NCBI GenBank assembly: GCA_963783575.1
Contig: CAWAOD010000003.1
Span: 224,001 to 288,000 of the forward strand
Source: an uncultured Spirochaetota bacterium
GTDB taxonomy: Bacteria > Spirochaetota > Brevinematia > Brevinematales > JAOACQ01
Length of the DNA: 64,000 bases
Direction: 5' to 3'
Shown: in pieces, positions 1 to 64,000 of the stretch
Layout: every line of letters begins with the position of its first letter
How positions within the stretch are numbered: the stretch's first letter is position 1
Position numbers and translations under genes: made by a program
Notes under the pieces: model-generated
What the model was told of the DNA's origin: nothing
Database searches by the model: none
What the model saw: only the letters and a program-made list of their open reading frames with translations

Positions 1-74
1 CATTTAAAAATGTCAAATGAATAGGCTATACAGGGAAAATAATCATAAATTGATTATAAAATTATTGTAATGAT

Positions 75-1706
75 TTACTTCAAAGCAGTATTGTTTTCTT
101 CTTTTTTTAATTTCTTATTCCGGTACATTTCAATATCTGCTATTCTTATTAACTCATCTACAGTTAGCGGGTTATTTGGATCAAACTCTGCAAGTCCGTA
201 GCTGAAACTCAAGTGATAGGGAGGCATATGTGTCAGGTTGTAATCCTGGAGAGTATTTTCGATAACCCGGCAGACATACCCGCACTGTTCCAACGAAGAA
301 CCGGGCAGGATGACAAGGAATTCATCGCCGCCCATCCGGCAAATCGCATCCGATTCACGGAGATTTTCCTTAAAAAAACGGACAATCTTTAGTATATAAG
401 CATCGCCTTCATGATGTCCGAAGTTGTCATTTACCCATTTAAGATTATTTAAATCAATAAAACAAATTGTAAAAGGAGTTGATATTCTTTTGCTGCGGAT
501 AATTTCCTGTTCAAGTAAAATAAGACCAATGCGCCGGTTGTAAACCCCGGTCATTGTGTCGGTCGTAGCGTAAGATTCCAGTTCTTTTGTCCTTTCCTGC
601 ACCTTGATTTCCAGTTCCTCTTTTGATTTATTAAGATCATCTTCTATTTGTATTCGTCTATTAATTTCATTTTCCATTCTTTTAATAAACCTTAAATCCT
701 GGCATACAAAAATATGCCCCATTTTTATTCCCTCTTTATTGGTTAAAATTGAACTGTATAAATTTACCGGGATTAATTCTTTATCCGGTTTGATTATATG
801 GAAATCCCAGAATTGATTCATTTTAAGCAGAATTTCATTCTCAATGTTTTCCTGAAAAATATTAACGATATTCAGGGCTGAAGCTTTCTTCTCGGTAATA
901 TTCAAAATATTTTTAGCGGCACTATTTAAAAGAATTATATTCAAATCCGAGTCTGTCATAAAAATATAATCATTTATATGAGAAAGAATTTCATCGATCG
1001 CTACAGCAGGAGTCGGGACCATCAATTGATAAAAATGAATCGAATGAGCCATGCCTATCATCCATATTAAGCCGAAAACCGGGGCTATATGAGGGACAAT
1101 ATAAATATTTAAAACCGGGAAAATAACATCGGTCAATGAAGCAAGAAAAAATCCAATTCCGCATGTGCCCAAAATTAAAAAAGCCTGTTTCTTTTCAACA
1201 TAACTTATTCTTTTATTGTGCCAGATAAGGGTAATTATCATCGTTAAAAGAAGGTAAGAAAAATTATATATAAGAAACAATAAGCCCCATAAATTTTTAT
1301 TATCTCGAATTTCATATGTATTTCCCCGGATCTGTATGTAATCTGTGGGTAGAATAATTCCGGCCATTGCCAGAATGATAAATATTACAGGAGGCGTATA
1401 ATTGAAAATATAAATTAAATGAAATTTGTTGTCAGATATGGTTTTTGTAAACCTTAAAGCGAAATGGAATGCAAACGATGGGAAAAGACACCAGCCCAGG
1501 GCCGCTATTCTTTCAAGAAAATCCAGATTATTCCGGTCGGTTTCAGGATATATGAAAGTATTGGCTAAAGCCCATAATACAAGGGAAATGTTCAGCAGAA
1601 GGAATATACGGTTTAATATACCATTTTTATTTTCCCTGTAAACTGTAACACCCAGCCATATATAAAAAATAGAGGCAAAGAAAGACAGAAGGGAATAATA
1701 GTTCAT
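75..1706 (-). CDS. Membrane-anchored diguanylate cyclase (HisKA_7TM-like N-terminus, PAS-like domain, GGDEF)
   Basis: About 7 hydrophobic helices, then DTMTGVYNRR, FIDLNNLKWVNDNFGHHEGD and RMGGDEF, with an RxxD I-site (RESD). ATG at 1706 chosen; GTG at 1721 is an alternative. Confidence 0.92.
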   Translation of the reverse strand: MNYYSLLSFFASIFYIWLGVTVYRENKNGILNRIFLLLNISLVLWALANTFIYPETDRNNLDFLERIAALGWCLFPSFAFHFALRFTKTISDNKFHLIYIFNYTPPVIFIILAMAGIILPTDYIQIRGNTYEIRDNKNLWGLLFLIYNFSYLLLTMIITLIWHNKRISYVEKKQAFLILGTCGIGFFLASLTDVIFPVLNIYIVPHIAPVFGLIWMIGMAHSIHFYQLMVPTPAVAIDEILSHINDYIFMTDSDLNIILLNSAAKNILNITEKKASALNIVNIFQENIENEILLKMNQFWDFHIIKPDKELIPVNLYSSILTNKEGIKMGHIFVCQDLRFIKRMENEINRRIQIEDDLNKSKEELEIKVQERTKELESYATTDTMTGVYNRRIGLILLEQEIIRSKRISTPFTICFIDLNNLKWVNDNFGHHEGDAYILKIVRFFKENLRESDAICRMGGDEFLVILPGSSLEQCGYVCRVIENTLQDYNLTHMPPYHLSFSYGLAEFDPNNPLTVDELIRIADIEMYRNKKLKKEENNTALK

Positions 1707-2030
1707 TGCCCCAACCCCCACATCTTTTGCAATGATGCTCTTATTAATGACCTAAAAGTTGTTATTTTTTTTATTTTTCATTACAGGTTTGGAAAAATCG
1801 TAAAATTGAGAAATATCCTTGCATATAATATTATAACTAAATTATAATAGATATATTAAAAAAAGCAATAATTCATTTCATTATATTTTATTATTACCCC
1901 GATTAAAATTATTTTCATTGGAATATATGAGTTATAAGACCTAACCGGTGTTGAGATTGCGGGCAAGAATTATGCAGGAAAGCTTATGATCAAAATAAAA
2001 AATAATCTAAAATGAATCGAGGTAAATCAA

Positions 2031-2897
2031 ATGTTTAAACGGGTTTTATTTCCTGTGATTATGAATGAACATACGGAGCAAATTATAAATTGCCTTGGCG
2101 GATTGGCAAAGAATGGAGTACAGGAAGTGCTTCTTTTCCATGTCTTAAGCGTCTCAGAAATGGCAAATGGCAGGATTAGCAGGAAACACGATGAAGATAT
2201 GCTGATCCGGTGGAAAAAGATACTGGAAGAGACTGGAATAGTTGCCGATTATCGGATTATGACCGGAATCCCCTGGCTTGAGATTGTCGAGGCTGCCGAT
2301 AAAAATGATTTTTCATTTGTGCTGCTCGGTTCTCACAGGAATTATTATCTTGACAAGGTTTTTTTTGGAAGCGTAACGGAGAATGTTGTTCATCATTCAA
2401 AAAAACCAATCTTTATTTTCAAACTTAAGCTGAATGAAAATGAAAAAAGCGGACCATTCTGTATGGATATTTTCGGAAAGATCCTGTATGCAACCGATTT
2501 TTCAGAATCATCCGCAGAGTGCATACCTTACATAGATGAGATGCTAAATAGTAAAAACCAGGAAATCATAGTGCTTCACGTTCAGGATTTAAGAATTTTG
2601 AAGCATGTATCCGCTGAAAAAATCGATGAGTTTAACAGGGTTGATCTTGAACGGCTTGAAAAATTAAAACAGCATTTTGAAAAAAGCGGATTTAAAAAAG
2701 TTATGACTTTATTATCAACCGGTTTTTCCATACCGGAAATACTGAATTATATAAAGACCGAAGGACCTACAATTGTAGTAATGGGCAAAAAAGGAAAATC
2801 TAATCTTAAAGAAATGCTCCTTGGAGGAGTCGCAGACACAATCATACGCAAATCTGAAATTCCTATTTTTATTGTCGAAGGCATCAAATCGGTATAA
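2031..2897 (+). CDS. Universal stress protein, tandem UspA domains
   Basis: Two Usp repeats: LGSH...FFGSVTENVVHHSKKPIFI and ILYATDFSESS...MGKKG...LLGGVADTIIRKSEIPIFIV. RBS GAGG upstream. Confidence 0.92.
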   Translation: MFKRVLFPVIMNEHTEQIINCLGGLAKNGVQEVLLFHVLSVSEMANGRISRKHDEDMLIRWKKILEETGIVADYRIMTGIPWLEIVEAADKNDFSFVLLGSHRNYYLDKVFFGSVTENVVHHSKKPIFIFKLKLNENEKSGPFCMDIFGKILYATDFSESSAECIPYIDEMLNSKNQEIIVLHVQDLRILKHVSAEKIDEFNRVDLERLEKLKQHFEKSGFKKVMTLLSTGFSIPEILNYIKTEGPTIVVMGKKGKSNLKEMLLGGVADTIIRKSEIPIFIVEGIKSV

Positions 2898-3174
2898 AAA
2901 CTCCAGCTAATTCTCTCAAAAACTTGATTACCAAACACCTAAACATGTAATCTTCAATATCAATTACTTTGTTTGCGCATCAATATTTTGCTAAATTCCT
3001 CAAAAAATAAATATTTTTTCTCATCTACGTATTTACCCCGATGACAAAATAATTGAAAGAATGTAAAATTTAATTCTAATAATAAAAACATCACCGACTA
3101 TAAATAATTATCTGTCGCTTAATTTATAAAAATCAATCAAACGGATTGTTTTTTATAAAATCCAGGAGGATTTT

Positions 3175-4728
3175 GTGAAAATTTTATATTTAAATTATTT
3201 ATTAATCGCATTGTCTTTTCTGGGTTATGTTTCCTGTTCGGCAGGGGACCCTGATAAAATAACTCAGAGCCAAAGCAGGAACAATCCCAACGACCCGGGC
3301 GGCGGGAATTATTCGAGCGCCGCAGGTTCATCGACTGGTAATTCATCATCGATTAACGGCAGTTTGAGTGCGTCCAGTGCAGATATTTTGCCTAATGCGC
3401 CTGTAGTAAGCGGAACAAGCCCAACACTTAATAAAATGCCGACCTGGAACTGGGTTTCGGGCGGAGGTGGAAGCGGAACATACCGGTATAAACTGGACAG
3501 TTCCGATCTTACAGCAGGCGCAGTAGAAGCTGCAGCCGTAAGCTTTACTCCGGCATCAGCGCTTTCTCTGGATAATCATACCCTGTATGTTCAGGAACGT
3601 AATTCGTCCGGGAACTGGTCTGTAAGCGGCAATTATACCATCCTTATTTCGGATTGCATACCCGTTGGCTGGATCGGCGGTGGAAGTGACGGGTGGAAGA
3701 CCAATTCCGATCCTATAAGCGGTGGCGATTACCGGTCATTCAGGTATCCCGGTGATGTTTTTGTAGACAGCGCCGGAAATATCTATATATCTGATTCTAT
3801 AACCAATAGAATTTCAAAATGGGACTCAAGCGGAACAGCTTTAGGATGTATCGGCGGGGGAAGCGATGGATGGAAAACCGGAAATTCACCGATTTCTGCC
3901 GGAACAGATTTACGGAGTTTCAAGAATCCCGAGGGAGTTTTTGTCGACAATTCAGGAAATATATATGTCGCGGATTATAACAATCACAGGATCAGCAAAT
4001 GGGATTCTTCCGGAACAGCCTTAGGATGGATCGGCGGTGGATACGACGGATGGCAGACGGGAAGCGCTCCTGGCGCTGCGGGAAACTTTAAATATTTCAG
4101 CGGACCGTCATCAGTCTGTGTAGACGGATCTGGAAATATTTATGTTGTCGATTGCGGTTATGTAAGCAAGTGGAGTTCAAACGGCGTTGAAGTGGGCTGG
4201 ATAGGCGGGGGAAGCGACGGATGGCAGACAGGCATGCATCCGGGCACGAACACTGATTACAGGAGTTTCAGTTATGCCCATGGCATCTGCATTGACGGCT
4301 CGGGTAATCTGTATGTCACCGAGGATTATAACAACAGGATCAGCAAATGGGATTCTTCCGGAACTGCTTTGGGCTGGATTGGCGGTGGTAGCGACGGGTG
4401 GAAGCAGACAGACGGCGCAGTATCGAATGTTGATTACAGGAGCTTCAGGCTCCCGCGGGATGTTTCGGTGGATGCGGGGGGAAATATCTATGTCGCGGAC
4501 TGGTATAACAACAGGATCAGCAAATGGAATTCTTCCGGTACGGCCTTGGGCTGGATCGGCTATGGAAGCCCGGGGTGGAAAAAAAACGATATTCCTTCAA
4601 CATATTCCGGGACCATTAGGGATTATGATTTTTTTAATTACCCGATTGGCATATTTGTCTGGAATTCTACCAATATCTATATTGCCGAACAGAATAATTA
4701 CAGAATATCCAAATGGCAGCAGCCGTAG
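3175..4728 (+). CDS. Lipoprotein with shared N-terminal tag, Ig-like domain and NHL-repeat beta-propeller
   Basis: GTG start after AGGAGG. Signal peptide with SC at C21, then AGDPDKITQSQSRNNPNDP. Six NHL-like repeats (F..P.GVFVD.SGNIYVAD..N.RISKW). Confidence 0.85.
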   Translation: MKILYLNYLLIALSFLGYVSCSAGDPDKITQSQSRNNPNDPGGGNYSSAAGSSTGNSSSINGSLSASSADILPNAPVVSGTSPTLNKMPTWNWVSGGGGSGTYRYKLDSSDLTAGAVEAAAVSFTPASALSLDNHTLYVQERNSSGNWSVSGNYTILISDCIPVGWIGGGSDGWKTNSDPISGGDYRSFRYPGDVFVDSAGNIYISDSITNRISKWDSSGTALGCIGGGSDGWKTGNSPISAGTDLRSFKNPEGVFVDNSGNIYVADYNNHRISKWDSSGTALGWIGGGYDGWQTGSAPGAAGNFKYFSGPSSVCVDGSGNIYVVDCGYVSKWSSNGVEVGWIGGGSDGWQTGMHPGTNTDYRSFSYAHGICIDGSGNLYVTEDYNNRISKWDSSGTALGWIGGGSDGWKQTDGAVSNVDYRSFRLPRDVSVDAGGNIYVADWYNNRISKWNSSGTALGWIGYGSPGWKKNDIPSTYSGTIRDYDFFNYPIGIFVWNSTNIYIAEQNNYRISKWQQP

Positions 4729-4745
4729 AAAAGAGGAGGAAGTTT

Positions 4746-6140
4746 GTGATAAGAATAAACTTTTATCTTTTATTAATCCTTGGTTTTACTTTCGTTTTGA
4801 TTTCCTGCGCCGCAGGCGACCCTGATAAAATATCACAAAGCAACAGCAGGAACAACCTCAACGACCCGAATGGAGGCAATTATTCCTCCGTTAGTTCCGT
4901 AACAAGTTTTTCATCTTCTTCCACGGGAGGTACAGTAAGTCCAACAGTCATTTCCGCAAGTCCGCAAAATAATGATCAGGGAGTCTGGATTTCACAAACA
5001 ATAAATATAACATTCTCTAAAACAATGAATAAAAATCTTACAACGAATGCGTTTTCTCTAAAAGACCCGGGGAATTTCAACATTGCCGGGACCTTTCAAT
5101 GGGTAAACAATGATCAGAATCTGGGGTTTACTCCATCCGGAACTCTTTCATATGATAAGGAATATACTATGACCATAGGAACAGGAGCGGAAGATATATC
5201 GGGTAATCCTTTGCCGGCAGCGTTTACAAGCAAATTTACAACCGGATGGGCTCAGGCGACGACAAACGGAGGATGGCCCGGAAGAACATTATCTACGTGC
5301 GTTTCATTTAAAAACAGCCTGTGGCTTTTGGGCGGCTTTTCCACTACAATTTCCAATAACGATGTCTGGTGCAGTTCCGATGGGGCAGACTGGAATCAGG
5401 CTATTGAAGTCGCGCCCTGGATTGGAAGACATTGGCATACAAGCGTTGTATTTGATAATAAGATATGGGTTATGGGCGGCTGTTGTATCAATGGAGATTG
5501 GACAAATGATGTCTGCTACAGTCCCGATGGAACAAACTGGTATCAGGCCACAGCCGCTGCCGGATGGAGCGGGAGAGAAGGACATACCAGCGTTGTATAT
5601 GACGGCGGTATGTGGGTCATTGGAGGCTTAGATACAACAGGCCATTATAAGTCAGATGTCTGGAATAGTGCCGATGGAACAAACTGGTTTCAAATTTCAC
5701 CATCTGCCGGATGGAGCGTGCGATACGACCATGCCAGCGTTGTTTTCAATAATGCGATATGGGTTATGGGCGGTTGTGACGGTAATTATATGAACGATGT
5801 CTGGTACAGTACCGACGGTGTTAACTGGAGCCAGGTTACGGCTTCAGCCCCCTGGTCAAAAAGATCGGGATTTTCAGCCGTAGTCGCCGGTCAGAAGATA
5901 TGGATTATGGGTGGTAACAACTCAACAACCGGTTATCAGACAGATGTTTGGTATAGTTCCGATGGAACAAACTGGATGCAAGCTATGGCTTCGACAGGAT
6001 GGGGAGGCAGGGAATGGCAAGTATGTACTGTGGATAAAATGTTCGTCAGTATTATTCAGTCGATTGACAGAATCTGGCTTATCGGCGGTTACCAAGACGG
6101 GCAGGGAAAGAAAAGCGATGCATGGTGGATACTACCGTAA
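4746..6140 (+). CDS. Lipoprotein with shared N-terminal tag, Big_5-like Ig domain and Kelch-like propeller
   Basis: GTG at 4746 follows GAGGAGG and is in frame with ORF 4713. C21. PTVISASP...ITFSKTM...GAEDISGNPL Ig-like domain; repeated H.SVVF...IWVMGG...DVWYS.DG.NW. Confidence 0.85.
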   Translation: MIRINFYLLLILGFTFVLISCAAGDPDKISQSNSRNNLNDPNGGNYSSVSSVTSFSSSSTGGTVSPTVISASPQNNDQGVWISQTINITFSKTMNKNLTTNAFSLKDPGNFNIAGTFQWVNNDQNLGFTPSGTLSYDKEYTMTIGTGAEDISGNPLPAAFTSKFTTGWAQATTNGGWPGRTLSTCVSFKNSLWLLGGFSTTISNNDVWCSSDGADWNQAIEVAPWIGRHWHTSVVFDNKIWVMGGCCINGDWTNDVCYSPDGTNWYQATAAAGWSGREGHTSVVYDGGMWVIGGLDTTGHYKSDVWNSADGTNWFQISPSAGWSVRYDHASVVFNNAIWVMGGCDGNYMNDVWYSTDGVNWSQVTASAPWSKRSGFSAVVAGQKIWIMGGNNSTTGYQTDVWYSSDGTNWMQAMASTGWGGREWQVCTVDKMFVSIIQSIDRIWLIGGYQDGQGKKSDAWWILP

Positions 6141-6168
6141 AATTTAATTTTAATTATCGGAGGCTCAT

Positions 6169-7251
6169 ATGAATTTAAAGTCATTAAAATATCCATTGAT
6201 TACGGCGATTTTGTTTATATTAACATCCTGCTCTGCGGGCGATCCCGATAAAATATCGCAAAGCAACAGCAGGAACAACCCTAACGACCAGAACGGAACT
6301 GCTTATTCCAGTATAAGCAGTTCTGCAGGTGTATCTTCATCTGCAGGTACATCTTCATCTGCAGGTGTATCTTCATCTACAGGCTCATCTTCAACTGCTA
6401 GTGCTTATACAGTGGGGGCAAACTGGACTCAGGCAACCGCTGCGGCGGGTTTCTCACCCCGCGGGGGGCATGCAAGCGTTGTTTTCAACAATGCCATGTG
6501 GGTAATCGGCGGATTTGATTCTTCAAACATATATAATGATGTGTGGTATTCCAAAAACGGCACAAACTGGACTCAGGCAACTCAAAACGCGGGGTTCAGT
6601 ATACGGGATTCATTCAGTTGTCTGGTTTTTAAAGGCAGCATGTGGGTGATCGGCGGAAGATCCTACACTTATACAAACGATATCTGGTATTCAAGGGATG
6701 GGACAAACTGGAGCCTGGCGACGGCCGCTGCCGCATTCTGCCCGCGTGGCAGTTTTGCCGGCGTGGTCTATAACAATATGATGTGGGTAATTGCCGGAGG
6801 ATATTCTCTAAGTGGAGAAACCAATGATGTCTGGTATTCAAGCGACGGGACAAACTGGTCAAGAGCGACGGCAGGGGCTTCGTTCTCCACGCGTAAGGAA
6901 GCCGTGTGTCTGACTAATAACAATTTGATGTGGCTGATCGGAGGGAGTATAAATGGCGAGGCATGGTATTCAAGCGACGGCATCAACTGGGCCTGTTCAA
7001 CCGCAAATGCTCCATATTCATACAGATTCGAACATTCAAGTGTGGTTTACGACAACAAAATGTGGGTAATATGCGGCATCAACGTTTCCGGAATATACTA
7101 TTCAGGCAACGGCACGAACTGGACCCTGGCGGGTAACCCGGAAATAACCAATAAATACGGACATACGACATTGGTTTATAACAATGCCATGTGGACGATT
7201 GCCGGTTATAACGAAAACGGAAGCACTAATGATGTATGGTATGCGCAGTAA
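6169..7251 (+). CDS. Lipoprotein with shared N-terminal tag and Kelch-like propeller
   Basis: RBS GGAGG, C21, tag, Ser-rich linker, six R..H.SVV.NN.MWVIGG...NDVWYS.DG.NW repeats. Confidence 0.87.
   Translation: MNLKSLKYPLITAILFILTSCSAGDPDKISQSNSRNNPNDQNGTAYSSISSSAGVSSSAGTSSSAGVSSSTGSSSTASAYTVGANWTQATAAAGFSPRGGHASVVFNNAMWVIGGFDSSNIYNDVWYSKNGTNWTQATQNAGFSIRDSFSCLVFKGSMWVIGGRSYTYTNDIWYSRDGTNWSLATAAAAFCPRGSFAGVVYNNMMWVIAGGYSLSGETNDVWYSSDGTNWSRATAGASFSTRKEAVCLTNNNLMWLIGGSINGEAWYSSDGINWACSTANAPYSYRFEHSSVVYDNKMWVICGINVSGIYYSGNGTNWTLAGNPEITNKYGHTTLVYNNAMWTIAGYNENGSTNDVWYAQ
6322..6393 (+). repeat. 18-bp tandem repeat x4 encoding a Ser-rich linker
   Basis: Units tctgcaggtgtatcttca / tctgcaggtacatcttca / tctgcaggtgtatcttca / tctacaggctcatcttca. 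Confidence 0.9.
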
Positions 7252-7297
7252 AGATATCAATAAAATATATGTTTCAATTGAAAATCAGGAGGAACAT

Positions 7298-8257
7298 ATG
7301 ACGATAAAGATACATATAATTTTACTATTACTAGGTTTTCTGCTATTTACGCTTTCCTGCGCCGCGGGCGATCCCGACAAAATATCTCAGAGCAACAGCA
7401 GGAACAATCATAACGATCCTAACGGAACCGCTTATTCCAGTGCTGTCAGTACATCGAGCGCTTCCAGTTCATCGGCGGGCAATTCATCTTCCAGCGCAAG
7501 CTCAAGTTCTTTTAACCCGCAGAATTTGCATGTCATAAAGACAGTAGATACAGGCGACGAAGCCTCCGGGGTTTGTGTCAGCGGGAATTATGCTTATATG
7601 GCCGATACCGGCGGGCTTAGGATTATTGATATAACCAGCCTGGCCGGCGCCTCACTTACAAATACTGTAGCTATAAGCGGCTATGCTCAGGGAGTCGCTG
7701 TCAGCGGGAATTATGCCTATGTGACCACATACAGCAGCGGGGTTCAGATCATAGACATATCAAGCCCGGCAAGCGCTTCTATTATTAAAACTGTTAATAC
7801 AGGCTATTCTTATGGAGTCGCTGTAAACGGGAATTATGCTTACGTGGCCGGTAATAACGGGCTTCTGATTATAGACATATCAAGCCCGGCAAGCGCTTCT
7901 ATTATTAAAACTGTTAATACAGGCGGTTCGATGGATGTCGCTGTCAGCGGAAATTACGCTTATGTGGCTGATGAAAGCGAGTTTCGTGTTATAGATATAT
8001 CAAACCCGACCAATGCTTCTATTTTAAAGACAATAAGTACAATGAGTATTGGTGGTGGAATTTATGTCAGCGGAAATTATGCGTATATGGCTGCCGGAGA
8101 TGCAGGCCTGTATGTTATGGATATATCAAGCCCTGCCAATGCTTCTATTTTAAAAGTAGTTGATACAAGTATAAGCGGCGGCTCTATTAAAGTCACTGTA
8201 AGCGGGAATTATGTTTTTGTGACTGGTTTTAGCGGGTTTGAGGTAATCGGGCAATGA
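7298..8257 (+). CDS. Lipoprotein with shared N-terminal tag and LVIVD-repeat propeller
   Basis: ATG at 7298 after AGGAGG. C21, tag, repeated GVAVSGNYAYVA....GL.IIDISSPASASI. Confidence 0.87.
   Translation: MTIKIHIILLLLGFLLFTLSCAAGDPDKISQSNSRNNHNDPNGTAYSSAVSTSSASSSSAGNSSSSASSSSFNPQNLHVIKTVDTGDEASGVCVSGNYAYMADTGGLRIIDITSLAGASLTNTVAISGYAQGVAVSGNYAYVTTYSSGVQIIDISSPASASIIKTVNTGYSYGVAVNGNYAYVAGNNGLLIIDISSPASASIIKTVNTGGSMDVAVSGNYAYVADESEFRVIDISNPTNASILKTISTMSIGGGIYVSGNYAYMAAGDAGLYVMDISSPANASILKVVDTSISGGSIKVTVSGNYVFVTGFSGFEVIGQ
7751..7924 (+). repeat. Two identical 54-bp direct repeats 120 bp apart (LVIVD blade duplication)
   Basis: atagacatatcaagcccggcaagcgcttctattattaaaactgttaatacaggc at 7751-7804 and 7871-7924. 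Confidence 0.9.
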
Positions 8258-8312
8258 ATTATATTTGCATAACGAGATTATTTAAATAAAAAAATAAACG
8301 GAGGTATTTTAT

Positions 8313-8900
8313 ATGTTAAGGAAATTGGTTTTTGCTCTGCTTTTTGTAATGTCTGCGGGTCTATTTTACGCCGAACAGGATTTGCCTGCCGCTTCTTTTC
8401 CGGGACTGAATACACAAATTCTCGCATTCAACCCGGCCTTTTCCGTTGATTTACAGAGTTGTTTTGGTCAAGATAAAGGTATTTATGAAGCTACTACAAA
8501 AAAATCCACAACACCAATTCAAAAGAAGCCAACACCGGCTAATAATGGCGGAGGACCTTCGATTCTGAATATATGCGGATATGTTTTAATAGCCGCCGGA
8601 GTCGGCGGTCTTGGAGCGGGATATTATTTCGATACTCAAGCGGCAGCCAATTTGAAGGATGCACAGAAGAATTACGATGATTATAAAAATGCGACAAGCG
8701 GATTTGATGATAAGTGGAGCGCTTATCAGGATAAACTGAACCAGGCCAGACTGAATATTCAGTACCGGAACTATAGTTATATAGGCGGAGGAGTTGCCCT
8801 CGGTGCAGGCCTTATACTAGCCTTTATACCATCCGGCCCTAAAAAGAAATATAGTATTTATGTAACACCGGATTCTATATATGCTGTTTACAGGTTTTAG
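8313..8900 (+). CDS. Secreted hypothetical protein with two Gly-rich hydrophobic segments and a C-terminal beta-hairpin ending in Phe
   Basis: RBS GGAGG. Sec-type signal peptide, then GYVLIAAGVGGLGAGYYF, a charged helical segment, YIGGGVALGAGLILAFI, and the end YSIYVTPDSIYAVYRF. Confidence 0.8.
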   Translation: MLRKLVFALLFVMSAGLFYAEQDLPAASFPGLNTQILAFNPAFSVDLQSCFGQDKGIYEATTKKSTTPIQKKPTPANNGGGPSILNICGYVLIAAGVGGLGAGYYFDTQAAANLKDAQKNYDDYKNATSGFDDKWSAYQDKLNQARLNIQYRNYSYIGGGVALGAGLILAFIPSGPKKKYSIYVTPDSIYAVYRF

Positions 8901-9012
8901 TGATAAGGGGAATACAGGCTGTTTCATCCGAATAATCCGGCGTTGGGGCTTAATATTCGACCGGATTTGGAATGAAAAATTTTCTTATTAAAAAATGAAG
9001 CAGCTTTTATCC

Positions 9013-9059
9013 GGAGTTCCGCCATGTTTTATTTTAATATGACGGAACTTCACGTTTTT
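9013..9059 (+). terminator. Possible intrinsic terminator or attenuator hairpin
   Basis: ggagttccgccatgtt...aatatgacggaacttc stem followed by acgtttttatt. Confidence 0.4.
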
Positions 9060-9094
9060 ATTGTTAAAATATTGATATTTAATGGAGGCTGTTC

Positions 9095-10093
9095 ATGATA
9101 AGAATAGTAACCGGTTTTTGTATGGCGATTGGAATATCATTTATGTTGTTTTCCTGTGCCGCGGGCGATCCTGATATAATATCGCAGAATAACAGCAGGA
9201 ATAACCCGAACGACCCGAAAGCCGGAAATTCTTCCAGCGGCGGCTCGCAGGCCGGGGGTTCAAGCAGTACCGGCGGTGGGACAAGCAGCTCCGTGACTAC
9301 CACCAATACATCTTCTCAAGGAACGTCTCTGGCAGCCGGTCCTGTCTTAACAGTACCTTCCACCGCTTCAGGCAACTTCAATATATCCTGGACATTCACC
9401 TGGCCTTCATTGACCGGCGGACAGGATCATTATGAATTGGAAAAATCATTACAATCACAAGCCGGGTATTCAATTGCCGAATCGACTCCGAACGATACAA
9501 GGACATCTCCATATATCACCGTCTATAGTCCGGTTGCCAGCGACTATGGCAATACTCTTTATTTCAGGGTAAGAGCTCGTACAAGCTATGGGTATACTGC
9601 ATACAGCCAGGAAAAATCCGTTGCCCTAACGCAGCAGCAGCAAAAGTATTATATTAAATTGGTAAATAATATGTCCGGCGGCGGAAGTGATGAAATTGTC
9701 CAGGTAAGAATTAGCAGCGTGGGAAGTGAAATATTTAAAGATGCTAATGAGCTTTTATCTCCTGATGATTATACATCGCCCATCTTGCCTGGTGATTCTA
9801 TAAATCCCGGGGGTTACCAGACATGGGATGTAACCGCCATAAAATCCAGATATTATGTGTTTATTGGGCTTGGAATGTGGGATTATGATGCGGTATTAAA
9901 TAATGAATGGTTCAAAGAACTTCAGAATGATCAAAATTATTATATTTATTGTTCCTTTTATATAGACAGCCAGACAAGTACTACGGTGACAGTTACCGTA
10001 GGATGTGATGCAAATAATAATATAAAGGCCTTCTTTGATTTTGGAGGTTCGGCGGGCTTTGTTGCATCAACAACTGATCCAACGCCAAATTAA
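9095..10093 (+). CDS. Lipoprotein with shared N-terminal tag, FN3-like domain and unknown beta-rich C-terminal domain
   Basis: RBS GGAGG, C21, AGDPDIISQNNSRNNPNDP. FN3 hallmarks ISW...YELE...LYFRVRA...GY.AYS. Confidence 0.85.
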   Translation: MIRIVTGFCMAIGISFMLFSCAAGDPDIISQNNSRNNPNDPKAGNSSSGGSQAGGSSSTGGGTSSSVTTTNTSSQGTSLAAGPVLTVPSTASGNFNISWTFTWPSLTGGQDHYELEKSLQSQAGYSIAESTPNDTRTSPYITVYSPVASDYGNTLYFRVRARTSYGYTAYSQEKSVALTQQQQKYYIKLVNNMSGGGSDEIVQVRISSVGSEIFKDANELLSPDDYTSPILPGDSINPGGYQTWDVTAIKSRYYVFIGLGMWDYDAVLNNEWFKELQNDQNYYIYCSFYIDSQTSTTVTVTVGCDANNNIKAFFDFGGSAGFVASTTDPTPN

Positions 10094-10125
10094 CAACAAT
10101 AACAAAAGGACGGATTCAAGATCAT

Positions 10126-10147
10126 GTAACCCCGGCTTTAGCCGGGG
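10126..10147. terminator. GC-rich hairpin between convergent genes (terminator or REP-like palindrome)
   Basis: GTAA-CCCCGGC-TTTA-GCCGGGG. Confidence 0.55.
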
Positions 10148-10162
10148 CCTAAACTATAATAT

Positions 10163-10591
10163 TTAAAGATTATACAAATCCTTCGCACCTATTAAAGCGA
10201 CATCCTTACCCTTCAGCTTTTCCATTACTTCTTTATTATCCTCAAATCTGAATATCAGAATGGCTTTATCCGGGATTTTCGCAAGGAAAGCATACATATA
10301 TTCTACATTGATGCCGTTATCATCGAAAATTCCGAGAATTTTTGCCAGTCCGCCGGGCTTGTCCATCACTTCAATGGCAACAACATCGGTTGCTGATACG
10401 GTATAGTTCCCCTGCTTCAATACTTCGATGGCCTTATCCGGATTATCCACAATAAGCCTCAATATTCCGAAATCGGAAGTATCGGCTACAGAAAGAGCTC
10501 TTATATTCAAATTATGATCTGACAAAAGTTTAGTGACATCAAATAATCTTCCCGTTCTGTTTTCCAGAAAAATGGAAACCTGTTTAACCAT
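10163..10591 (-). CDS. ACT-domain amino acid-binding protein
   Basis: KQVSIFLENRTGRL...NIRALSVADTSDFGILRLIV...DKPGGL...INVEYMYAF; typical neighbour of paaK. Confidence 0.92.
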   Translation of the reverse strand: MVKQVSIFLENRTGRLFDVTKLLSDHNLNIRALSVADTSDFGILRLIVDNPDKAIEVLKQGNYTVSATDVVAIEVMDKPGGLAKILGIFDDNGINVEYMYAFLAKIPDKAILIFRFEDNKEVMEKLKGKDVALIGAKDLYNL

Positions 10592-10630
10592 AAAAATTGC
10601 CTCCTTTTATTTTACCAGGTATCATCTTTG

Positions 10631-11950
10631 CTAAATCTGTCTCTTATCAACAATACGCTTGGCCTTTCCTTCGCTCCTTTCGACCGTACGCGGCTCAACC
10701 AGTTTGATCTTGACGGAAATGCCAAGAACGTTTTCGATCTCTAATTGTATCTTTTTTTCAACCATCTCAAGCGCTTTTATTTCATCCGAAAATACCTTCT
10801 GATTGACCTCTACCATCACCGTCAGGATATCGAGATTATGTTCCCTTTCAACAATCAATTGATATTGGGGAGATACTTCCTCAATCTGTACAAGAACTTC
10901 CTCAATCTGTGATGGGAAAACATTTATTCCGCGGATAATAAGCATATCGTCTGTCCTGCCCATAATGCGGTCAATTCTGGGATGGGTTCTTCCGCATTTA
11001 CATTCTCCGGGGATAAAGCGGGTTAAATCCCGCGTTCTATAGCGGATGAGCGGTATGCCCTTCTTGGTCAGTGTTGTTATTACCAGCTCACCCTGTTCGC
11101 CTTCTTTTACATGCAGGCCTGTCGAAGGATTAACGATTTCAGCATAGAAATGATCATCATAGATATGAAGGCCGTTTTGTTCAAGGCATTCGTTTGCAAC
11201 GCCGGGGCCAATAATTTCTGAAAGGCCGTATATATTCAAAGCTTTGATCGGAAGGCGTTTCTCAATTTCTTTCCGCATCGCTTCCGACCATGGCTCGGCT
11301 CCGAAAACCCCATATTTCAAATTAAGTTTATTAAAATTTAAACCCTTCTTTTCGGCTTCCTCAGCAAGGTATAATGTGTATGAAGGAGTGCATGTCAACA
11401 TATCCGGGCCGAAATCCTCCAGTAATAGCAGCTGCCTTGCTGTATTGCCCCCGGATATAGGAATAACGGCAGCTCCCATCTTCTCAACACCGTAATGAAT
11501 ACCCAGGCCGCCTGTAAAAAGGCCGTAACCGTATGCATTCTGAATGATGGAATGCCTGGTGGCACCGGATGCGGTCAGAGAACGGGCCATAACCTCAGAC
11601 CAGGTTTCGATATCTTCCTGGGTATAGCCGACCACGGTCGGTTTGCCTGTAGTTCCGCTGGACGCATGTATCCTTACTATCTTTTCCATGGGTACTGCAA
11701 ATAGGCCGTAGGGATAATTATCACGTAAATCCAGTTTGGTCGTAAACGGCAGCCGTGTTATATCGTCCAGCGAATTAATTTCATTGGGTTTGATCGACAT
11801 TTCGTTAAACTTCTTTTTGTAAAACGGAACATTATCATATACATACCAGACCAGTTCCTTTAAGCGGAATAACTGCAGAGATTTTCTGACCTCACGGTTC
11901 ATGGTTTCCATTTCTTCATTCCAGATAGGATAAGGAAAATTTCTTTTCAT
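10631..11950 (-). CDS. paaK: Phenylacetate-CoA ligase
   Basis: [65 protein letters not shown]. Confidence 0.95.
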
Positions 11951-12027
11951 TCATGCCTCCTACAATTATTATTTTATAGACTATTATGACCTTTTTACAG
12001 ATTAAAGTCTCCGGCTTAAACCCGATT

Positions 12028-12613
12028 TTAATCTCTTATCCAGGCCCTTCCTGCCTCAAACGCTTTAATATTTACATCAACAAACTTTTCTTTGACATTT
12101 ATTTTTATGGCATCAATCCATACATCCGGATCTATATTTTCAATAAATCCCGACAGTACGCCCAGAAGAAGGACATTACCGGTCCTGGAATTACCCAGAT
12201 TTTTAGATGCTTCAAAAGCATTCACAAAATATAGAGATCCGGTTATTTCTTTAAAATAATTCATTGTTTGTTTCGGATATTCGACAAGGCCAAGTACTAC
12301 AGGAGTCGGCGGTATTTCCATATCATTGATAACGGCGTAGCCGTTCTTTTTAAGGTAATGAATGTTTCTCATCGCCTCCAATTTTTCAAATCCGAGCAAG
12401 TAATCCGCTTCACCTTCGGAAATGACGGGAGAATATATTTTCTCACCATAACGGATAAAGCTCACAACCGAGCCCCTCCCTCTGGCTCATTCCATGTATT
12501 TCATTTTTTTTAATGTCTAATCCGCTATTAAAAAGCGCGCACGAAAGTATGTCTGAAGCAAGTATAATGCCCTGTCCTCCAACGCCGCAAATTATTATGC
12601 TTTTAGATTCCAT
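12028..12613 (-). CDS. iorB: Indolepyruvate oxidoreductase beta subunit (one +1 frameshift near 12473-12480)
   Basis: ATG at 12613 reads MESKSIIICGVGGQGIILASDIL...EIHGMSQR. One extra base in a G-rich run shifts the frame; the downstream frame gives SVVSFIRYGEKIYSPVISEGEAD. Confidence 0.9.
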
Positions 12614-12631
12614 AAACAAAACCTCAATAAA

Positions 12632-14176
12632 TCATAATTTTATTACCATGATAGTCCTGTCATCCTTTTGTATAGCCCCTTCAAAAAAATCCTCGGTTTT
12701 CAGAAGAACATCGCCGATTATGTTTGAGGCTGTATCGGATTTAAGACAGGCTTCAAGAAATAAATCCTCCAGTCTTTCCTTTCCCAGCAGTTCCCCGGCC
12801 GGGTTTGTCCCTTCAATAATCCCGTCGCTGAAAAGAAGCAGTACATCCCCCTTCTGGCATGTGATCGATTCCGCACTGTATTTGGCTGTACGGAATATTC
12901 CGATAATAGGATTCTTGTTCCGGATTCTGTTTATGGCCTGCCCTCCGGAATAGAAATAAAGCTGGTCGGTATGTCCCGCAGAAATATAGCTTACTTCCCG
13001 GGTTTCAAGATTAATAAGGCATGCAAAAAGTGTGGCGTATGAGTATGTATTCTCCAGAATCCTGCTTATTCGGTTATTTAAAAGGTTAAAAGCCTGGGAC
13101 AGGTCATGAAACATATTATCCTCAATCAATTCTTCAACTTCCACTTTTAAAATTGCCCAAATCATCGCGGCATAAACTCCATGACCTGAAGCGTCACCCA
13201 GTAAAAGGAGTATATTTTTATCATCCAGCTTATAAAAATCGTAATAATCCCCGCCCACACTTTGCATAGGCATATATGATATTTCCATATCTATAAAGTT
13301 CTGAATAATTTTCTGTTTATCCAGGGGCAGTAGAGAAATCTGAAGCGATTGCGCCGTTCTGACATCATACATCATCTGGCGGTTTAAATCGGATAGTTTT
13401 TTGTTTGCCTCATTGGCGCGTGTCAGCACATCCATGTATTCAAAAACGAAATTCAGACTGAGACCGATGGATAATATCGTAATACCGTACATATAAAACG
13501 AACCGTAATGTTCCAGAAAACTCAACCATCCATTTATCCTGACAGCTATTTCAAAAACGATAAAAATTATCGCAGCTATTCCGCTGCCAAGTATCGTACA
13601 GTAGCGGAAAAAATTAATCGGGGTAATTTTACCGCTTTCTTTTTTTAAAATATTCCTGAAAGCAAAAAATTCTATAATCCCTGCAATAAGGATAATTACT
13701 AATAGCGATATAAGGAATAAGCTATGTGTTAGGCTTAGTTCCCTGTATGAAAAGTCTATTGAGATAATAAATCCTGCAAGAACTATTGAAAGTATAATGA
13801 AAACAATCTGGTATTTCCTGCTGTTCTGCTTATACCCATCCGTTTCGACAAAAGACATGTCCTTGATTTTAATCATTATATATCTTAAAAGCATAACATA
13901 AAAATTAATTATGAAAATTCCGAATATCAATTTAAGCTTATTGAATATCACTATATATAAACGGCCTTCAAGGGTTACGGAAAATGCGCCCGAAAGCCCT
14001 GAAAGGATAATTGAGAAACCTATTAAAATAATATATATTGAGTCTTCATTGGATTTTTTGATTTCATTCTTTTTCATTATTAAAAAAAAGAAAAGAATGT
14101 ACTGCAGGGTCAAAAAAATACCGAAACTGCCTCCAATGATATAAGACACCAATTCTAAATTCATCTGATTCCCCAT
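12632..14176 (-). CDS. Membrane-bound SpoIIE/PP2C-type (RsbU-like) Ser/Thr phosphatase
   Basis: About 7 TM helices, then AQSLQISLLP, VGGDYYD, LGDASGHGV.AA, SAGH, LFSDGIIE, DDRT. Confidence 0.92.
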   Translation of the reverse strand: MGNQMNLELVSYIIGGSFGIFLTLQYILFFFLIMKKNEIKKSNEDSIYIILIGFSIILSGLSGAFSVTLEGRLYIVIFNKLKLIFGIFIINFYVMLLRYIMIKIKDMSFVETDGYKQNSRKYQIVFIILSIVLAGFIISIDFSYRELSLTHSLFLISLLVIILIAGIIEFFAFRNILKKESGKITPINFFRYCTILGSGIAAIIFIVFEIAVRINGWLSFLEHYGSFYMYGITILSIGLSLNFVFEYMDVLTRANEANKKLSDLNRQMMYDVRTAQSLQISLLPLDKQKIIQNFIDMEISYMPMQSVGGDYYDFYKLDDKNILLLLGDASGHGVYAAMIWAILKVEVEELIEDNMFHDLSQAFNLLNNRISRILENTYSYATLFACLINLETREVSYISAGHTDQLYFYSGGQAINRIRNKNPIIGIFRTAKYSAESITCQKGDVLLLFSDGIIEGTNPAGELLGKERLEDLFLEACLKSDTASNIIGDVLLKTEDFFEGAIQKDDRTIMVIKL

Positions 14177-14183
14177 ATCAAAA

Positions 14184-15797
14184 TCATCGTATTTTCTCCA
14201 TGGCTTTCCTGATCATGGCTTCACCGATAACGCAGATCTCGTCAATTATTACTACCGATGGTTCTTCAGCCTGGATTTCTTCAAGCAAAATTTTGCTTAA
14301 AATGTCTTTTTTAAAAGCATTGACTTTTGTAACCCTTTTTACTCCCAATCCCCTTACAAGTCCTTCAAGATCAATTTCACAAGTCTTCTCAAACTTATTA
14401 TCAAGCGAAGTACATACATTCGGCTGATGACCGGTCATGGCCGTAATATGATTATCAAGGATAACAAGGGTTATCGGCGTTCCGTTATAAACTGCGTCGA
14501 TAAGGCTCGTCATTCCGGAATGAATAAACGTAGAATCGCCTATTACTGCGATTGAATTAGGCTTTTTACCAGTTATCCGGCCCGCTTTTTTAAATCCGAT
14601 CTCATTCCCCACGCTTGCGCCCATACATATTGCCGTATCCATTGCGTTGTAAGGCTGAAGTGCTCCAAGGGTGTAACATCCGATATCTCCAAATACGGTT
14701 ACATTATGGTCCCTCAGGACTTCAAACACAGGTATATGCCCGCAGCCTTTACATAGAACCGGCGGCCTCCCGGGCAAATTGATCCCGCTGACATCATTCT
14801 CTTTTTTCGATGCGATTTGCTGATTTATTTTATCCTCCCCGGTATGAAAAGCTTTGCGGATGGTATCGGGAAAAATTTCACCATACATCGGAATGATCTG
14901 TTTTCCTATAATATCAATCCCGTTAGCCCTTATTTCTTCTTCAATAATAGGGTCCAGTTCCTCGACAACATATAAAACCTTAACCTGCGATGCGAATTCT
15001 TTGATCATTGCCATCGGTATCGGATAAAATGATATTTTTAAAGTACTGGCTTCCGGTAATGCGTCCCTTACATAATTATATATAAGGCCATGTGTAATTA
15101 TCCCGATATCCTTACTGCGGTATTCAATAGTATTGTACTCAAACCGGCCGGAAAAATTACATAACTTTGAGTATCTTTCCAGTACTACCCTGTGCCGGGG
15201 AATGGCATTCGCCGGTACCATGACAAACTTCGATGCATTTTTCCGATAAGTAAATTCCGGAATTTTACGGTTGGCCTTGTCGCAATGCACGACTGTTTTT
15301 GTATGAGAAATTCGCGTCACGGGACGCATCAGAACAGGAGTATCAAATTTTTCCGATATCGACATGCCGATTTTAACGAATTCTCTGGCCTCATTGCTGT
15401 CACAGGGTTCCAGAAGGGGTATTTTAGCAAATTTGGCATAGTTTCTTGAATCCTGCTCGTTCTGAGAAGAGTGCATCCCGGGATCATCGGCCACAATTAT
15501 AACAAGACCGGCATTGACGCCTGTATAAGAAGCCGTCATCAGAGGATCGGCGGCGACATTCAGCCCTACATGCTTCATCGTGGCAATCGATCTTATCCCT
15601 GCTAGTGAAGATCCGATAGCGATTTCAAGTGCTACTTTTTCATTCACGCTCCACTCTGAATCGATTTCACTGTATTTTTCAGTTATTGTTTCAATAATCT
15701 CCGAACTCGGGGTTCCGGGATAACCGGCTGCCACCCAGACATTTGCTTCATAAGCACCCCTCGCTATGGCTTCATTTCCAGATAATAATTCTCTCAT
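14184..15797 (-). CDS. iorA: Indolepyruvate ferredoxin oxidoreductase alpha subunit
   Basis: MRELLSGNEAIARGA, YPGTPSSEI, MKHVGLNVAADP, DDPGMHSSQNEQD, RPPVLCKGCGH, GDIGCYTLG, GDSTFIHSG. Confidence 0.95.
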   Translation of the reverse strand: MRELLSGNEAIARGAYEANVWVAAGYPGTPSSEIIETITEKYSEIDSEWSVNEKVALEIAIGSSLAGIRSIATMKHVGLNVAADPLMTASYTGVNAGLVIIVADDPGMHSSQNEQDSRNYAKFAKIPLLEPCDSNEAREFVKIGMSISEKFDTPVLMRPVTRISHTKTVVHCDKANRKIPEFTYRKNASKFVMVPANAIPRHRVVLERYSKLCNFSGRFEYNTIEYRSKDIGIITHGLIYNYVRDALPEASTLKISFYPIPMAMIKEFASQVKVLYVVEELDPIIEEEIRANGIDIIGKQIIPMYGEIFPDTIRKAFHTGEDKINQQIASKKENDVSGINLPGRPPVLCKGCGHIPVFEVLRDHNVTVFGDIGCYTLGALQPYNAMDTAICMGASVGNEIGFKKAGRITGKKPNSIAVIGDSTFIHSGMTSLIDAVYNGTPITLVILDNHITAMTGHQPNVCTSLDNKFEKTCEIDLEGLVRGLGVKRVTKVNAFKKDILSKILLEEIQAEEPSVVIIDEICVIGEAMIRKAMEKIR

Positions 15798-16009
15798 ACG
15801 ATTTCCACTCCGGTTTAAAATAGATATATCCATTTTTTTGAACAAATTTATGATATATTATTGTATATTTTCAGTATTTATATTGATGAATATAACAGGC
15901 GGTTCTAAAAGCTATTAAATTACTTTTTTAGAGCAGCTCATATTATAAATACAGGCTTTTGAAATATCAAATACTGAACCGCAGTATAATCACAAAGGAG
16001 GGCAATTTT

Positions 16010-16447
16010 ATGAAAAAAATAGTAATTCTTATTATAATCCCATTCATCGCATTCTTTATTATAGAACTTGCCGGTTGCAGCAATCCGTCGGTTTCGGTTC
16101 CATCCGGTATGGCTTACCTTACCGGAACAATCAGTGCACCGACGGGTGTTATACCGTCAAACAGGTTCCTTGGGGTTTTCATCCATACGGCAATTCTTGA
16201 CACGACAAACAGCGGTACAAACGCGGCATGGTTCGCTCTATGCAGCAGTTTACCGCTGACTTATACTGTCGGGATCGAGCCTGGAATCTATTTTGTATAT
16301 GCCTGGCTTGATTATAATGGCGATTTAAAAAACAATTCCGGCGATTATTCCGGCTGGGGTGGAGGTATTTTTCCTATCAGTCCAAATATAACACTGGAAG
16401 CGGGAAAAACAAATATTTGCAATATATCACTGAGTTCAAATTTTTGA
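16010..16447 (+). CDS. Small hypothetical lipoprotein (single beta-sandwich)
   Basis: ATG at 16010 after AGGAGG. LAGC lipobox; PGIYFVYAWLDYNGD. Confidence 0.75.
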   Translation: MKKIVILIIIPFIAFFIIELAGCSNPSVSVPSGMAYLTGTISAPTGVIPSNRFLGVFIHTAILDTTNSGTNAAWFALCSSLPLTYTVGIEPGIYFVYAWLDYNGDLKNNSGDYSGWGGGIFPISPNITLEAGKTNICNISLSSNF

Positions 16448-16633
16448 CACTCCCGATTATTATGCTTAAAATAGATATGGTAAATTTCATCTCGGTTTCC
16501 TGCCTTCCTGTGAAACACACATACCCCCGGTTGAAATATTCGCATAGAAGTTTTGAAAAATATGCGAATCCCTTAATAATTATAGGTATAAATGAAGTTG
16601 TAGAATCTCAATAGCTTTTATTTGGAGATACAA

Positions 16634-18631
16634 ATGCCGGAATTTAAAGTACAGGCAAACTACAAACCCTCCGGTGACCAGCCGGCGGCAATAGAAAGCC
16701 TGACAAATAATTTTATAAACGGAATAAAGGCACAGACGCTGCTTGGCGTTACAGGCAGCGGGAAGACATTTACAATGGCCCACGTTATAAATAACCTGCA
16801 GTTGCCAACTCTTGTTATGTCGCACAATAAGACACTTGCCGCCCAGCTCTTCAGGGAATTCAGGGAATTCTTTCCGGACAATGCTGTGGAGTATTTCGTA
16901 TCGTATTATGATTACTATCAGCCTGAAGCCTATGTTCCACAAAGGGATTTGTATATTGAGAAGGATTCCAAGATCAATGATGAAATAGACAGGATGCGAG
17001 TCTCGGCGGTAGCCTCATTGATAGACAGACGGGATGTCGTTATTGTAGCTTCCGTGTCATGCATTTATGGATTGGGCGCCCCAACGGATTATAAAGAACT
17101 GATGCTGATGATAAAGAAGGGAATGAAGATCGGCAGGGATGAAGTAATCCGCCATCTTATCAGGATTCAGTACGAAAGAAGCGACTTTGACTTAAACCGC
17201 GCCGCTTTCCGCGTAAAAGGAGATATAATAGATATCCATACCGCATATTCACGCGAGGTTGTAAGAATTGTCTTTTTCGGCGATGAAATAGAATCAATCA
17301 GAAGACAGCACTTTTTAACAGGGAAAATGATTGGCGATCTTGACCGTGCCGTCATTTATCCGGCAAAACTTTTTCTGACAACCGATGAAAAAATGAAGAC
17401 AGCAATTGAACTTATAGAGGAGGAGCTTCAGGAACGGCTTAAAGAATTAAAGGTCCAGGGCAAGGAAGTAGAAGCGTACAGGCTTGAATCGAGGACTCAT
17501 TACGACCTTGAGATGATGCAGGAGATGGGATACTGTAATGGAATAGAGAATTACTCGAGGCATTTGTCCTTCCGTAAGCCGGGCGAAAAACCGTTTGTCC
17601 TTCTGGATTATTTCCCGGAAGATTTTCTGGCCATTCTTGACGAATCGCACCAGACAATACCTCAGATTGGCGGGATGTACAAGGGGGACCGCTCAAGAAA
17701 ACAGACCCTGGTTGATTTCGGATTCCGCCTACCATCAGCCCTAGATAACCGGCCTTTGCATTTTGAGGAATTTGAAAGCATGCTCAAGCGAGTGCTTTTT
17801 GTTTCCGCTACACCTGCGGATTATGAAATTTCGCATGGCGGTGCAATAGTCGAACAGATAATCAGGCCGACCGGGCTTATAGACCCCAATGTTGAAGTCA
17901 GGAAAACCGATGGACAGATCGAGGATATTATCCTTGAAGTAAGGGAAAGAATCAAGAATAAGCAGAGGGTATTGATTACTACCCTTACAAAAAAGATGGC
18001 CGAAGACCTGACGGATTTTCTCTCGGAAAACGACCTGAAAGTATCCTATCTCCATTCCGAGGTTGAGACTATCGAAAGGGTTGAAATCCTGAAAAAGCTG
18101 AGGCTCGGAACTTTCGATGTACTCGTAGGTATCAACCTTTTGAGGGAAGGCATAGACCTGCCGGAGGTATCGCTTGTTATAATCCTTGATGCGGATAAAA
18201 TGGGGTTCCTGCGTTCGGCAAGGTCCCTGATCCAGATCATAGGGAGAAGCGCAAGGAATGTAGACGGTAAAGTCATAATGTATGCCGATGTTATTACGGA
18301 TTCAATGCGGCAGGCCATTGATGAAACAAAACGTAGAAGGCAGATCCAGCTTGAATTTAATAAAGTTCATAATATCACCCCGAAAACCATTGAGAAAGAG
18401 ATTACAGATATCCTAGAGCGGAAAATCCAGACCGAAGAAAGGGAAGAGAACAGGATTGCGGAATATAAAAGAAAATATGTTGAGAAAGAGGTGCTTGTTA
18501 AAGAACTTGAAAAGCTTATGTTCAGCTATGCGGAAAACCTTGAGTTTGAGAAAGCCGCCCAGGTAAGGGACGAGATTCAGGAACTGACGGCTAAAAAAGA
18601 ACAGGCCGGCGGTATCCCATCCGAAGAGTAA
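16634..18631 (+). CDS. uvrB: Excinuclease ABC subunit B
   Basis: PSGDQP.AI, LLGVTGSGKTFT, YFVSYYDYYQPEAY, DESH, GINLLREGIDLPEV, C-terminal UVR motif LEFEKAAQVRD. Confidence 0.98.
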   Translation: MPEFKVQANYKPSGDQPAAIESLTNNFINGIKAQTLLGVTGSGKTFTMAHVINNLQLPTLVMSHNKTLAAQLFREFREFFPDNAVEYFVSYYDYYQPEAYVPQRDLYIEKDSKINDEIDRMRVSAVASLIDRRDVVIVASVSCIYGLGAPTDYKELMLMIKKGMKIGRDEVIRHLIRIQYERSDFDLNRAAFRVKGDIIDIHTAYSREVVRIVFFGDEIESIRRQHFLTGKMIGDLDRAVIYPAKLFLTTDEKMKTAIELIEEELQERLKELKVQGKEVEAYRLESRTHYDLEMMQEMGYCNGIENYSRHLSFRKPGEKPFVLLDYFPEDFLAILDESHQTIPQIGGMYKGDRSRKQTLVDFGFRLPSALDNRPLHFEEFESMLKRVLFVSATPADYEISHGGAIVEQIIRPTGLIDPNVEVRKTDGQIEDIILEVRERIKNKQRVLITTLTKKMAEDLTDFLSENDLKVSYLHSEVETIERVEILKKLRLGTFDVLVGINLLREGIDLPEVSLVIILDADKMGFLRSARSLIQIIGRSARNVDGKVIMYADVITDSMRQAIDETKRRRQIQLEFNKVHNITPKTIEKEITDILERKIQTEEREENRIAEYKRKYVEKEVLVKELEKLMFSYAENLEFEKAAQVRDEIQELTAKKEQAGGIPSEE

Positions 18632-18677
18632 TATAAATTGAAAAATAATTACTCAGATGAGTTTTCACTTAGGGAAA

Positions 18678-18740
18678 GCCATACTGAGCACTTCGACAGG
18701 CTCAGTGTAAACTCCGTCGAATTCGGAGTCGAAGTATGAC
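18678..18740. repeat. Nested REP-like palindromic element
   Basis: Outer arms gccatactgagc...cggagtcgaagtatgac enclose cttcgacaggctcagtgt. Confidence 0.6.
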
Positions 18741-18808
18741 CATATAAAATCAATAAAGTAGAACCAGATAAAACCTGGTAAGCAATCTAAAAAATTAAGG
18801 AGAAAAAA

Positions 18809-19366
18809 ATGAAGCGGATGAAAAAAGTAAATAATATTCTTGTGATAATAGTTGTGAGTTTTACGGTAATTTTTCCTGCCATTGTTTTTTCAGCTACGGC
18901 AAGACAGATCAATATAGGCATTAACAAAGCTTTAATCCGTTTTGTTAGGCAGGTTAAGGGCGCAAAGGCATATCTCGATTCCGCAAAAGGCGTTCTGGTA
19001 ATTCCGGAGGTCAAGCAAGCCGGGTTTATTGTAGGGGGAGAATACGGTGAAGGCGGATTAAGAGTCGGCGGACAAACCGTTTCTTACTACAATATTGTTT
19101 CCGGTTCGATCGGCCCTCAGATCGGCGCTCAACAAAAAGATATCATCCTGGTTTTTATGAAAGAAGGAGCTTTAAATAAATTCCGCGCAAGCAAGAACTG
19201 GCAGGCAGGCGTTGACGGAACTGTAACAATCATTGAAAGCGGAGCAGAAGGTTCAATCGATACCACCAAAATCAATCAGCCGATCGTCGGCTTTGTTTCA
19301 GGTCAAAAAGGACTTATGGCCGGAGCAATGATCGAAGGATCAAAATTTTCAAGAATGAAGAAATAA
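18809..19366 (+). CDS. SYLF/Ysc84 lipid-binding domain secreted protein
   Basis: AKGVLVIPEVKQAGFIVGGEYGEG, GSIGPQIGAQ, GLMAG. Confidence 0.9.
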   Translation: MKRMKKVNNILVIIVVSFTVIFPAIVFSATARQINIGINKALIRFVRQVKGAKAYLDSAKGVLVIPEVKQAGFIVGGEYGEGGLRVGGQTVSYYNIVSGSIGPQIGAQQKDIILVFMKEGALNKFRASKNWQAGVDGTVTIIESGAEGSIDTTKINQPIVGFVSGQKGLMAGAMIEGSKFSRMKK

Positions 19367-19409
19367 ATTCGATTTTCTCAAGAATACCGGCTAAAAGTCT
19401 TGTTCCCAT

Positions 19410-20243
19410 TTACTTGCCGCGACAAACACGAAAACCCGTATCGTTGCCCTTGTTATATGGTTCATAGCCGTACCGGAAAGATGACTCGCAGCTGAAGTCG
19501 GATCCAAGCCAGCCGCCGCCCCTCCAGACCCGTTCAGCGCCGCTTATAGTCTCCAAAGATTCTCCGAACCAATCCCAGCACCATTCTCTTACGTTGCCCG
19601 ACATGTCATAAAGTCCCAATTCATTGGGTTTCTTGGAGCCGACCGCTTTTATTCTGTCATGATTACTTTCTATTACTTTTTCGTTCCAAAATCCTGTTAA
19701 AACTTTGTCTCCGGAATTCTGCCAATACCATGCTACTTCATCTATATTATCGCTACCGCTGTAAGTGTAACTCTTGCTCTTCTGCCCTCCGCCGGCGGCA
19801 TATTCCCACTCCGCTTCCATCGGCAGCCGGTAACCGCCGGCTCCCGCATTGACCGTTACTGTCCATTTTATATAATCGCTGTAATTCGTATTATTCGGGT
19901 CTTTTTTGTCCTTGTCTATGTTGTAATAGGGATTTAAGCCCTCTTTTATGCTCCTTTTATTGCAGTACTCAACACAGTCATACCAGCTCACCGTTTCTAC
20001 CGGCAGATTGCCGCCCCTGAATGTTGAGGGATTGCTTCCCATTACCTCAATCCATTCTTTTTGAGTTACCTCATACCGGCCGATATAAAAGTCCGGTATG
20101 GTTATGCTTTTTCCGTAGAGGTTGGACTTAGTGTTTATAAAAGTCCCTCCTTTGACGAATACCAGGTTACCAGGTTCTTTTTGCACACAAGCGCTGATAA
20201 AAAAAATTATTGCCGTTATAAGAAAAAAAAATTGTTTTCGCAT
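19410..20243 (-). CDS. Formylglycine-generating enzyme (FGE/SUMF1) family lipoprotein
   Basis: ISAC lipobox; FYIGRYEVTQ, PVETVSWYD, YRLPMEAEWEYAA, PNELGLYDMSGNVREWCWD, GFRV. Confidence 0.92.
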   Translation of the reverse strand: MRKQFFFLITAIIFFISACVQKEPGNLVFVKGGTFINTKSNLYGKSITIPDFYIGRYEVTQKEWIEVMGSNPSTFRGGNLPVETVSWYDCVEYCNKRSIKEGLNPYYNIDKDKKDPNNTNYSDYIKWTVTVNAGAGGYRLPMEAEWEYAAGGGQKSKSYTYSGSDNIDEVAWYWQNSGDKVLTGFWNEKVIESNHDRIKAVGSKKPNELGLYDMSGNVREWCWDWFGESLETISGAERVWRGGGWLGSDFSCESSFRYGYEPYNKGNDTGFRVCRGK

Positions 20244-20281
20244 GGAAATGTCTCCTCTCAATGATAGTAAAAAGTCAGGGT

Positions 20282-20314
20282 AAAAAAAAGTGCCGCTTGA
20301 TTTCCAAGCGGCAC
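20282..20314 (-). terminator. Intrinsic terminator downstream of the xylanase gene
   Basis: Perfect 10-bp stem gtgccgcttg/caagcggcac with an A8 tract on the + strand (U8 on the - strand). Confidence 0.85.
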
Positions 20315-20367
20315 ATAATTAATACGTAAATACAAACATTAGCAGACCGGATAACTGTTATGACTTT

Positions 20368-21168
20368 TTAATAAATTCCGCCGACAGCCGCCCCTGTAAC
20401 GGTTTGACCGGGAATGTTCGTGCCGTTAGTTTGTTTTGACCAGAATTCAGCAAAAACTATCTGGTAATCATGGGTCCCTAGATTCAGTCCTGCGTTTGCC
20501 CAATAATTAACATGATTTTTAAAAGTTATAGTCCTGCCGGCACTTTCATAAAAACCTTCCGTAATATCCATATACTGCCAGAAACTCGCTGTTCCAATAA
20601 TGGAAGGTTTGTTAACCCTGTAATTCTTCCATGCACCATAAGCGGCATTATCAGAACCCATAAATCCCACATAAGTATGTTTTTGACCGTCAATATCGGG
20701 ACTATTAACCGGGTTTTCTTTAGCGCCCTCATGTTCGATGACATAATATTCCACGAGCGGGTTTTTCGTCCAGCCATATAGGCCGAAAGCTCCGCCATAG
20801 CTGTTACTCCAAACTTTGTTCGTGATGGTTACAACCCTGCTCGACGACCCGGTTTGCCAGCCTTTGCCGATAACAGTCCCGCCGCAAAAATTGGTAACGC
20901 CGATACTAAAGCCTTTACCGCCATCCATAGCCGCTTTGATTGTGCCGGTGGCGCCATCACTTTTCCAATAAGTCCAGAAATAGCCGCCATCACTGCCAGT
21001 GCCGGGGTTTACGGCGCCTTTTGTCATAAACACATCATCACCCTGGGATGACGATTGAGCCAATGCGGATTGCTGTTGTGTGGCAGTTAGAGAACATCCG
21101 GCTAAGAACATAACAGTAACCGCTGTTACTAGAACCACAGAGACTAACACCATACGTTTAAAACTCAT
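20368..21168 (-). CDS. xynA: Endo-1,4-beta-xylanase, glycoside hydrolase family 11, lipoprotein
   Basis: LAGC lipobox; GYFWTYW, GKGWQTG, LYGWTKNPLVEYY (nucleophile Glu), PSIIGTASFWQY, HDYQIVFAE (acid/base Glu). Confidence 0.9.
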   Translation of the reverse strand: MSFKRMVLVSVVLVTAVTVMFLAGCSLTATQQQSALAQSSSQGDDVFMTKGAVNPGTGSDGGYFWTYWKSDGATGTIKAAMDGGKGFSIGVTNFCGGTVIGKGWQTGSSSRVVTITNKVWSNSYGGAFGLYGWTKNPLVEYYVIEHEGAKENPVNSPDIDGQKHTYVGFMGSDNAAYGAWKNYRVNKPSIIGTASFWQYMDITEGFYESAGRTITFKNHVNYWANAGLNLGTHDYQIVFAEFWSKQTNGTNIPGQTVTGAAVGGIY

Positions 21169-21297
21169 AAGAACCTCCTACCCTAAATTTTTACCATCTT
21201 AATTTATGATGATAAAAAAGTCAAAATAACGAATTGCTTTATAATAAATCTACTCGAAAATTGTACGAAAATAATCCCAGCAAAGCTTGGAGGATTT

Positions 21298-22340
21298 ATG
21301 GGGTTAACGATGAAAGAAAGAAAATCAATTTATCGAGAATACGCTGAAAAATATCGTAAAGCAAAAAGAAAAAAAAGTAAAATGGAGATTTTAAATAATT
21401 TTATTGAGACAACTGGATTGAACCGTAATTATACCGCAACGTTGCTTAGAAACCAGGTAAAAAGGTTAAAATTGGCGGTAAATCATGGAAGAAAAAAGAA
21501 ATATGATGAAACAGTATTAAAACCTCTGTTGCGAATTTGGAAGATTATGGACTTTATATGTGGCAAACGGTTAAAAGTAGTACTAACGGCAGTTATTATA
21601 AATTTGAAGGCTCATGGATGGTTGAAATTAAACAATGAAGTTGAACAGAAATTGAACGAAATAAGTGCTTCCAGTATTGATAGATTGTTAAAACCTGAAC
21701 GCAAACGACTACAACTTAAAGGCCATAGTGGAACAAAGCCTGGGACACTACTCAAGAACCAGATAGCAGTTCGTACCTGGGCGGAGTGGGATGAAAACTG
21801 CCCTGGATATTTTGAGATAGATTTAGTCGGACATGACGGTGGGATATCCGTGGAGATTTTGCCCAGACATTGGACATGGTAGATGTATATAGTTGGATGG
21901 AAACCGTAGCCATAAGGAATAAAGCCTCGAAATGGGTTAATGAAGCAGTAGACAAAATTAAAAAGCAGCTTCCTTTTCTATTGTTGGGGTTGGATTCAGA
22001 TACCGGGGCGGAATTTATTAATAATATTATGAAAAAATATTGTGAAGAAAAAGATATAAAATTCACACGTGGTAGAAGCACACGATCCAATGATAATTGT
22101 TATATTGAGCAGAAAAATTATTCTGTTGTGAGGAAGACCGTAGGATATGTCAGATATGACACTGAGGAGGAAGTAGATATTCTCAACGAATTATATGGTT
22201 ATCTTCGGCTTTATACAAACCACCTTCAGCCAGTTATGAAATTAAAGGAAAAAGAAAGAATTGGAAGTAAAGTAAAAAAGCGTCATAAAAAACCTGTATT
22301 GCCTTATAAACGAATTATTAAATCAAAAAGTGTAAAATCA
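21298..22340 (+). pseudogene. DDE integrase-core transposase (ISNCY/IS481-like), frameshifted and C-terminally truncated
   Basis: YRKA...EIL..F..TTG..R.Y...LL, FICGKRL, ISASSIDRLL, PGYFEIDLVGHDGG, frameshift near 21842, then DSDTGAEF and NDNCYIEQKN. Similarity appears to end near 22340. Confidence 0.85.
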
Positions 22341-22437
22341 ATGACCCTTCCCCGAGTATTACACTACGCCCTTCAATTCTTCAGGGCAGGCTCTACCGAA
22401 TGCGTCAACAGCACTATGATGGGAATATCAATAAATA

Positions 22438-24777
22438 TTATTCTATTAAAATCTTTTCAAGAACCTCTTCAACCCTTTCAACATAAAAGATATTCAAATC
22501 CTTAAGAATCTGCTCCGGCATTTCTTTGACATCTTTTTCATTCTTCCTTGGAATTATTATGCTGAATATTCCCCCTCTTTTTGAAGCAAGGAGTTTCTCC
22601 CTCAATCCCCCTATCGGAAGGACATCCCCTTTAAGTGTAATTTCACCTGTCATAGCATAATCGTTCCTTGCTTTCTTACCTGAAAATGCAGAAATTACGG
22701 AACTGATCATTGTCACGCCGGCCGATGGGCCGTCCTTTGGAATTGCGCCTTCGGGCACATGAATATGAAGATCGTTTTCCCTGAATTTATTGGGATCGAT
22801 CGCATAGTTCTCCGCTACCGATTTGGCATAAGAAAAAGCTATCTTGGCCGACTCCTGCATGATCTCGCCTATCTGGCCTGTTATTATCAAATCCCCTTTG
22901 CCTTTAAAGATGGAGCTTTCGACATAAAGCACATCGCCGCCGTTCTCCGTCCATGCAAGCCCGGCAATTACTCCGGATCTTGGTTCCTTCTGGACTTTTG
23001 TATAATCAAACCTCTTTATCCCGAGGTATTTTTCAAGCCTGGTGGGTATGATATTTATAGAACTTATATTTTTTGTAAGTTTTTCCCTGGCGATTTTACG
23101 GATTACTTTACCTATATTTCTTTCGAGGCTCCTGACACCTGCTTCTTTTGTATAATATCTGACAATATCCAGTATGGCGGCGTCATTGAATCTTATTTTA
23201 ACGTTCGACAAACCGTTTTCCACTGCCTGTTTCGGTATTAGAAACTTTTTTGCTATTTCCTTCTTTTCGAGTTCAGTATAACCGGGAATCTCAATAACTT
23301 CCATTCTGTCCCTCAGGGGAATCGGAATATTGTAAAGATTATTGGCCGTTGTAATAAAAAATGTATATGATAAGTCAAAGTCCAGTGAAAGATAATGGTC
23401 ATTGAAAGAATTATTCTGCTCCGGATCCAGAACTTCAAGAAGAGCAGAACTGGGATCGCCCCTAAAATCCGTGCTCATTTTATCGATTTCATCCATCAAA
23501 AATATAGGGTTCATCGAACCGGCCTTTTTCATCATTTGTATTATTTTCCCCGGTAATGCTCCGACATAAGTCCTTCTGTGCCCTCTGATTTCCGCTTCAT
23601 CCCTCACGCCGCCTAAGGATACCCTTACAAAATTTCGGTTTAGCGCATGAGCCACCGATTTGGACAGAGAAGTTTTACCGGTACCTGGCGGCCCTACGAG
23701 ACAAATGATCGGCCCCTTTGATTTTGGGTTCAACTGCCTTATGGCAATAAAATCAAGGATCCTTTCCTTGGCTTCTTTTAAACCGTAGTGTTCCTTTTCA
23801 AGAATTTCCTCGGCTATCTTTAAATCCTTATTGTCATTGGTATAAATACCCCAGGGAAGATCGACCAGCCATTCTATGTAGTTGTACAAAACCGTATATT
23901 CCGGCGACATATTCGGTATCTTTGCCAATCTTTCCAGTTCGCTGTTGAATTTTTCCTTTACGGCTTCCGGCATTTCTTTTCCCTTGGCCCTTTCTTTTAG
24001 CTCGGAAATCCCCTCATCGGCAGCCTCACCCTCATCGAGTTCTTTACGGATTTCCTTCAATTGCTCATTAAGGAAATACTTTTTCTGCATCTTTTCCATT
24101 CTATCCTGAACACGCTTGTTAATATCATCCTCTATCTTTAAAACATCGATTTCCTTATGAACCAGCGCCAGGGCTTTAGTCAATCTTTCGTTTATATCAT
24201 TTTCCTCGAGAATAATTTGTTTATCCATAACCTGTGATGGAATATTAGCCATTACTGCGTCTATCAACTTCTCAGAATCATCAATTGCAACAACAGATGC
24301 CGCAGTTTCTTTTGGAATCTTCGGGTTGAGCGAAATGTATTCAACAAACTTGTCTTTCAGACTCCTGACCAAGGCTTCGAGTTCGGTATTGTTGCTGGTG
24401 ATCGATTTAAGATCATCCAGATCGACAAGAAAGAAATCGTCCTCGGTAATATATTTAGTAACTCTCGCCCTTTTCAGCCCTTCTACAAGGATCCTTACCA
24501 TACCGTTGGGCATATTTATAACTTCAAGAATAGTAGAAACACATCCGACATCGTAAATATCCTTATCGGATGGATTTTCGACATCTTTGCTCTTCTGCGC
24601 AGATAAAAACAGCGGCAGGTTATTTTCAAATGCATGCATCACCGCCCTGACCGATGAATTCCTGCCGATTATAAGCGGTACAACCATATATGGAAAAACT
24701 ACTATACCTCGCAGCGGTATTAATGGAAGTTTATCTTTCTTTTTAGATTCTGCCTTTTCGTTAACTAATTCTGTCAT
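22438..24777 (-). CDS. lon: Lon protease
   Basis: [42 protein letters not shown] catalytic Ser motif. Confidence 0.98.
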
Positions 24778-24787
24778 GGATTCCCCT

Positions 24788-26085
24788 TTACGCTATTTTC
24801 GGCGCCACGCCTTCCGTTATAACATCCCTGTCAACAGTGCAGCGTGAGATCTTAGTCATAGAAGGCACTTCAAACATTATATCAGTCATTATCTCTTCTA
24901 TAACCGCTCTTAATCCTCTCGCTCCGATTTTTCTATCTATTGTCTTTTTTACAATCTCATTTATCGCATCTTCGGTAAAAATAAGCTCGATATTTTCAAG
25001 TCCGAGCAGTTTCTGATACTGCTTTATTATTGCGTTCTTCGGATCTGTCAAAACGCGCTTCAATTCTTCATCCGTCAATTCATGGAGCACGGTAGTTACA
25101 GGCAATCTCCCGACGAGTTCCGGAATTAAGCCGTATTTTATAAAGTCATGAGGAATTACTTCCCCAAGTATCAGGTCGATCGATTTTTGCTTTTCAATAC
25201 CCTTACTCATGAATCCAACTTCTTTTTTACCGACCCGGTTTTTGATAATATCTTCCAATCCCACAAACGCCCCTCCGACAATAAATAAGATGTTAGAGGT
25301 GTTTATAATGAGATTTTTCTGCTGAGGGTGCTTTCTTCCTCCGTTTGCGGGGACTGTTGCATCTGTTCCCTCGATGATCTTCAGTAAAGCCTGCTGAACA
25401 CCCTCTCCGGAAACATCACGCGTTATTGACATATTTTCGCTTTTCCTTGAAATCTTATCAATCTCATCGATATAAACTATACCTACTTCAGCCCTGGATA
25501 TAACTTTATCAACATCTGGAGATTCGGGATCAAAATCTCCGCCGGCGGCATTTTGAATAAGCCTGAGAAGCACATTTTCAACATCATCGCCTACATACCC
25601 GGCTTCAGTCAGTGTCGTTGCATCGGCAATCGCGAAGGGAACATCAAGCATCCGGGCAAGAGTTCTCGCAAGAAGGGTCTTTCCGCTGCCCGTCGGGCCG
25701 ACAAGCAGGATGTTACTTTTCTCAATTTCAACATCATCTTTATCGTTAAGATAATTGTTTGAAAAAATCCGTTTATAATGATTATAAACCGCGACCGCCA
25801 GAACTTTTTTAGCGTAATCCTGGCCGATAACATAATTATCAAGAAAGGATTTTATTTCTTTGGGCTTGGACATTTTATTAAGAGAAAACATCATAGTGTT
25901 TTTATGCTCGGTCTGAAGTATCCTGGTAGGAATTATAAAGGCAATTGTCGCATATATAAACCTCACCGTCACCCTTAAACATTTTATAAACTTCAGTTGA
26001 TAAAGCGCCGCAGAAATTGCACTTTATAACCGGTTTATATTTTGGCGCTGTACCTGAATAAATATTATTCCTTTTTTGTGGCCAT
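24788..26085 (-). CDS. clpX: ATP-dependent Clp protease ATP-binding subunit ClpX (two +1 frameshifts near 26075 and 25922)
   Basis: ATG at 26085 just after clpP. The zinc-finger CNFCG...ICDNC lies in a shifted frame; main ORF has [39 protein letters not shown]. Confidence 0.95.
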
Positions 26086-26088
26086 AAA

Positions 26089-26670
26089 TTATAACCTTCT
26101 TTCGATAATCTCGTCTACTATTCCATAATTCTTTGCTTCGGTTGCAGACATAAAGAAATCACGGTCGGTATCGACATCGATTTTTTCAATAGGCTGTTTT
26201 GTGTGTTTGGCAAGAATATTATCCAGCAGTGATTTTGTTTTAAGCATTTCTTCCGCCTGAATTTTAATATCGCTCGCCTGCCCCTGCGTTCCGCCGGAAG
26301 GCTGGTGTATCATAATCCTTGAATAGGGAAGTGTAAATCTTTTCCCGGGTTTCCCGGCAGCGAGAAGAACCGCTCCCATAGACGCGGCCTGGCCGATGCA
26401 GATCGTGGAAACACTGGATTTAATATACTGCATCGTATCATAAATCGCAAGACCAGCCGATACAATTCCTCCCGGAGAATTAATATAGAGGCTAATATCT
26501 CTTTCCGGATCCTCCGCTTCTAAAAATAAAAGCTGAGCTATTACAAGATTAGCCACATCGTCATCAATAACAGCTCCAAGAAAGACAATTCTATCTTTCA
26601 ATAAACGTGAATATATATCATAAGCCCTTTCACCCCTGTTGCTCTGTTCGATAACCATTGGTATCAACAT
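26089..26670 (-). CDS. clpP: ATP-dependent Clp protease proteolytic subunit
   Basis: [41 protein letters not shown]. Confidence 0.98.
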
Positions 26671-26835
26671 GTTTTACTCCTATAAAAATAAATATAATTC
26701 TTCTAAAATATTAATAATTTAATGCAAGGAAATCATATATAAAAAACATTCATATGTTTCGGTATAATATGCTGTATAAATTAATCGATTATAAATATAA
26801 ATATAATCATTATTAAATAAAAAGTGAAGTTAATG

Positions 26836-27598
26836 TTATATTATCGAATTCTCAAGATCATCCAGCCCTTCAATGCGGATAATTATTCTATCGCCTTTCT
26901 GCATCGGGCCGATGCCCTGAGGCGTTCCTGTGGCAATAATATCACCGGGGTATAATGTCATGATTTTACTGATAAAACTAACCAGAAAATTAATGGGAAA
27001 TATCATATCCGAGGTATTGGAATTCTGTTTGACTTCGCCGTTTAAAATCGATTGAATTTTAAGTTTCTGCGGATTATCGATTTCAGTTTCAATATAAGGG
27101 CCAAAAGGCGCAAATGTATCGAATCCTTTCGCTCTTGTCCACTGTCCGTCTTTTGCCTGCAAGTCCCTGGCTGTAACATCATTAAAGCAGGTGTAACCTA
27201 AAATGTAATCTGAAGCATCCTTAATCTCAATATTCTTAGCTGTGGTCTTTATTACAACACCAAGTTCGGCCTCAAAATCAAGCCTATTCACGGATTCCGG
27301 ATAAATAACGGGTTGTTTGTGGGCTAGAATACTGCTTGAAGGTTTAATAAATAAAAGCGGTTCTTCCGGAAGTTTATCCTTCATTTCATCTGCATGCATT
27401 TTTATAATTTAAACCGACTGCAACTATTTTTGCCGGTATGACGGGAGTTGAAACAATAAGTTCATCAATCGGATATTCTACTGATCTCACTCTTTCAATG
27501 TAATTATTGATACGGATAACATGATTCTCTTTGACAATTCCATGAAAACCATTAATGCTTCCATTTTCAAAAAAAAATCCCAGTTTCATTTTCAACAT
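26836..27598 (-). CDS. Fumarylacetoacetate hydrolase family protein (one +1 frameshift near 27401)
   Basis: KIVAVGLNYK continues as MHADEM...PLLFIKP after removing one A; DFEAELGVVI, NDVTARDLQ, AKGFDTFAPFGP, GDIIATGTP. Confidence 0.92.
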
Positions 27599-27673
27599 TT
27601 CCTAAACATATTCGGATTTCCCTATTAACTATTGGAACTGAATAATTATACAGCATAATAAGACTGATTACCG

Positions 27674-28012
27674 TTATGAAATTGCTTCTCTAAATTCCCT
27701 GCCGCTTTGTAAAATAAGATTTGAGACATACTTATCAATTTTTTCAGTATTTTCTTTTGATATTTCTTCATATCTTAACCCGATAACATTACCGGTTACA
27801 TTTCTGACAATCCCCCAAAAATCAATCTCTTCATTATGTGCATCCGGAATTCTGAAAATTACCCTGACAAGGTCCCCGACAACAAAAATTTGTTTAACCT
27901 CCAATCCCAGGCCGCCGGTAGAAATATCCACAATGTGCCCATCACCCTGAAAACCCTTTAACATATAAGAAGCTTTAATATTTACAGAGATCCTGGTCGG
28001 TCTAACCGGCAT
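27674..28012 (-). CDS. Stand-alone PilZ-domain protein
   Basis: RPTR near the N-terminus, DISTGG (DxSxxG), GIVRNV...GLRYEEI. Confidence 0.85.
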   Translation of the reverse strand: MPVRPTRISVNIKASYMLKGFQGDGHIVDISTGGLGLEVKQIFVVGDLVRVIFRIPDAHNEEIDFWGIVRNVTGNVIGLRYEEISKENTEKIDKYVSNLILQSGREFREAIS

Positions 28013-28074
28013 TTTTACACCTCCCTAATTATATTTTTATAACACTGATTATTAGCCCGGTCATATTATTAATA

Positions 28075-28326
28075 CTAACCGAATAGCCCCACATCAAGCT
28101 TATTATCCTCTCCCGATGCGAGTTTCGATATATTTTTTACCTCATAAACTTTTCTTTCAATATCAGCCAACCGCAATTCCAGTTTACCGGATAATTTCAT
28201 ACCTTCTTCATACAAAACAAGAGCTTCTTCAATTGAAAGCCCCGATTCCAGCTTCTCCACTATCTCCTCAAGGCGTTTCAGATCTGCTTCAAATGTTGGC
28301 CCTGTTTTCTCAACCTTCTTAGGCAT
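28075..28326 (-). CDS. xseB: Exodeoxyribonuclease VII small subunit
   Basis: TFEADLKRLEEIVEKLESG-LSIEEALVLYEEGMKL. Confidence 0.92.
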   Translation of the reverse strand: MPKKVEKTGPTFEADLKRLEEIVEKLESGLSIEEALVLYEEGMKLSGKLELRLADIERKVYEVKNISKLASGEDNKLDVGLFG

Positions 28327-28452
28327 CTAATTTTTCCTGCGGTAATTTTTATACTTTCCAAAGATTATAAATTATCATTAATAAAAAATAAAGAAATCGT
28401 ATTGAAACATAAGCTATAAATAAAACCTAAACTGCACATATTAGGTAAACTG

Positions 28453-31344
28453 TTATTTACCAATTTTGTCAAGCAGTTCTTTTGATTTTATAGCCCAATC
28501 GCTTCCCGGATATTTATCAATGATTCGCTCAAGATACTTCCTTGCAGTATCCGCATTATCAGTTTTATAATAACAATAGGAAAGGCCGTAAAGGCTCTGG
28601 GGATAAAGCCCGGTATATTTATAAACATAAAAGATATTCCCATACTGCTTTATGGCGTCAATATAATTCCCCTTGTTTTTATTGTATTCGGCTAATTCAA
28701 AAATTGATAACGCAGCTTCATCACCGGTTGAAATATTTATGACATCATTGAACAATTTTAATGCGTCTTCAATTTTTTCTTCTCTCTTATAGACAAGCGC
28801 CAGTTTATACATTGCAGAGGCTTTTGCCTCAGGAGTTTTGCTCTGATCGATAAGGAGCCTGTACATTTTTTCTTCATTGCCGCCGCTTTTTTGTTTCAAT
28901 TCAATATCCGAAAGCTGAATCTTCGCTTTTTCGGCATCTGGTGAACCGGGGAACAAATCTATCAGTTTTTTTAAATAATAACCGGCTTTATCAAAATTAC
29001 TTAAATTGTAATAAATAAGAGCGGCTCTCCATAAGCTTTCATCGGAATAATCGCCTTTCGGATAGCTTAAGAAATATCTTTCAAACATATTGACTGCATT
29101 TATCATATCATTCATATTATTATATGACCACGCCATCCAGTAAATCGAAGCCGGGGCAAAATCTCCGGCCTGCTTCAGTGTTAAAATTTTATTATAATAA
29201 TCCACAGCTTTTTTATATTCCGCAAGATTATAATAATATTCCGCAAGCTTAAACAGCGCTTCCGCAGTATAGCCTGAATCCGGGTAATTATCCGTAAGAT
29301 TCTGATAAATCAGAGCGGCCTTCTGCTGTTCACCCATTTTTATATTACACCATGCCATATCCGATAAAGCGGCAGGGATATCATCCTTGATTCCGAAAGC
29401 AGTTGCCCTATCAATGAACTGATTGTAAGAATCTATTGAATTCGTATAATCCTCAAGATTATAATAGGATTTGGCAATATAAAGCCAACCTTCCAGTATT
29501 TTATTTTTGTCCTGGGTTAAAGCTATGGAATTCTTAAAATAACCCGCGGCATCATAATATATTTTTAAACGGAAATTCGCCCAGCCAAGAAGATTGTATA
29601 CTTCGGATTTCTGCTCCTGATTAAGATTTTGCTTATCCAGATTTTTAAGATAATCATTCAGTTCTTCAAATTTTTCCTGCTTATAATAAATCCATGCGAT
29701 TTTAATGGAAGCGTCAGCTGAGTATGTTGAAGTTTTATAATCTTTTGTAACCTTTTTAAAATTCTCCTCCGCGTTATTGTAATCTTTATCGTTATAGCCG
29801 ATTATGCCCATACTATAATAAGCTTCAGGCACAAGTGGACTTGACGGATAACCGCCGATCAACCTTTTATAATTTGTCAGCGCTTTAGCATAGTCCTCTT
29901 TTTTTATATAAACCCAGGCAGCTTCGCTGAGAGCCTCATCGCGCAGAGAGCTTCCGGTATTGCTAATAATTACGCCGAATGATTCAAGAGCCCAGTCATA
30001 ATTAGTCAATCCCGCATAAGCATGACCCTTATAAAGAAAAACTTCATCCGATTTGCCGTTTATCGGATCTGTTCTTGAATAATTTTCAAAATATGAAATC
30101 GCGTTTTTATACTGCTCCAATTCAAGGCAGCATCTTCCCATCCAGTAAAGCGCCTTCTTTCCATATTCCATATCGGGGAATTTATTATTAATCTTTTCAT
30201 ATTCGGAAAGAGCCCCGGGATAATCTTTTTCCAGAAATTCCAGTTCGGCAATCTTCGAATAAGCCAGGACTTCGCTTTCCCCGCCGGATAAAGCGATTTT
30301 TTCATAAACCGCAAGGGCGTTTGAATAATCTTCCTTTAAAACATAACATGAAGCCAGTTCAATTATACTTTTTTTTGAATATTCGGGATCATTATTCGAA
30401 TTTGTCAGCTGAACCAGGTATTTCACCGCTGAATCAATGTCATTCTTAAGCTTATAAAGAAGTGCAATTTTATACAGAGCCTCATCCCTGTATTCATTAA
30501 TGACAACTCCATTGCTTAATGTCCGGGAAAGTTCCGTCAGATACTGCAGCGATTCGCTGAATTTATCCTGTTTGATATAACACATCGAAGTATAATAAAG
30601 CGCTTCATACTGAAAATTAAGATTGGTTTTCGATACAATCCCAAGCAAATATGGAAGAGCTTTATCAATATCATTATTCAAATAATAAGCTTTTCCGGTA
30701 TCAAAAACCGCTTCATCCCTGTAAACCGAAGAAACATATTTATCAGAAAACTGTTTAAGCACATCAATTGCATTTTTGTAATCGGAATCATAAAGATAAG
30801 CCTGTCCAAGCCTGAAAAGGCTTTCTTCAGAATATGCCGAGGCCGGATATTTCTGATTGAGTAGCTTGAATTCATCTGAAGCCGCGTCATATTTACCGCT
30901 CAATAAATAATCAAAAGCAACAATATAAGTAGCTTCGGGTATAAGTTTACTGCCCGGATATGTTTTTATAAAACCGGTAAGGTTTTGAATTGATTTTTCA
31001 TAATTCTTTAATTTATAATAAGCCGCGCCGATTAAATATACAGCTTTTTCTTTAAACGGCGAATCCGGGTAATTGTTAATAAATTTATTGAACGACACTA
31101 TTGCCGTATCGAATTTATTGTCTTGAAAATAACACATGCCTATATAAAATGAAGCATCATCGGCAAATTCCCCGTCAGGATCGCTGGAGACAGCTTTTTC
31201 AAACAAATTGACAGCTATTGAATAAGCGCCGTCATTGAATGAAGCGAGGCCCGAATTGAAATATCTCTGGGAATCGCTTTTTGCAGCATAATTTATTGAA
31301 AAAATAAATAATATCATTAGTATTGGAAGAATTAATTTTTTCAT
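28453..31344 (-). CDS. Large secreted tetratricopeptide-repeat protein
   Basis: Signal peptide followed by about 25 TPR-like units (A.Y.IG..YY...Y..AI..F..FI..YP.S). Confidence 0.9.
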   Translation of the reverse strand: MKKLILPILMILFIFSINYAAKSDSQRYFNSGLASFNDGAYSIAVNLFEKAVSSDPDGEFADDASFYIGMCYFQDNKFDTAIVSFNKFINNYPDSPFKEKAVYLIGAAYYKLKNYEKSIQNLTGFIKTYPGSKLIPEATYIVAFDYLLSGKYDAASDEFKLLNQKYPASAYSEESLFRLGQAYLYDSDYKNAIDVLKQFSDKYVSSVYRDEAVFDTGKAYYLNNDIDKALPYLLGIVSKTNLNFQYEALYYTSMCYIKQDKFSESLQYLTELSRTLSNGVVINEYRDEALYKIALLYKLKNDIDSAVKYLVQLTNSNNDPEYSKKSIIELASCYVLKEDYSNALAVYEKIALSGGESEVLAYSKIAELEFLEKDYPGALSEYEKINNKFPDMEYGKKALYWMGRCCLELEQYKNAISYFENYSRTDPINGKSDEVFLYKGHAYAGLTNYDWALESFGVIISNTGSSLRDEALSEAAWVYIKKEDYAKALTNYKRLIGGYPSSPLVPEAYYSMGIIGYNDKDYNNAEENFKKVTKDYKTSTYSADASIKIAWIYYKQEKFEELNDYLKNLDKQNLNQEQKSEVYNLLGWANFRLKIYYDAAGYFKNSIALTQDKNKILEGWLYIAKSYYNLEDYTNSIDSYNQFIDRATAFGIKDDIPAALSDMAWCNIKMGEQQKAALIYQNLTDNYPDSGYTAEALFKLAEYYYNLAEYKKAVDYYNKILTLKQAGDFAPASIYWMAWSYNNMNDMINAVNMFERYFLSYPKGDYSDESLWRAALIYYNLSNFDKAGYYLKKLIDLFPGSPDAEKAKIQLSDIELKQKSGGNEEKMYRLLIDQSKTPEAKASAMYKLALVYKREEKIEDALKLFNDVINISTGDEAALSIFELAEYNKNKGNYIDAIKQYGNIFYVYKYTGLYPQSLYGLSYCYYKTDNADTARKYLERIIDKYPGSDWAIKSKELLDKIGK

Positions 31345-31448
31345 CAATTTCCTCTAACATTATTCAACATATCATTCATTATAATAATTTTAAAAAAAAA
31401 ATACAAGTGAAAAATATGATCGGGAGCTACCCGAAATTAGCTAAATCA

Positions 31449-31477
31449 TTGACAACCAATAAAAATATATATATTAT
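31449..31477 (+). promoter_or_regulatory. Sigma70-type promoter
   Basis: TTGACA-17 nt-TATTAT upstream of the acyltransferase gene. Confidence 0.65.
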
Positions 31478-31534
31478 TTATGCAGATTAAATCAATCCGG
31501 CACTGATATTAAGTTATTTCAGAAGAAGGCTGGA

Positions 31535-32326
31535 ATGAAAAGCGTATCAAAGAATAATAATTTAATAAACAACCTGCTGTATTTTTCACTTACTTGGTTT
31601 TTCAGCCTGGTTATCTGGCGGCATAAGGTTACTGGATTTGCCAATATACCGGTTAAAGGCCCCGCGGTTCTTGTCGGTAATCATATGGGCTCGATCGGGC
31701 CGATTACCATTATGTCCTCGCTTCCAATCAGGCTTTACCCCTGGATAACCTCGGAAATGACAAATTTAAGGGAATCCCCGGAATATCTGAGGAAAGATTT
31801 TGTAGAAAAAGAGCTGAAGCGAAAGCCCCCATTCAGCACTCTACTTTCCTTAAGCATTACAAGCATTGCAGTACCCTTGATTAACAGCCTTCACTGCATA
31901 CCAGTTTATAAAAACCCTTTCAAGCTGAAATATACATTTGAAAAATCGATTGAACTTTTAAAGAATAATAACTTTATACTGCTCTTTCCCGAAGACACAT
32001 TAAAACCCCCGGTTAACGGAAAAATAAACCCTGCTGATCCTGACTATGTTATGTATCCTTTTAAAACTGGCTTTGTAAGGCTCGGCAAGTTATATTATAT
32101 TGAGACCGGAAAAAGATTGGAATTTTATCCGTTATCTTTTAACAAGAGCGCAGGAATACTGGCAATCGGAAGATCAGTGTTTTATAATCCTGAAAATTCG
32201 ATTCGCTATGAAGAAAAGAGAATAGCAAATTACCTTGAAACAGAAATACAAAATCTTCATAAATACTTTTCAAAAATATACCTGGAAGGAATCGAAAAAC
32301 CGAGGCTAATAAAGAAGATAAAATAG
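31535..32326 (+). CDS. PlsC-like lysophospholipid/glycerol acyltransferase family protein
   Basis: GPAVLVGNH, IPVY, ILLFPE, FKTGFV.L, IGRSV blocks; the HxxxxD Asp is absent. Confidence 0.8.
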   Translation: MKSVSKNNNLINNLLYFSLTWFFSLVIWRHKVTGFANIPVKGPAVLVGNHMGSIGPITIMSSLPIRLYPWITSEMTNLRESPEYLRKDFVEKELKRKPPFSTLLSLSITSIAVPLINSLHCIPVYKNPFKLKYTFEKSIELLKNNNFILLFPEDTLKPPVNGKINPADPDYVMYPFKTGFVRLGKLYYIETGKRLEFYPLSFNKSAGILAIGRSVFYNPENSIRYEEKRIANYLETEIQNLHKYFSKIYLEGIEKPRLIKKIK

Positions 32327-32355
32327 ATCATTTTTCTTCAGGCGGATAATTTATT

Positions 32356-32388
32356 GGACAGCCAGACACCTGAAAGGTCTGGCCGCCC
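32356..32388. terminator. Hairpin between convergent genes
   Basis: gccagac (32361-32367) / gtctggc (32377-32383) stem. Confidence 0.4.
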
Positions 32389-32405
32389 TTACATCAAAAA
32401 GGCAT

Positions 32406-33968
32406 TTATTTTACAACAAGGGAATTGACACAGGAATACGAATCTGAGCTGTCGAGAATCGTTAATGCTCCATTCTTCCAGTAACAGGCCTGCGGGCTTC
32501 CATAACCGCCGCCGACAAAAACATTTCCAGAACCGTCCACTGCGATGGAAGAAACGATATATCCGGAGAATGTGGTTTGTTTCCCGTTCTTCCAGTAACA
32601 GGGATAACTATTATTGCCGTAATACCCGCAGACGAAAACATTCCCCGAGCCGTCAATTGTAATGGAACTGGCATTGCCATAATAGCCGGAATTATCGAGA
32701 GTAGTTAAAGACCCATTCTTCCAGTAACAGGGGCAGTTATACTTAGCGCTGTTTCGATAGTACCCGCAGGCGAAAACATTCCCCGAACCGTCCACCGCAA
32801 TGCCATTAACCTTCGAATCAACATTGGTTAGAACTGTCAAAACCCCGTCCTTCCAGTAACAAGCAATGTTCGTACTGTTGGTGTCTTGATAATATCCCCC
32901 TACGAATACGTGCCCGGAACTGTCCACTGCCAGGGAATTAACCTGGGAATTCACATTGGTCAAAGCTGTCAAAATCCCATTTATCCAATAACAGGCTCCA
33001 TGATTTGTTATGTTATAATAAGACCCGCCGGCGTATATATTTCCCGAGCCATCAACCACAAGAGAATTGACACCGGATAAATCAGTATTATCAATAGATA
33101 TAAATACTCCGTTTTTCCAGTAACAAGCATAGCTATTTAAAGCCCCACCGGCGTAAGCATTCCCCGAACCATCCACTACAAGGGAATTAACCTGGGAATT
33201 CACATTGGTCAGAGTCGTCAAAACCCCGTTTATCCAGTAACAGGCAGCATTATTAACGTATCCACCGGCGTAAACGTTAACATTGTTCCATAATGTATAA
33301 ACCGTGGTATTGGTCGTAACTCCTGTACCTGCTGTAAAAACATATCCTCCGCCATTAGTCGCCGTGTACCAGCCCGCAAAGTAATTACCTGTTTTTGACG
33401 GTGAAGCGGGAAGAGTACCGACATTCGTCGATGGAAATATAACATATTCCGTTTCTGTAGCCGGAGTTCCACCCTGGTTATCAAATGTTACCGTATTGGT
33501 TAAGTACGGAGCCCAGGGTGAAAATGTTAAATAATTATTAAATGTCTTGTCGCAATCAGTTACAAAACCGTTATTATAGTGCTGCAGCTTTATTTCTATG
33601 GAATAAGGCGGTACACCTGCCGAAAAAGGTACTCCGCCCGTAGGGAGAATTCCTAACCAAAATCCTCCGCTTGAGGCAGTTGTTGAACTTATAGTTGGAT
33701 AATCCCAATAATTTCCAACGCTATCTCTAAAATAAGCATAAAGATAATACTGCTGGTAACCCGGCATGTCATCGTAGGATACATATACTTCAAAGGTAAA
33801 AGCACTGTTACCATAAGTGCTGGTCCCAAGGCTGCCCAAATTATTGCTGGTAATGCTTATAGAACCGCTGCCGCCGCTGCTGGAACTGCTTCCAGGGCCG
33901 TTGCCGCAACCCTCAGCTATGCAAAGGATAACAATAAAGATGCCGATAACAAAGATTTCCCTGATCAT
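32406..33968 (-). CDS. Lipoprotein with Listeria-Bacteroides (InlB B) repeat and YWKNG-repeat beta-propeller
   Basis: AEGC lipobox-like; TVTFDNQGG...P.KTGNYFAGWYT...G; about 7 repeats of VDGSGNV.AGG....ACYWKNG. Confidence 0.82.
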   Translation of the reverse strand: MIREIFVIGIFIVILCIAEGCGNGPGSSSSSGGSGSISITSNNLGSLGTSTYGNSAFTFEVYVSYDDMPGYQQYYLYAYFRDSVGNYWDYPTISSTTASSGGFWLGILPTGGVPFSAGVPPYSIEIKLQHYNNGFVTDCDKTFNNYLTFSPWAPYLTNTVTFDNQGGTPATETEYVIFPSTNVGTLPASPSKTGNYFAGWYTATNGGGYVFTAGTGVTTNTTVYTLWNNVNVYAGGYVNNAACYWINGVLTTLTNVNSQVNSLVVDGSGNAYAGGALNSYACYWKNGVFISIDNTDLSGVNSLVVDGSGNIYAGGSYYNITNHGACYWINGILTALTNVNSQVNSLAVDSSGHVFVGGYYQDTNSTNIACYWKDGVLTVLTNVDSKVNGIAVDGSGNVFACGYYRNSAKYNCPCYWKNGSLTTLDNSGYYGNASSITIDGSGNVFVCGYYGNNSYPCYWKNGKQTTFSGYIVSSIAVDGSGNVFVGGGYGSPQACYWKNGALTILDSSDSYSCVNSLVVK

Positions 33969-34209
33969 AAGAATTTAACCTCCCACAGATATTGTTTCAA
34001 ACTTATTTTAAAGAAAATAATAGGAAACCTTATGATTATAACTAAGGATAGGTTATTACAAAGTCATAAAAATTGCAAAAAACTTATAAAAATATTGATT
34101 TGATTTATCCAAAAATATGTAATTAAAAGAACAGCTTTAGTAATGACAACAGCTAAAGTATCTCAACATTGGTAAAATTATGGGAATAGCCGGAGGCTTT
34201 TCTTAGTAG

Positions 34210-36741
34210 CTAAACTCCGCTTTTTGTCCCGGCGGTTTCCTTCCTGCTCCTGGTCTCTTTCTTTTTTCCCGGATTTATACCGGTATCATTAGATTTAATA
34301 TTGAAAGATACTGAATTGTTTTTTAATGTGACCTTAATTTCAATCAGCACATTATCATTCCCAAGGCTAACATTTTCAGATAAAAGCTTATCCGTTGCCG
34401 GAATTTCAATAATTTTGCTGATAGCCCTGGTTAATGAGCGTGCTCCGTATTTAGGGTCAAAGCCTTTTTCAATAATATATTTTTTTACTTCCAGGCTGAC
34501 CGTAAAATGAATTCCCTTTATTACAAGGGTTTCATTCAATTCTTCTATCATTTTGTCAACTATTTCTACCAGTACGGAATCGTCAAGCTGGTCGAAAATC
34601 ACAATTTCATCGATCCTGTTCAGGAATTCGGGTTTGAAGGTTTGCTTCAATTCCGACAGGATATAATCTTTTGTTTTCTCGCCGTTCATTTCGCTGTCTG
34701 TAAAACCTAGATTTCCCTTATTTGTAAAATGCGATGTACCCAGGTTTGATGTAAGTATCAATATTGAATTCCTGAAGTCCACTTTATTGCCGAGACTGTC
34801 CGTAATCCTGCCTTCGTCCAGAATCTGTAGAAGCATATTAAAGACTTCGGGATGGGCTTTTTCAATTTCATCGAATAATACAACCGAGTACGGCTTCCGC
34901 CTGATTTTCTCGGTAAGTTCGCCCCCGGATTCATGACCGATATAACCGGGAGGAGCTCCGACAATTTTTGAGACATTGAATTTTTCCATGTATTCGCTCA
35001 TATCAACACGTATAAGGTCCTCTTCGGAACCGAACATAAATTTTGCCAGAGCCTTCGCAAGCGCTGTTTTACCCACACCTGTTGGTCCAAGGAAGATAAG
35101 GCTTGATATAGGCCTTGTTGCTTTACGCATCCCGACAACATTCTTTTTTATTGCATTTGATATAGCCTCAATCGCTTTTTCCTGTCCTTTAACGCTTTTC
35201 CTCAATTCATCCCCAATGCTTAGAAAGCGTTTTTTGTTATCGTCATCATTCAACCTGCTTACAGGGATATTTGTGATGGAGGACAGCACCTCTTCAATAT
35301 CCTTCTGATCGATCACGATCCTGTCTTTATGATTTTCATTAAGCCACATAATCTTTATTTTTTCATGGAGATTCCGGAGTTCCTTTATCCTATCGCGCAG
35401 TCCGGCAGCCTGTTCATAAACCTGGGTTTTAACGAGGCTGTTCTTTTTATCCTCCATTATTGCGATTTCATTTTCGATTTTTATCAGTTCATCGGGTTTT
35501 CCATTTAACGAGATGCCGGAAAAGGCCCCGGCTTCATCTATAATATCAATGGCCTTATCGGGTAGTTTTCTGTCGGTAATATAGCGGTGGGATAATTTCA
35601 CAGCTGAAACAATTGCCCTGTCGGTATAGGTTACATGATGGAACTGCTCGTATTTTGTCTTTATCCTGGATAGAATTTCTATAGTTTCATCAATACCCGG
35701 TTCATTGACTATAATCGGCTGGAATCTCCTTACAAGGGCTTTATCTCTTTCGATGCGCTTCCTGTATTCGTCAAAAGTCGTTGCGCCTATGCAGCGTATT
35801 GTTCCCCTGGCTAAAGCCGGCTTGAGCATGTTCGAGGCGTCAAGAGCGCCTTCGGCGTTGCCGGCACCGAGGATAGTATGAATCTCATCGATGAAGAGAA
35901 TCACATCATCGGAATCCTCAGCTTCCTTAACTATATTTTTCATCCTCTCCTCAAACTCACCCCTGTATTTTGTACCTGCAACTATTAATCCCAGGTCAAG
36001 GAGAAGGATCTTTTTATCGATCAATTTTTCAGGTACTGTATTGTTCACGATCATCTGCGCAATCCCTTCAACTATGGCCGTTTTACCGACACCCGGTTCG
36101 CCGATGAGGATGGGATTGTTCTTCTGCCTCCTGGAGAGAACCTGGATTACCCTTTTAATTTCGTTATATCTTCCTATAACCGGATCAAGATGGCCCTGGG
36201 CCGCAAGAAAGGTAATATTTTTCGAGAAGCGGTCAAGAAACTGGGTTTTGACCTGCTTTTTTTTACTTTTATAATTGTTAATCTCGCCGTACCCTACAGT
36301 TTTAATTACAGCCTGCCTGATAAAGTTTAAATCCACATTGCGGTTTGCAATAATTAATGGAACAAGCGCATCCGGATCGTCCTCAGCTATCACTGCCAGC
36401 AGAAGATGTTCGGTACCGACATAATTATGCCCTATGATTTTCGACTCTTCCTTACTGGTTTCTATAACATTTTTAAACCTTCCGGAAATCGGAATACCGC
36501 CCAATGTAAGTGTATTGCTTGATTTTCCGCGGAGCATCATTTCCAGCTCCCTTTTTATATCATCAAGGTCAAGGCCTATATACGCCATCGCTCGGACACC
36601 GGCGCCTTCAATTTCCCGTAATATTCCTAGGAATAAATGCTCCGGGTTTACCTGATCGCTGAAAAGCCTTCTTGCCTCCTGCTGAGCCAGAATGGACAGC
36701 ACTTTTTGTGCCCTGGGTGTGAATCCTGTAAAATCACTCAT
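34210..36741 (-). CDS. clpC: ATP-dependent Clp protease ATP-binding subunit ClpC
   Basis: Clp_N repeats, GEPGVGKT, AGTKYRGEFEER, short UVR middle domain (YEQAAGLRD), GPTGVGKT, GAPPGYIG; lies downstream of mcsA/mcsB. Confidence 0.95.
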   Translation of the reverse strand: MSDFTGFTPRAQKVLSILAQQEARRLFSDQVNPEHLFLGILREIEGAGVRAMAYIGLDLDDIKRELEMMLRGKSSNTLTLGGIPISGRFKNVIETSKEESKIIGHNYVGTEHLLLAVIAEDDPDALVPLIIANRNVDLNFIRQAVIKTVGYGEINNYKSKKKQVKTQFLDRFSKNITFLAAQGHLDPVIGRYNEIKRVIQVLSRRQKNNPILIGEPGVGKTAIVEGIAQMIVNNTVPEKLIDKKILLLDLGLIVAGTKYRGEFEERMKNIVKEAEDSDDVILFIDEIHTILGAGNAEGALDASNMLKPALARGTIRCIGATTFDEYRKRIERDKALVRRFQPIIVNEPGIDETIEILSRIKTKYEQFHHVTYTDRAIVSAVKLSHRYITDRKLPDKAIDIIDEAGAFSGISLNGKPDELIKIENEIAIMEDKKNSLVKTQVYEQAAGLRDRIKELRNLHEKIKIMWLNENHKDRIVIDQKDIEEVLSSITNIPVSRLNDDDNKKRFLSIGDELRKSVKGQEKAIEAISNAIKKNVVGMRKATRPISSLIFLGPTGVGKTALAKALAKFMFGSEEDLIRVDMSEYMEKFNVSKIVGAPPGYIGHESGGELTEKIRRKPYSVVLFDEIEKAHPEVFNMLLQILDEGRITDSLGNKVDFRNSILILTSNLGTSHFTNKGNLGFTDSEMNGEKTKDYILSELKQTFKPEFLNRIDEIVIFDQLDDSVLVEIVDKMIEELNETLVIKGIHFTVSLEVKKYIIEKGFDPKYGARSLTRAISKIIEIPATDKLLSENVSLGNDNVLIEIKVTLKNNSVSFNIKSNDTGINPGKKKETRSRKETAGTKSGV

Positions 36742-36753
36742 TATAATCTCCGA

Positions 36754-37782
36754 TTATATTTTTACCATTCTGTATTTAATCTGTAATATAAGATTACGCA
36801 GCATATTAAGCCTTACTTTGCCGGTCGAATCAGGTTCAACACTGTATTTATATATTAAATAATCATCGCTGGCATGGAAAATCAAATTTCTGATCTCCTG
36901 AATATTATTGACCGAAATGAATTTTTTATTTAATGCGTCAATAAGGGATATGTAATAAACAAGTGCCGAATAATCCAGACTTTCCTTGACAGAAATCTCA
37001 TGTATCTCTTCAAAAGAAAGCTCCATTTCATCCTTGTTATTGAAATATTCCATCCTAGATTTTGTTTCCAGTTGAAATACTTTTATTAAAAACTGTTCAT
37101 ATTCCATAAGCAGTTCTTCTTCGGATACACCCAATGAATAGATATTATAAATCATAAACAACCCCGAATCCCCATTCTCAAGCAGATTGACAGCTGAATA
37201 TCCCATCTTGTTGGCTGTTTCAATAAATTTCTCAATTTTTTTCATTGCCACAAGGCCGTACAAATTCACGATTGAAGAAATTCTTAACCCGGTACCGACA
37301 TTTAATATCGAAGCCGTCAAATATCCGTAATGCTCATCATAGGAAAAATCGATTTTTTCTTCAATTTTATCCATTACGTCAGAAATTCGCCTGTATATCT
37401 GCCTGGGGTTAAATCCGTTCTCTATGGAAAGAATCCTAATGTGATCGTCTTCATTGAGCAGGATAACCCAGCCGCCGTTTATTTCGTAAACAAAAGTCCT
37501 TCCGAATTTAAGGAATTCATTTGTAATCACATGATTTGACAGGTAAATCAAAGTATTATCCCTGCCCATTTCGTCGATTGTTTCTTTTTCAATATCGCAG
37601 GGTAATTCTTTGATTCTTTCAAATACTTTTTCATCAATGATGGATTTTTCTTTCGAAGAAAGAGTGAGCGGAAAATTTAAACCCTCTATATTCCGCGCAA
37701 TTCTTACCCTTGTCGTAAACACAAAATTATCAAGTTGATTTCTTTTTCTATCCTGAGTCTTTGGAAACTCAATAAATTTCAT
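36754..37782 (-). CDS. mcsB: McsB-like ATP:guanido phosphotransferase family protein (degenerate motifs)
   Basis: TRVRIARNIEG..FP, LNEDDHIRI, GYLTASILNVGTGLR; lies between mcsA and clpC. Confidence 0.85.
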   Translation of the reverse strand: MKFIEFPKTQDRKRNQLDNFVFTTRVRIARNIEGLNFPLTLSSKEKSIIDEKVFERIKELPCDIEKETIDEMGRDNTLIYLSNHVITNEFLKFGRTFVYEINGGWVILLNEDDHIRILSIENGFNPRQIYRRISDVMDKIEEKIDFSYDEHYGYLTASILNVGTGLRISSIVNLYGLVAMKKIEKFIETANKMGYSAVNLLENGDSGLFMIYNIYSLGVSEEELLMEYEQFLIKVFQLETKSRMEYFNNKDEMELSFEEIHEISVKESLDYSALVYYISLIDALNKKFISVNNIQEIRNLIFHASDDYLIYKYSVEPDSTGKVRLNMLRNLILQIKYRMVKI

Positions 37783-38362
37783 CTTCTTTTCCGACGGGAT
37801 GGTTGCCTGTAAGCTTATCCAATTTCTTTTTTATTTTATCCGCCTGTTCGTAATTTTCGGAATGTATGGATTTCTTCAGCTGATTTTTCAGGTAATGAAT
37901 TTCCTTTTTTAAAAGAAATATACCGGCATATTTTTTCGGCATTTTCCCCCGATGAATACTTCCCCTTTCAAGCTCAAGCAAAATATCGGAAATCTGTTCT
38001 TTAAAATATGAATAGCAATATGGACACCCGAAATATCCGCTTTCTTTGAAATCATCGTATAATAAATCGCAATTACCGCATTTTAACGAGTTCTTACCGT
38101 TCTTTGACTGCATCATCGTGCTGATTATACTTATGTTTGAAACAATAGAGGTCAGGAGGCTTTTCATTTCCTCAAGAGCATCGGCTACCCTGCGGTCTAT
38201 AAGATCAAGTTTTTGAAGCCGCCCTTTATTCTCCATATATTTTATGGCGCATTGAGCGCAAAGGCCCTTTTCTTCTATTTTATCCCTCACCATTACCTTT
38301 ACAAATATAAGAGCCTCATTTTCACAGCAAATACTGCATTTCTGCAACCTGTAACCAGACAT
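37769..38362 (-). CDS. mcsA: McsA-like CxxC/UVR-domain activator
   Basis: CSIC, LCAQCA, CGNC, GYFGCPYCY, HRGKMP, ENYEQADKIK. Confidence 0.9.
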   Translation of the reverse strand: MSGYRLQKCSICCENEALIFVKVMVRDKIEEKGLCAQCAIKYMENKGRLQKLDLIDRRVADALEEMKSLLTSIVSNISIISTMMQSKNGKNSLKCGNCDLLYDDFKESGYFGCPYCYSYFKEQISDILLELERGSIHRGKMPKKYAGIFLLKKEIHYLKNQLKKSIHSENYEQADKIKKKLDKLTGNHPVGKEDEIY

Positions 38363-38613
38363 GATCCGATTCTCCCTTAATTTCCTAATAATATTATCGA
38401 AACAAGACGGCTAAATATGAAAATTAATTATAACAATTCATTTTCTATATCATGATAGCACAAATCATCAAAAAGGTAAAGGAAACATTGCAGGGTTTAG
38501 TTTTAAATTGACAGGCCAAAAACTTTAAAAAAAGATAAGAATATGCTAATCTATATCCTTATCTTAATTTGTGATTAAACAAGCAAGTGCATAGAACGTA
38601 TTTAGGAGTTGAT

Positions 38614-41303
38614 ATGGGTTTGTTGTTAAAACTATTTTATCTGATTGTCGGCACAAAACAGGAAAAAGATATAAAAAAGATGAAGCCGGTGGTTGAAAAA
38701 ATAAATTCTCTTGAAAAAGAAATATCCGGCCTTTCAAACAGCGATCTTTCAAAAAAAACAAGTGAGTTTAAAGAAAGGCTTAAAAAAGGAGAGCCTTTAG
38801 ACAATCTTCTGCCGGAAGCGTTTGCCGTTGTGCGGGAAGTTTCCAAGAGGACGCTTAAGCTTAGGCATTTTGATGTCCAGTTAATGGGCGGAATATCCCT
38901 TAATAATAATATGATCTCGGAAATGAAGACAGGTGAAGGGAAAACTCTTGTCGCTACGCTGGCATTATATCTTAATGCGCTTTCTGAAAAGGGATGCCAT
39001 CTGATTACCGTCAATGATTACCTGGCAAAAAGGGACGCAATATGGATGGGCCCTATTTACAAATTTCTGGAATTAAGTGCCGGTGTGATAAACCATGAAA
39101 AATCATACCGTATAGAGTGGGATGATATTTCTCAATACATAGTAAAAACGGTTGAATGCGGAAGAAAAGAGGCTTATAACTGTGACATTACTTATGGAAC
39201 AAATAATGAGTTCGGTTTTGATTATCTCCGCGACAACATGGTTTTTTCCCTGGAACAGAAAGTCCAGCGCGGACACAATTATTCGATCGTCGATGAAGTT
39301 GACTCGATCCTGATCGATGAGGCCAGAACACCGCTCATTATATCCGGTCCTTCCGATGAAGCCACGGATTTATATTATAAAATCGATAAATTTATTCCGC
39401 GTCTGACCGAAGCCCAGGTTAACGATAAAAAGGAACCTATTGAGGGAACCGGTGATTATGCCGTTGATGAAAAAGACAAGTCGGCAGTTCTGACCGAAAT
39501 GGGTATAGAAAAAGTCGAAAAACTCCTGGGAATCAAGGAACTATATTCTCCGCGTAACAGCAATATCGTACATCACATCATACAGGCCATAAGGGCTCAT
39601 AAACTTTACCAGAAAGACGTGGCTTATGTTATCGAAAACGGCGAGGTTGTGATCGTAGATGAATTTACAGGAAGGAAAATGCCTGGTCGGCGCTGGTCGG
39701 ACGGCCTGCACCAGGCTATTGAAGCAAAAGAAAGGGTGCAGATAAAACAGGAATTCCAGACCCTGGCCACCGTAACCTTCCAGAATTACTTCCGTATGTA
39801 CACGAAACTCGCAGGTATGACGGGAACAGCCGAAACTGAAGCGCAGGAATTCTACTCGATATACAAGCTTGACGTTGCGGTAATACCGACAAATGTCGCC
39901 GTCGCGCGTACTGATCATTCCGACAAGGTCTATATAAATGAAAACGCAAAGTTTAAAGCCATTGTTCGCGATGTCGAGGAAAGACATAAAAAGGGCCAGC
40001 CAATCCTTCTTGGTACCATATCCGTAGAAAAGTCTGAAAAATTGTCAAAACTCCTAAACCAGCACCGGATAAGGCATAATGTCCTTAATGCCAAATTTCA
40101 TGAAAAAGAAGCTGAAATCATCGCAAACGCCGGTTTGAACGGTTCGGTCACAATCGCTACGAATATGGCGGGAAGAGGCACAGATATTAAGCTCGGTGAT
40201 GGGGTTGTCGAGGCAGGAGGGTCTATGTAATCGGAAGCGAGCGGCATGAAGCAAGAAGAATCGACAACCAGCTTCGCGGCCGTTCCGGAAGGCAAGGCGA
40301 TCCAGGTTCCTCCCAGTTTTATGTCTCGCTGCAGGATGATTTGATGAGACTTTTCGGCATGGACAACCAGATGAAGCTTATGCAGTCTTTCGGTTTCAGC
40401 GAGGATGAAGAAATCCAGAGCAGAATGATCAGTAGGGCAATTGAGAGTGCACAGAAGCGTGTTGAGGGCAGAAACTTCGAGATCAGAAAAAACCTTCTCG
40501 AATACGATAATGTTATGAATGAGCAGCGGGTTTACATATATTCAATGCGCGACAGAATTCTTGACATAAGCCGTAACTTCTCGCTTATTGACGAACTAAT
40601 ACGAAATGTTGTAACGGATTATACTGGAACTTTCGATAAGCCGCAGAAACCCGATTACTGGAATAAGGATGAAATAAGAAAATGGTTCAAATACATATTT
40701 TTTGCCGATGTTGAAATAAATATCTCGACTAAAGATTATGAGACCGCAATTGATGAGTTATCCGGCAAGCTGAAGGATATTGTCTGGAACAGGTTCAAAA
40801 ATGTACCCGATGAAATCCGCGCCGAGGGTTTTAAATATGTTGTTTTGAATATCCTTGATACAAAATGGAAGGAACATCTTAGGAATATCGATTCTTTACA
40901 GGAAGGGATCGGCCTGAGGGGTTATGCTCAGAGAAACCCGATTGTGGAATACAAACTTGAAGCTTATGATCTTTTCACTGCCATGCGTTCAAGTTTTATG
41001 ACAGAAGCCCTCTCGCTGTTGTCCAGGCTTGAAATTCATGCGCGTGTGGAACAGGAACCGCTGCCTGAAGAATCGGCAATACCAGCAAAAGTTCAGACAA
41101 TTCACAATGAGGTCGGCCAATTCGGAGGAGCGTCGGGCGGGAAAGAGCAGAAGCCGCCTATTAATACAAAGCCCCAGCCAATTAAAAGAAATATTAAACT
41201 TGGGAGAAATGACCTGTGCTGGTGCGGCAGCGGGAAAAAATATAAAAACTGCCATATGGAAGAGGATTTAAGTAAACAACGCGCATCTATGTCTGTAAGT
41301 TGA
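38614..41303 (+). CDS. secA: Preprotein translocase subunit SecA (one -1 frameshift near 40221)
   Basis: [40 protein letters not shown]. After the shift the frame reads [29 protein letters not shown]-terminal SEC-C motif [18 protein letters not shown]. Confidence 0.97.
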
Positions 41304-41320
41304 TATAAGAGGGGTTAATT

Positions 41321-42352
41321 ATGGATTACAAATCGGCAGGTGTTGATATCAATAAGGCTGATGATCTGATTGAGAATGTTAAAAATTTTGCCAGAGAAAC
41401 CTACACAAAAGGCGTATTAAGCGGTGTTGGAGGTTTCGGTTCTCTATTTGAAATTGGAAAATATAAAAATCCGGTTCTTGTTTCATCAACAGACGGTATA
41501 GGTACAAAGATAAAACTTGCCGAAGAAATGGAAAAATATTATGGCCTTGGTTATGACCTTGTCGCCATGTGCGTTGACGATATTATTTGCTGCGGCGCTA
41601 AACCGCTGTTTTTTCTTGATTATATAGCTGTGGGAAAACTTCAGGAGGGATTATACTTAAAATTCATAGAAAGCATTTCCAGAGCATGCCAGTTTGCCGA
41701 ATGCGCGCTTGTAGGAGGCGAAACGGCAGAGCTTCCGGGAATGTATCCCGAAAATGAGTTCGACCTCGCCGGCTTTGCCGTTGGAATTATCGAAAAGGAT
41801 CAAATTATTGATCCGGAACATATAAAGGAAGGAGATGCTGTAATTGGACTTGCATCATCCGGTTTTCACAGCAACGGTTTTTCTCTGATAAGGAAAATTG
41901 TTGAAACCAATAATCTTGATCTCCATAAAAATTACGGTTTCGGCGTTCTCGGCAATATCCTGCTGACACCTACCGAAATATATTCGCCTGTTATTTTAAA
42001 GGCAATATCAAAGTTTTCAAAAGGAATAAAAGGCATAGCCCATATTACCGGAGGCGGAATAGAAGGCAACCTCAGCAGGGTTATACCGCATGATTTAAAT
42101 GCGGTAGTAAACAAGAGCAGCTGGAAGGTTCCGGAACTTTTCCAGTTTATTAAAGATCAGGGCCAGGTTGAAGAAAATGAAGCTTACCAGGTTTTTAATA
42201 TGGGGCTGGGTATGGCATTGATTGTGGATTCCCATATGAAAGCAGAAATACAGAGATTTTTTAATAATAATTCATACAAGGCTTATGATATTGGAATTAT
42301 GGAAAAAGGCGAAGGTAAAGTAAAAATGATTAATTATCCGATTATTGCTTAG
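41321..42352 (+). CDS. purM: Phosphoribosylformylglycinamidine cyclo-ligase
   Basis: YKSAGVDI, STDGIGTK, GGETAELPG, SSGFHSNGFSL, HITGGG. Confidence 0.97.
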   Translation: MDYKSAGVDINKADDLIENVKNFARETYTKGVLSGVGGFGSLFEIGKYKNPVLVSSTDGIGTKIKLAEEMEKYYGLGYDLVAMCVDDIICCGAKPLFFLDYIAVGKLQEGLYLKFIESISRACQFAECALVGGETAELPGMYPENEFDLAGFAVGIIEKDQIIDPEHIKEGDAVIGLASSGFHSNGFSLIRKIVETNNLDLHKNYGFGVLGNILLTPTEIYSPVILKAISKFSKGIKGIAHITGGGIEGNLSRVIPHDLNAVVNKSSWKVPELFQFIKDQGQVEENEAYQVFNMGLGMALIVDSHMKAEIQRFFNNNSYKAYDIGIMEKGEGKVKMINYPIIA

Positions 42353-42379
42353 CCAGGAGTGAAATAGAAAAATTAATAT

Positions 42380-42766
42380 TCAGCCCTTCCATTTTCCATC
42401 TTTAATCTCTATTGCAAAAAACTTATCAAGCTTATCCTGGGGCAATACATATATCTGTACTTTAATGACTTCGCCGTTTATAAGCTTAGCATTCATTTCT
42501 TTTCTAATATAGAACGAATCATCGATTTTATCAGGGTAATAACCCTCGAATTCGTCTATTTCATCCAGCAGGTGATCGCTGATTTCATAGATTTCACCGT
42601 AGACTTTATTTCTGGCAGGATGTTCTTCGTCTAGAATTGCCGGAAACTCAATACCAAGATCATAAAGCGTACCATTAACAAAGGCTTCGGAATAGAGCCC
42701 GGCTTTATCAATAATTTTGTGATCGGCTGAATTGCGTTTTAAGCTGCCGTAAACGAAAAGATACAT
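42380..42766 (-). CDS. Gamma-glutamylcyclotransferase (AIG2-like) family protein
   Basis: LFVYGSLKR, LYDLG..FPA, VYGEIYEI...IDEFEGY. Confidence 0.9.
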   Translation of the reverse strand: MYLFVYGSLKRNSADHKIIDKAGLYSEAFVNGTLYDLGIEFPAILDEEHPARNKVYGEIYEISDHLLDEIDEFEGYYPDKIDDSFYIRKEMNAKLINGEVIKVQIYVLPQDKLDKFFAIEIKDGKWKG

Positions 42767-42781
42767 TTATAATAACCCCGG

Positions 42782-44026
42782 TCAGTACATAGAAGTATTT
42801 GCAAGCGACTGGCCTGTCATCCTCTTTCTTTCAAGTTCAAGATTTCTTTTAATTATCTGGACCGTTTTTTCAATGGTTGTAACATCCTTGATAAAAATCT
42901 TTCCATCTATTATGGAAAGAGATTTATCGGTATCGAATAACTTTTTTATATAAAGATGCCCGTCCTGTTGATTGAAACCTACGAATTTGATCAGTTCCTC
43001 GGTTCCGAAATCAAAAGTATGCGATGTCCCCATTGAAATCGGTATTCTTGCTTTCTGAAGCTGTGTATAAAGGGAATCGTATATTTTACCGATCGGGTCT
43101 TTGATCAAAATATTCGACAATTGTTTGTATATAAGCCATATTCTTTCACTTAAAAGTTCGATAATCTTTGTTGCGATTTCGGGATGACCCTGAACGGTAG
43201 GCTCAAAATTAGCTTTACTCACCGCCATCAGTTTAACCGGGCCAAAAGCAGTTGAGCTTGCACTTCTGGGCTTATTATCCAGGAGCGACATCTCGCCGAA
43301 AATATCACCTTTCTTTAATACGGCCAGCAGCACTTCGTTATTATCGACAAGCTTTGTTATTTTGACCTTACCATCCTGGATGATATAGAGCTCCGCGCCA
43401 GGTTCATGTTCAAGAAATATAATCTGCTTATCGGAATACAAAGATGAAAAACCATCTTTCCTGGGCTGTAAAACTTCCTGAGCCGGATTGATTTTTGCAA
43501 GCTTGGTTTTTGCCTGGGGGACAAAACCGCCATCCGGACAAAACTTTATATAATGAAGGTAAGCATAAGCCGCCTGATTTAAAAGCTGGTTAGCATAATA
43601 AAATTCGCCGACTTTAAACAGATTATTCGGGTTTTCCTCAAGGGACGACTTGAAAGTTAGCTTTGTAAGTGTAGAATCATAATACCGCAACTGTTTCCCG
43701 AAATAACGGAGTATTTTCATCGCTATGGGAGTGTTTTTCTGAATCAATGAACCGAAATGCTCCCTTCTCACTACAATTGTTGAGGTGTCATCAATAGCCT
43801 GAACGGTTTCAATCCTGGCTCTCCTGGCCATGCAGGATATAACTCCAAAGAAATCGCCTACTCCCAGAACTGTTCCCTGATCCTGGTCAACGGTAGAAGC
43901 CGATCTGGCTTCAATTACCTGGCCCTGCCGGATAATATAAAATTCATCCGCTTCAGGTTGATCTTCGAGAGTAATATATCCGTTCTTTTTGAAGCTGGCC
44001 ACGCCAAATACAACTTCGTCAGCCAT
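42782..44026 (-). CDS. Double cyclic-nucleotide-binding domain protein with central TPR (Crp/Fnr-like)
   Basis: FYIIRQGQV...GDFFGVISC...R.E and LYIIQDGKVKI...GDIFGEMSLLDNKPRSAS, separated by a TPR-like helix pair. Confidence 0.9.
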   Translation of the reverse strand: MADEVVFGVASFKKNGYITLEDQPEADEFYIIRQGQVIEARSASTVDQDQGTVLGVGDFFGVISCMARRARIETVQAIDDTSTIVVRREHFGSLIQKNTPIAMKILRYFGKQLRYYDSTLTKLTFKSSLEENPNNLFKVGEFYYANQLLNQAAYAYLHYIKFCPDGGFVPQAKTKLAKINPAQEVLQPRKDGFSSLYSDKQIIFLEHEPGAELYIIQDGKVKITKLVDNNEVLLAVLKKGDIFGEMSLLDNKPRSASSTAFGPVKLMAVSKANFEPTVQGHPEIATKIIELLSERIWLIYKQLSNILIKDPIGKIYDSLYTQLQKARIPISMGTSHTFDFGTEELIKFVGFNQQDGHLYIKKLFDTDKSLSIIDGKIFIKDVTTIEKTVQIIKRNLELERKRMTGQSLANTSMY

Positions 44027-44147
44027 TTTTACTCCACATATTATTTTTCAACTAATTATAAGTTATATTAATCTTTTTGTAAACAGTAACCTATTAATAA
44101 ATAAGAACCTATTGAGAAATACATATATATAAAAAAGGAACCTATTT

Positions 44148-45440
44148 TTAGATAGGAAATCTCTTACATAGATTTTCGACTTTTTCCCTTATTGAATTAA
44201 GCTTTTTTTCATCATTAATATTTGAGATCGCATTAGAAATATATTCTCCTATTTCTTCCATTTCTTTTTCTTTCATTCCTCTTGTTGTTACAGCAGGTGT
44301 GCCGATCCTTATGCCGCTTGTTATTGTCGGAGGTAATTTGTCAAAAGGTATGCCGTTTTTATTGACAGTTATCCTTGCTTTATCAAGGACTTCCGTTGCT
44401 TCCTTGCCGGTGACATTTTTATTGGTGAGATCCACAAGTAAAAGATGATTATCCGAACCACCGGAGACAAGCCTGAAACCTGATTGAATTAATGTTTTTG
44501 CTAATGCACGGCAATTCATCAATACCTGTTTTTGATAACCCTGAAATGCAGGATCCATAGCCTCTTTTAAAGCAACAGCCTTGGCTGCAATGACATGCAT
44601 CAGCGGGCCGCCCTGAATACCGGGAAAAATCATCCCGTCTAAAATTTCGCTCATCATTTTAACCCTGCCGCTTTTCGCCGCTTTAATACCCAATTTATTC
44701 TCAAAATTTTTACCCATCAATATCATTCCCCCACGCGGACCTCGCAGTGTTTTATGAGTTGTTGTCGTTACAAAGTGGGAGGCAGGCAATGGGCTGGGAT
44801 GAAGCCCTGTGGCCACAAGCCCGGCGATATGCGCCATGTCTGTCATCAAATAGGCTCCGCACGCATCGGCGGCCTCGCGAAATTTTTCAAAGTTCAGAGT
44901 CCGCGGATAAGCGCTGGCGCCGGCAATAACCATCTTCGGCTTTTCCCTCACGGCAAGCTCAATTAAAGCCTGATAATCTATTGTTTCAGTTTCCTGTGAA
45001 ACTCCATAACTTACTATATTAAAAAATTTCCCCGAAAAATTAACAGGTGAACCATGCGTCAGATGTCCTCCATGAGAAAGACTCATGCCGAGAACTTTAT
45101 CCCCCGGGTTTAAGACGCTGAAATATATTCCCATATTTGCCTGGCTTCCAGAATGCGGCTGAACATTAGCGTAATCGCAGGAAAATATTATTTTTGCCCT
45201 GTCTCTCGCAAGATCTTCAACAACATCTATATATTCACAACCGCCATAATAGCGATGACCTGGATAACCTTCCGCATACTTATTTGTCATTAAACTGCCC
45301 TGAGCTTCCAGAACCGCTTCGGAAACTATGTTTTCAGAAGCTATCAATTCCAGATTAAACTGCTCCCTGTTTTCTTCTTTAATTATCGCATCATAAACTT
45401 CCCTGTCAACATTTTTCAATTGTTCCTTATCAGCCGGCAT
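44148..45440 (-). CDS. glyA: Serine hydroxymethyltransferase
   Basis: [50 protein letters not shown] at 45440. Confidence 0.98.
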
Positions 45441-45467
45441 AATTAAAACTCCCGATATAATATATTG

Positions 45468-45554
45468 CTTAAACTGAGTAGTTCTTATCAAATTTTTTCT
45501 TAGAATAAACGGAAATAATAAAATAAGTCTAATATTAAAACCGCTCAATTTTTG
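45468..45554. mobile_element. Degenerate miniature element with IS1380-like terminal inverted repeats
   Basis: Left end cttaaactgagtagttctta and right end ttaaaaccgctcaatttttg both resemble the adjacent IS TIR. Confidence 0.5.
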
Positions 45555-45615
45555 TATCAATATATTTTAATAAATGATAATAAAATACTCAATTAATATC
45601 GGTTAATAATTAAAG

Positions 45616-45743
45616 CCTAAATTGAGCGGTTTTAATAAAATTTATTCAATCATCAATAGCTAAGAACTTATATTATAAGTCGAAAGTCGATTAGCCGGTT
45701 AGTCATTTCAAATAAAAACCATTTAAAGAATCTCTCAGTTTGG
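45616..45743. mobile_element. Miniature inverted-repeat element (MITE-like) with IS1380-like ends
   Basis: Left end cctaaattgagcggttttaa, right end aagaatctctcagtttgg; no ORF inside. Confidence 0.6.
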
Positions 45744-45749
45744 ATAATA

Positions 45750-47458
45750 CCTAAACTGAGCGATTCTTAACTATCCATAAAAATAAAACCATGCTAAAAT
45801 AAAATGGGGTAAGGAAATGGTTACAGCCATCCTTACCCCGGAATAACACCCATTGGGTGCAAAAGCAGGTAAATTATGACTGAAAAAAATAAAAATCGCA
45901 AAATTCAGGGAAATGAGATTCAAAAAATCGGCATAACGAAAGATTGTCTTACCAGCCGCGGCGGGCTTACGTTTGTCCTGAGATATCTCAAGAATATTAA
46001 AGTTATTCCCCTGATCAGCGAAGTATTTCAGGGAATTCGCAAGAGCCGCAAAGGTAAAGATATAGAAAAAATTATTTCTCAATTGATGCTGTTTTTCATA
46101 GATGGAAGCAAATTTACCATGACCCGGTTTGATGAATTGGCAAATGATATCGGGCACAGAAAGGCCATTGAATGCAGCAAAGACAATATGTGCTCATCCC
46201 ATGTGATAAAGAGATTTTTTTCAGTGGTAAAAAAGACAATGTTTAAAGAGCTTCAAAAGATTCTAATTAAGCTTTTTGTCTGGCGTCTCAAGATAAAGAA
46301 CCCGAAAGTTATTATTCTCGGACTTGATACGATGGTACTGAATAATGATGACGCTAAAAAGCGAAACGGCGTGACTTATACCCACAAAAAGGTTAACGGG
46401 TATCATCCGCTGCATATGTATTGGAATGGTTTTATCGTGAACCTGGCGTTCCACGAAGGAAGCGAATCCCCGAATCACGGTGACGATCTGTTTACAATGC
46501 TGGAAGAAACAGTGAAGGAAATCCGGAAATGCTATGACAAAGAGGTGCCGATTATCGTTGTGTCTGATAGCGGGTTTTTTGACCAAAAGTATTTTAAGAA
46601 GCTGGAAGACCTGAAACTGTTCTTTATATGCGGCGGGAGAATACTGGATTCAATCAAACTCGATTTGATGAAGCGATTGCCGGAAGAATGGAGAAGGTTT
46701 GAGAAAAAAGGAGATGTAATTGAATACCTGGACTTTCGGGACAGACGGGATAGCTGGGAAAAGGGATACCGTGCCATTTATACCAAATATGAATGTGAAG
46801 ACGGGGTTTTCAGATTAGCGTTCGACAGGCCTGAAAATATTATTTATACAAATCTTGAAGAAGCGGAAGTATTGAAAGAAAAGGGGCTTGTGAAATATAT
46901 GACGGCAGAGGAAATAGTGAGGCTCTATCATCTGAGGGCAAAAGATGAACTGGTGAACCGTGGAATAAAAGAATTCGTGGATGAAACACTGCCGTTTAAG
47001 AGTTTTGTATCAAACGGTGTATATTATTTTTTATCGATAATAGCGTATAATCTGCTGTCGGCTTATCAGGCGGATATGGATATACCGGAAATACCAGTGG
47101 AAAGTTATCCGGATACGGTCAGGCGAATATTTATTGATATTGCGGGAAAGATTGTTAAAACAGGCGGGCGGGCTATTTTAAAATTCAGGGAAGAAGTAGT
47201 TGACAGGTTTAAATTGTTAGATTTGTGGGAGAAATGCGGAACGGTTACCCCGATTTAAAGATGCGCTCTGTTTTCATGGATTAATAAGGGGGTATTGCGC
47301 CAAAAATTGAAAATATCTCAGAGATTGATGATTTTAGTGCTTTCAAACGCATAAATTCGGCAAATTAACCGGTGACAAAAAAATATATCCAAATTTTTAT
47401 AAATTTTGGCTTTTATAAACCTGTTTTTGGTATTTATTAAAAAATCGCTCAGTTTGGG
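45750..47458 (+). mobile_element. Complete IS1380-family insertion sequence
   Basis: TIRs cctaaactgagcgatt (45750-45765) and aatcgctcagtttggg (47443-47458). 5-bp TSD TAATA at 45745-45749 and 47459-47463. Single transposase ORF. Confidence 0.92.
45876..47258 (+). CDS. IS1380-family DDE transposase
   Basis: LTSRGGL, LGLDTMV...GYHPL, DSGFF, Y..RA.DE...R..KE (YREK-like), R..FI.IAGKIVKTG. Confidence 0.92.
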   Translation: MTEKNKNRKIQGNEIQKIGITKDCLTSRGGLTFVLRYLKNIKVIPLISEVFQGIRKSRKGKDIEKIISQLMLFFIDGSKFTMTRFDELANDIGHRKAIECSKDNMCSSHVIKRFFSVVKKTMFKELQKILIKLFVWRLKIKNPKVIILGLDTMVLNNDDAKKRNGVTYTHKKVNGYHPLHMYWNGFIVNLAFHEGSESPNHGDDLFTMLEETVKEIRKCYDKEVPIIVVSDSGFFDQKYFKKLEDLKLFFICGGRILDSIKLDLMKRLPEEWRRFEKKGDVIEYLDFRDRRDSWEKGYRAIYTKYECEDGVFRLAFDRPENIIYTNLEEAEVLKEKGLVKYMTAEEIVRLYHLRAKDELVNRGIKEFVDETLPFKSFVSNGVYYFLSIIAYNLLSAYQADMDIPEIPVESYPDTVRRIFIDIAGKIVKTGGRAILKFREEVVDRFKLLDLWEKCGTVTPI

Positions 47459-47491
47459 TAATACAATGTTTTCCTTATGCCATAAATTTCC

Positions 47492-47520
47492 TTGAGAAAA
47501 TCTAATTAAGATGTTATACT
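47492..47520 (+). promoter_or_regulatory. Sigma70-type promoter of hslVU
   Basis: TTGAGA-17 nt-TATACT with extended -10 TG. Confidence 0.6.
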
Positions 47521-47542
47521 TAAATTTGTTTTTGGAGGGATT

Positions 47543-48085
47543 ATGCCGGATAATTTATGGCATTCCACCACAATTATCTGTGTACGCAGGGGTGAGAAGG
47601 TTGCCATTGCCGGAGACGGCCAGGTCACTTTTGGAGATACTGTAATAAAGGGAAATGCAGTAAAAATCAGAAAATTATACAAGGATACAGTATTATCAGG
47701 TTTTGCCGGGTCAGCCGCGGACGCTTTCGCACTTCTGGAAAAATTTGAAATCAAACTTGAGGAATTTTCGGGTGATCTTCTGAGAGCAAGCGTTGGTCTG
47801 GCAAAAGACTGGAGGCTTGACAAGGCTTTAAGACAGCTTGACGCTCTCATAATTGTAGCAAATAAAAAAAATACATTCATAATATCCGGAAACGGCAATA
47901 TTATTGAACCGGAAGATAATATCGCAAGTATAGGCTCCGGAGGAGCTTATGCCAGAGCCGCAGCCATGGCATTTATGAAAACTGATCCGGGAATGGACAT
48001 CAAGGACGTGGCATATACATCCCTGGAGATAGCTTCTCAAATATGCATATATACCAATTCAAATATCAGTGTAGAAACTTTATAA
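47543..48085 (+). CDS. hslV: ATP-dependent protease subunit HslV
   Basis: HSTTII, AGDGQVTFG, GFAGSAADA, AKDWR.DK.LR.L, IGSGG.YA.AAA. Confidence 0.97.
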   Translation: MPDNLWHSTTIICVRRGEKVAIAGDGQVTFGDTVIKGNAVKIRKLYKDTVLSGFAGSAADAFALLEKFEIKLEEFSGDLLRASVGLAKDWRLDKALRQLDALIIVANKKNTFIISGNGNIIEPEDNIASIGSGGAYARAAAMAFMKTDPGMDIKDVAYTSLEIASQICIYTNSNISVETL

Positions 48086-48099
48086 TGTGAGGAATAGCG

Positions 48100-49488
48100 A
48101 TGAATCATAAATCCCTTCCCGTAGTTGATATAAATGACAGCCTTGAGTATTTTAAGCCCAGAGAGATAGTGCAGGCATTGAATAATTATATTATCGGGCA
48201 GGAAAAAGCAAAAAAACTTGTTGCTATTGCCCTCAGGAACAGAATCCGCAGAAAATATGTGGCGGATGATCTAAAAGAGGAAATCGCTCCAAAAAATATC
48301 CTAATGATCGGGCCGACGGGCGTTGGAAAGACCGAAATAGCAAGAAGAATAGCACAAACCCTTGATGCTCCTTTTATCAAGGTTGAGGCGACAAAATTCA
48401 CGGAAAGGGGATATGTCGGCAGGGATGTTGAATATATGATCAGGGCTATTGTAAATCATTCGGTAAATCTTGTAAAGTCAAGAATGAGGGATCAGGTTAA
48501 AAATGATGTTTATCCTGATGTTTTTAAGGTAATCCAGAAGAATCTTTTTGACGAATTGATTAAAACCGGCGAAATATCTTATGATGATCTATCACAGAGT
48601 GAAAAAACCAGGCTGAAATCGGAAATTAAAAAAAGACTGCATTCGGGAGGATTCGATCATTATTTGATAAACATCAAACTCAGGAAAAAGTCAAGCCCGA
48701 TTTTCCCGATGGTAGATATGTTTCCGGGTATGGATGATATGGAAAGCGGATTCCAGTCAATTTTTAACGATATAGGAGCCGAAACCAATGAAACAAAGCG
48801 CCTTACAGTAAAAGAAGCGACTGAAGCCCTTGTTCAGCAATATCTGGACGACAGTATTGACAAGGACAAGGCAATTGACCTCGGAATAAAATGGGCCCAG
48901 GAAATGGGCATTGTCTTTATCGATGAAATAGACAAAATATCAGATAAAGCCAAGGGAAACGGTCCCGAAGTTTCCCGGGAGGGTGTTCAGAGAGATTTAC
49001 TTCCGATTGTTGAAGGGACAACAGTAAACACAAAATATGGTATGGTAAAGACCGATCATATGCTGTTTATTGCCGCAGGGGCTTTTCATATAACAAAACC
49101 TTCCGATATGATACCCGAACTGCAGGGAAGGTTCCCGATAAGAGTCGAACTTCATAGTTTATCAAAGTCAGACCTCCTCAAAATTCTCGTAGAACCAAAA
49201 AATTCGCTGGTAAAACAGTACAAGGCTCTTCTATCGACAGAGGGCGTATCTCTTGAATTTGATGACGCTTCTTATGAAAAAATAGTCGAAATAGCTTATG
49301 AAATCAATAGTCTTGTTGAAGATATCGGAGCAAGACGGCTTCATACAATTATGGAATACCTGCTTGAGGATATTTCCTTCGAAGCTCCGGAAATGAAAGG
49401 AAAAACATATTTGATCGACAAGGAATATGTTGAGAAAAGACTGTCGGAAATTACCAGAAGCAATGATCTGACGAAATATATATTATAG
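48100..49488 (+). CDS. hslU: ATP-dependent protease ATPase subunit HslU
   Basis: PKNILMIGPTGVGKTEIARR, VEATKFTE.GYVGRDVE, VSREGVQRDLLP, C-terminal DLTKYIL. Confidence 0.97.
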   Translation: MNHKSLPVVDINDSLEYFKPREIVQALNNYIIGQEKAKKLVAIALRNRIRRKYVADDLKEEIAPKNILMIGPTGVGKTEIARRIAQTLDAPFIKVEATKFTERGYVGRDVEYMIRAIVNHSVNLVKSRMRDQVKNDVYPDVFKVIQKNLFDELIKTGEISYDDLSQSEKTRLKSEIKKRLHSGGFDHYLINIKLRKKSSPIFPMVDMFPGMDDMESGFQSIFNDIGAETNETKRLTVKEATEALVQQYLDDSIDKDKAIDLGIKWAQEMGIVFIDEIDKISDKAKGNGPEVSREGVQRDLLPIVEGTTVNTKYGMVKTDHMLFIAAGAFHITKPSDMIPELQGRFPIRVELHSLSKSDLLKILVEPKNSLVKQYKALLSTEGVSLEFDDASYEKIVEIAYEINSLVEDIGARRLHTIMEYLLEDISFEAPEMKGKTYLIDKEYVEKRLSEITRSNDLTKYIL

Positions 49489-49516
49489 TCGCTAGTCACT
49501 AGCAACTAGCGACTAT
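49485..49516. repeat. Perfect 12-bp inverted repeat built from CTAG-containing heptamers
   Basis: atagtcgctagt-cactagca-actagcgactat. Confidence 0.7.
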
Positions 49517-49535
49517 TAAAGTCCTGAGGATAAAT

Positions 49536-50108
49536 ATGAAGTTATTGAAACGTTTTATTTTAGTTTTGATTGCCATATTTTTAGTTTTCTATGCGCTCAT
49601 TTCCGTCTATATAATATGTTATCCTATTAAAACCGATTTCCCCGGGAATAAAACCCTTTGTGTTGTTTTCGGCGCCGGGATAACGTGGTCGGGCGAACCG
49701 AGCAATGCTTTAAAATTCAGGCTTGATAAATCTATCGAATTATATAAAAACAGCAGAATAAAAAAAATCTTTATAAGCGGAAAAATAGCCGAAATTTTTG
49801 TAATGAAGAATTATCTTATTAAAAATGATATTGATACCAATGACATCATCACCGATTATAACGGCAAGAATACACTGAAAACAATTGAGAATGTAAGACA
49901 ATATGTAAAAAAACAGGATGTCGGAGACGGTATAGTATTTATAAGCCAGAAATATCATATTCCCAGAATTACTTTAATCGCATATAAAAAGAAGATTGGG
50001 CATTCATTTTTTATTGCAGCGGATACCAAAAATATAGACCAGCAGGATAGAATTTTATTTATAGCCAGGGAAAGCCTGGGTTTCATAAAATCCCTGATTA
50101 TGGACTGA
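49536..50108 (+). CDS. YdcF/SanA/ElyC (DUF218) family membrane-anchored protein
   Basis: N-terminal TM, VVFGAG, L..RLD.SIELY, IFISG, SQKYHIPR, RE.LG. Confidence 0.88.
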   Translation: MKLLKRFILVLIAIFLVFYALISVYIICYPIKTDFPGNKTLCVVFGAGITWSGEPSNALKFRLDKSIELYKNSRIKKIFISGKIAEIFVMKNYLIKNDIDTNDIITDYNGKNTLKTIENVRQYVKKQDVGDGIVFISQKYHIPRITLIAYKKKIGHSFFIAADTKNIDQQDRILFIARESLGFIKSLIMD

Positions 50109-50115
50109 TAGCAAG

Positions 50116-50919
50116 ATGAAAGACGCTAACATTGACGAAATATTCTATTCCATCCAGGGTGAAGGTCCGCTCGTAGGAATTCCTTTCCTTTTTATACGCT
50201 TAGGCGGGTGCAATCTAAACTGCTATTACTGTGATACCAAAGAGTCAAAAAAAATTAAACCATATTGCCGGATATATTATCCTAATTCAGGACGAGTATA
50301 TCAGCGGAAACGATTAATCCTATTCGGCGGATTCCCTGAGGAATCGAAAGGGCTCACCGCAGGCAGGATCTCTCTTGTTAAAAATCCTGTAGAAATAAGC
50401 TGTCTTGAGAATATATTGCAGGGATTTCAATACGAATATGTCTCATTCACCGGGGGAGAACCTTTACTCCGCCATGATTTTATTGAAAATTCACTGTCTT
50501 TATTTTCTAATAAAATTTTACTAATTGAAACAAACGGTACTTTACCCGGTCATATTACCGGAAGCTTGATAAAACGAATAGATTACTGGTCGGTAGATAT
50601 AAAGCTGCCTTCAACATCAAAATTAGATGTTATTAAACTCAATGAAGAATTTATTTTAAATTTGGCTGATGCACGGAATATAATCATAAAGACCGTATTT
50701 TCACCGGAAACTCTTTCCAGTGAACTGGAAGAGGCTTACCGGATCGCATACGGATTATATGAAAAAAATAAAAATACAACTCTTATCTATCAGCCGGTAA
50801 CAAAGAACGGTAAAATTTCAACCGGTAAGAACCTGAATACCGTATATTCAATTTGTTATAAAAGCAGTATGGAAATCCGTATATTACCTCAAATACATAA
50901 AATGCTTAAAATAAAATAA
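50116..50919 (+). CDS. queE: 7-carboxy-7-deazaguanine synthase (radical SAM) with a 24-aa insert
   Basis: EIFYSIQGEG, FIRLGGCNLNCYYCDT, SFTGGEPLL, IETNGT, RILPQIHK. Confidence 0.9.
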   Translation: MKDANIDEIFYSIQGEGPLVGIPFLFIRLGGCNLNCYYCDTKESKKIKPYCRIYYPNSGRVYQRKRLILFGGFPEESKGLTAGRISLVKNPVEISCLENILQGFQYEYVSFTGGEPLLRHDFIENSLSLFSNKILLIETNGTLPGHITGSLIKRIDYWSVDIKLPSTSKLDVIKLNEEFILNLADARNIIIKTVFSPETLSSELEEAYRIAYGLYEKNKNTTLIYQPVTKNGKISTGKNLNTVYSICYKSSMEIRILPQIHKMLKIK

Positions 50920-50933
50920 AACAATTCTATTTC

Positions 50934-50962
50934 TTGACAAATTAAGGGTTTTCCCATAAAAT
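50934..50962 (+). promoter_or_regulatory. Sigma70-type promoter of the rpsF operon
   Basis: TTGACA-17 nt-TAAAAT. Confidence 0.75.
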
Positions 50963-50967
50963 CTTCT

Positions 50968-51066
50968 ATCCTTCCTGCCGTTATAAGGTCGATCATTTCA
51001 GGCAGGCATTGAAAAAATCCGGATTATTTTCCCGGGTTTTTTCATAGTCCATAAGGAGGAATATCG
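50968..51066 (+). promoter_or_regulatory. Structured rpsF leader (candidate S6:S18-binding leader)
   Basis: Stems cctgcc/ggcagg and tgaaaaaatccgg/ccgggttttttca; a 5' tccttcct tract is roughly complementary to the SD AAGGAGGA. Confidence 0.45.
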
Positions 51067-51357
51067 ATGGTTAGAGAATACGAAATCACCTTTCTTATCA
51101 AAGAAGGTGAGATTGTCAAATCAGCAGTTGAGAGGATAAAGGATTATCTCTCAAAAATCAAGGCAAATCTGGTCAGTGAAAATGATATGGGAACCCGCCA
51201 GCTTGCATACAATATTCACAGAAACCGTGAAGATTTCGTACGAGCTTTCTATTATTTTATCAAGGTTGAAATGGATACGGTTACAATTCCGGAACTGGAA
51301 AGGCGGATCAAATTCGATGAAGATATAATCCGCTATATGATTGTAACGGGAAGCTGA
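51067..51357 (+). CDS. rpsF: 30S ribosomal protein S6
   Basis: REYEITFLI, MGTRQLAYNI, ELERRIKFDEDIIRYMIV. Confidence 0.93.
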   Translation: MVREYEITFLIKEGEIVKSAVERIKDYLSKIKANLVSENDMGTRQLAYNIHRNREDFVRAFYYFIKVEMDTVTIPELERRIKFDEDIIRYMIVTGS

Positions 51358-51360
51358 CCT

Positions 51361-51867
51361 ATGAGCTGGGATATTAACAGGGTTATGCTTATAGGCAGGC
51401 TTTCCAATGATGTTGATCTGAAATATACGCCGTCAGGAACCGCTATAGCGAAATTCGGCCTCGCAGTCGGCGGTAAACCCAAAAATGACGGCAGCGACAG
51501 CGTATCGTTTTTCAATATTGTAGTATGGGGAAAAGCCGCGGAGAATTGCAGCAGCTATCTGTCCAAAGGGAAACAGGTTGCTATTGACGGGCGGCTGGAT
51601 CAAAGAAGCTGGACAGCTCAGGATGGCTCCAAAAGAAGCACCGTTGAAGTTATAGCCGAACGGGTGGAATTTTTAGGTTCATCCGGGGGAACACCCAGAC
51701 AGGCGCCGGCTCCGGATACAAATGCAAATGCCGGTGTTAAGCAGGGAACAGGAAGCGGCGGCGGTACTTATGAAGATAATTTTTATGATAATACAAACTT
51801 CGATACCACACCCGCAGACCCGAATTCTTTCCCGGACGAACAAAACCCTAACGATCCGAATTTTTAG
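51361..51867 (+). CDS. ssb: Single-stranded DNA-binding protein
   Basis: [39 protein letters not shown], acidic tail ending DPNF. Confidence 0.97.
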
Positions 51868-51893
51868 TTTATGATGATTATAAGGAGAATATA

Positions 51894-52328
51894 ATGGCAG
51901 AAGAAATTGTAAATGATAGAGAAGACAAATCCGACAACGATATTGTACTATCAAAGGATATCCCATTAAAGGAAACATCCTCTTCAAAAGAGTCCGCCTC
52001 TTCAAAAGAGGATGCTGTAATGCCGGAAACAGCTGGTCATATTGATATAATCGATACCGAGATAAAGAAAGTAAAAGATACCGGCGATTCGATTCCCGAT
52101 AAGAAAAAGTTTTTTTATACAAAAAAGGTCTGTAAGTTCTGTACAAGGCAGATGGAAGAGAAGGTTCTTAATTATAAAAATGTAGATATATTAAGAAGGT
52201 TTGTAATGCCAAGCGGCAAAATCCTGCCGAGAAGAATCAGCGGCAATTGCGCCAAGCACCAGAGGATGGCAGTTAGGGAAATAAAAAAAGCCAGGATCAT
52301 TGCGCTTTTACCTTTTCTGGACAGGTAA
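51894..52328 (+). CDS. rpsR: 30S ribosomal protein S18 with long acidic N-terminal extension
   Basis: [19 protein letters not shown]...[17 protein letters not shown]...IKKAR.IALLPF. Confidence 0.95.
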
Positions 52329-52337
52329 ACAGGGTTT

Positions 52338-53174
52338 GTGGATTTTTCCTTTTTTTTAGTAATTATAACAATTTTATTTTACCTGGTATTTTTGTTCGGT
52401 GTTATAGTTGTCAGACAGATTATTAAAAAAAGGATTTTCCGGTACATTGTATTCCTGCTCCCGGCAGTTTTATTTTTTTGTAATAGGATAATAGCATTAT
52501 TTTTCTTAATATTGAGCCTGATACCGGTACTTTTTGCCGATTTTAACATTTTCAGAAAACATATTACTGCTTTTTTCAGGATTGTTTTTGCCGTTTTATT
52601 ATTGGTTTTCGGGTTCTTATTTCAGAAACCGGGAGTCATGGATTTATCGGGAATCGACAGATTGATTGAGAATTTACTGTCGCTTTCTGGGTTTTTTCAC
52701 AATGGCAGTTTTTTACAAATATATTATATAAGCTATTTATTCCGGCCGATTTATTTGTCGCTGATATTCATGCTTCTAACAGTAATATATAGCTTTGCCC
52801 TGACAGCATATAAAAGAAGTTACTGGTACCGATATATCAGGAAGTTTAATCACAGAGAAGTTCTTGCTGTAGTATTTTTCTGGCTTTGCTATTTCGTTTT
52901 AAACAATATTAAATTGAAATGGCTTAAATGGGAATATATAATTATAATTCTCAATCTCGCGATTTATTTTTCATTATATTATTTGATGTACGGATTTTTA
53001 ACTTTGATTTTCAGTCTGAAGAAACGGAGTATAGAATATTTCAGTGTTATAATTATAATATATTCACTGATAATATTTTCAGGGCAGTATTTCCTGATTC
53101 CATTGATATTGGTTATGGGAATCGGGATTTCGGATATATGGATGTATTATTTAAAAAAACGCCCATTTAGATGA
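52338..53174 (+). CDS. Polytopic membrane protein (YybS/DUF2232-like by position)
   Basis: About 8 hydrophobic segments, C-terminal MGIGISDIW; lies between rpsR and rplI. Confidence 0.7.
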   Translation: MDFSFFLVIITILFYLVFLFGVIVVRQIIKKRIFRYIVFLLPAVLFFCNRIIALFFLILSLIPVLFADFNIFRKHITAFFRIVFAVLLLVFGFLFQKPGVMDLSGIDRLIENLLSLSGFFHNGSFLQIYYISYLFRPIYLSLIFMLLTVIYSFALTAYKRSYWYRYIRKFNHREVLAVVFFWLCYFVLNNIKLKWLKWEYIIIILNLAIYFSLYYLMYGFLTLIFSLKKRSIEYFSVIIIIYSLIIFSGQYFLIPLILVMGIGISDIWMYYLKKRPFR

Positions 53175-53307
53175 GCGTTTTTTTAAATAATTTGGAGTTT
53201 TGAATAGAAGAAAATCAAGCAAACAAAACTCCGCGCTTATTGATTTGAGAAAACGGGAAGCAAAGAATTTATTCAAAATAGAAAAATATTGACTATCGGA
53301 GGATTGT

Positions 53308-53748
53308 ATGAAGGTAATTTTACTCGATAATGTGATCGGGCTTGGGAAAGCAGGCGATATAAAAAACGTCAGGGACGGATATGCCAGGAATTTTCTGCTT
53401 CCCCAAAAAGTCGCGGAAGTTGCGACTAAAAGCAAAGAAAAACATCTTCAAAGAATAGCGTCTGCTCTTTCAGTTAAGGCAAAAAAGTTTTATGATGACG
53501 CAGTGGCGATCAAGGAAGCGGTAGAAAAGGAAGAAATCGAGATCAAGGCAAAGGCCGGGGAAGAAGGAAAACTTTTCGGGTCGATTACCTCTGCTGATAT
53601 TTCATTAATTTTAATAAATAAAGGTTTTGATATTGAAAAAAAGAAAATACTTCTTGAGCATATTAAAACCATAGGCGATCATACAGCAAGGATTCGTCTT
53701 GACGAGGGTGTAGTTGCCGCTATTAAAATAAAGGTTGTACAAGAATAA
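53308..53748 (+). CDS. rplI: 50S ribosomal protein L9
   Basis: MKVILLDNV.GLGKAGDI.NVRDGYARNFLLP, GKLFGSIT. Confidence 0.97.
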   Translation: MKVILLDNVIGLGKAGDIKNVRDGYARNFLLPQKVAEVATKSKEKHLQRIASALSVKAKKFYDDAVAIKEAVEKEEIEIKAKAGEEGKLFGSITSADISLILINKGFDIEKKKILLEHIKTIGDHTARIRLDEGVVAAIKIKVVQE

Positions 53749-53750
53749 AT

Positions 53751-55148
53751 ATGGCTGCTGATGATCTGGTAAAAAGAGTTCCTCCCAGCAGTCCCGAGGC
53801 TGAACAATCCTGTATCGGCGCAATGCTGAACTCTTCAACGGCCATATCCACGATTCTTGAAATGCTCAATGATGATGATTTTTTCGACGCAAGAAATAAG
53901 ATTATATTTAAGATAATTGAAGAACTCAGCGAAAAAAATATTCCGGTCGATGTAGTTAGTGTTTCCGAAAGGCTTTCCTCAGGTAATATACTTCAGCAAG
54001 CTGGCGGAAGCGCTTATCTGTCAAAATTAATCGAGAATGTCCCTTCGCTTTCAAATACCCAGTACCATGCCAAAATCGTTCTGGAAAAAGCCATTCTCCG
54101 TGAATTGATAAATGCGGCAAGATCGATTATCGACAATGTTTACGAGAACCAGACGGATATTGAAAAGATTTCCGATGAATCTGAAAAGCTTATTTTTGAC
54201 GTAACCAATAGAAAACTCAGGTCCAATTATAAACTCCTCAAGGAAATCCTGAGCGACACATTAAAAGGTATCGAAAGAATAGCCCATTCAAAGCATGTCT
54301 ATACCGGCCAGCCTACCGGGTATAATGAATTCGACGATATGACCAGCGGATTGCAGCATGGCGATTTAATTGTCATCGCCGCAAGGCCTTCAATGGGTAA
54401 AACCGCTTTTGCTTTAAATATTGCTGCCAATGTGGCAAAAATGAACCTTGATAACGGCGTTATGTTTTTTTCACTGGAAATGTCTTTCCAGGAACTTGTA
54501 CTCAGAATGCTGTCTACAGAATCCAAAATCGACATGCAGAAGATCCGTAAAGGCCAATTAAGCACTCCCGATGATTGGAAAAGCCTTGTCGATTCAGCCG
54601 GCGTATTATCAAGGATGAAAGTGCTTGTAGATGACACCCCCGCTATCTCATTAAACGAAATCAGGGCAAAAGCGAGAAGGGTCAAATCAAAATACAATAT
54701 CAAGCTGATAATTATTGATCACCTTCAGCTAATCTCTACTTCCGAGTCCAACAAGATGATAATAAACAGAAATAATGAAATCAGTTACATTTCAAGAAGC
54801 TTAAAAGCTTTAGCTAAGGAATTGGATATTCCGATAATAGTATTGTCGCAACTTTCAAGAAAAGTGGATGACAGGGGCGGAGATCACAAGCCTATATTAT
54901 CGGACTTGCGGGAATCCGGGGCAATAGAGCAGGATGCCGATCTTGTAGCTTTTTTGTATAGAGAAGAATATTATAAAAAGGATAGTGAAAAAAAGAATAT
55001 TGCGGAACTTCTTTTGCAGAAGCAAAGAAACGGCCCTACCGGGGATATTCAACTTGTATTTTTAAAGGAAACTGTCCGCTTTGAAAATTATTTCAAGCAT
55101 TCTTCTTATCTTGACAGCGACTACAAGGATTCAGGCGAAGATTTTTAG
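53751..55148 (+). CDS. dnaB: Replicative DNA helicase
   Basis: PP.S.EAEQS.IGA, AARPSMGKTAFALN, FSLEM, IIDHLQL, LSQLSR, LSDLRESGAIEQDAD; no intein. Confidence 0.97.
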   Translation: MAADDLVKRVPPSSPEAEQSCIGAMLNSSTAISTILEMLNDDDFFDARNKIIFKIIEELSEKNIPVDVVSVSERLSSGNILQQAGGSAYLSKLIENVPSLSNTQYHAKIVLEKAILRELINAARSIIDNVYENQTDIEKISDESEKLIFDVTNRKLRSNYKLLKEILSDTLKGIERIAHSKHVYTGQPTGYNEFDDMTSGLQHGDLIVIAARPSMGKTAFALNIAANVAKMNLDNGVMFFSLEMSFQELVLRMLSTESKIDMQKIRKGQLSTPDDWKSLVDSAGVLSRMKVLVDDTPAISLNEIRAKARRVKSKYNIKLIIIDHLQLISTSESNKMIINRNNEISYISRSLKALAKELDIPIIVLSQLSRKVDDRGGDHKPILSDLRESGAIEQDADLVAFLYREEYYKKDSEKKNIAELLLQKQRNGPTGDIQLVFLKETVRFENYFKHSSYLDSDYKDSGEDF

Positions 55149-55157
55149 AGGAATAAA

Positions 55158-55931
55158 ATGGGAAGAATCCGAAAATTTTTTACAGAACTGGGGCAATTCA
55201 CCATCTTTTTTGCTGAAGCTTTCAGGAATGTTCCCAGAAATATCAGGAGCCCATACCAGTTATTACTCAATATCTATAATATTGGAGTTTTATCAGTACC
55301 GGTTGTGGCTTTAACGGGGTTTTTTATGGGAATGATCCTGGGCCTTCAGCTTGGGAACGCAATGGAATCTACCATAGCCGGAACAGCCCAATACATAAGC
55401 GGCGCGCTTTCAGTAAGCCTGGTTAAAGAAATCGGACCGGTTTTTTCTTCCCTTATTGTGGTAAGCAGGGTATGTTCATCGGTTACCGCCAATATCGGAA
55501 CAATGAAAGTTACGGAACAGATCGACGCCCTTAAAACCTTCGCTGTAAATCCAATAAGTTATCTTGTAACACCGAGGGTATTGGCTGGAATTATATCACT
55601 GCCGATCCTGGGCTTCATATCGATTATTGCTTCTATGATCGGTTCCTGGCTTATGATCACAACTTTAAACGATATTCCGACATCTGTTTTTCTGGAAGTG
55701 GCACAAATGCCTTTGAAAATTAAATACATTTTCGAATCAATAACCAAGATGATGGTTATCGGCGCATTTTTATTGATGGTAAGCACATACTGCGGTTTTC
55801 AGGCAAAAGAAGGCGCGGCAGGAGTCGGAGAAGCTACAATAAAATCAGTCGTGGTATCAAGTATTTTGGTAATACTTCTGGATTATATATTGGGCACAAT
55901 ATTTATCATTTTTACCGGCGGGGCGATTTAA
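55158..55931 (+). CDS. mlaE: MlaE-family ABC transporter permease
   Basis: IGVLSVPVV.LTG.FMG, KEIGPV, IGTMKVTEQIDAL, GA.GVGEAT..SVV. Confidence 0.92.
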   Translation: MGRIRKFFTELGQFTIFFAEAFRNVPRNIRSPYQLLLNIYNIGVLSVPVVALTGFFMGMILGLQLGNAMESTIAGTAQYISGALSVSLVKEIGPVFSSLIVVSRVCSSVTANIGTMKVTEQIDALKTFAVNPISYLVTPRVLAGIISLPILGFISIIASMIGSWLMITTLNDIPTSVFLEVAQMPLKIKYIFESITKMMVIGAFLLMVSTYCGFQAKEGAAGVGEATIKSVVVSSILVILLDYILGTIFIIFTGGAI

Positions 55932-56740
55932 TGTCAAATAAAATTGAAATAATCGGCCTGAAAAAAAAACTTGGGGATAAAATAGTTCTGGATGGGGTTG
56001 ATCTTAGTATTAAAGACGGAGAAACTTTTGCCATTATCGGGCAAAGCGGAGTTGGAAAAAGCGTTCTTATCAAGCATATCATAGGATTGATCCATCCGGA
56101 CGGTGGCGATATTTATATCGACGGCGAAAGGATAGATTTTGACGATGAAGATCAATGGGATAATATCAGGAAAAAGTTCGGGATGCTTTTTCAGGGCGGT
56201 GCGCTCTTTGATTCCCTGACTGTCGGGGAGAATATTTTTTTCGCTTTGAACCACCTGCGCCAGGACCTTACCGAAGAGCAAAAGAATGACAGAATGTACC
56301 AGGCTCTTGAACTTGTTGAGCTAAACAACACAGAAGATTTAATGATAGCATCTTTGTCCGGCGGAATGATGAAACGGGTAGCTCTTGCAAGGGCCATAGT
56401 TGCGGAGCCATCCATAATACTTTTTGATGAACCAACCACCGGCCTTGATCCGATTACAACCGCCACAATCAACGAATTGATTCTGTCGCTTAAGAAAAAA
56501 CTTAAATCAACTTTTATCATTGTCACTCATGATATCCGGGGAGCTAAATATGTAGCGGACAGGATCGGGATGCTCTATATGGGTAAATTGATTTTTACAG
56601 GTACTCCGAAGGAACTTGAAAATACCGATAATCCTTATGTGCTTCAATTTATTCAGGGCAAATTCGAGGGGCCGATTACAGATGAATACAACGCTCAGGT
56701 GGCCGTTCTTTTGCAAAATACCGGTATGGTAAAGAGGTAA
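55931..56740 (+). CDS. mlaF: MlaF-family ABC transporter ATP-binding protein
   Basis: GQSGVGKS, FGMLFQGGALFDSLTVGEN, LSGGMMKRVALARA, FDEPTTGLDP. Confidence 0.93.
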   Translation: MSNKIEIIGLKKKLGDKIVLDGVDLSIKDGETFAIIGQSGVGKSVLIKHIIGLIHPDGGDIYIDGERIDFDDEDQWDNIRKKFGMLFQGGALFDSLTVGENIFFALNHLRQDLTEEQKNDRMYQALELVELNNTEDLMIASLSGGMMKRVALARAIVAEPSIILFDEPTTGLDPITTATINELILSLKKKLKSTFIIVTHDIRGAKYVADRIGMLYMGKLIFTGTPKELENTDNPYVLQFIQGKFEGPITDEYNAQVAVLLQNTGMVKR

Positions 56741-56746
56741 TTTTCT

Positions 56747-57706
56747 ATGCAGAAAAAGAAAAGATTAAATAATGTTGCAATCGGGGCTTTTATTTTTACT
56801 GGCTTGTTCTTATTTTTCTTGTTTATATATTTTGCCGGTAAATTCAGCTTTTTACTTGGCGGCGGTTATAAATTATACATCGAATACGATTTCCTTGATA
56901 ATCTAACGGCCGGAGCTAAGGTAAGGGTTTCGGGAGGACCATCCATCGGCTATATTGATAACATAAATTTTGAAACGGGAAAGATCGTAATAGAAGCTAT
57001 GATTGACGGTAAATACAAGATCAACCGGGGAGCAAACTTTAATATTTACTCTACCAGCCTTGTCGGACAGAAATACATTAATATATCGGATTATAATCCG
57101 AAAACCAATGAATTCTATACTAACAATGAGTATATTATCGGCGTTACACCTATAGGTTTCGCGAGGACCATTGAATTAGCCGGAGCCGGAATCAAATCCA
57201 TTATCGCACAGGGAAATACGGACCTTGTCCTTAAATTCAAGGACGTTTTCCAGAACACGGTTGAATTGGTTAGAGGTTTAAACCATATAGTTAATGATAA
57301 CTCAAAGGACATTCGGGAGAGTATACAGAATTTGAACCAGGCTTTGAAAAATACCGGCGATTTGATGGCCAGGATTAACAACACAATATCGAATATTGAA
57401 TCAGGCTCGAAGAGGCTAAACACTACTTTAAACAGCATCGATAACGATCAGATTAAGTCAATTGTAAGCAATGTCGATTTGGCAGTCATTACATTAAGAG
57501 ATGTATCGGCCGATCTTAAAACCTTCTCGTCGGAATTGAACAGATTAACCTATGATAAATCAAGCGCTCTTAATTTGATAAGGGATAAAGACTTCAAAAT
57601 GCGGCTGGATGATACCATCAAAAATATTGAGGAAACCACCAAAAACAGTGTAGAATTCAGCAAAAAAATAAAAGAAAATCCGTCTTCACTGTTTTTCAGT
57701 AAATAA
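56747..57706 (+). CDS. mlaD: MlaD/MCE-domain protein with long helical C-terminus
   Basis: N-terminal TM, L..GAKVRVSGG..IG, TSLVGQKYI.I, coiled-coil tail ending ENPSSLF. Confidence 0.9.
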   Translation: MQKKKRLNNVAIGAFIFTGLFLFFLFIYFAGKFSFLLGGGYKLYIEYDFLDNLTAGAKVRVSGGPSIGYIDNINFETGKIVIEAMIDGKYKINRGANFNIYSTSLVGQKYINISDYNPKTNEFYTNNEYIIGVTPIGFARTIELAGAGIKSIIAQGNTDLVLKFKDVFQNTVELVRGLNHIVNDNSKDIRESIQNLNQALKNTGDLMARINNTISNIESGSKRLNTTLNSIDNDQIKSIVSNVDLAVITLRDVSADLKTFSSELNRLTYDKSSALNLIRDKDFKMRLDDTIKNIEETTKNSVEFSKKIKENPSSLFFSK

Positions 57707-57723
57707 TTATTGACGCACTAAAA

Positions 57724-58758
57724 TCAATAGCTTTGCATATTATCCAATTCTTCACCGGAAATATCTTCTTTGTATTTATAACTCCAGACTGCTTTACCTT
57801 CTTTAGTTATATAGGAAAGGAACTCCCCCGAATCAACAAGCGCCAGTCCATTAAAAAAAGGACTCGCTTCAATAAATTCCGGTTCAATCATTAATTTCCC
57901 ATCAAGGTTAATATAGCCGAATTTGTCTCCAATCATTACCATAGCAAGGCCTTCGGAGAAATTATCAGATGTATCGTATACCGGATCTATTGCTAATCTT
58001 CTGTTTGTACCGATATATCCATATTTTTCGTTAGTCATTACGTAAGCAAGACCTTCGGAAAAATCCCCCGCATCATCAAAACATGGGTTTATTGTATATT
58101 TGCCGTTTCTATCAATAAATCCATATTTTCCATCTGTCTTGACGACTGCCATATTTTCACAGAACCCGTAAGCTTCATCATATATGGAATCGATGACTAT
58201 TTTACCGTCAGTATTAATATAACCGTATTTATCGCTTACCCTGACAACTGCAAAACCCTCGGAAAATGAAAAAGCTTCCTCAAAACTGGGCTTGATAACC
58301 ACCGATCCATTTGTGTCAATATATCCATAAAAATTGCCTTCTTTTACAAGAGCCAAAGATTTACTTTCGTAAGGTTTGCAAAAATCAAACGCCTCCGAAT
58401 ATTTCGGTTCAACAATATATTTCCCATTTCCATCAATATATCCGTAATACTGATCTAACTTTACAACTGCCCTGCTTTCAAAAAAATTAAACGCTTCGTC
58501 AAATTGAGGCTCAATAATAATTTTTCCTTCTTTATCAATGTAACCGTATTTATCATTGGTAATATACGCAGCCAATTCGGAAGAAAATTGCCCGGCCCAG
58601 TCAAAACGAGGTTCTATTACCCTTTTCCCGGTAATATCGATATAACCCCATTTGCCCTTTTCGATAATAGGAAAAAGACGATCCGTAGACTCCGCATAAA
58701 TTGTCATAACAATTGTTATGACAAATAAAACCATGATTATGAACTTAATATTGTTCAT
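57724..58758 (-). CDS. Secreted WG-repeat (KWG Leptospira-type) protein
   Basis: Signal peptide; repeated KYGYID..GK.VI.P.F..A..FSEGLA.V. Confidence 0.92.
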   Translation of the reverse strand: MNNIKFIIMVLFVITIVMTIYAESTDRLFPIIEKGKWGYIDITGKRVIEPRFDWAGQFSSELAAYITNDKYGYIDKEGKIIIEPQFDEAFNFFESRAVVKLDQYYGYIDGNGKYIVEPKYSEAFDFCKPYESKSLALVKEGNFYGYIDTNGSVVIKPSFEEAFSFSEGFAVVRVSDKYGYINTDGKIVIDSIYDEAYGFCENMAVVKTDGKYGFIDRNGKYTINPCFDDAGDFSEGLAYVMTNEKYGYIGTNRRLAIDPVYDTSDNFSEGLAMVMIGDKFGYINLDGKLMIEPEFIEASPFFNGLALVDSGEFLSYITKEGKAVWSYKYKEDISGEELDNMQSY

Positions 58759-58900
58759 AGATCCTCCCTGCTCAATAAATTTTTTTAATCATACTTTTGA
58801 CTTCTCTTTAACAGGACTTTATTGTAATTAAATCCAACCGATTAGTCAACAGCAGAAACAACTTACACAAATTATTTGTTATTATCTATATAATATCGTG

Positions 58901-59055
58901 TTATTTGGCGATCTTGTGTTCGCCACTGGCTCATATATAAAAGAGTAGATATCATGGCACATCCTTGGGTTCACTGAAAATCAGCATAAATCTTAAAATG
59001 TTTAATAAACAGTATTTTCACCCAAGTTACCGAGAGTCAGCTTTGAAGTGAAACA
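58901..59055 (+). ncRNA. Candidate structured non-coding RNA (family not identified)
   Basis: TATAAT at 58889-58894. Nested stems tggcga/tcgcca, ctggctc/gagtcag, cttgggt/acccaag, actg/cagt in AT-rich surroundings. Confidence 0.3.
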
Positions 59056-59067
59056 ATTATATATTTA

Positions 59068-59096
59068 TTGAAAATAAACTCATCTTTATCTATAAT
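59068..59096 (+). promoter_or_regulatory. Sigma70-type promoter of hisG
   Basis: TTGAAA-17 nt-TATAAT. Confidence 0.65.
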
Positions 59097-59125
59097 TATG
59101 GATTGCATTTTTAATTGGGGAAATT

Positions 59126-59746
59126 ATGCCGTTTACAATAGCTCTTCCGAAAGGCAGGCTTGGAGAATTTACCGAAGAATTAATGATTAAGAGCAATATC
59201 CTCTCAGAGGCAATACCGAAAGATTCACGAAAACTTGTTTTTAAACTTGGAAACGGTTTGAATGCCGTCATTGTTAGAGCCTGGGATGTTCCTGCTTATA
59301 TTGAGGCAGGAACTGCCGACATAGGAATCTGTGGAAAAGATGACCTGATAGAGCATGAAGCCGATGTCTTTGAGCTTATGGATCTTGGTTTCGGCTATTG
59401 TAGAATGGTAGTCGCAGCAAAGAGCAATAAGCCTAAAGAAGAAATTTATTCCCGGTCATACATCAAAGCGGCGACAAAATACCCGAATATTGCAAGAAAA
59501 TACTTTACAAATATATCGATCCAGGCTGAAATAATAAAACTTTACGGTTCCGTCGAGCTTGCTGCTGTTACCGGAATGAGCGATTGCATTGTTGATATTG
59601 TATCAACTGGCACTACATTAAAGGAAAACGGGCTTTGCATTCTGGAAGAATTATTTGAATCGACAGCCAGGCTTGTTGTTAACAGGGCAAGTTACTATAA
59701 AAATCTGGATTATTTTAATAATTTTACTAAAGCTTTGAAAGGATAA
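59126..59746 (+). CDS. hisG: ATP phosphoribosyltransferase, short form
   Basis: TIALPKGRL, DVPAYIE.G.ADIGI.GKD, ATKYP, KLYGSVELA, IVDIVSTGTTLKENGL; 206 aa. Confidence 0.96.
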   Translation: MPFTIALPKGRLGEFTEELMIKSNILSEAIPKDSRKLVFKLGNGLNAVIVRAWDVPAYIEAGTADIGICGKDDLIEHEADVFELMDLGFGYCRMVVAAKSNKPKEEIYSRSYIKAATKYPNIARKYFTNISIQAEIIKLYGSVELAAVTGMSDCIVDIVSTGTTLKENGLCILEELFESTARLVVNRASYYKNLDYFNNFTKALKG

Positions 59747-59748
59747 AT

Positions 59749-60384
59749 ATGAAATTATCGAAAAAGTTTTCAAAACCTTATTTATTGTTATTTCTAATAT
59801 TAATATTTTTACTTCCTGCAGCAGTCAAATTCTATCCGGCCGAAACAAACTACAACAGATTCAATGATTTTTCATTAGGGGTTAAAGGAACGGCAAATTT
59901 CAGCAAACTGCCTTACGATCTTATGATGGGTCTTTCGGTAAATACCCCGTATTTTTTTTGGAATTGGGTTTCGCTCAGGGGTGAAGCCGATATAGCTTAT
60001 CTGCGTGGAATAACAAACGCCGTAATCAGCAATGAAATTGCCATCTATTCAAGCTCTTATAAATTAGGGATTGCGGTAAAAGCCAACCAGAAGACTCAAA
60101 CAGTCCGCCCTTATGGTGAATTCGGCTGGATCGGATTTATTCCCAATAAAATAGAGACTGCTGACAATTATGCTTGGGGAATCTACGGTTTATTCGGATT
60201 CGATATTTTATTCGATCCGGCGAGTATTTTCGGATTTTTCTTTGAATTGGGGGCAACAGGCCTTTTATACGGCGGAAGCGCCGAAAAACTAGTACCCGAT
60301 TCTGATCCTAATGACGGTCACCTGATTCCGAAAAAATACGGAAGCGGAATAATATTCTCCGGAGGATTTAAGGTCTATTTCTAG
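59749..60384 (+). CDS. Hypothetical protein, probable small outer-membrane beta-barrel
   Basis: N-terminal signal, alternating hydrophobic strands, VRPYGEFG, C-terminal GGFKVYF. Confidence 0.65.
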   Translation: MKLSKKFSKPYLLLFLILIFLLPAAVKFYPAETNYNRFNDFSLGVKGTANFSKLPYDLMMGLSVNTPYFFWNWVSLRGEADIAYLRGITNAVISNEIAIYSSSYKLGIAVKANQKTQTVRPYGEFGWIGFIPNKIETADNYAWGIYGLFGFDILFDPASIFGFFFELGATGLLYGGSAEKLVPDSDPNDGHLIPKKYGSGIIFSGGFKVYF

Positions 60385-60398
60385 CAAGAACTTGCTTG

Positions 60399-61521
60399 CT
60401 AAACAATCTCTATTATTTTAAGAATCAAACGGACGGTATTTTCAAGATCATCGATTTCAATATACTCATCGGTTGAATGGACATTTGCCATACCAACGGC
60501 AAGCGTCACGGATTTAATGTTTTTTTCATTGTATATATTCGAATTACTCCCGCCGCCGGTTCTTTCAAAACGCGGTTTAAGACCCAACTCTTTAACGGCT
60601 TTGTTTACAAGCCTTATTATTGCGTCATCTTTCTTAAAACTGAATCCCCGGTACAATTCATTTATTGTTAATGTAATGTCCAGGGCTCTTTTTTTTATTA
60701 TTATTTATTATATCGGTTATTTTATTTTTCAATAAATCAATATCCTCAAAATCGTGAGACCTGAATTCCCCTCTTATTAAACACTCATCTGGAATTATAT
60801 TCGTCGCTTTTCCGCCTTCAATAAGTCCGACATTCGCAACCGTGTTTTTATTTATCTTTCCCTGGGGCAGTGACAACACTATTCTTGATGCAATCTTGAT
60901 GGCATTTATACCCATTTCAGGGGCTATACCCGCATGACTTGCCTTTCCCTTCACAAGAATCTCATAATTATAATGCTGGGGAGCAGCAACAACAACTCCG
61001 CCAACCTTTCCATGGGAATCAAGGATAAAACCGAAATCGGCTTTAATTCCGGAAAAATCAAGGTTACGTACACCGGTCAGGCCGATTTCCTCCGCAGATG
61101 TAAAGATAAAATATATATCGCCATGAGCGGTATTGGTATTTATAATTTCTTCAATGGCAATAATCATAGCGGATGCGCCCGCTTTATCATCGGCGCCGAG
61201 AACTGTATTTCCGCTGCTTTTAATAATATTGTTTTTCCGGTCTATACCCGGCTTAATTCCAATGCCCGGTTCGACAGTATCAAGATGGGAATCAAAAAAT
61301 ACGGATTTCCTGTTTTTAATATTTGCCGGTAATTTTACAATCAGGTTACCTGATTCAGCTCCCAATTCCTTTATTGTGTATTCCTGGAATTGCATTTCAA
61401 CTGGCAGATTTTGCAAGCGATTTTTTACATAGTCAAATACTTTTTTTTCATTCAATGATAAACTGTCAATTTGTACCAGATTGATAAACTCATTTACTAC
61501 TCTTTCAGAGATGTTCTTCAT
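60399..61521 (-). CDS. M20 family peptidase T-like metallopeptidase (one +1 frameshift at the T8 run 60689-60696)
   Basis: SHLDTV.PG, LGADDKAG, AEEIGL.G, HAG..PE.GINAI, GG.ATNI; after the shift YRGF...GGGSNSN...GMANVHSTDE. Confidence 0.92.
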
Positions 61522-61529
61522 AAATTTTC

Positions 61530-62132
61530 CTATTCATTCGTTACTCTTTTCCATTCCTCGCCTGTTACCAGCGGTTCGATCTTCTTTACAATACCCTCTG
61601 AATGAATAACCTGCCAGGCGTAGGATGTTCCCTTAAGAGTATCTTCATCGACAATCCTGAGTATCGAGTATGTTTTCTGAAGGAATCCGTTGAGATAGAT
61701 TTGTTGCGCTATCGACTCAGGCAGCCAGTTGCTTAGATATTTCGGATTATATTCATATTCCAATATTTTAACAGTATTTTCCGTAATATATTTAACTATT
61801 ATAGGAATTTCTCCGCCGTTCTTTCCAATAATTTTTCCCGTTTTGCCTGAAATGATGATGATGGCTTTAGAACCGGTGCTATGTTTTCTCCATTTACCGT
61901 CAAAATTAATTTTTAATATTATATTCTTCTCTTCTTCCGGCGTGGGTTCTTTTATGCTTTCAGGTTTAAAAGAGTAATTTGTATTTGTTTCAGCCGAAGG
62001 AATTCTTTCGGCAGTATTCGCCGGTATTGGCTTAACCTGTTTTGTACACATTGTAAATAATAGAATAATAACCCATATAAAAATAAATAAAAATACGAAG
62101 TAATGATTTCCTGCACTGCTTTTCCATTTCAT
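61530..62132 (-). CDS. Hypothetical protein, possible lipoprotein
   Basis: ATG at 62132 after GGAGG; hydrophobic stretch ending LFTMC. Confidence 0.65.
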   Translation of the reverse strand: MKWKSSAGNHYFVFLFIFIWVIILLFTMCTKQVKPIPANTAERIPSAETNTNYSFKPESIKEPTPEEEKNIILKINFDGKWRKHSTGSKAIIIISGKTGKIIGKNGGEIPIIVKYITENTVKILEYEYNPKYLSNWLPESIAQQIYLNGFLQKTYSILRIVDEDTLKGTSYAWQVIHSEGIVKKIEPLVTGEEWKRVTNE

Positions 62133-62168
62133 GAATACCCTCCTAAAATGATTCAATTATTGATTATA

Positions 62169-62840
62169 TCAAGTCCGGGAAAGTATTTCTAATGCAATTA
62201 ACCTGTCAAGAGGCGTGGTAATCTTTATATTGGTCTCTTCGCCATTCACAATATCGACATTCTTATTAATAATCTCAAATAAGCCTGAATCATCAGGAAA
62301 ATTCCAATCTCCTTTTTTATAAGCTACTGAATGGGCTTTCCATATCAAATCAAACTGAAAAACCTGGGGAGTTTGAATCTGCAAGATCTTTAACCGGTCC
62401 ACATAATATGAAATATGTTGATTTTCAACATAAGCAAGGGTGTCGGTTGTTTGTATGGCCGGTACTCCGGATCCATTAATTTCTGCAGATTTAATGCATC
62501 TTTTTAATAAATCTACGCTGAACAGAGGTCTAACACTGTCATGGATGGCAACAATTGAAATGTTTTTTTCATGTAAAGCCGAGAGTCCGTTATAAACCGA
62601 TAACTGCCTTGTCTGGCCGCCTTCGGCCAGGATAATATTCCTTTTTTTAGTTATCAATTCTTGAGCCTTAAGCAGCCATTCTTTATGGCAGACTACAACT
62701 AATTCGTCGCATACCCGGGAAAACTTTTCAATACTATATTCAAGAATTGATTTATCTCCAAGAGCTAAAAATTGTTTGGGTATATCACCACCGTATCTTT
62801 TACCTGTACCACCGGCGACAATAACTCCTCCGATTTTCAT
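62169..62840 (-). CDS. ispD: 2-C-methyl-D-erythritol 4-phosphate cytidylyltransferase
   Basis: VIVAGG.GKRYG...PKQFL, GG.TRQ.SV.NGL, IHDSVRP, IQTPQVF, NIKITTP.D. True start at about 62840. Confidence 0.95.
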   Translation of the reverse strand: MKIGGVIVAGGTGKRYGGDIPKQFLALGDKSILEYSIEKFSRVCDELVVVCHKEWLLKAQELITKKRNIILAEGGQTRQLSVYNGLSALHEKNISIVAIHDSVRPLFSVDLLKRCIKSAEINGSGVPAIQTTDTLAYVENQHISYYVDRLKILQIQTPQVFQFDLIWKAHSVAYKKGDWNFPDDSGLFEIINKNVDIVNGEETNIKITTPLDRLIALEILSRT

Positions 62841-62857
62841 TTGTGAATTCAAATCAA

Positions 62858-63232
62858 TCACTTCTGTGTAGCTGTTCCCTGGACATCTTTTTGCTGTCCC
62901 TGAACATTGGTCTCTATATTTGTCGGAGCGATTAACTGGGAAGGCGTTGTTCCAGCCGGAGTCTGTTCTGCCGGAACAGGCTGGTTTTTTCTCATTAAAG
63001 ATTTTGTTTCCTGAATTCTTAAATAACCAAGAATAAGGGCTAATATCATGAAAATTCCCACCAGCCACTGTGTGAATTTAACAAGAACCTCGCTGGTTTT
63101 TGCCCCAAATGCCCCCATAGTCATATCATTACCGAACATACCGGATTGCGCCCCGCTTCCCGACTGCATTAATATAGTTGGAATTAATAATATAACTACA
63201 ATAATAAATATGATCAATAAAAATGTAAACAT
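62858..63232 (-). CDS. secG: Preprotein translocase subunit SecG
   Basis: TM, ILMQSGSG...GMFG...AFGAKT..VL.K.T, second TM; RBS GGAGG. Confidence 0.9.
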   Translation of the reverse strand: MFTFLLIIFIIVVILLIPTILMQSGSGAQSGMFGNDMTMGAFGAKTSEVLVKFTQWLVGIFMILALILGYLRIQETKSLMRKNQPVPAEQTPAGTTPSQLIAPTNIETNVQGQQKDVQGTATQK

Positions 63233-63253
63233 ACGACCTCCAAATTCAATTAT

Positions 63254-63318
63254 CCTAAATTGAGCGATTTTATATTAGATTCTTAAATAAACAGTTGATA
63301 AAAATCGCTTATTTTATG
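63254..63318. mobile_element. Miniature inverted-repeat element with IS1380-like ends
   Basis: Left end cctaaattgagcgatttt, right end aaaatcgcttattttatg; flanks attat / tttat. Confidence 0.6.
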
Positions 63319-63329
63319 TTTATCCTTAA

Positions 63330-63839
63330 TCAAAACCTGATAAGTGAAAACACGGGATATTTAATTTTTTCCCGTCCTTTTAGTGCTTCCAGTTCAACTA
63401 AAAAAATCAATTCTATAATATTACCGCCGAGTTTTTCTATAAGCCCCGCAATAGCCCTTGATGTTCCTCCGGTAGCAAGCAAATCATCAATAATAAGTAC
63501 ATTCTCACCCCTTGTTATTGCATCTTTATGTATCTCAATGGATGCTTCCCCGTATTCCAGGGAATAACTCATCGATACGGTTTCTGCCGGAAGCTTCCCG
63601 GGCTTCCTGGCGGGCACAAAACCGGCGCCAAGCGCATACGCGGCCGGAGCTCCCACAATAAAACCCCTGGATTCGGCCCCGACAATCTTTTGTATTTTTT
63701 TGCCGGCACAATGTTTTACAATTTCGTCAATACTGTTTTTAAAAGCCGCCGCGTCCTTCCAGAGCGTGGTAATATCCTTAAACTGTATACCTTTTTGAGG
63801 AAAATCAGGCACATTTCTTATCATTGCCGAATAATCCAT
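63330..63839 (-). CDS. apt: Adenine phosphoribosyltransferase
   Basis: PDFPQKGIQFKDITTL, ESRGF, RKPGKLP, YSLEYG, IDDLLATGGT. Confidence 0.98.
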   Translation of the reverse strand: MDYSAMIRNVPDFPQKGIQFKDITTLWKDAAAFKNSIDEIVKHCAGKKIQKIVGAESRGFIVGAPAAYALGAGFVPARKPGKLPAETVSMSYSLEYGEASIEIHKDAITRGENVLIIDDLLATGGTSRAIAGLIEKLGGNIIELIFLVELEALKGREKIKYPVFSLIRF

Positions 63840-64000
63840 AATAAGCCTCCGGAAAAATTAAATTAAACTGGAAATACTCCCTGCGCTATTTTTATATTTA
63901 TTATGGGCCTATAATGCTTGTGAACTAATATTTTACATTATTTTTACTGATATGTAAATTTAAATGTAATTTAAATTAAACGGTAAAGCAAGCTATGTCT

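Follow-up and report, generated by a model that had tools for sequence, protein, structure and literature searches.

Organization of the locus

The window analyzed here, a 64,000-nucleotide stretch of a contig from an uncultured Spirochaetota bacterium, contains five co-oriented open reading frames starting at 3175, 4746, 6169, 7298, and 9095. As claimed in a preliminary description of this DNA, each encodes a lipobox Cys at residue 21 and then exactly the 21-mer quoted there (hereafter, the tag). A 195-aa gene is embedded in the array, the features of which are as follows:

3175..4728, + strand: tagged lipoprotein 1, 517 aa, with a signal peptide, Cys21, the tag, a Ser/Gly linker, a probable Ig-like domain (no Pfam match), and an NHL beta-propeller
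3235..3297, + strand: tag copy 1, Cys to Pro, with the core RNNPNDP at 3277-3297
4746..6140, + strand: tagged lipoprotein 2, 464 aa, with a Big_5 Ig domain and a Kelch-type propeller
4806..4868, + strand: tag copy 2, core RNNLNDP
6169..7251, + strand: tagged lipoprotein 3, 360 aa, with a Kelch-type propeller
6229..6291, + strand: tag copy 3, core RNNPNDQ
7298..8257, + strand: tagged lipoprotein 4, 319 aa, with an LVIVD propeller
7358..7420, + strand: tag copy 4, core RNNHNDP
8313..8900, + strand: partner gene, 195 aa, with a signal peptide, low-complexity linker, helical-hairpin domain, and C-terminal beta-hairpin ending in Phe
8562..8822, + strand: predicted helical hairpin of the partner, aa 84-125 and 131-170, in its long (+1 heptad) form
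8850..8897, + strand: predicted C-terminal beta-hairpin of the partner, with alternating hydrophobic residues and a terminal Phe (beta-signal-like)
9095..10093, + strand: tagged lipoprotein 5, 332 aa, with an all-beta passenger of no Pfam family, FN3-like as a weak lead
9155..9217, + strand: tag copy 5, core RNNPNDP

Promoter and terminator counts at the locus were no different from those in shuffled sequences. Pfam supported the NHL, Big_5 plus Kelch, Kelch, and LVIVD assignments made for the passengers earlier, but gave no match for the Ig domain proposed in gene 1 or the FN3 domain proposed in gene 5; for the latter, FN3 is a weak Atlas lead (0.81), and a single-sequence structure model was uninformative (pLDDT 38). 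The passengers do differ, as first described, although genes 2 and 3 share the same Kelch-like repeat type and there are therefore four types rather than five. Across the other loci described below, passengers of tagged lipoproteins include Kelch, NHL, RCC1, clostripain, HmuY-like, laminin G, and beta-helix domains, all of them types that are usually extracellular.

Selection on the tag and its origin

Fourteen of the 21 tag positions are invariant across the five genes. When all six frames of the 4.9-Mb genome were searched with a tag HMM, only the five window genes matched (E 8e-18 to 4e-15, values that are low by construction; next E 0.21), and thus the other lipoproteins of the window lack the tag, as had been stated. 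Over the 10 gene pairs, the tag (84% amino-acid identity, dS 1.65, dN 0.08, dN/dS 0.05) is far better conserved than the signal peptide (24% and 0.88) or the next 15 codons (42% and 0.49), the figures for these flanks being approximate because they were compared ungapped.

A functionless leftover of a local 5′ cassette duplication could also produce a shared peptide. Consistent with such an origin, a 119-nt DNA repeat recurs at all five gene starts, 71-76% identical to the reference copy, the genome has other tandem lipoprotein paralogues, and the exact 21-mer was found neither in 60 relatives (best other E 0.014) nor in the genome collection, nor in a word-indexed protein set, so that the full tag appears nearly private to this locus. 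However, synonymous sites in the tag have diverged as much as those of the flanks while its dN/dS is 0.05, the core of the tag is conserved across phyla, and two further proteins with other passengers, P0011 and P0013, carry long forms of the tag. The five tagged genes share 1-6 of 15 signal-peptide residues; in the other tether-sharing paralogue groups of this genome, the signal peptide is common too (8-15 of 15 residues). The tag is kept by purifying selection on the protein, not by recent DNA copying, and duplication, which explains the origin of the five copies and not their conservation, is refuted as a sole explanation, with scarcely any probability left to it.

A short core motif linked to hairpin genes

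The conserved signal is a seven-residue core, R-x-N-P-x-D-P, at the end of the tag, with the first 14 residues forming a locus-specific spacer. This core is widespread across phyla: a motif-only scan of GTDB genomes returned 121 loci, of which ∼97 are lipoproteins, mostly from the FCB group and Spirochaetota, with unrelated passengers and the core 5-16 residues past the lipobox Cys. A full HMMER scan with a wider motif returned 17 proteins; most were training sequences, and one was a chance ankyrin match. The dN/dS values and the cross-phylum loci partly support the earlier proposal, in so far as it takes the tag to be a peptide signal, here under selection, borne by lipoproteins whose passengers vary. 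The full 21-mer is nearly confined to this locus, yet the core is found in many phyla beside one family of hairpin genes.

In both Spirochaetota and the FCB group, tag genes tend to lie near hairpin genes, and the association was recovered from both directions. Among 15 loci chosen by the hairpin, 11 have an adjacent co-oriented lipoprotein bearing N-[PLEQ]-x-D-[PR], and the other four lack a canonical tagged neighbor. Among motif-chosen lipoprotein loci with wide flanks, a hairpin gene lies within 6 kb in 48 of 64, compared with none of 16 chance loci, although the hairpin HMM was grown on these same motif-chosen loci. Twelve of the 16 motif loci without a nearby hairpin were searched genome-wide and all 12 genomes encode one, four of them just past the fetched flank; none of 12 chance-match control genomes does. 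Held-out spirochaete motif hits gave a hairpin gene within 2.5 kb in 26/34, and eight of 35 held-out hits had none nearby (one cut by a contig end, one with no real motif). In the present genome, a hairpin gene lies within 7 kb of 6/6 motif-bearing predicted lipoproteins and 8/291 others, a count that draws on two loci only and a crude lipoprotein caller. The embedded 195-aa gene, proposed earlier as the probable partner, is thus backed by strong two-way gene-neighborhood evidence across phyla. The hairpin family is wider than the tag: two of the four hairpin genes in this genome have no canonical tagged neighbor, and among 19 Leptospiraceae hairpin genes the downstream lipoprotein carries a clear D-P remnant in only three and a partial one in two.

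The two components also covary in length. Hairpin arm length tracks the Cys-to-motif spacing in 76 of 79 pairs (rho 0.74, n = 79): where the spacer is at least 10 residues the arm is one heptad longer (17/17 pairs), and where it is shorter the arm is not longer in 59/62, the three exceptions being long-arm partners paired with short spacers; the thresholds of this comparison were picked after the data had been seen. On supported branches, only 2-3 of the contrasts behind the covariation are independent, and these run in the same direction (p 0.5).

Alternatively, the tag may be a self-contained signal or mini-fold, recognized by general machinery (Lol, Lpt, or a secretin system) or serving to stabilize the tether, with the hairpin linked through shared function or co-regulation and no direct contact. 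Post-Cys signals read by general machines are known (PMC5080379; PMC12802150; PMC13692018), this genome encodes one secretin, tagged lipoproteins without an adjoining hairpin exist, and many hairpins have no tagged neighbor. Such a signal, however, should mark many surface lipoproteins, yet only 6/297 predicted lipoproteins of this genome are tagged, all beside hairpin genes, and it leaves unexplained both the length covariation and the observation that tags are alike within one locus and unlike between loci of the same genome. We regard this alternative as rather unlikely.

The partner family

The partner is predicted to fold as two long antiparallel helices followed by a C-terminal beta-hairpin. 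In the model, the Gly-rich hydrophobic ends of the helical hairpin are adjacent, the arms are polar, and a near-invariant Tyr124 lies near the tip. No Foldseek match to solved folds was obtained at E ≤ 0.001, the best VIA hits (Z 11.3) were generic helical hairpins, and no relative of solved structure was found by sequence apart from one designed coiled coil (E 3e-4). Among 59 partner domains, 54 have Phe or Tyr as the last residue and hydrophobic residues at -3, -5, and -7, so that the family presents the sequence pattern, as a pattern only, of BAM substrates (a signal peptide plus a terminal aromatic beta-strand); Omp85 genes are present in this genome.

The partner appears to be a distant relative of DUF5683 and LIC11435. 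DUF5683 (PF18935) is matched by 13/59 partner domains (best E 2e-5), which suggests the same hairpin domain family at a distance, related to it and not a member (best relative 24.8 bits, cut-off 26.7 bits). The Leptospira LIC11435 family (NF047756) is matched by one partner at E 1e-14, and its members match the partner HMM in turn. Scored matches to both families fall below curated cut-offs, the window partner itself matches neither, and no function or partner has been described for either. Similarity to the Borrelia P13 porins (PF05628) was considered and rejected (hhalign probability 2.7% over 25 columns; no PF05628 match in this genome), and four loci from a metagenome scan with the partner were judged false, three of them being PilO-like genes in a type IV pilus context or look-alikes. 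Separately, Atlas matched the partner at 0.95 to a Bdellovibrionota-labeled cluster with ETRAMP on 21% of its members, and at 0.93 and 0.92 to unnamed ones.

The helices of the hairpin allow a different placement, in which the partner would be an inner-membrane or periplasm-facing scaffold, the tagged lipoproteins periplasmic, and the tag a signal for retention or assembly. In the window partner, two hydrophobic segments reach Kyte-Doolittle values of 1.8 and 1.7 (19-residue window) and could stop it in the inner membrane, and acidic residues shortly past the Cys recall inner-membrane retention rules (PMC12802150). Against this, the terminal Phe strand is conserved, the family median for the first helix is only 1.44 (37/59 below 1.6), and the conserved Tyr tip would face the cytoplasm, where covariation with the lipoprotein spacer would not be possible. 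This placement is very unlikely in our judgment.

N-terminal to the hairpin, partners vary considerably. A CsgG-like domain was detected in 5/13 spirochaete partners scanned, the matches spanning only profile positions ∼7-103 of 210; other partners carry caspase or TPR-like domains, and one has an OmpA-type peptidoglycan-binding domain ahead of the hairpin. The CsgG-like and PEGA domains that the preliminary description had suggested looking for were thus found, fused to or beside the partner. This architecture raises the possibility that the tag and hairpin do bind, but as the outer half of a trans-envelope signaling relay, in which the lipoprotein senses a ligand and the periplasmic domain of the partner signals to a kinase or anti-sigma factor. 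Many tag-hairpin pairs do sit in signaling operons: a common FCB cassette comprises a tagged lipoprotein, a GAF/sigma-54 activator, a Ser/Thr kinase with PEGA, and the hairpin protein; in two spirochaete pairs (L060 and L063) an ECF-type sigma gene lies upstream; and in this genome one hairpin gene (C6) precedes ECF sigma and FecR genes. The partners with CsgG-like, caspase, or TPR-like domains point the same way. In the window, however, the partner carries no such domain, just a short low-complexity linker, and the genes flanking the array include neither a kinase nor a sigma factor; moreover, minimal partners of 150-200 aa with tagged neighbors are frequent, and five different sensors on one bare transducer suit display better than signaling. 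A relay is, on this evidence, distinctly unlikely.

Comparison with known systems

For spirochaetes and FCB-group bacteria, the route of lipoproteins to the surface and their retention there are understood only in part (PMC7857515; PMC13692018). Slam is an outer-membrane protein encoded beside its lipoprotein clients and required for their surface display; it is absent from spirochaetes and Bacteroidetes, in which some other machinery is to be expected (PMC7857515). The present locus resembles Slam in that clients and partner are encoded side by side, but Slam consists of TPRs and a 14-stranded barrel, whereas the partner, predicted to be a helical hairpin plus two strands, has no SlipAM match, and the signal here is a linear post-Cys motif. 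No SlipAM gene was matched elsewhere in the genome, although control genomes gave no match either.

The lipoprotein export signal (LES) of Bacteroidetes, K-(D/E)2 or Q-A-(D/E)2 shortly after the lipidated Cys, likewise stands on lipoproteins with unrelated passengers (PMC5080379). LES, however, marks many lipoproteins by a loose pattern of charge and has no partner at each locus, the tag is restricted as noted above, and the LES pattern is matched by none of 83 tags, among them the five of the window. The T2SS/GspN sorting motif of Acinetobacter surface lipoproteins is GGG or ND(N/D) at positions 2-4 (PMC12802150); these positions are SAG or AAG in the window, and the core lies 5-16 residues out. 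No PF01203 (GspN) match was found in this 90%-complete genome, where the control was positive in only 2/14.

In curli, the N-terminal peptides of CsgA and CsgF engage a dedicated outer-membrane oligomer, CsgG, which the CsgG-like domains of some spirochaete partners recall. Curlin repeats were absent from the five proteins and from the genome (control positive in E. coli), and the partner is not a full-length CsgG channel: that of the window has no CsgG match, and in its relatives the match is limited to the first half of the profile. SusC/SusD and BtuB/BtuG partners are TonB-dependent barrels bound via large folded interfaces, whereas here a short portable motif precedes arbitrary passengers. 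In those systems, as proposed here, a cognate outer-membrane protein encoded next door holds a lipoprotein at the surface (PMC10404256). The tag thus matches none of LES, the T2SS motifs, Slam, or curli, and no description of a tag-hairpin system was found in the open-access literature searched.

A candidate docking system

The reading that we favor, and hold to be slightly better than an even prospect, is that the tag is a docking peptide, the core of which binds the tip of a cognate hairpin protein predicted in the outer membrane and thereby holds lipoproteins at the surface. We infer direct binding from the co-occurrence and the length covariation, and likewise infer the location and the export. 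With its signal peptide and terminal Phe strand, the partner would be inserted by BAM into the outer membrane, where it would probably be oligomeric; its variable N-terminal domains would stay periplasmic, and the polar arms between the hydrophobic segments would therefore face outwards. The lipid-anchored Cys would sit in the same membrane with the spacer running along the arms and the core at the Tyr-rich tip, an arrangement in which the dock would keep lipoproteins, with a range of interchangeable binding domains, at the surface of the cell. The whole 21-mer may be common to the five lipoproteins of the array because they share one partner. Several observations described above count against docking: the few independent contrasts, post hoc thresholds, and three exceptions of the length covariation; the hairpin genes and held-out motif hits that lack each other; the hydrophobic segments; and the signaling operons. 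Nothing in the analysis supports the polymerization signal that had also been suggested.

A bolder extension, unlikely as it stands, is that hairpin oligomers, unrelated to Slam, Lpt, and T2SS, form a translocon and display platform dedicated to lipoproteins; they would capture these by the tag, carry them through the outer membrane, and keep them on the outside, the arm length serving as a ruler that matches the spacer. If true, it would represent a new surface-lipoprotein sorting system common to spirochaetes and the FCB group and portable to any passenger via a tag of 10-20 residues.

The result is a concrete candidate in two parts, a seven-residue motif and a small family of partners, and the matching of arm and spacer lengths offers a built-in test. 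The dock, if right, would give DUF5683/LIC11435-like proteins a first function and would allow a class of surface proteins to be predicted from sequence; if the tag proves portable, it would also offer a compact display tool.

Conservation of the Tag and Its Core Motif

The five open reading frames and their tags, 21-residue peptides that begin at the lipobox cysteine and end in the core R-x-N-P-x-D-P or a close variant of it, were present exactly as the preliminary description had given them:

3175, 4746, 6169, 7298, and 9095: tagged lipoprotein genes
8313..8900 (+): 195-aa hairpin gene, the putative partner
20368-21168: untagged lipoprotein with a GH11 xylanase domain

All five are preceded by a Shine-Dalgarno-like sequence and encode a 20-residue signal peptide followed by Cys21. 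The tag is invariant at 14 of its 21 positions across the five copies, with a dS of 1.65 and a dN/dS of 0.05 over the 10 gene pairs, whereas the signal peptides share 24% identity (10 pairs); the tag peptide is therefore under selection, and a relic of gene duplication is highly improbable. The claim that other lipoproteins lack the tag extended to the whole genome (G000), which was searched and contained no sixth copy of the 21-mer. Crude prediction gave ∼260–300 lipoproteins in G000, many with Ser-rich tethers, so that it is the tag, and not the linker, that stands out.

Searches did not recover the exact tag from 60 relatives, the genome collection, or a word-indexed protein set; a long form occurs on two proteins from elsewhere (P0011 and P0013), where different passenger domains follow it. 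Paralogues of the 195-aa gene provided the lead to a more general motif: one, at C3:62734 in G000, lies directly 3′ of a very large Ig/beta-helix lipoprotein gene with R-N-N-P-Y-D in its tether. This tagged gene of ∼2070 codons, encoding Ig repeats and a beta-helix (L025:4345-10569; G000:C3:56344-62568), has a single in-frame stop after codon 374, reflecting a pseudogene, an assembly error, or read-through. A reverse scan of the GTDB collection with the DNA pattern hydrophobic-x-x-C-x(3-13)-R-[DN]-N-P-[LF]-D-P, blind to the partner, recruited 121 loci; they came from 44 of its 64 parts. By a strict regular expression, 95 were in frame, one being archaeal and due to chance, and three further true loci escaped it. 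Record titles named Ignavibacteria, Calditrichota, Cloacimonadota, Marinimicrobia, KSB1, Fibrobacter, Gemmatimonadota, Latescibacterota, Zixiibacteriota, Bacteroidota, and Spirochaetes, among others.

Linkage of Tagged Lipoproteins and Hairpin Genes

A five-sequence partner profile matched 12 of 300 spirochaete genomes, and 15 loci were taken with wide flanks. Eleven had a co-oriented, adjoining lipoprotein with N-[PLEQ]-x-D-[PR] 6–16 residues past the cysteine, three had a lipoprotein with a partial motif or none, and one lacked a tagged neighbor; passengers included Kelch, RCC1, clostripain, HmuY-like, NHL/FN3, Big_5, and laminin G domains. Eighty motif-chosen loci with wide flanks comprised 64 tagged lipoproteins and 16 chance loci, and a hairpin gene lay within 6 kb of 48 of the former vs. 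none of the latter, a count that is partly circular because the hairpin HMM was iterated on the same loci. For 12 of the 16 tagged loci without a nearby hairpin gene, genome-wide searches found one in every genome (in four, on the same contig just beyond the flank); the same search found none in 12 genomes with chance motif matches. A held-out set consisted of 35 new spirochaete motif-profile matches (E < 0.005) reaching the motif end of the model: for 19, a hairpin match was already listed no more than 2.5 kb away, and the retrieved sequence revealed one for eight of the other 16, giving 27/35, or 26/34 after removal of a pair duplicating a hairpin-profile locus. G000 has four hairpin genes, and all six tagged lipoproteins, vs. 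8 of 291 untagged predicted ones, were encoded no more than 7 kb from one of them. The suggestion that the 195-aa protein is the partner of the tag gains support from this linkage.

One Leptospiraceae genus has three lipoprotein genes with N-x-[FY]-D-[PQ] downstream of a hairpin gene, an arrangement resembling that in the window. A Leptospiraceae locus (L197:1086-7001, L212, L213, and L215) encodes a caspase-domain hairpin protein and, after it, three tagged lipoproteins, of which two were scanned and proved to be Kelch proteins. In Cloacimonadota (L075, L077, L090, L095, L099, and L100, around 3400-8600), a minimal hairpin–lipoprotein pair lies directly 5′ of a gene judged by eye to be UvrD/PcrA helicase-like, in all loci seen. 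Six tandem lipoproteins at L237:5973-10000, with a hairpin gene on the opposite strand, carry a post-Cys motif of another kind, C-x-x-x-K/D-T-C-S-x-x-D-[KR]-x-C, which may represent a second type of tag. On contig C4 of G000, a frameshifted gene encodes a CsgG-like domain and the hairpin (L026:1596-3998; G000:C4:35095-37497), beside an InlB-repeat and FGE-sulfatase lipoprotein without the motif and then an IS-like transposase ORF; this partner and lipoprotein may be decaying together. The fourth hairpin gene is first in an operon on C6 (L266:234-7553) with an ECF sigma factor, a FecR/PEGA/propeller protein, and an untagged Ig lipoprotein, adjoined by divergent laminin-G lipoproteins with near-identical N-termini.

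Predicted Structure and Length Covariation

An AlphaFold2 model of the partner (18-sequence alignment; mean pLDDT 87, strands 55–72) comprised a pair of long antiparallel helices, with a beta-hairpin at the C-terminus. The Gly-rich hydrophobic helix ends are predicted to lie side by side, and the polar arms bear Tyr121, Tyr124, Trp135, and Tyr138, with Tyr124 in 58 of 59 domains; a terminal Phe or Tyr with hydrophobics at −3, −5, and −7 occurs in 54/59. N-terminal domains differ among partners (none, CsgG-like, caspase, OmpA plus PD40, or TPR-like). The partner is a below-threshold relative of DUF5683 and the LIC11435 family (NF047756), and sequence and fold searches found no solved relative. 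The source organism is a spirochaete: members of the Leptospira LIC11435 and Borrelia P13 families exceed the cut-off in genomes of its phylum. Kinship of the partner with P13 was rejected by profile comparison. At L226:2200-5741, a LIC11435-family gene precedes a 789-aa lipoprotein whose motif is no more than degenerate; PMC11350617 reports that LIC11436 is an adhesin that binds fibronectin.

Covariation was assessed in 82 tag–partner pairs, from which two duplicates and one with a truncated partner were removed. Each arm mostly has one of two lengths that differ by a heptad (28 or 35 residues; 16 or 23). With thresholds chosen after inspecting the data, a Cys-to-Asn spacer of at least 10 residues accompanied a long arm in 17/17 pairs, and a shorter spacer went without one in 59/62 (rho 0.74; 0.75 among 54 adjacent pairs); the window's partner has a long arm and its tag a spacer of 16. 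A heptad spans ∼10.5 Å, equal to three to four extended residues. A weakly resolved tree implied eight arm and six spacer changes, with only two to three independent contrasts on supported branches, none opposite in direction (p 0.5). The covariation, its thresholds being post hoc, is suggestive but short of proof.

Proposed Function and Relation to Known Systems

In its working, the module is most like Slam–client pairs (PMC7857515), SusC/SusD-type pairs, and signals of the type of the Bacteroidetes lipoprotein export signal (LES; PMC5080379). By their defining tests, however, the window's tag matches neither a LES nor the T2SS motif (PMC12802150), and the tag–hairpin pair matches neither a Slam nor a curli system; a new translocon is a minor possibility. 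A loose precedent is given by PMC3482391, which describes lineage-specific conserved domains behind the lipobox of proteins whose C-termini vary. Searches of the open-access literature by motif, DUF5683, or LIC11435 returned no description of the pair. The tag is real and selected, and its core defines a multi-phylum lipoprotein–partner module, apparently not described so far, of a kind already known: a signal behind the lipobox that is paired with its own cognate membrane protein.

Several observations speak against docking of the tag on the hairpin protein. Some tagged genes are solitary, most Leptospiraceae hairpin genes and two of four in G000 (one of these frameshifted) lack a tagged neighbor, and many pairs are housed in signaling cassettes. 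Among alternative readings, a general sorting signal, for which post-Cys precedents exist (PMC5080379, PMC12802150, and PMC13692018), is unlikely, and a signaling relay is slightly less likely still. A recurrent FCB cassette (L074:1045-6131, L103:5961-12048, and L067:5742-12045) contains a tagged lipoprotein, a GAF/sigma-54 activator, a Ser/Thr kinase–PEGA protein, and a hairpin protein, often with a secreted protein and, in some lineages, an extra gene between kinase and hairpin. An inner-membrane scaffold, the other location considered for the partner, is quite improbable. Docking is the reading we somewhat favor: the partner, presumably oligomeric, would sit in the outer membrane with its arms outside and would bind the tag core at its tip, with any role in transport conjectural. 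One partner serving five clients would account for the first 14 tag residues common to all five lipoproteins, whose passengers would thereby be held at the cell surface.
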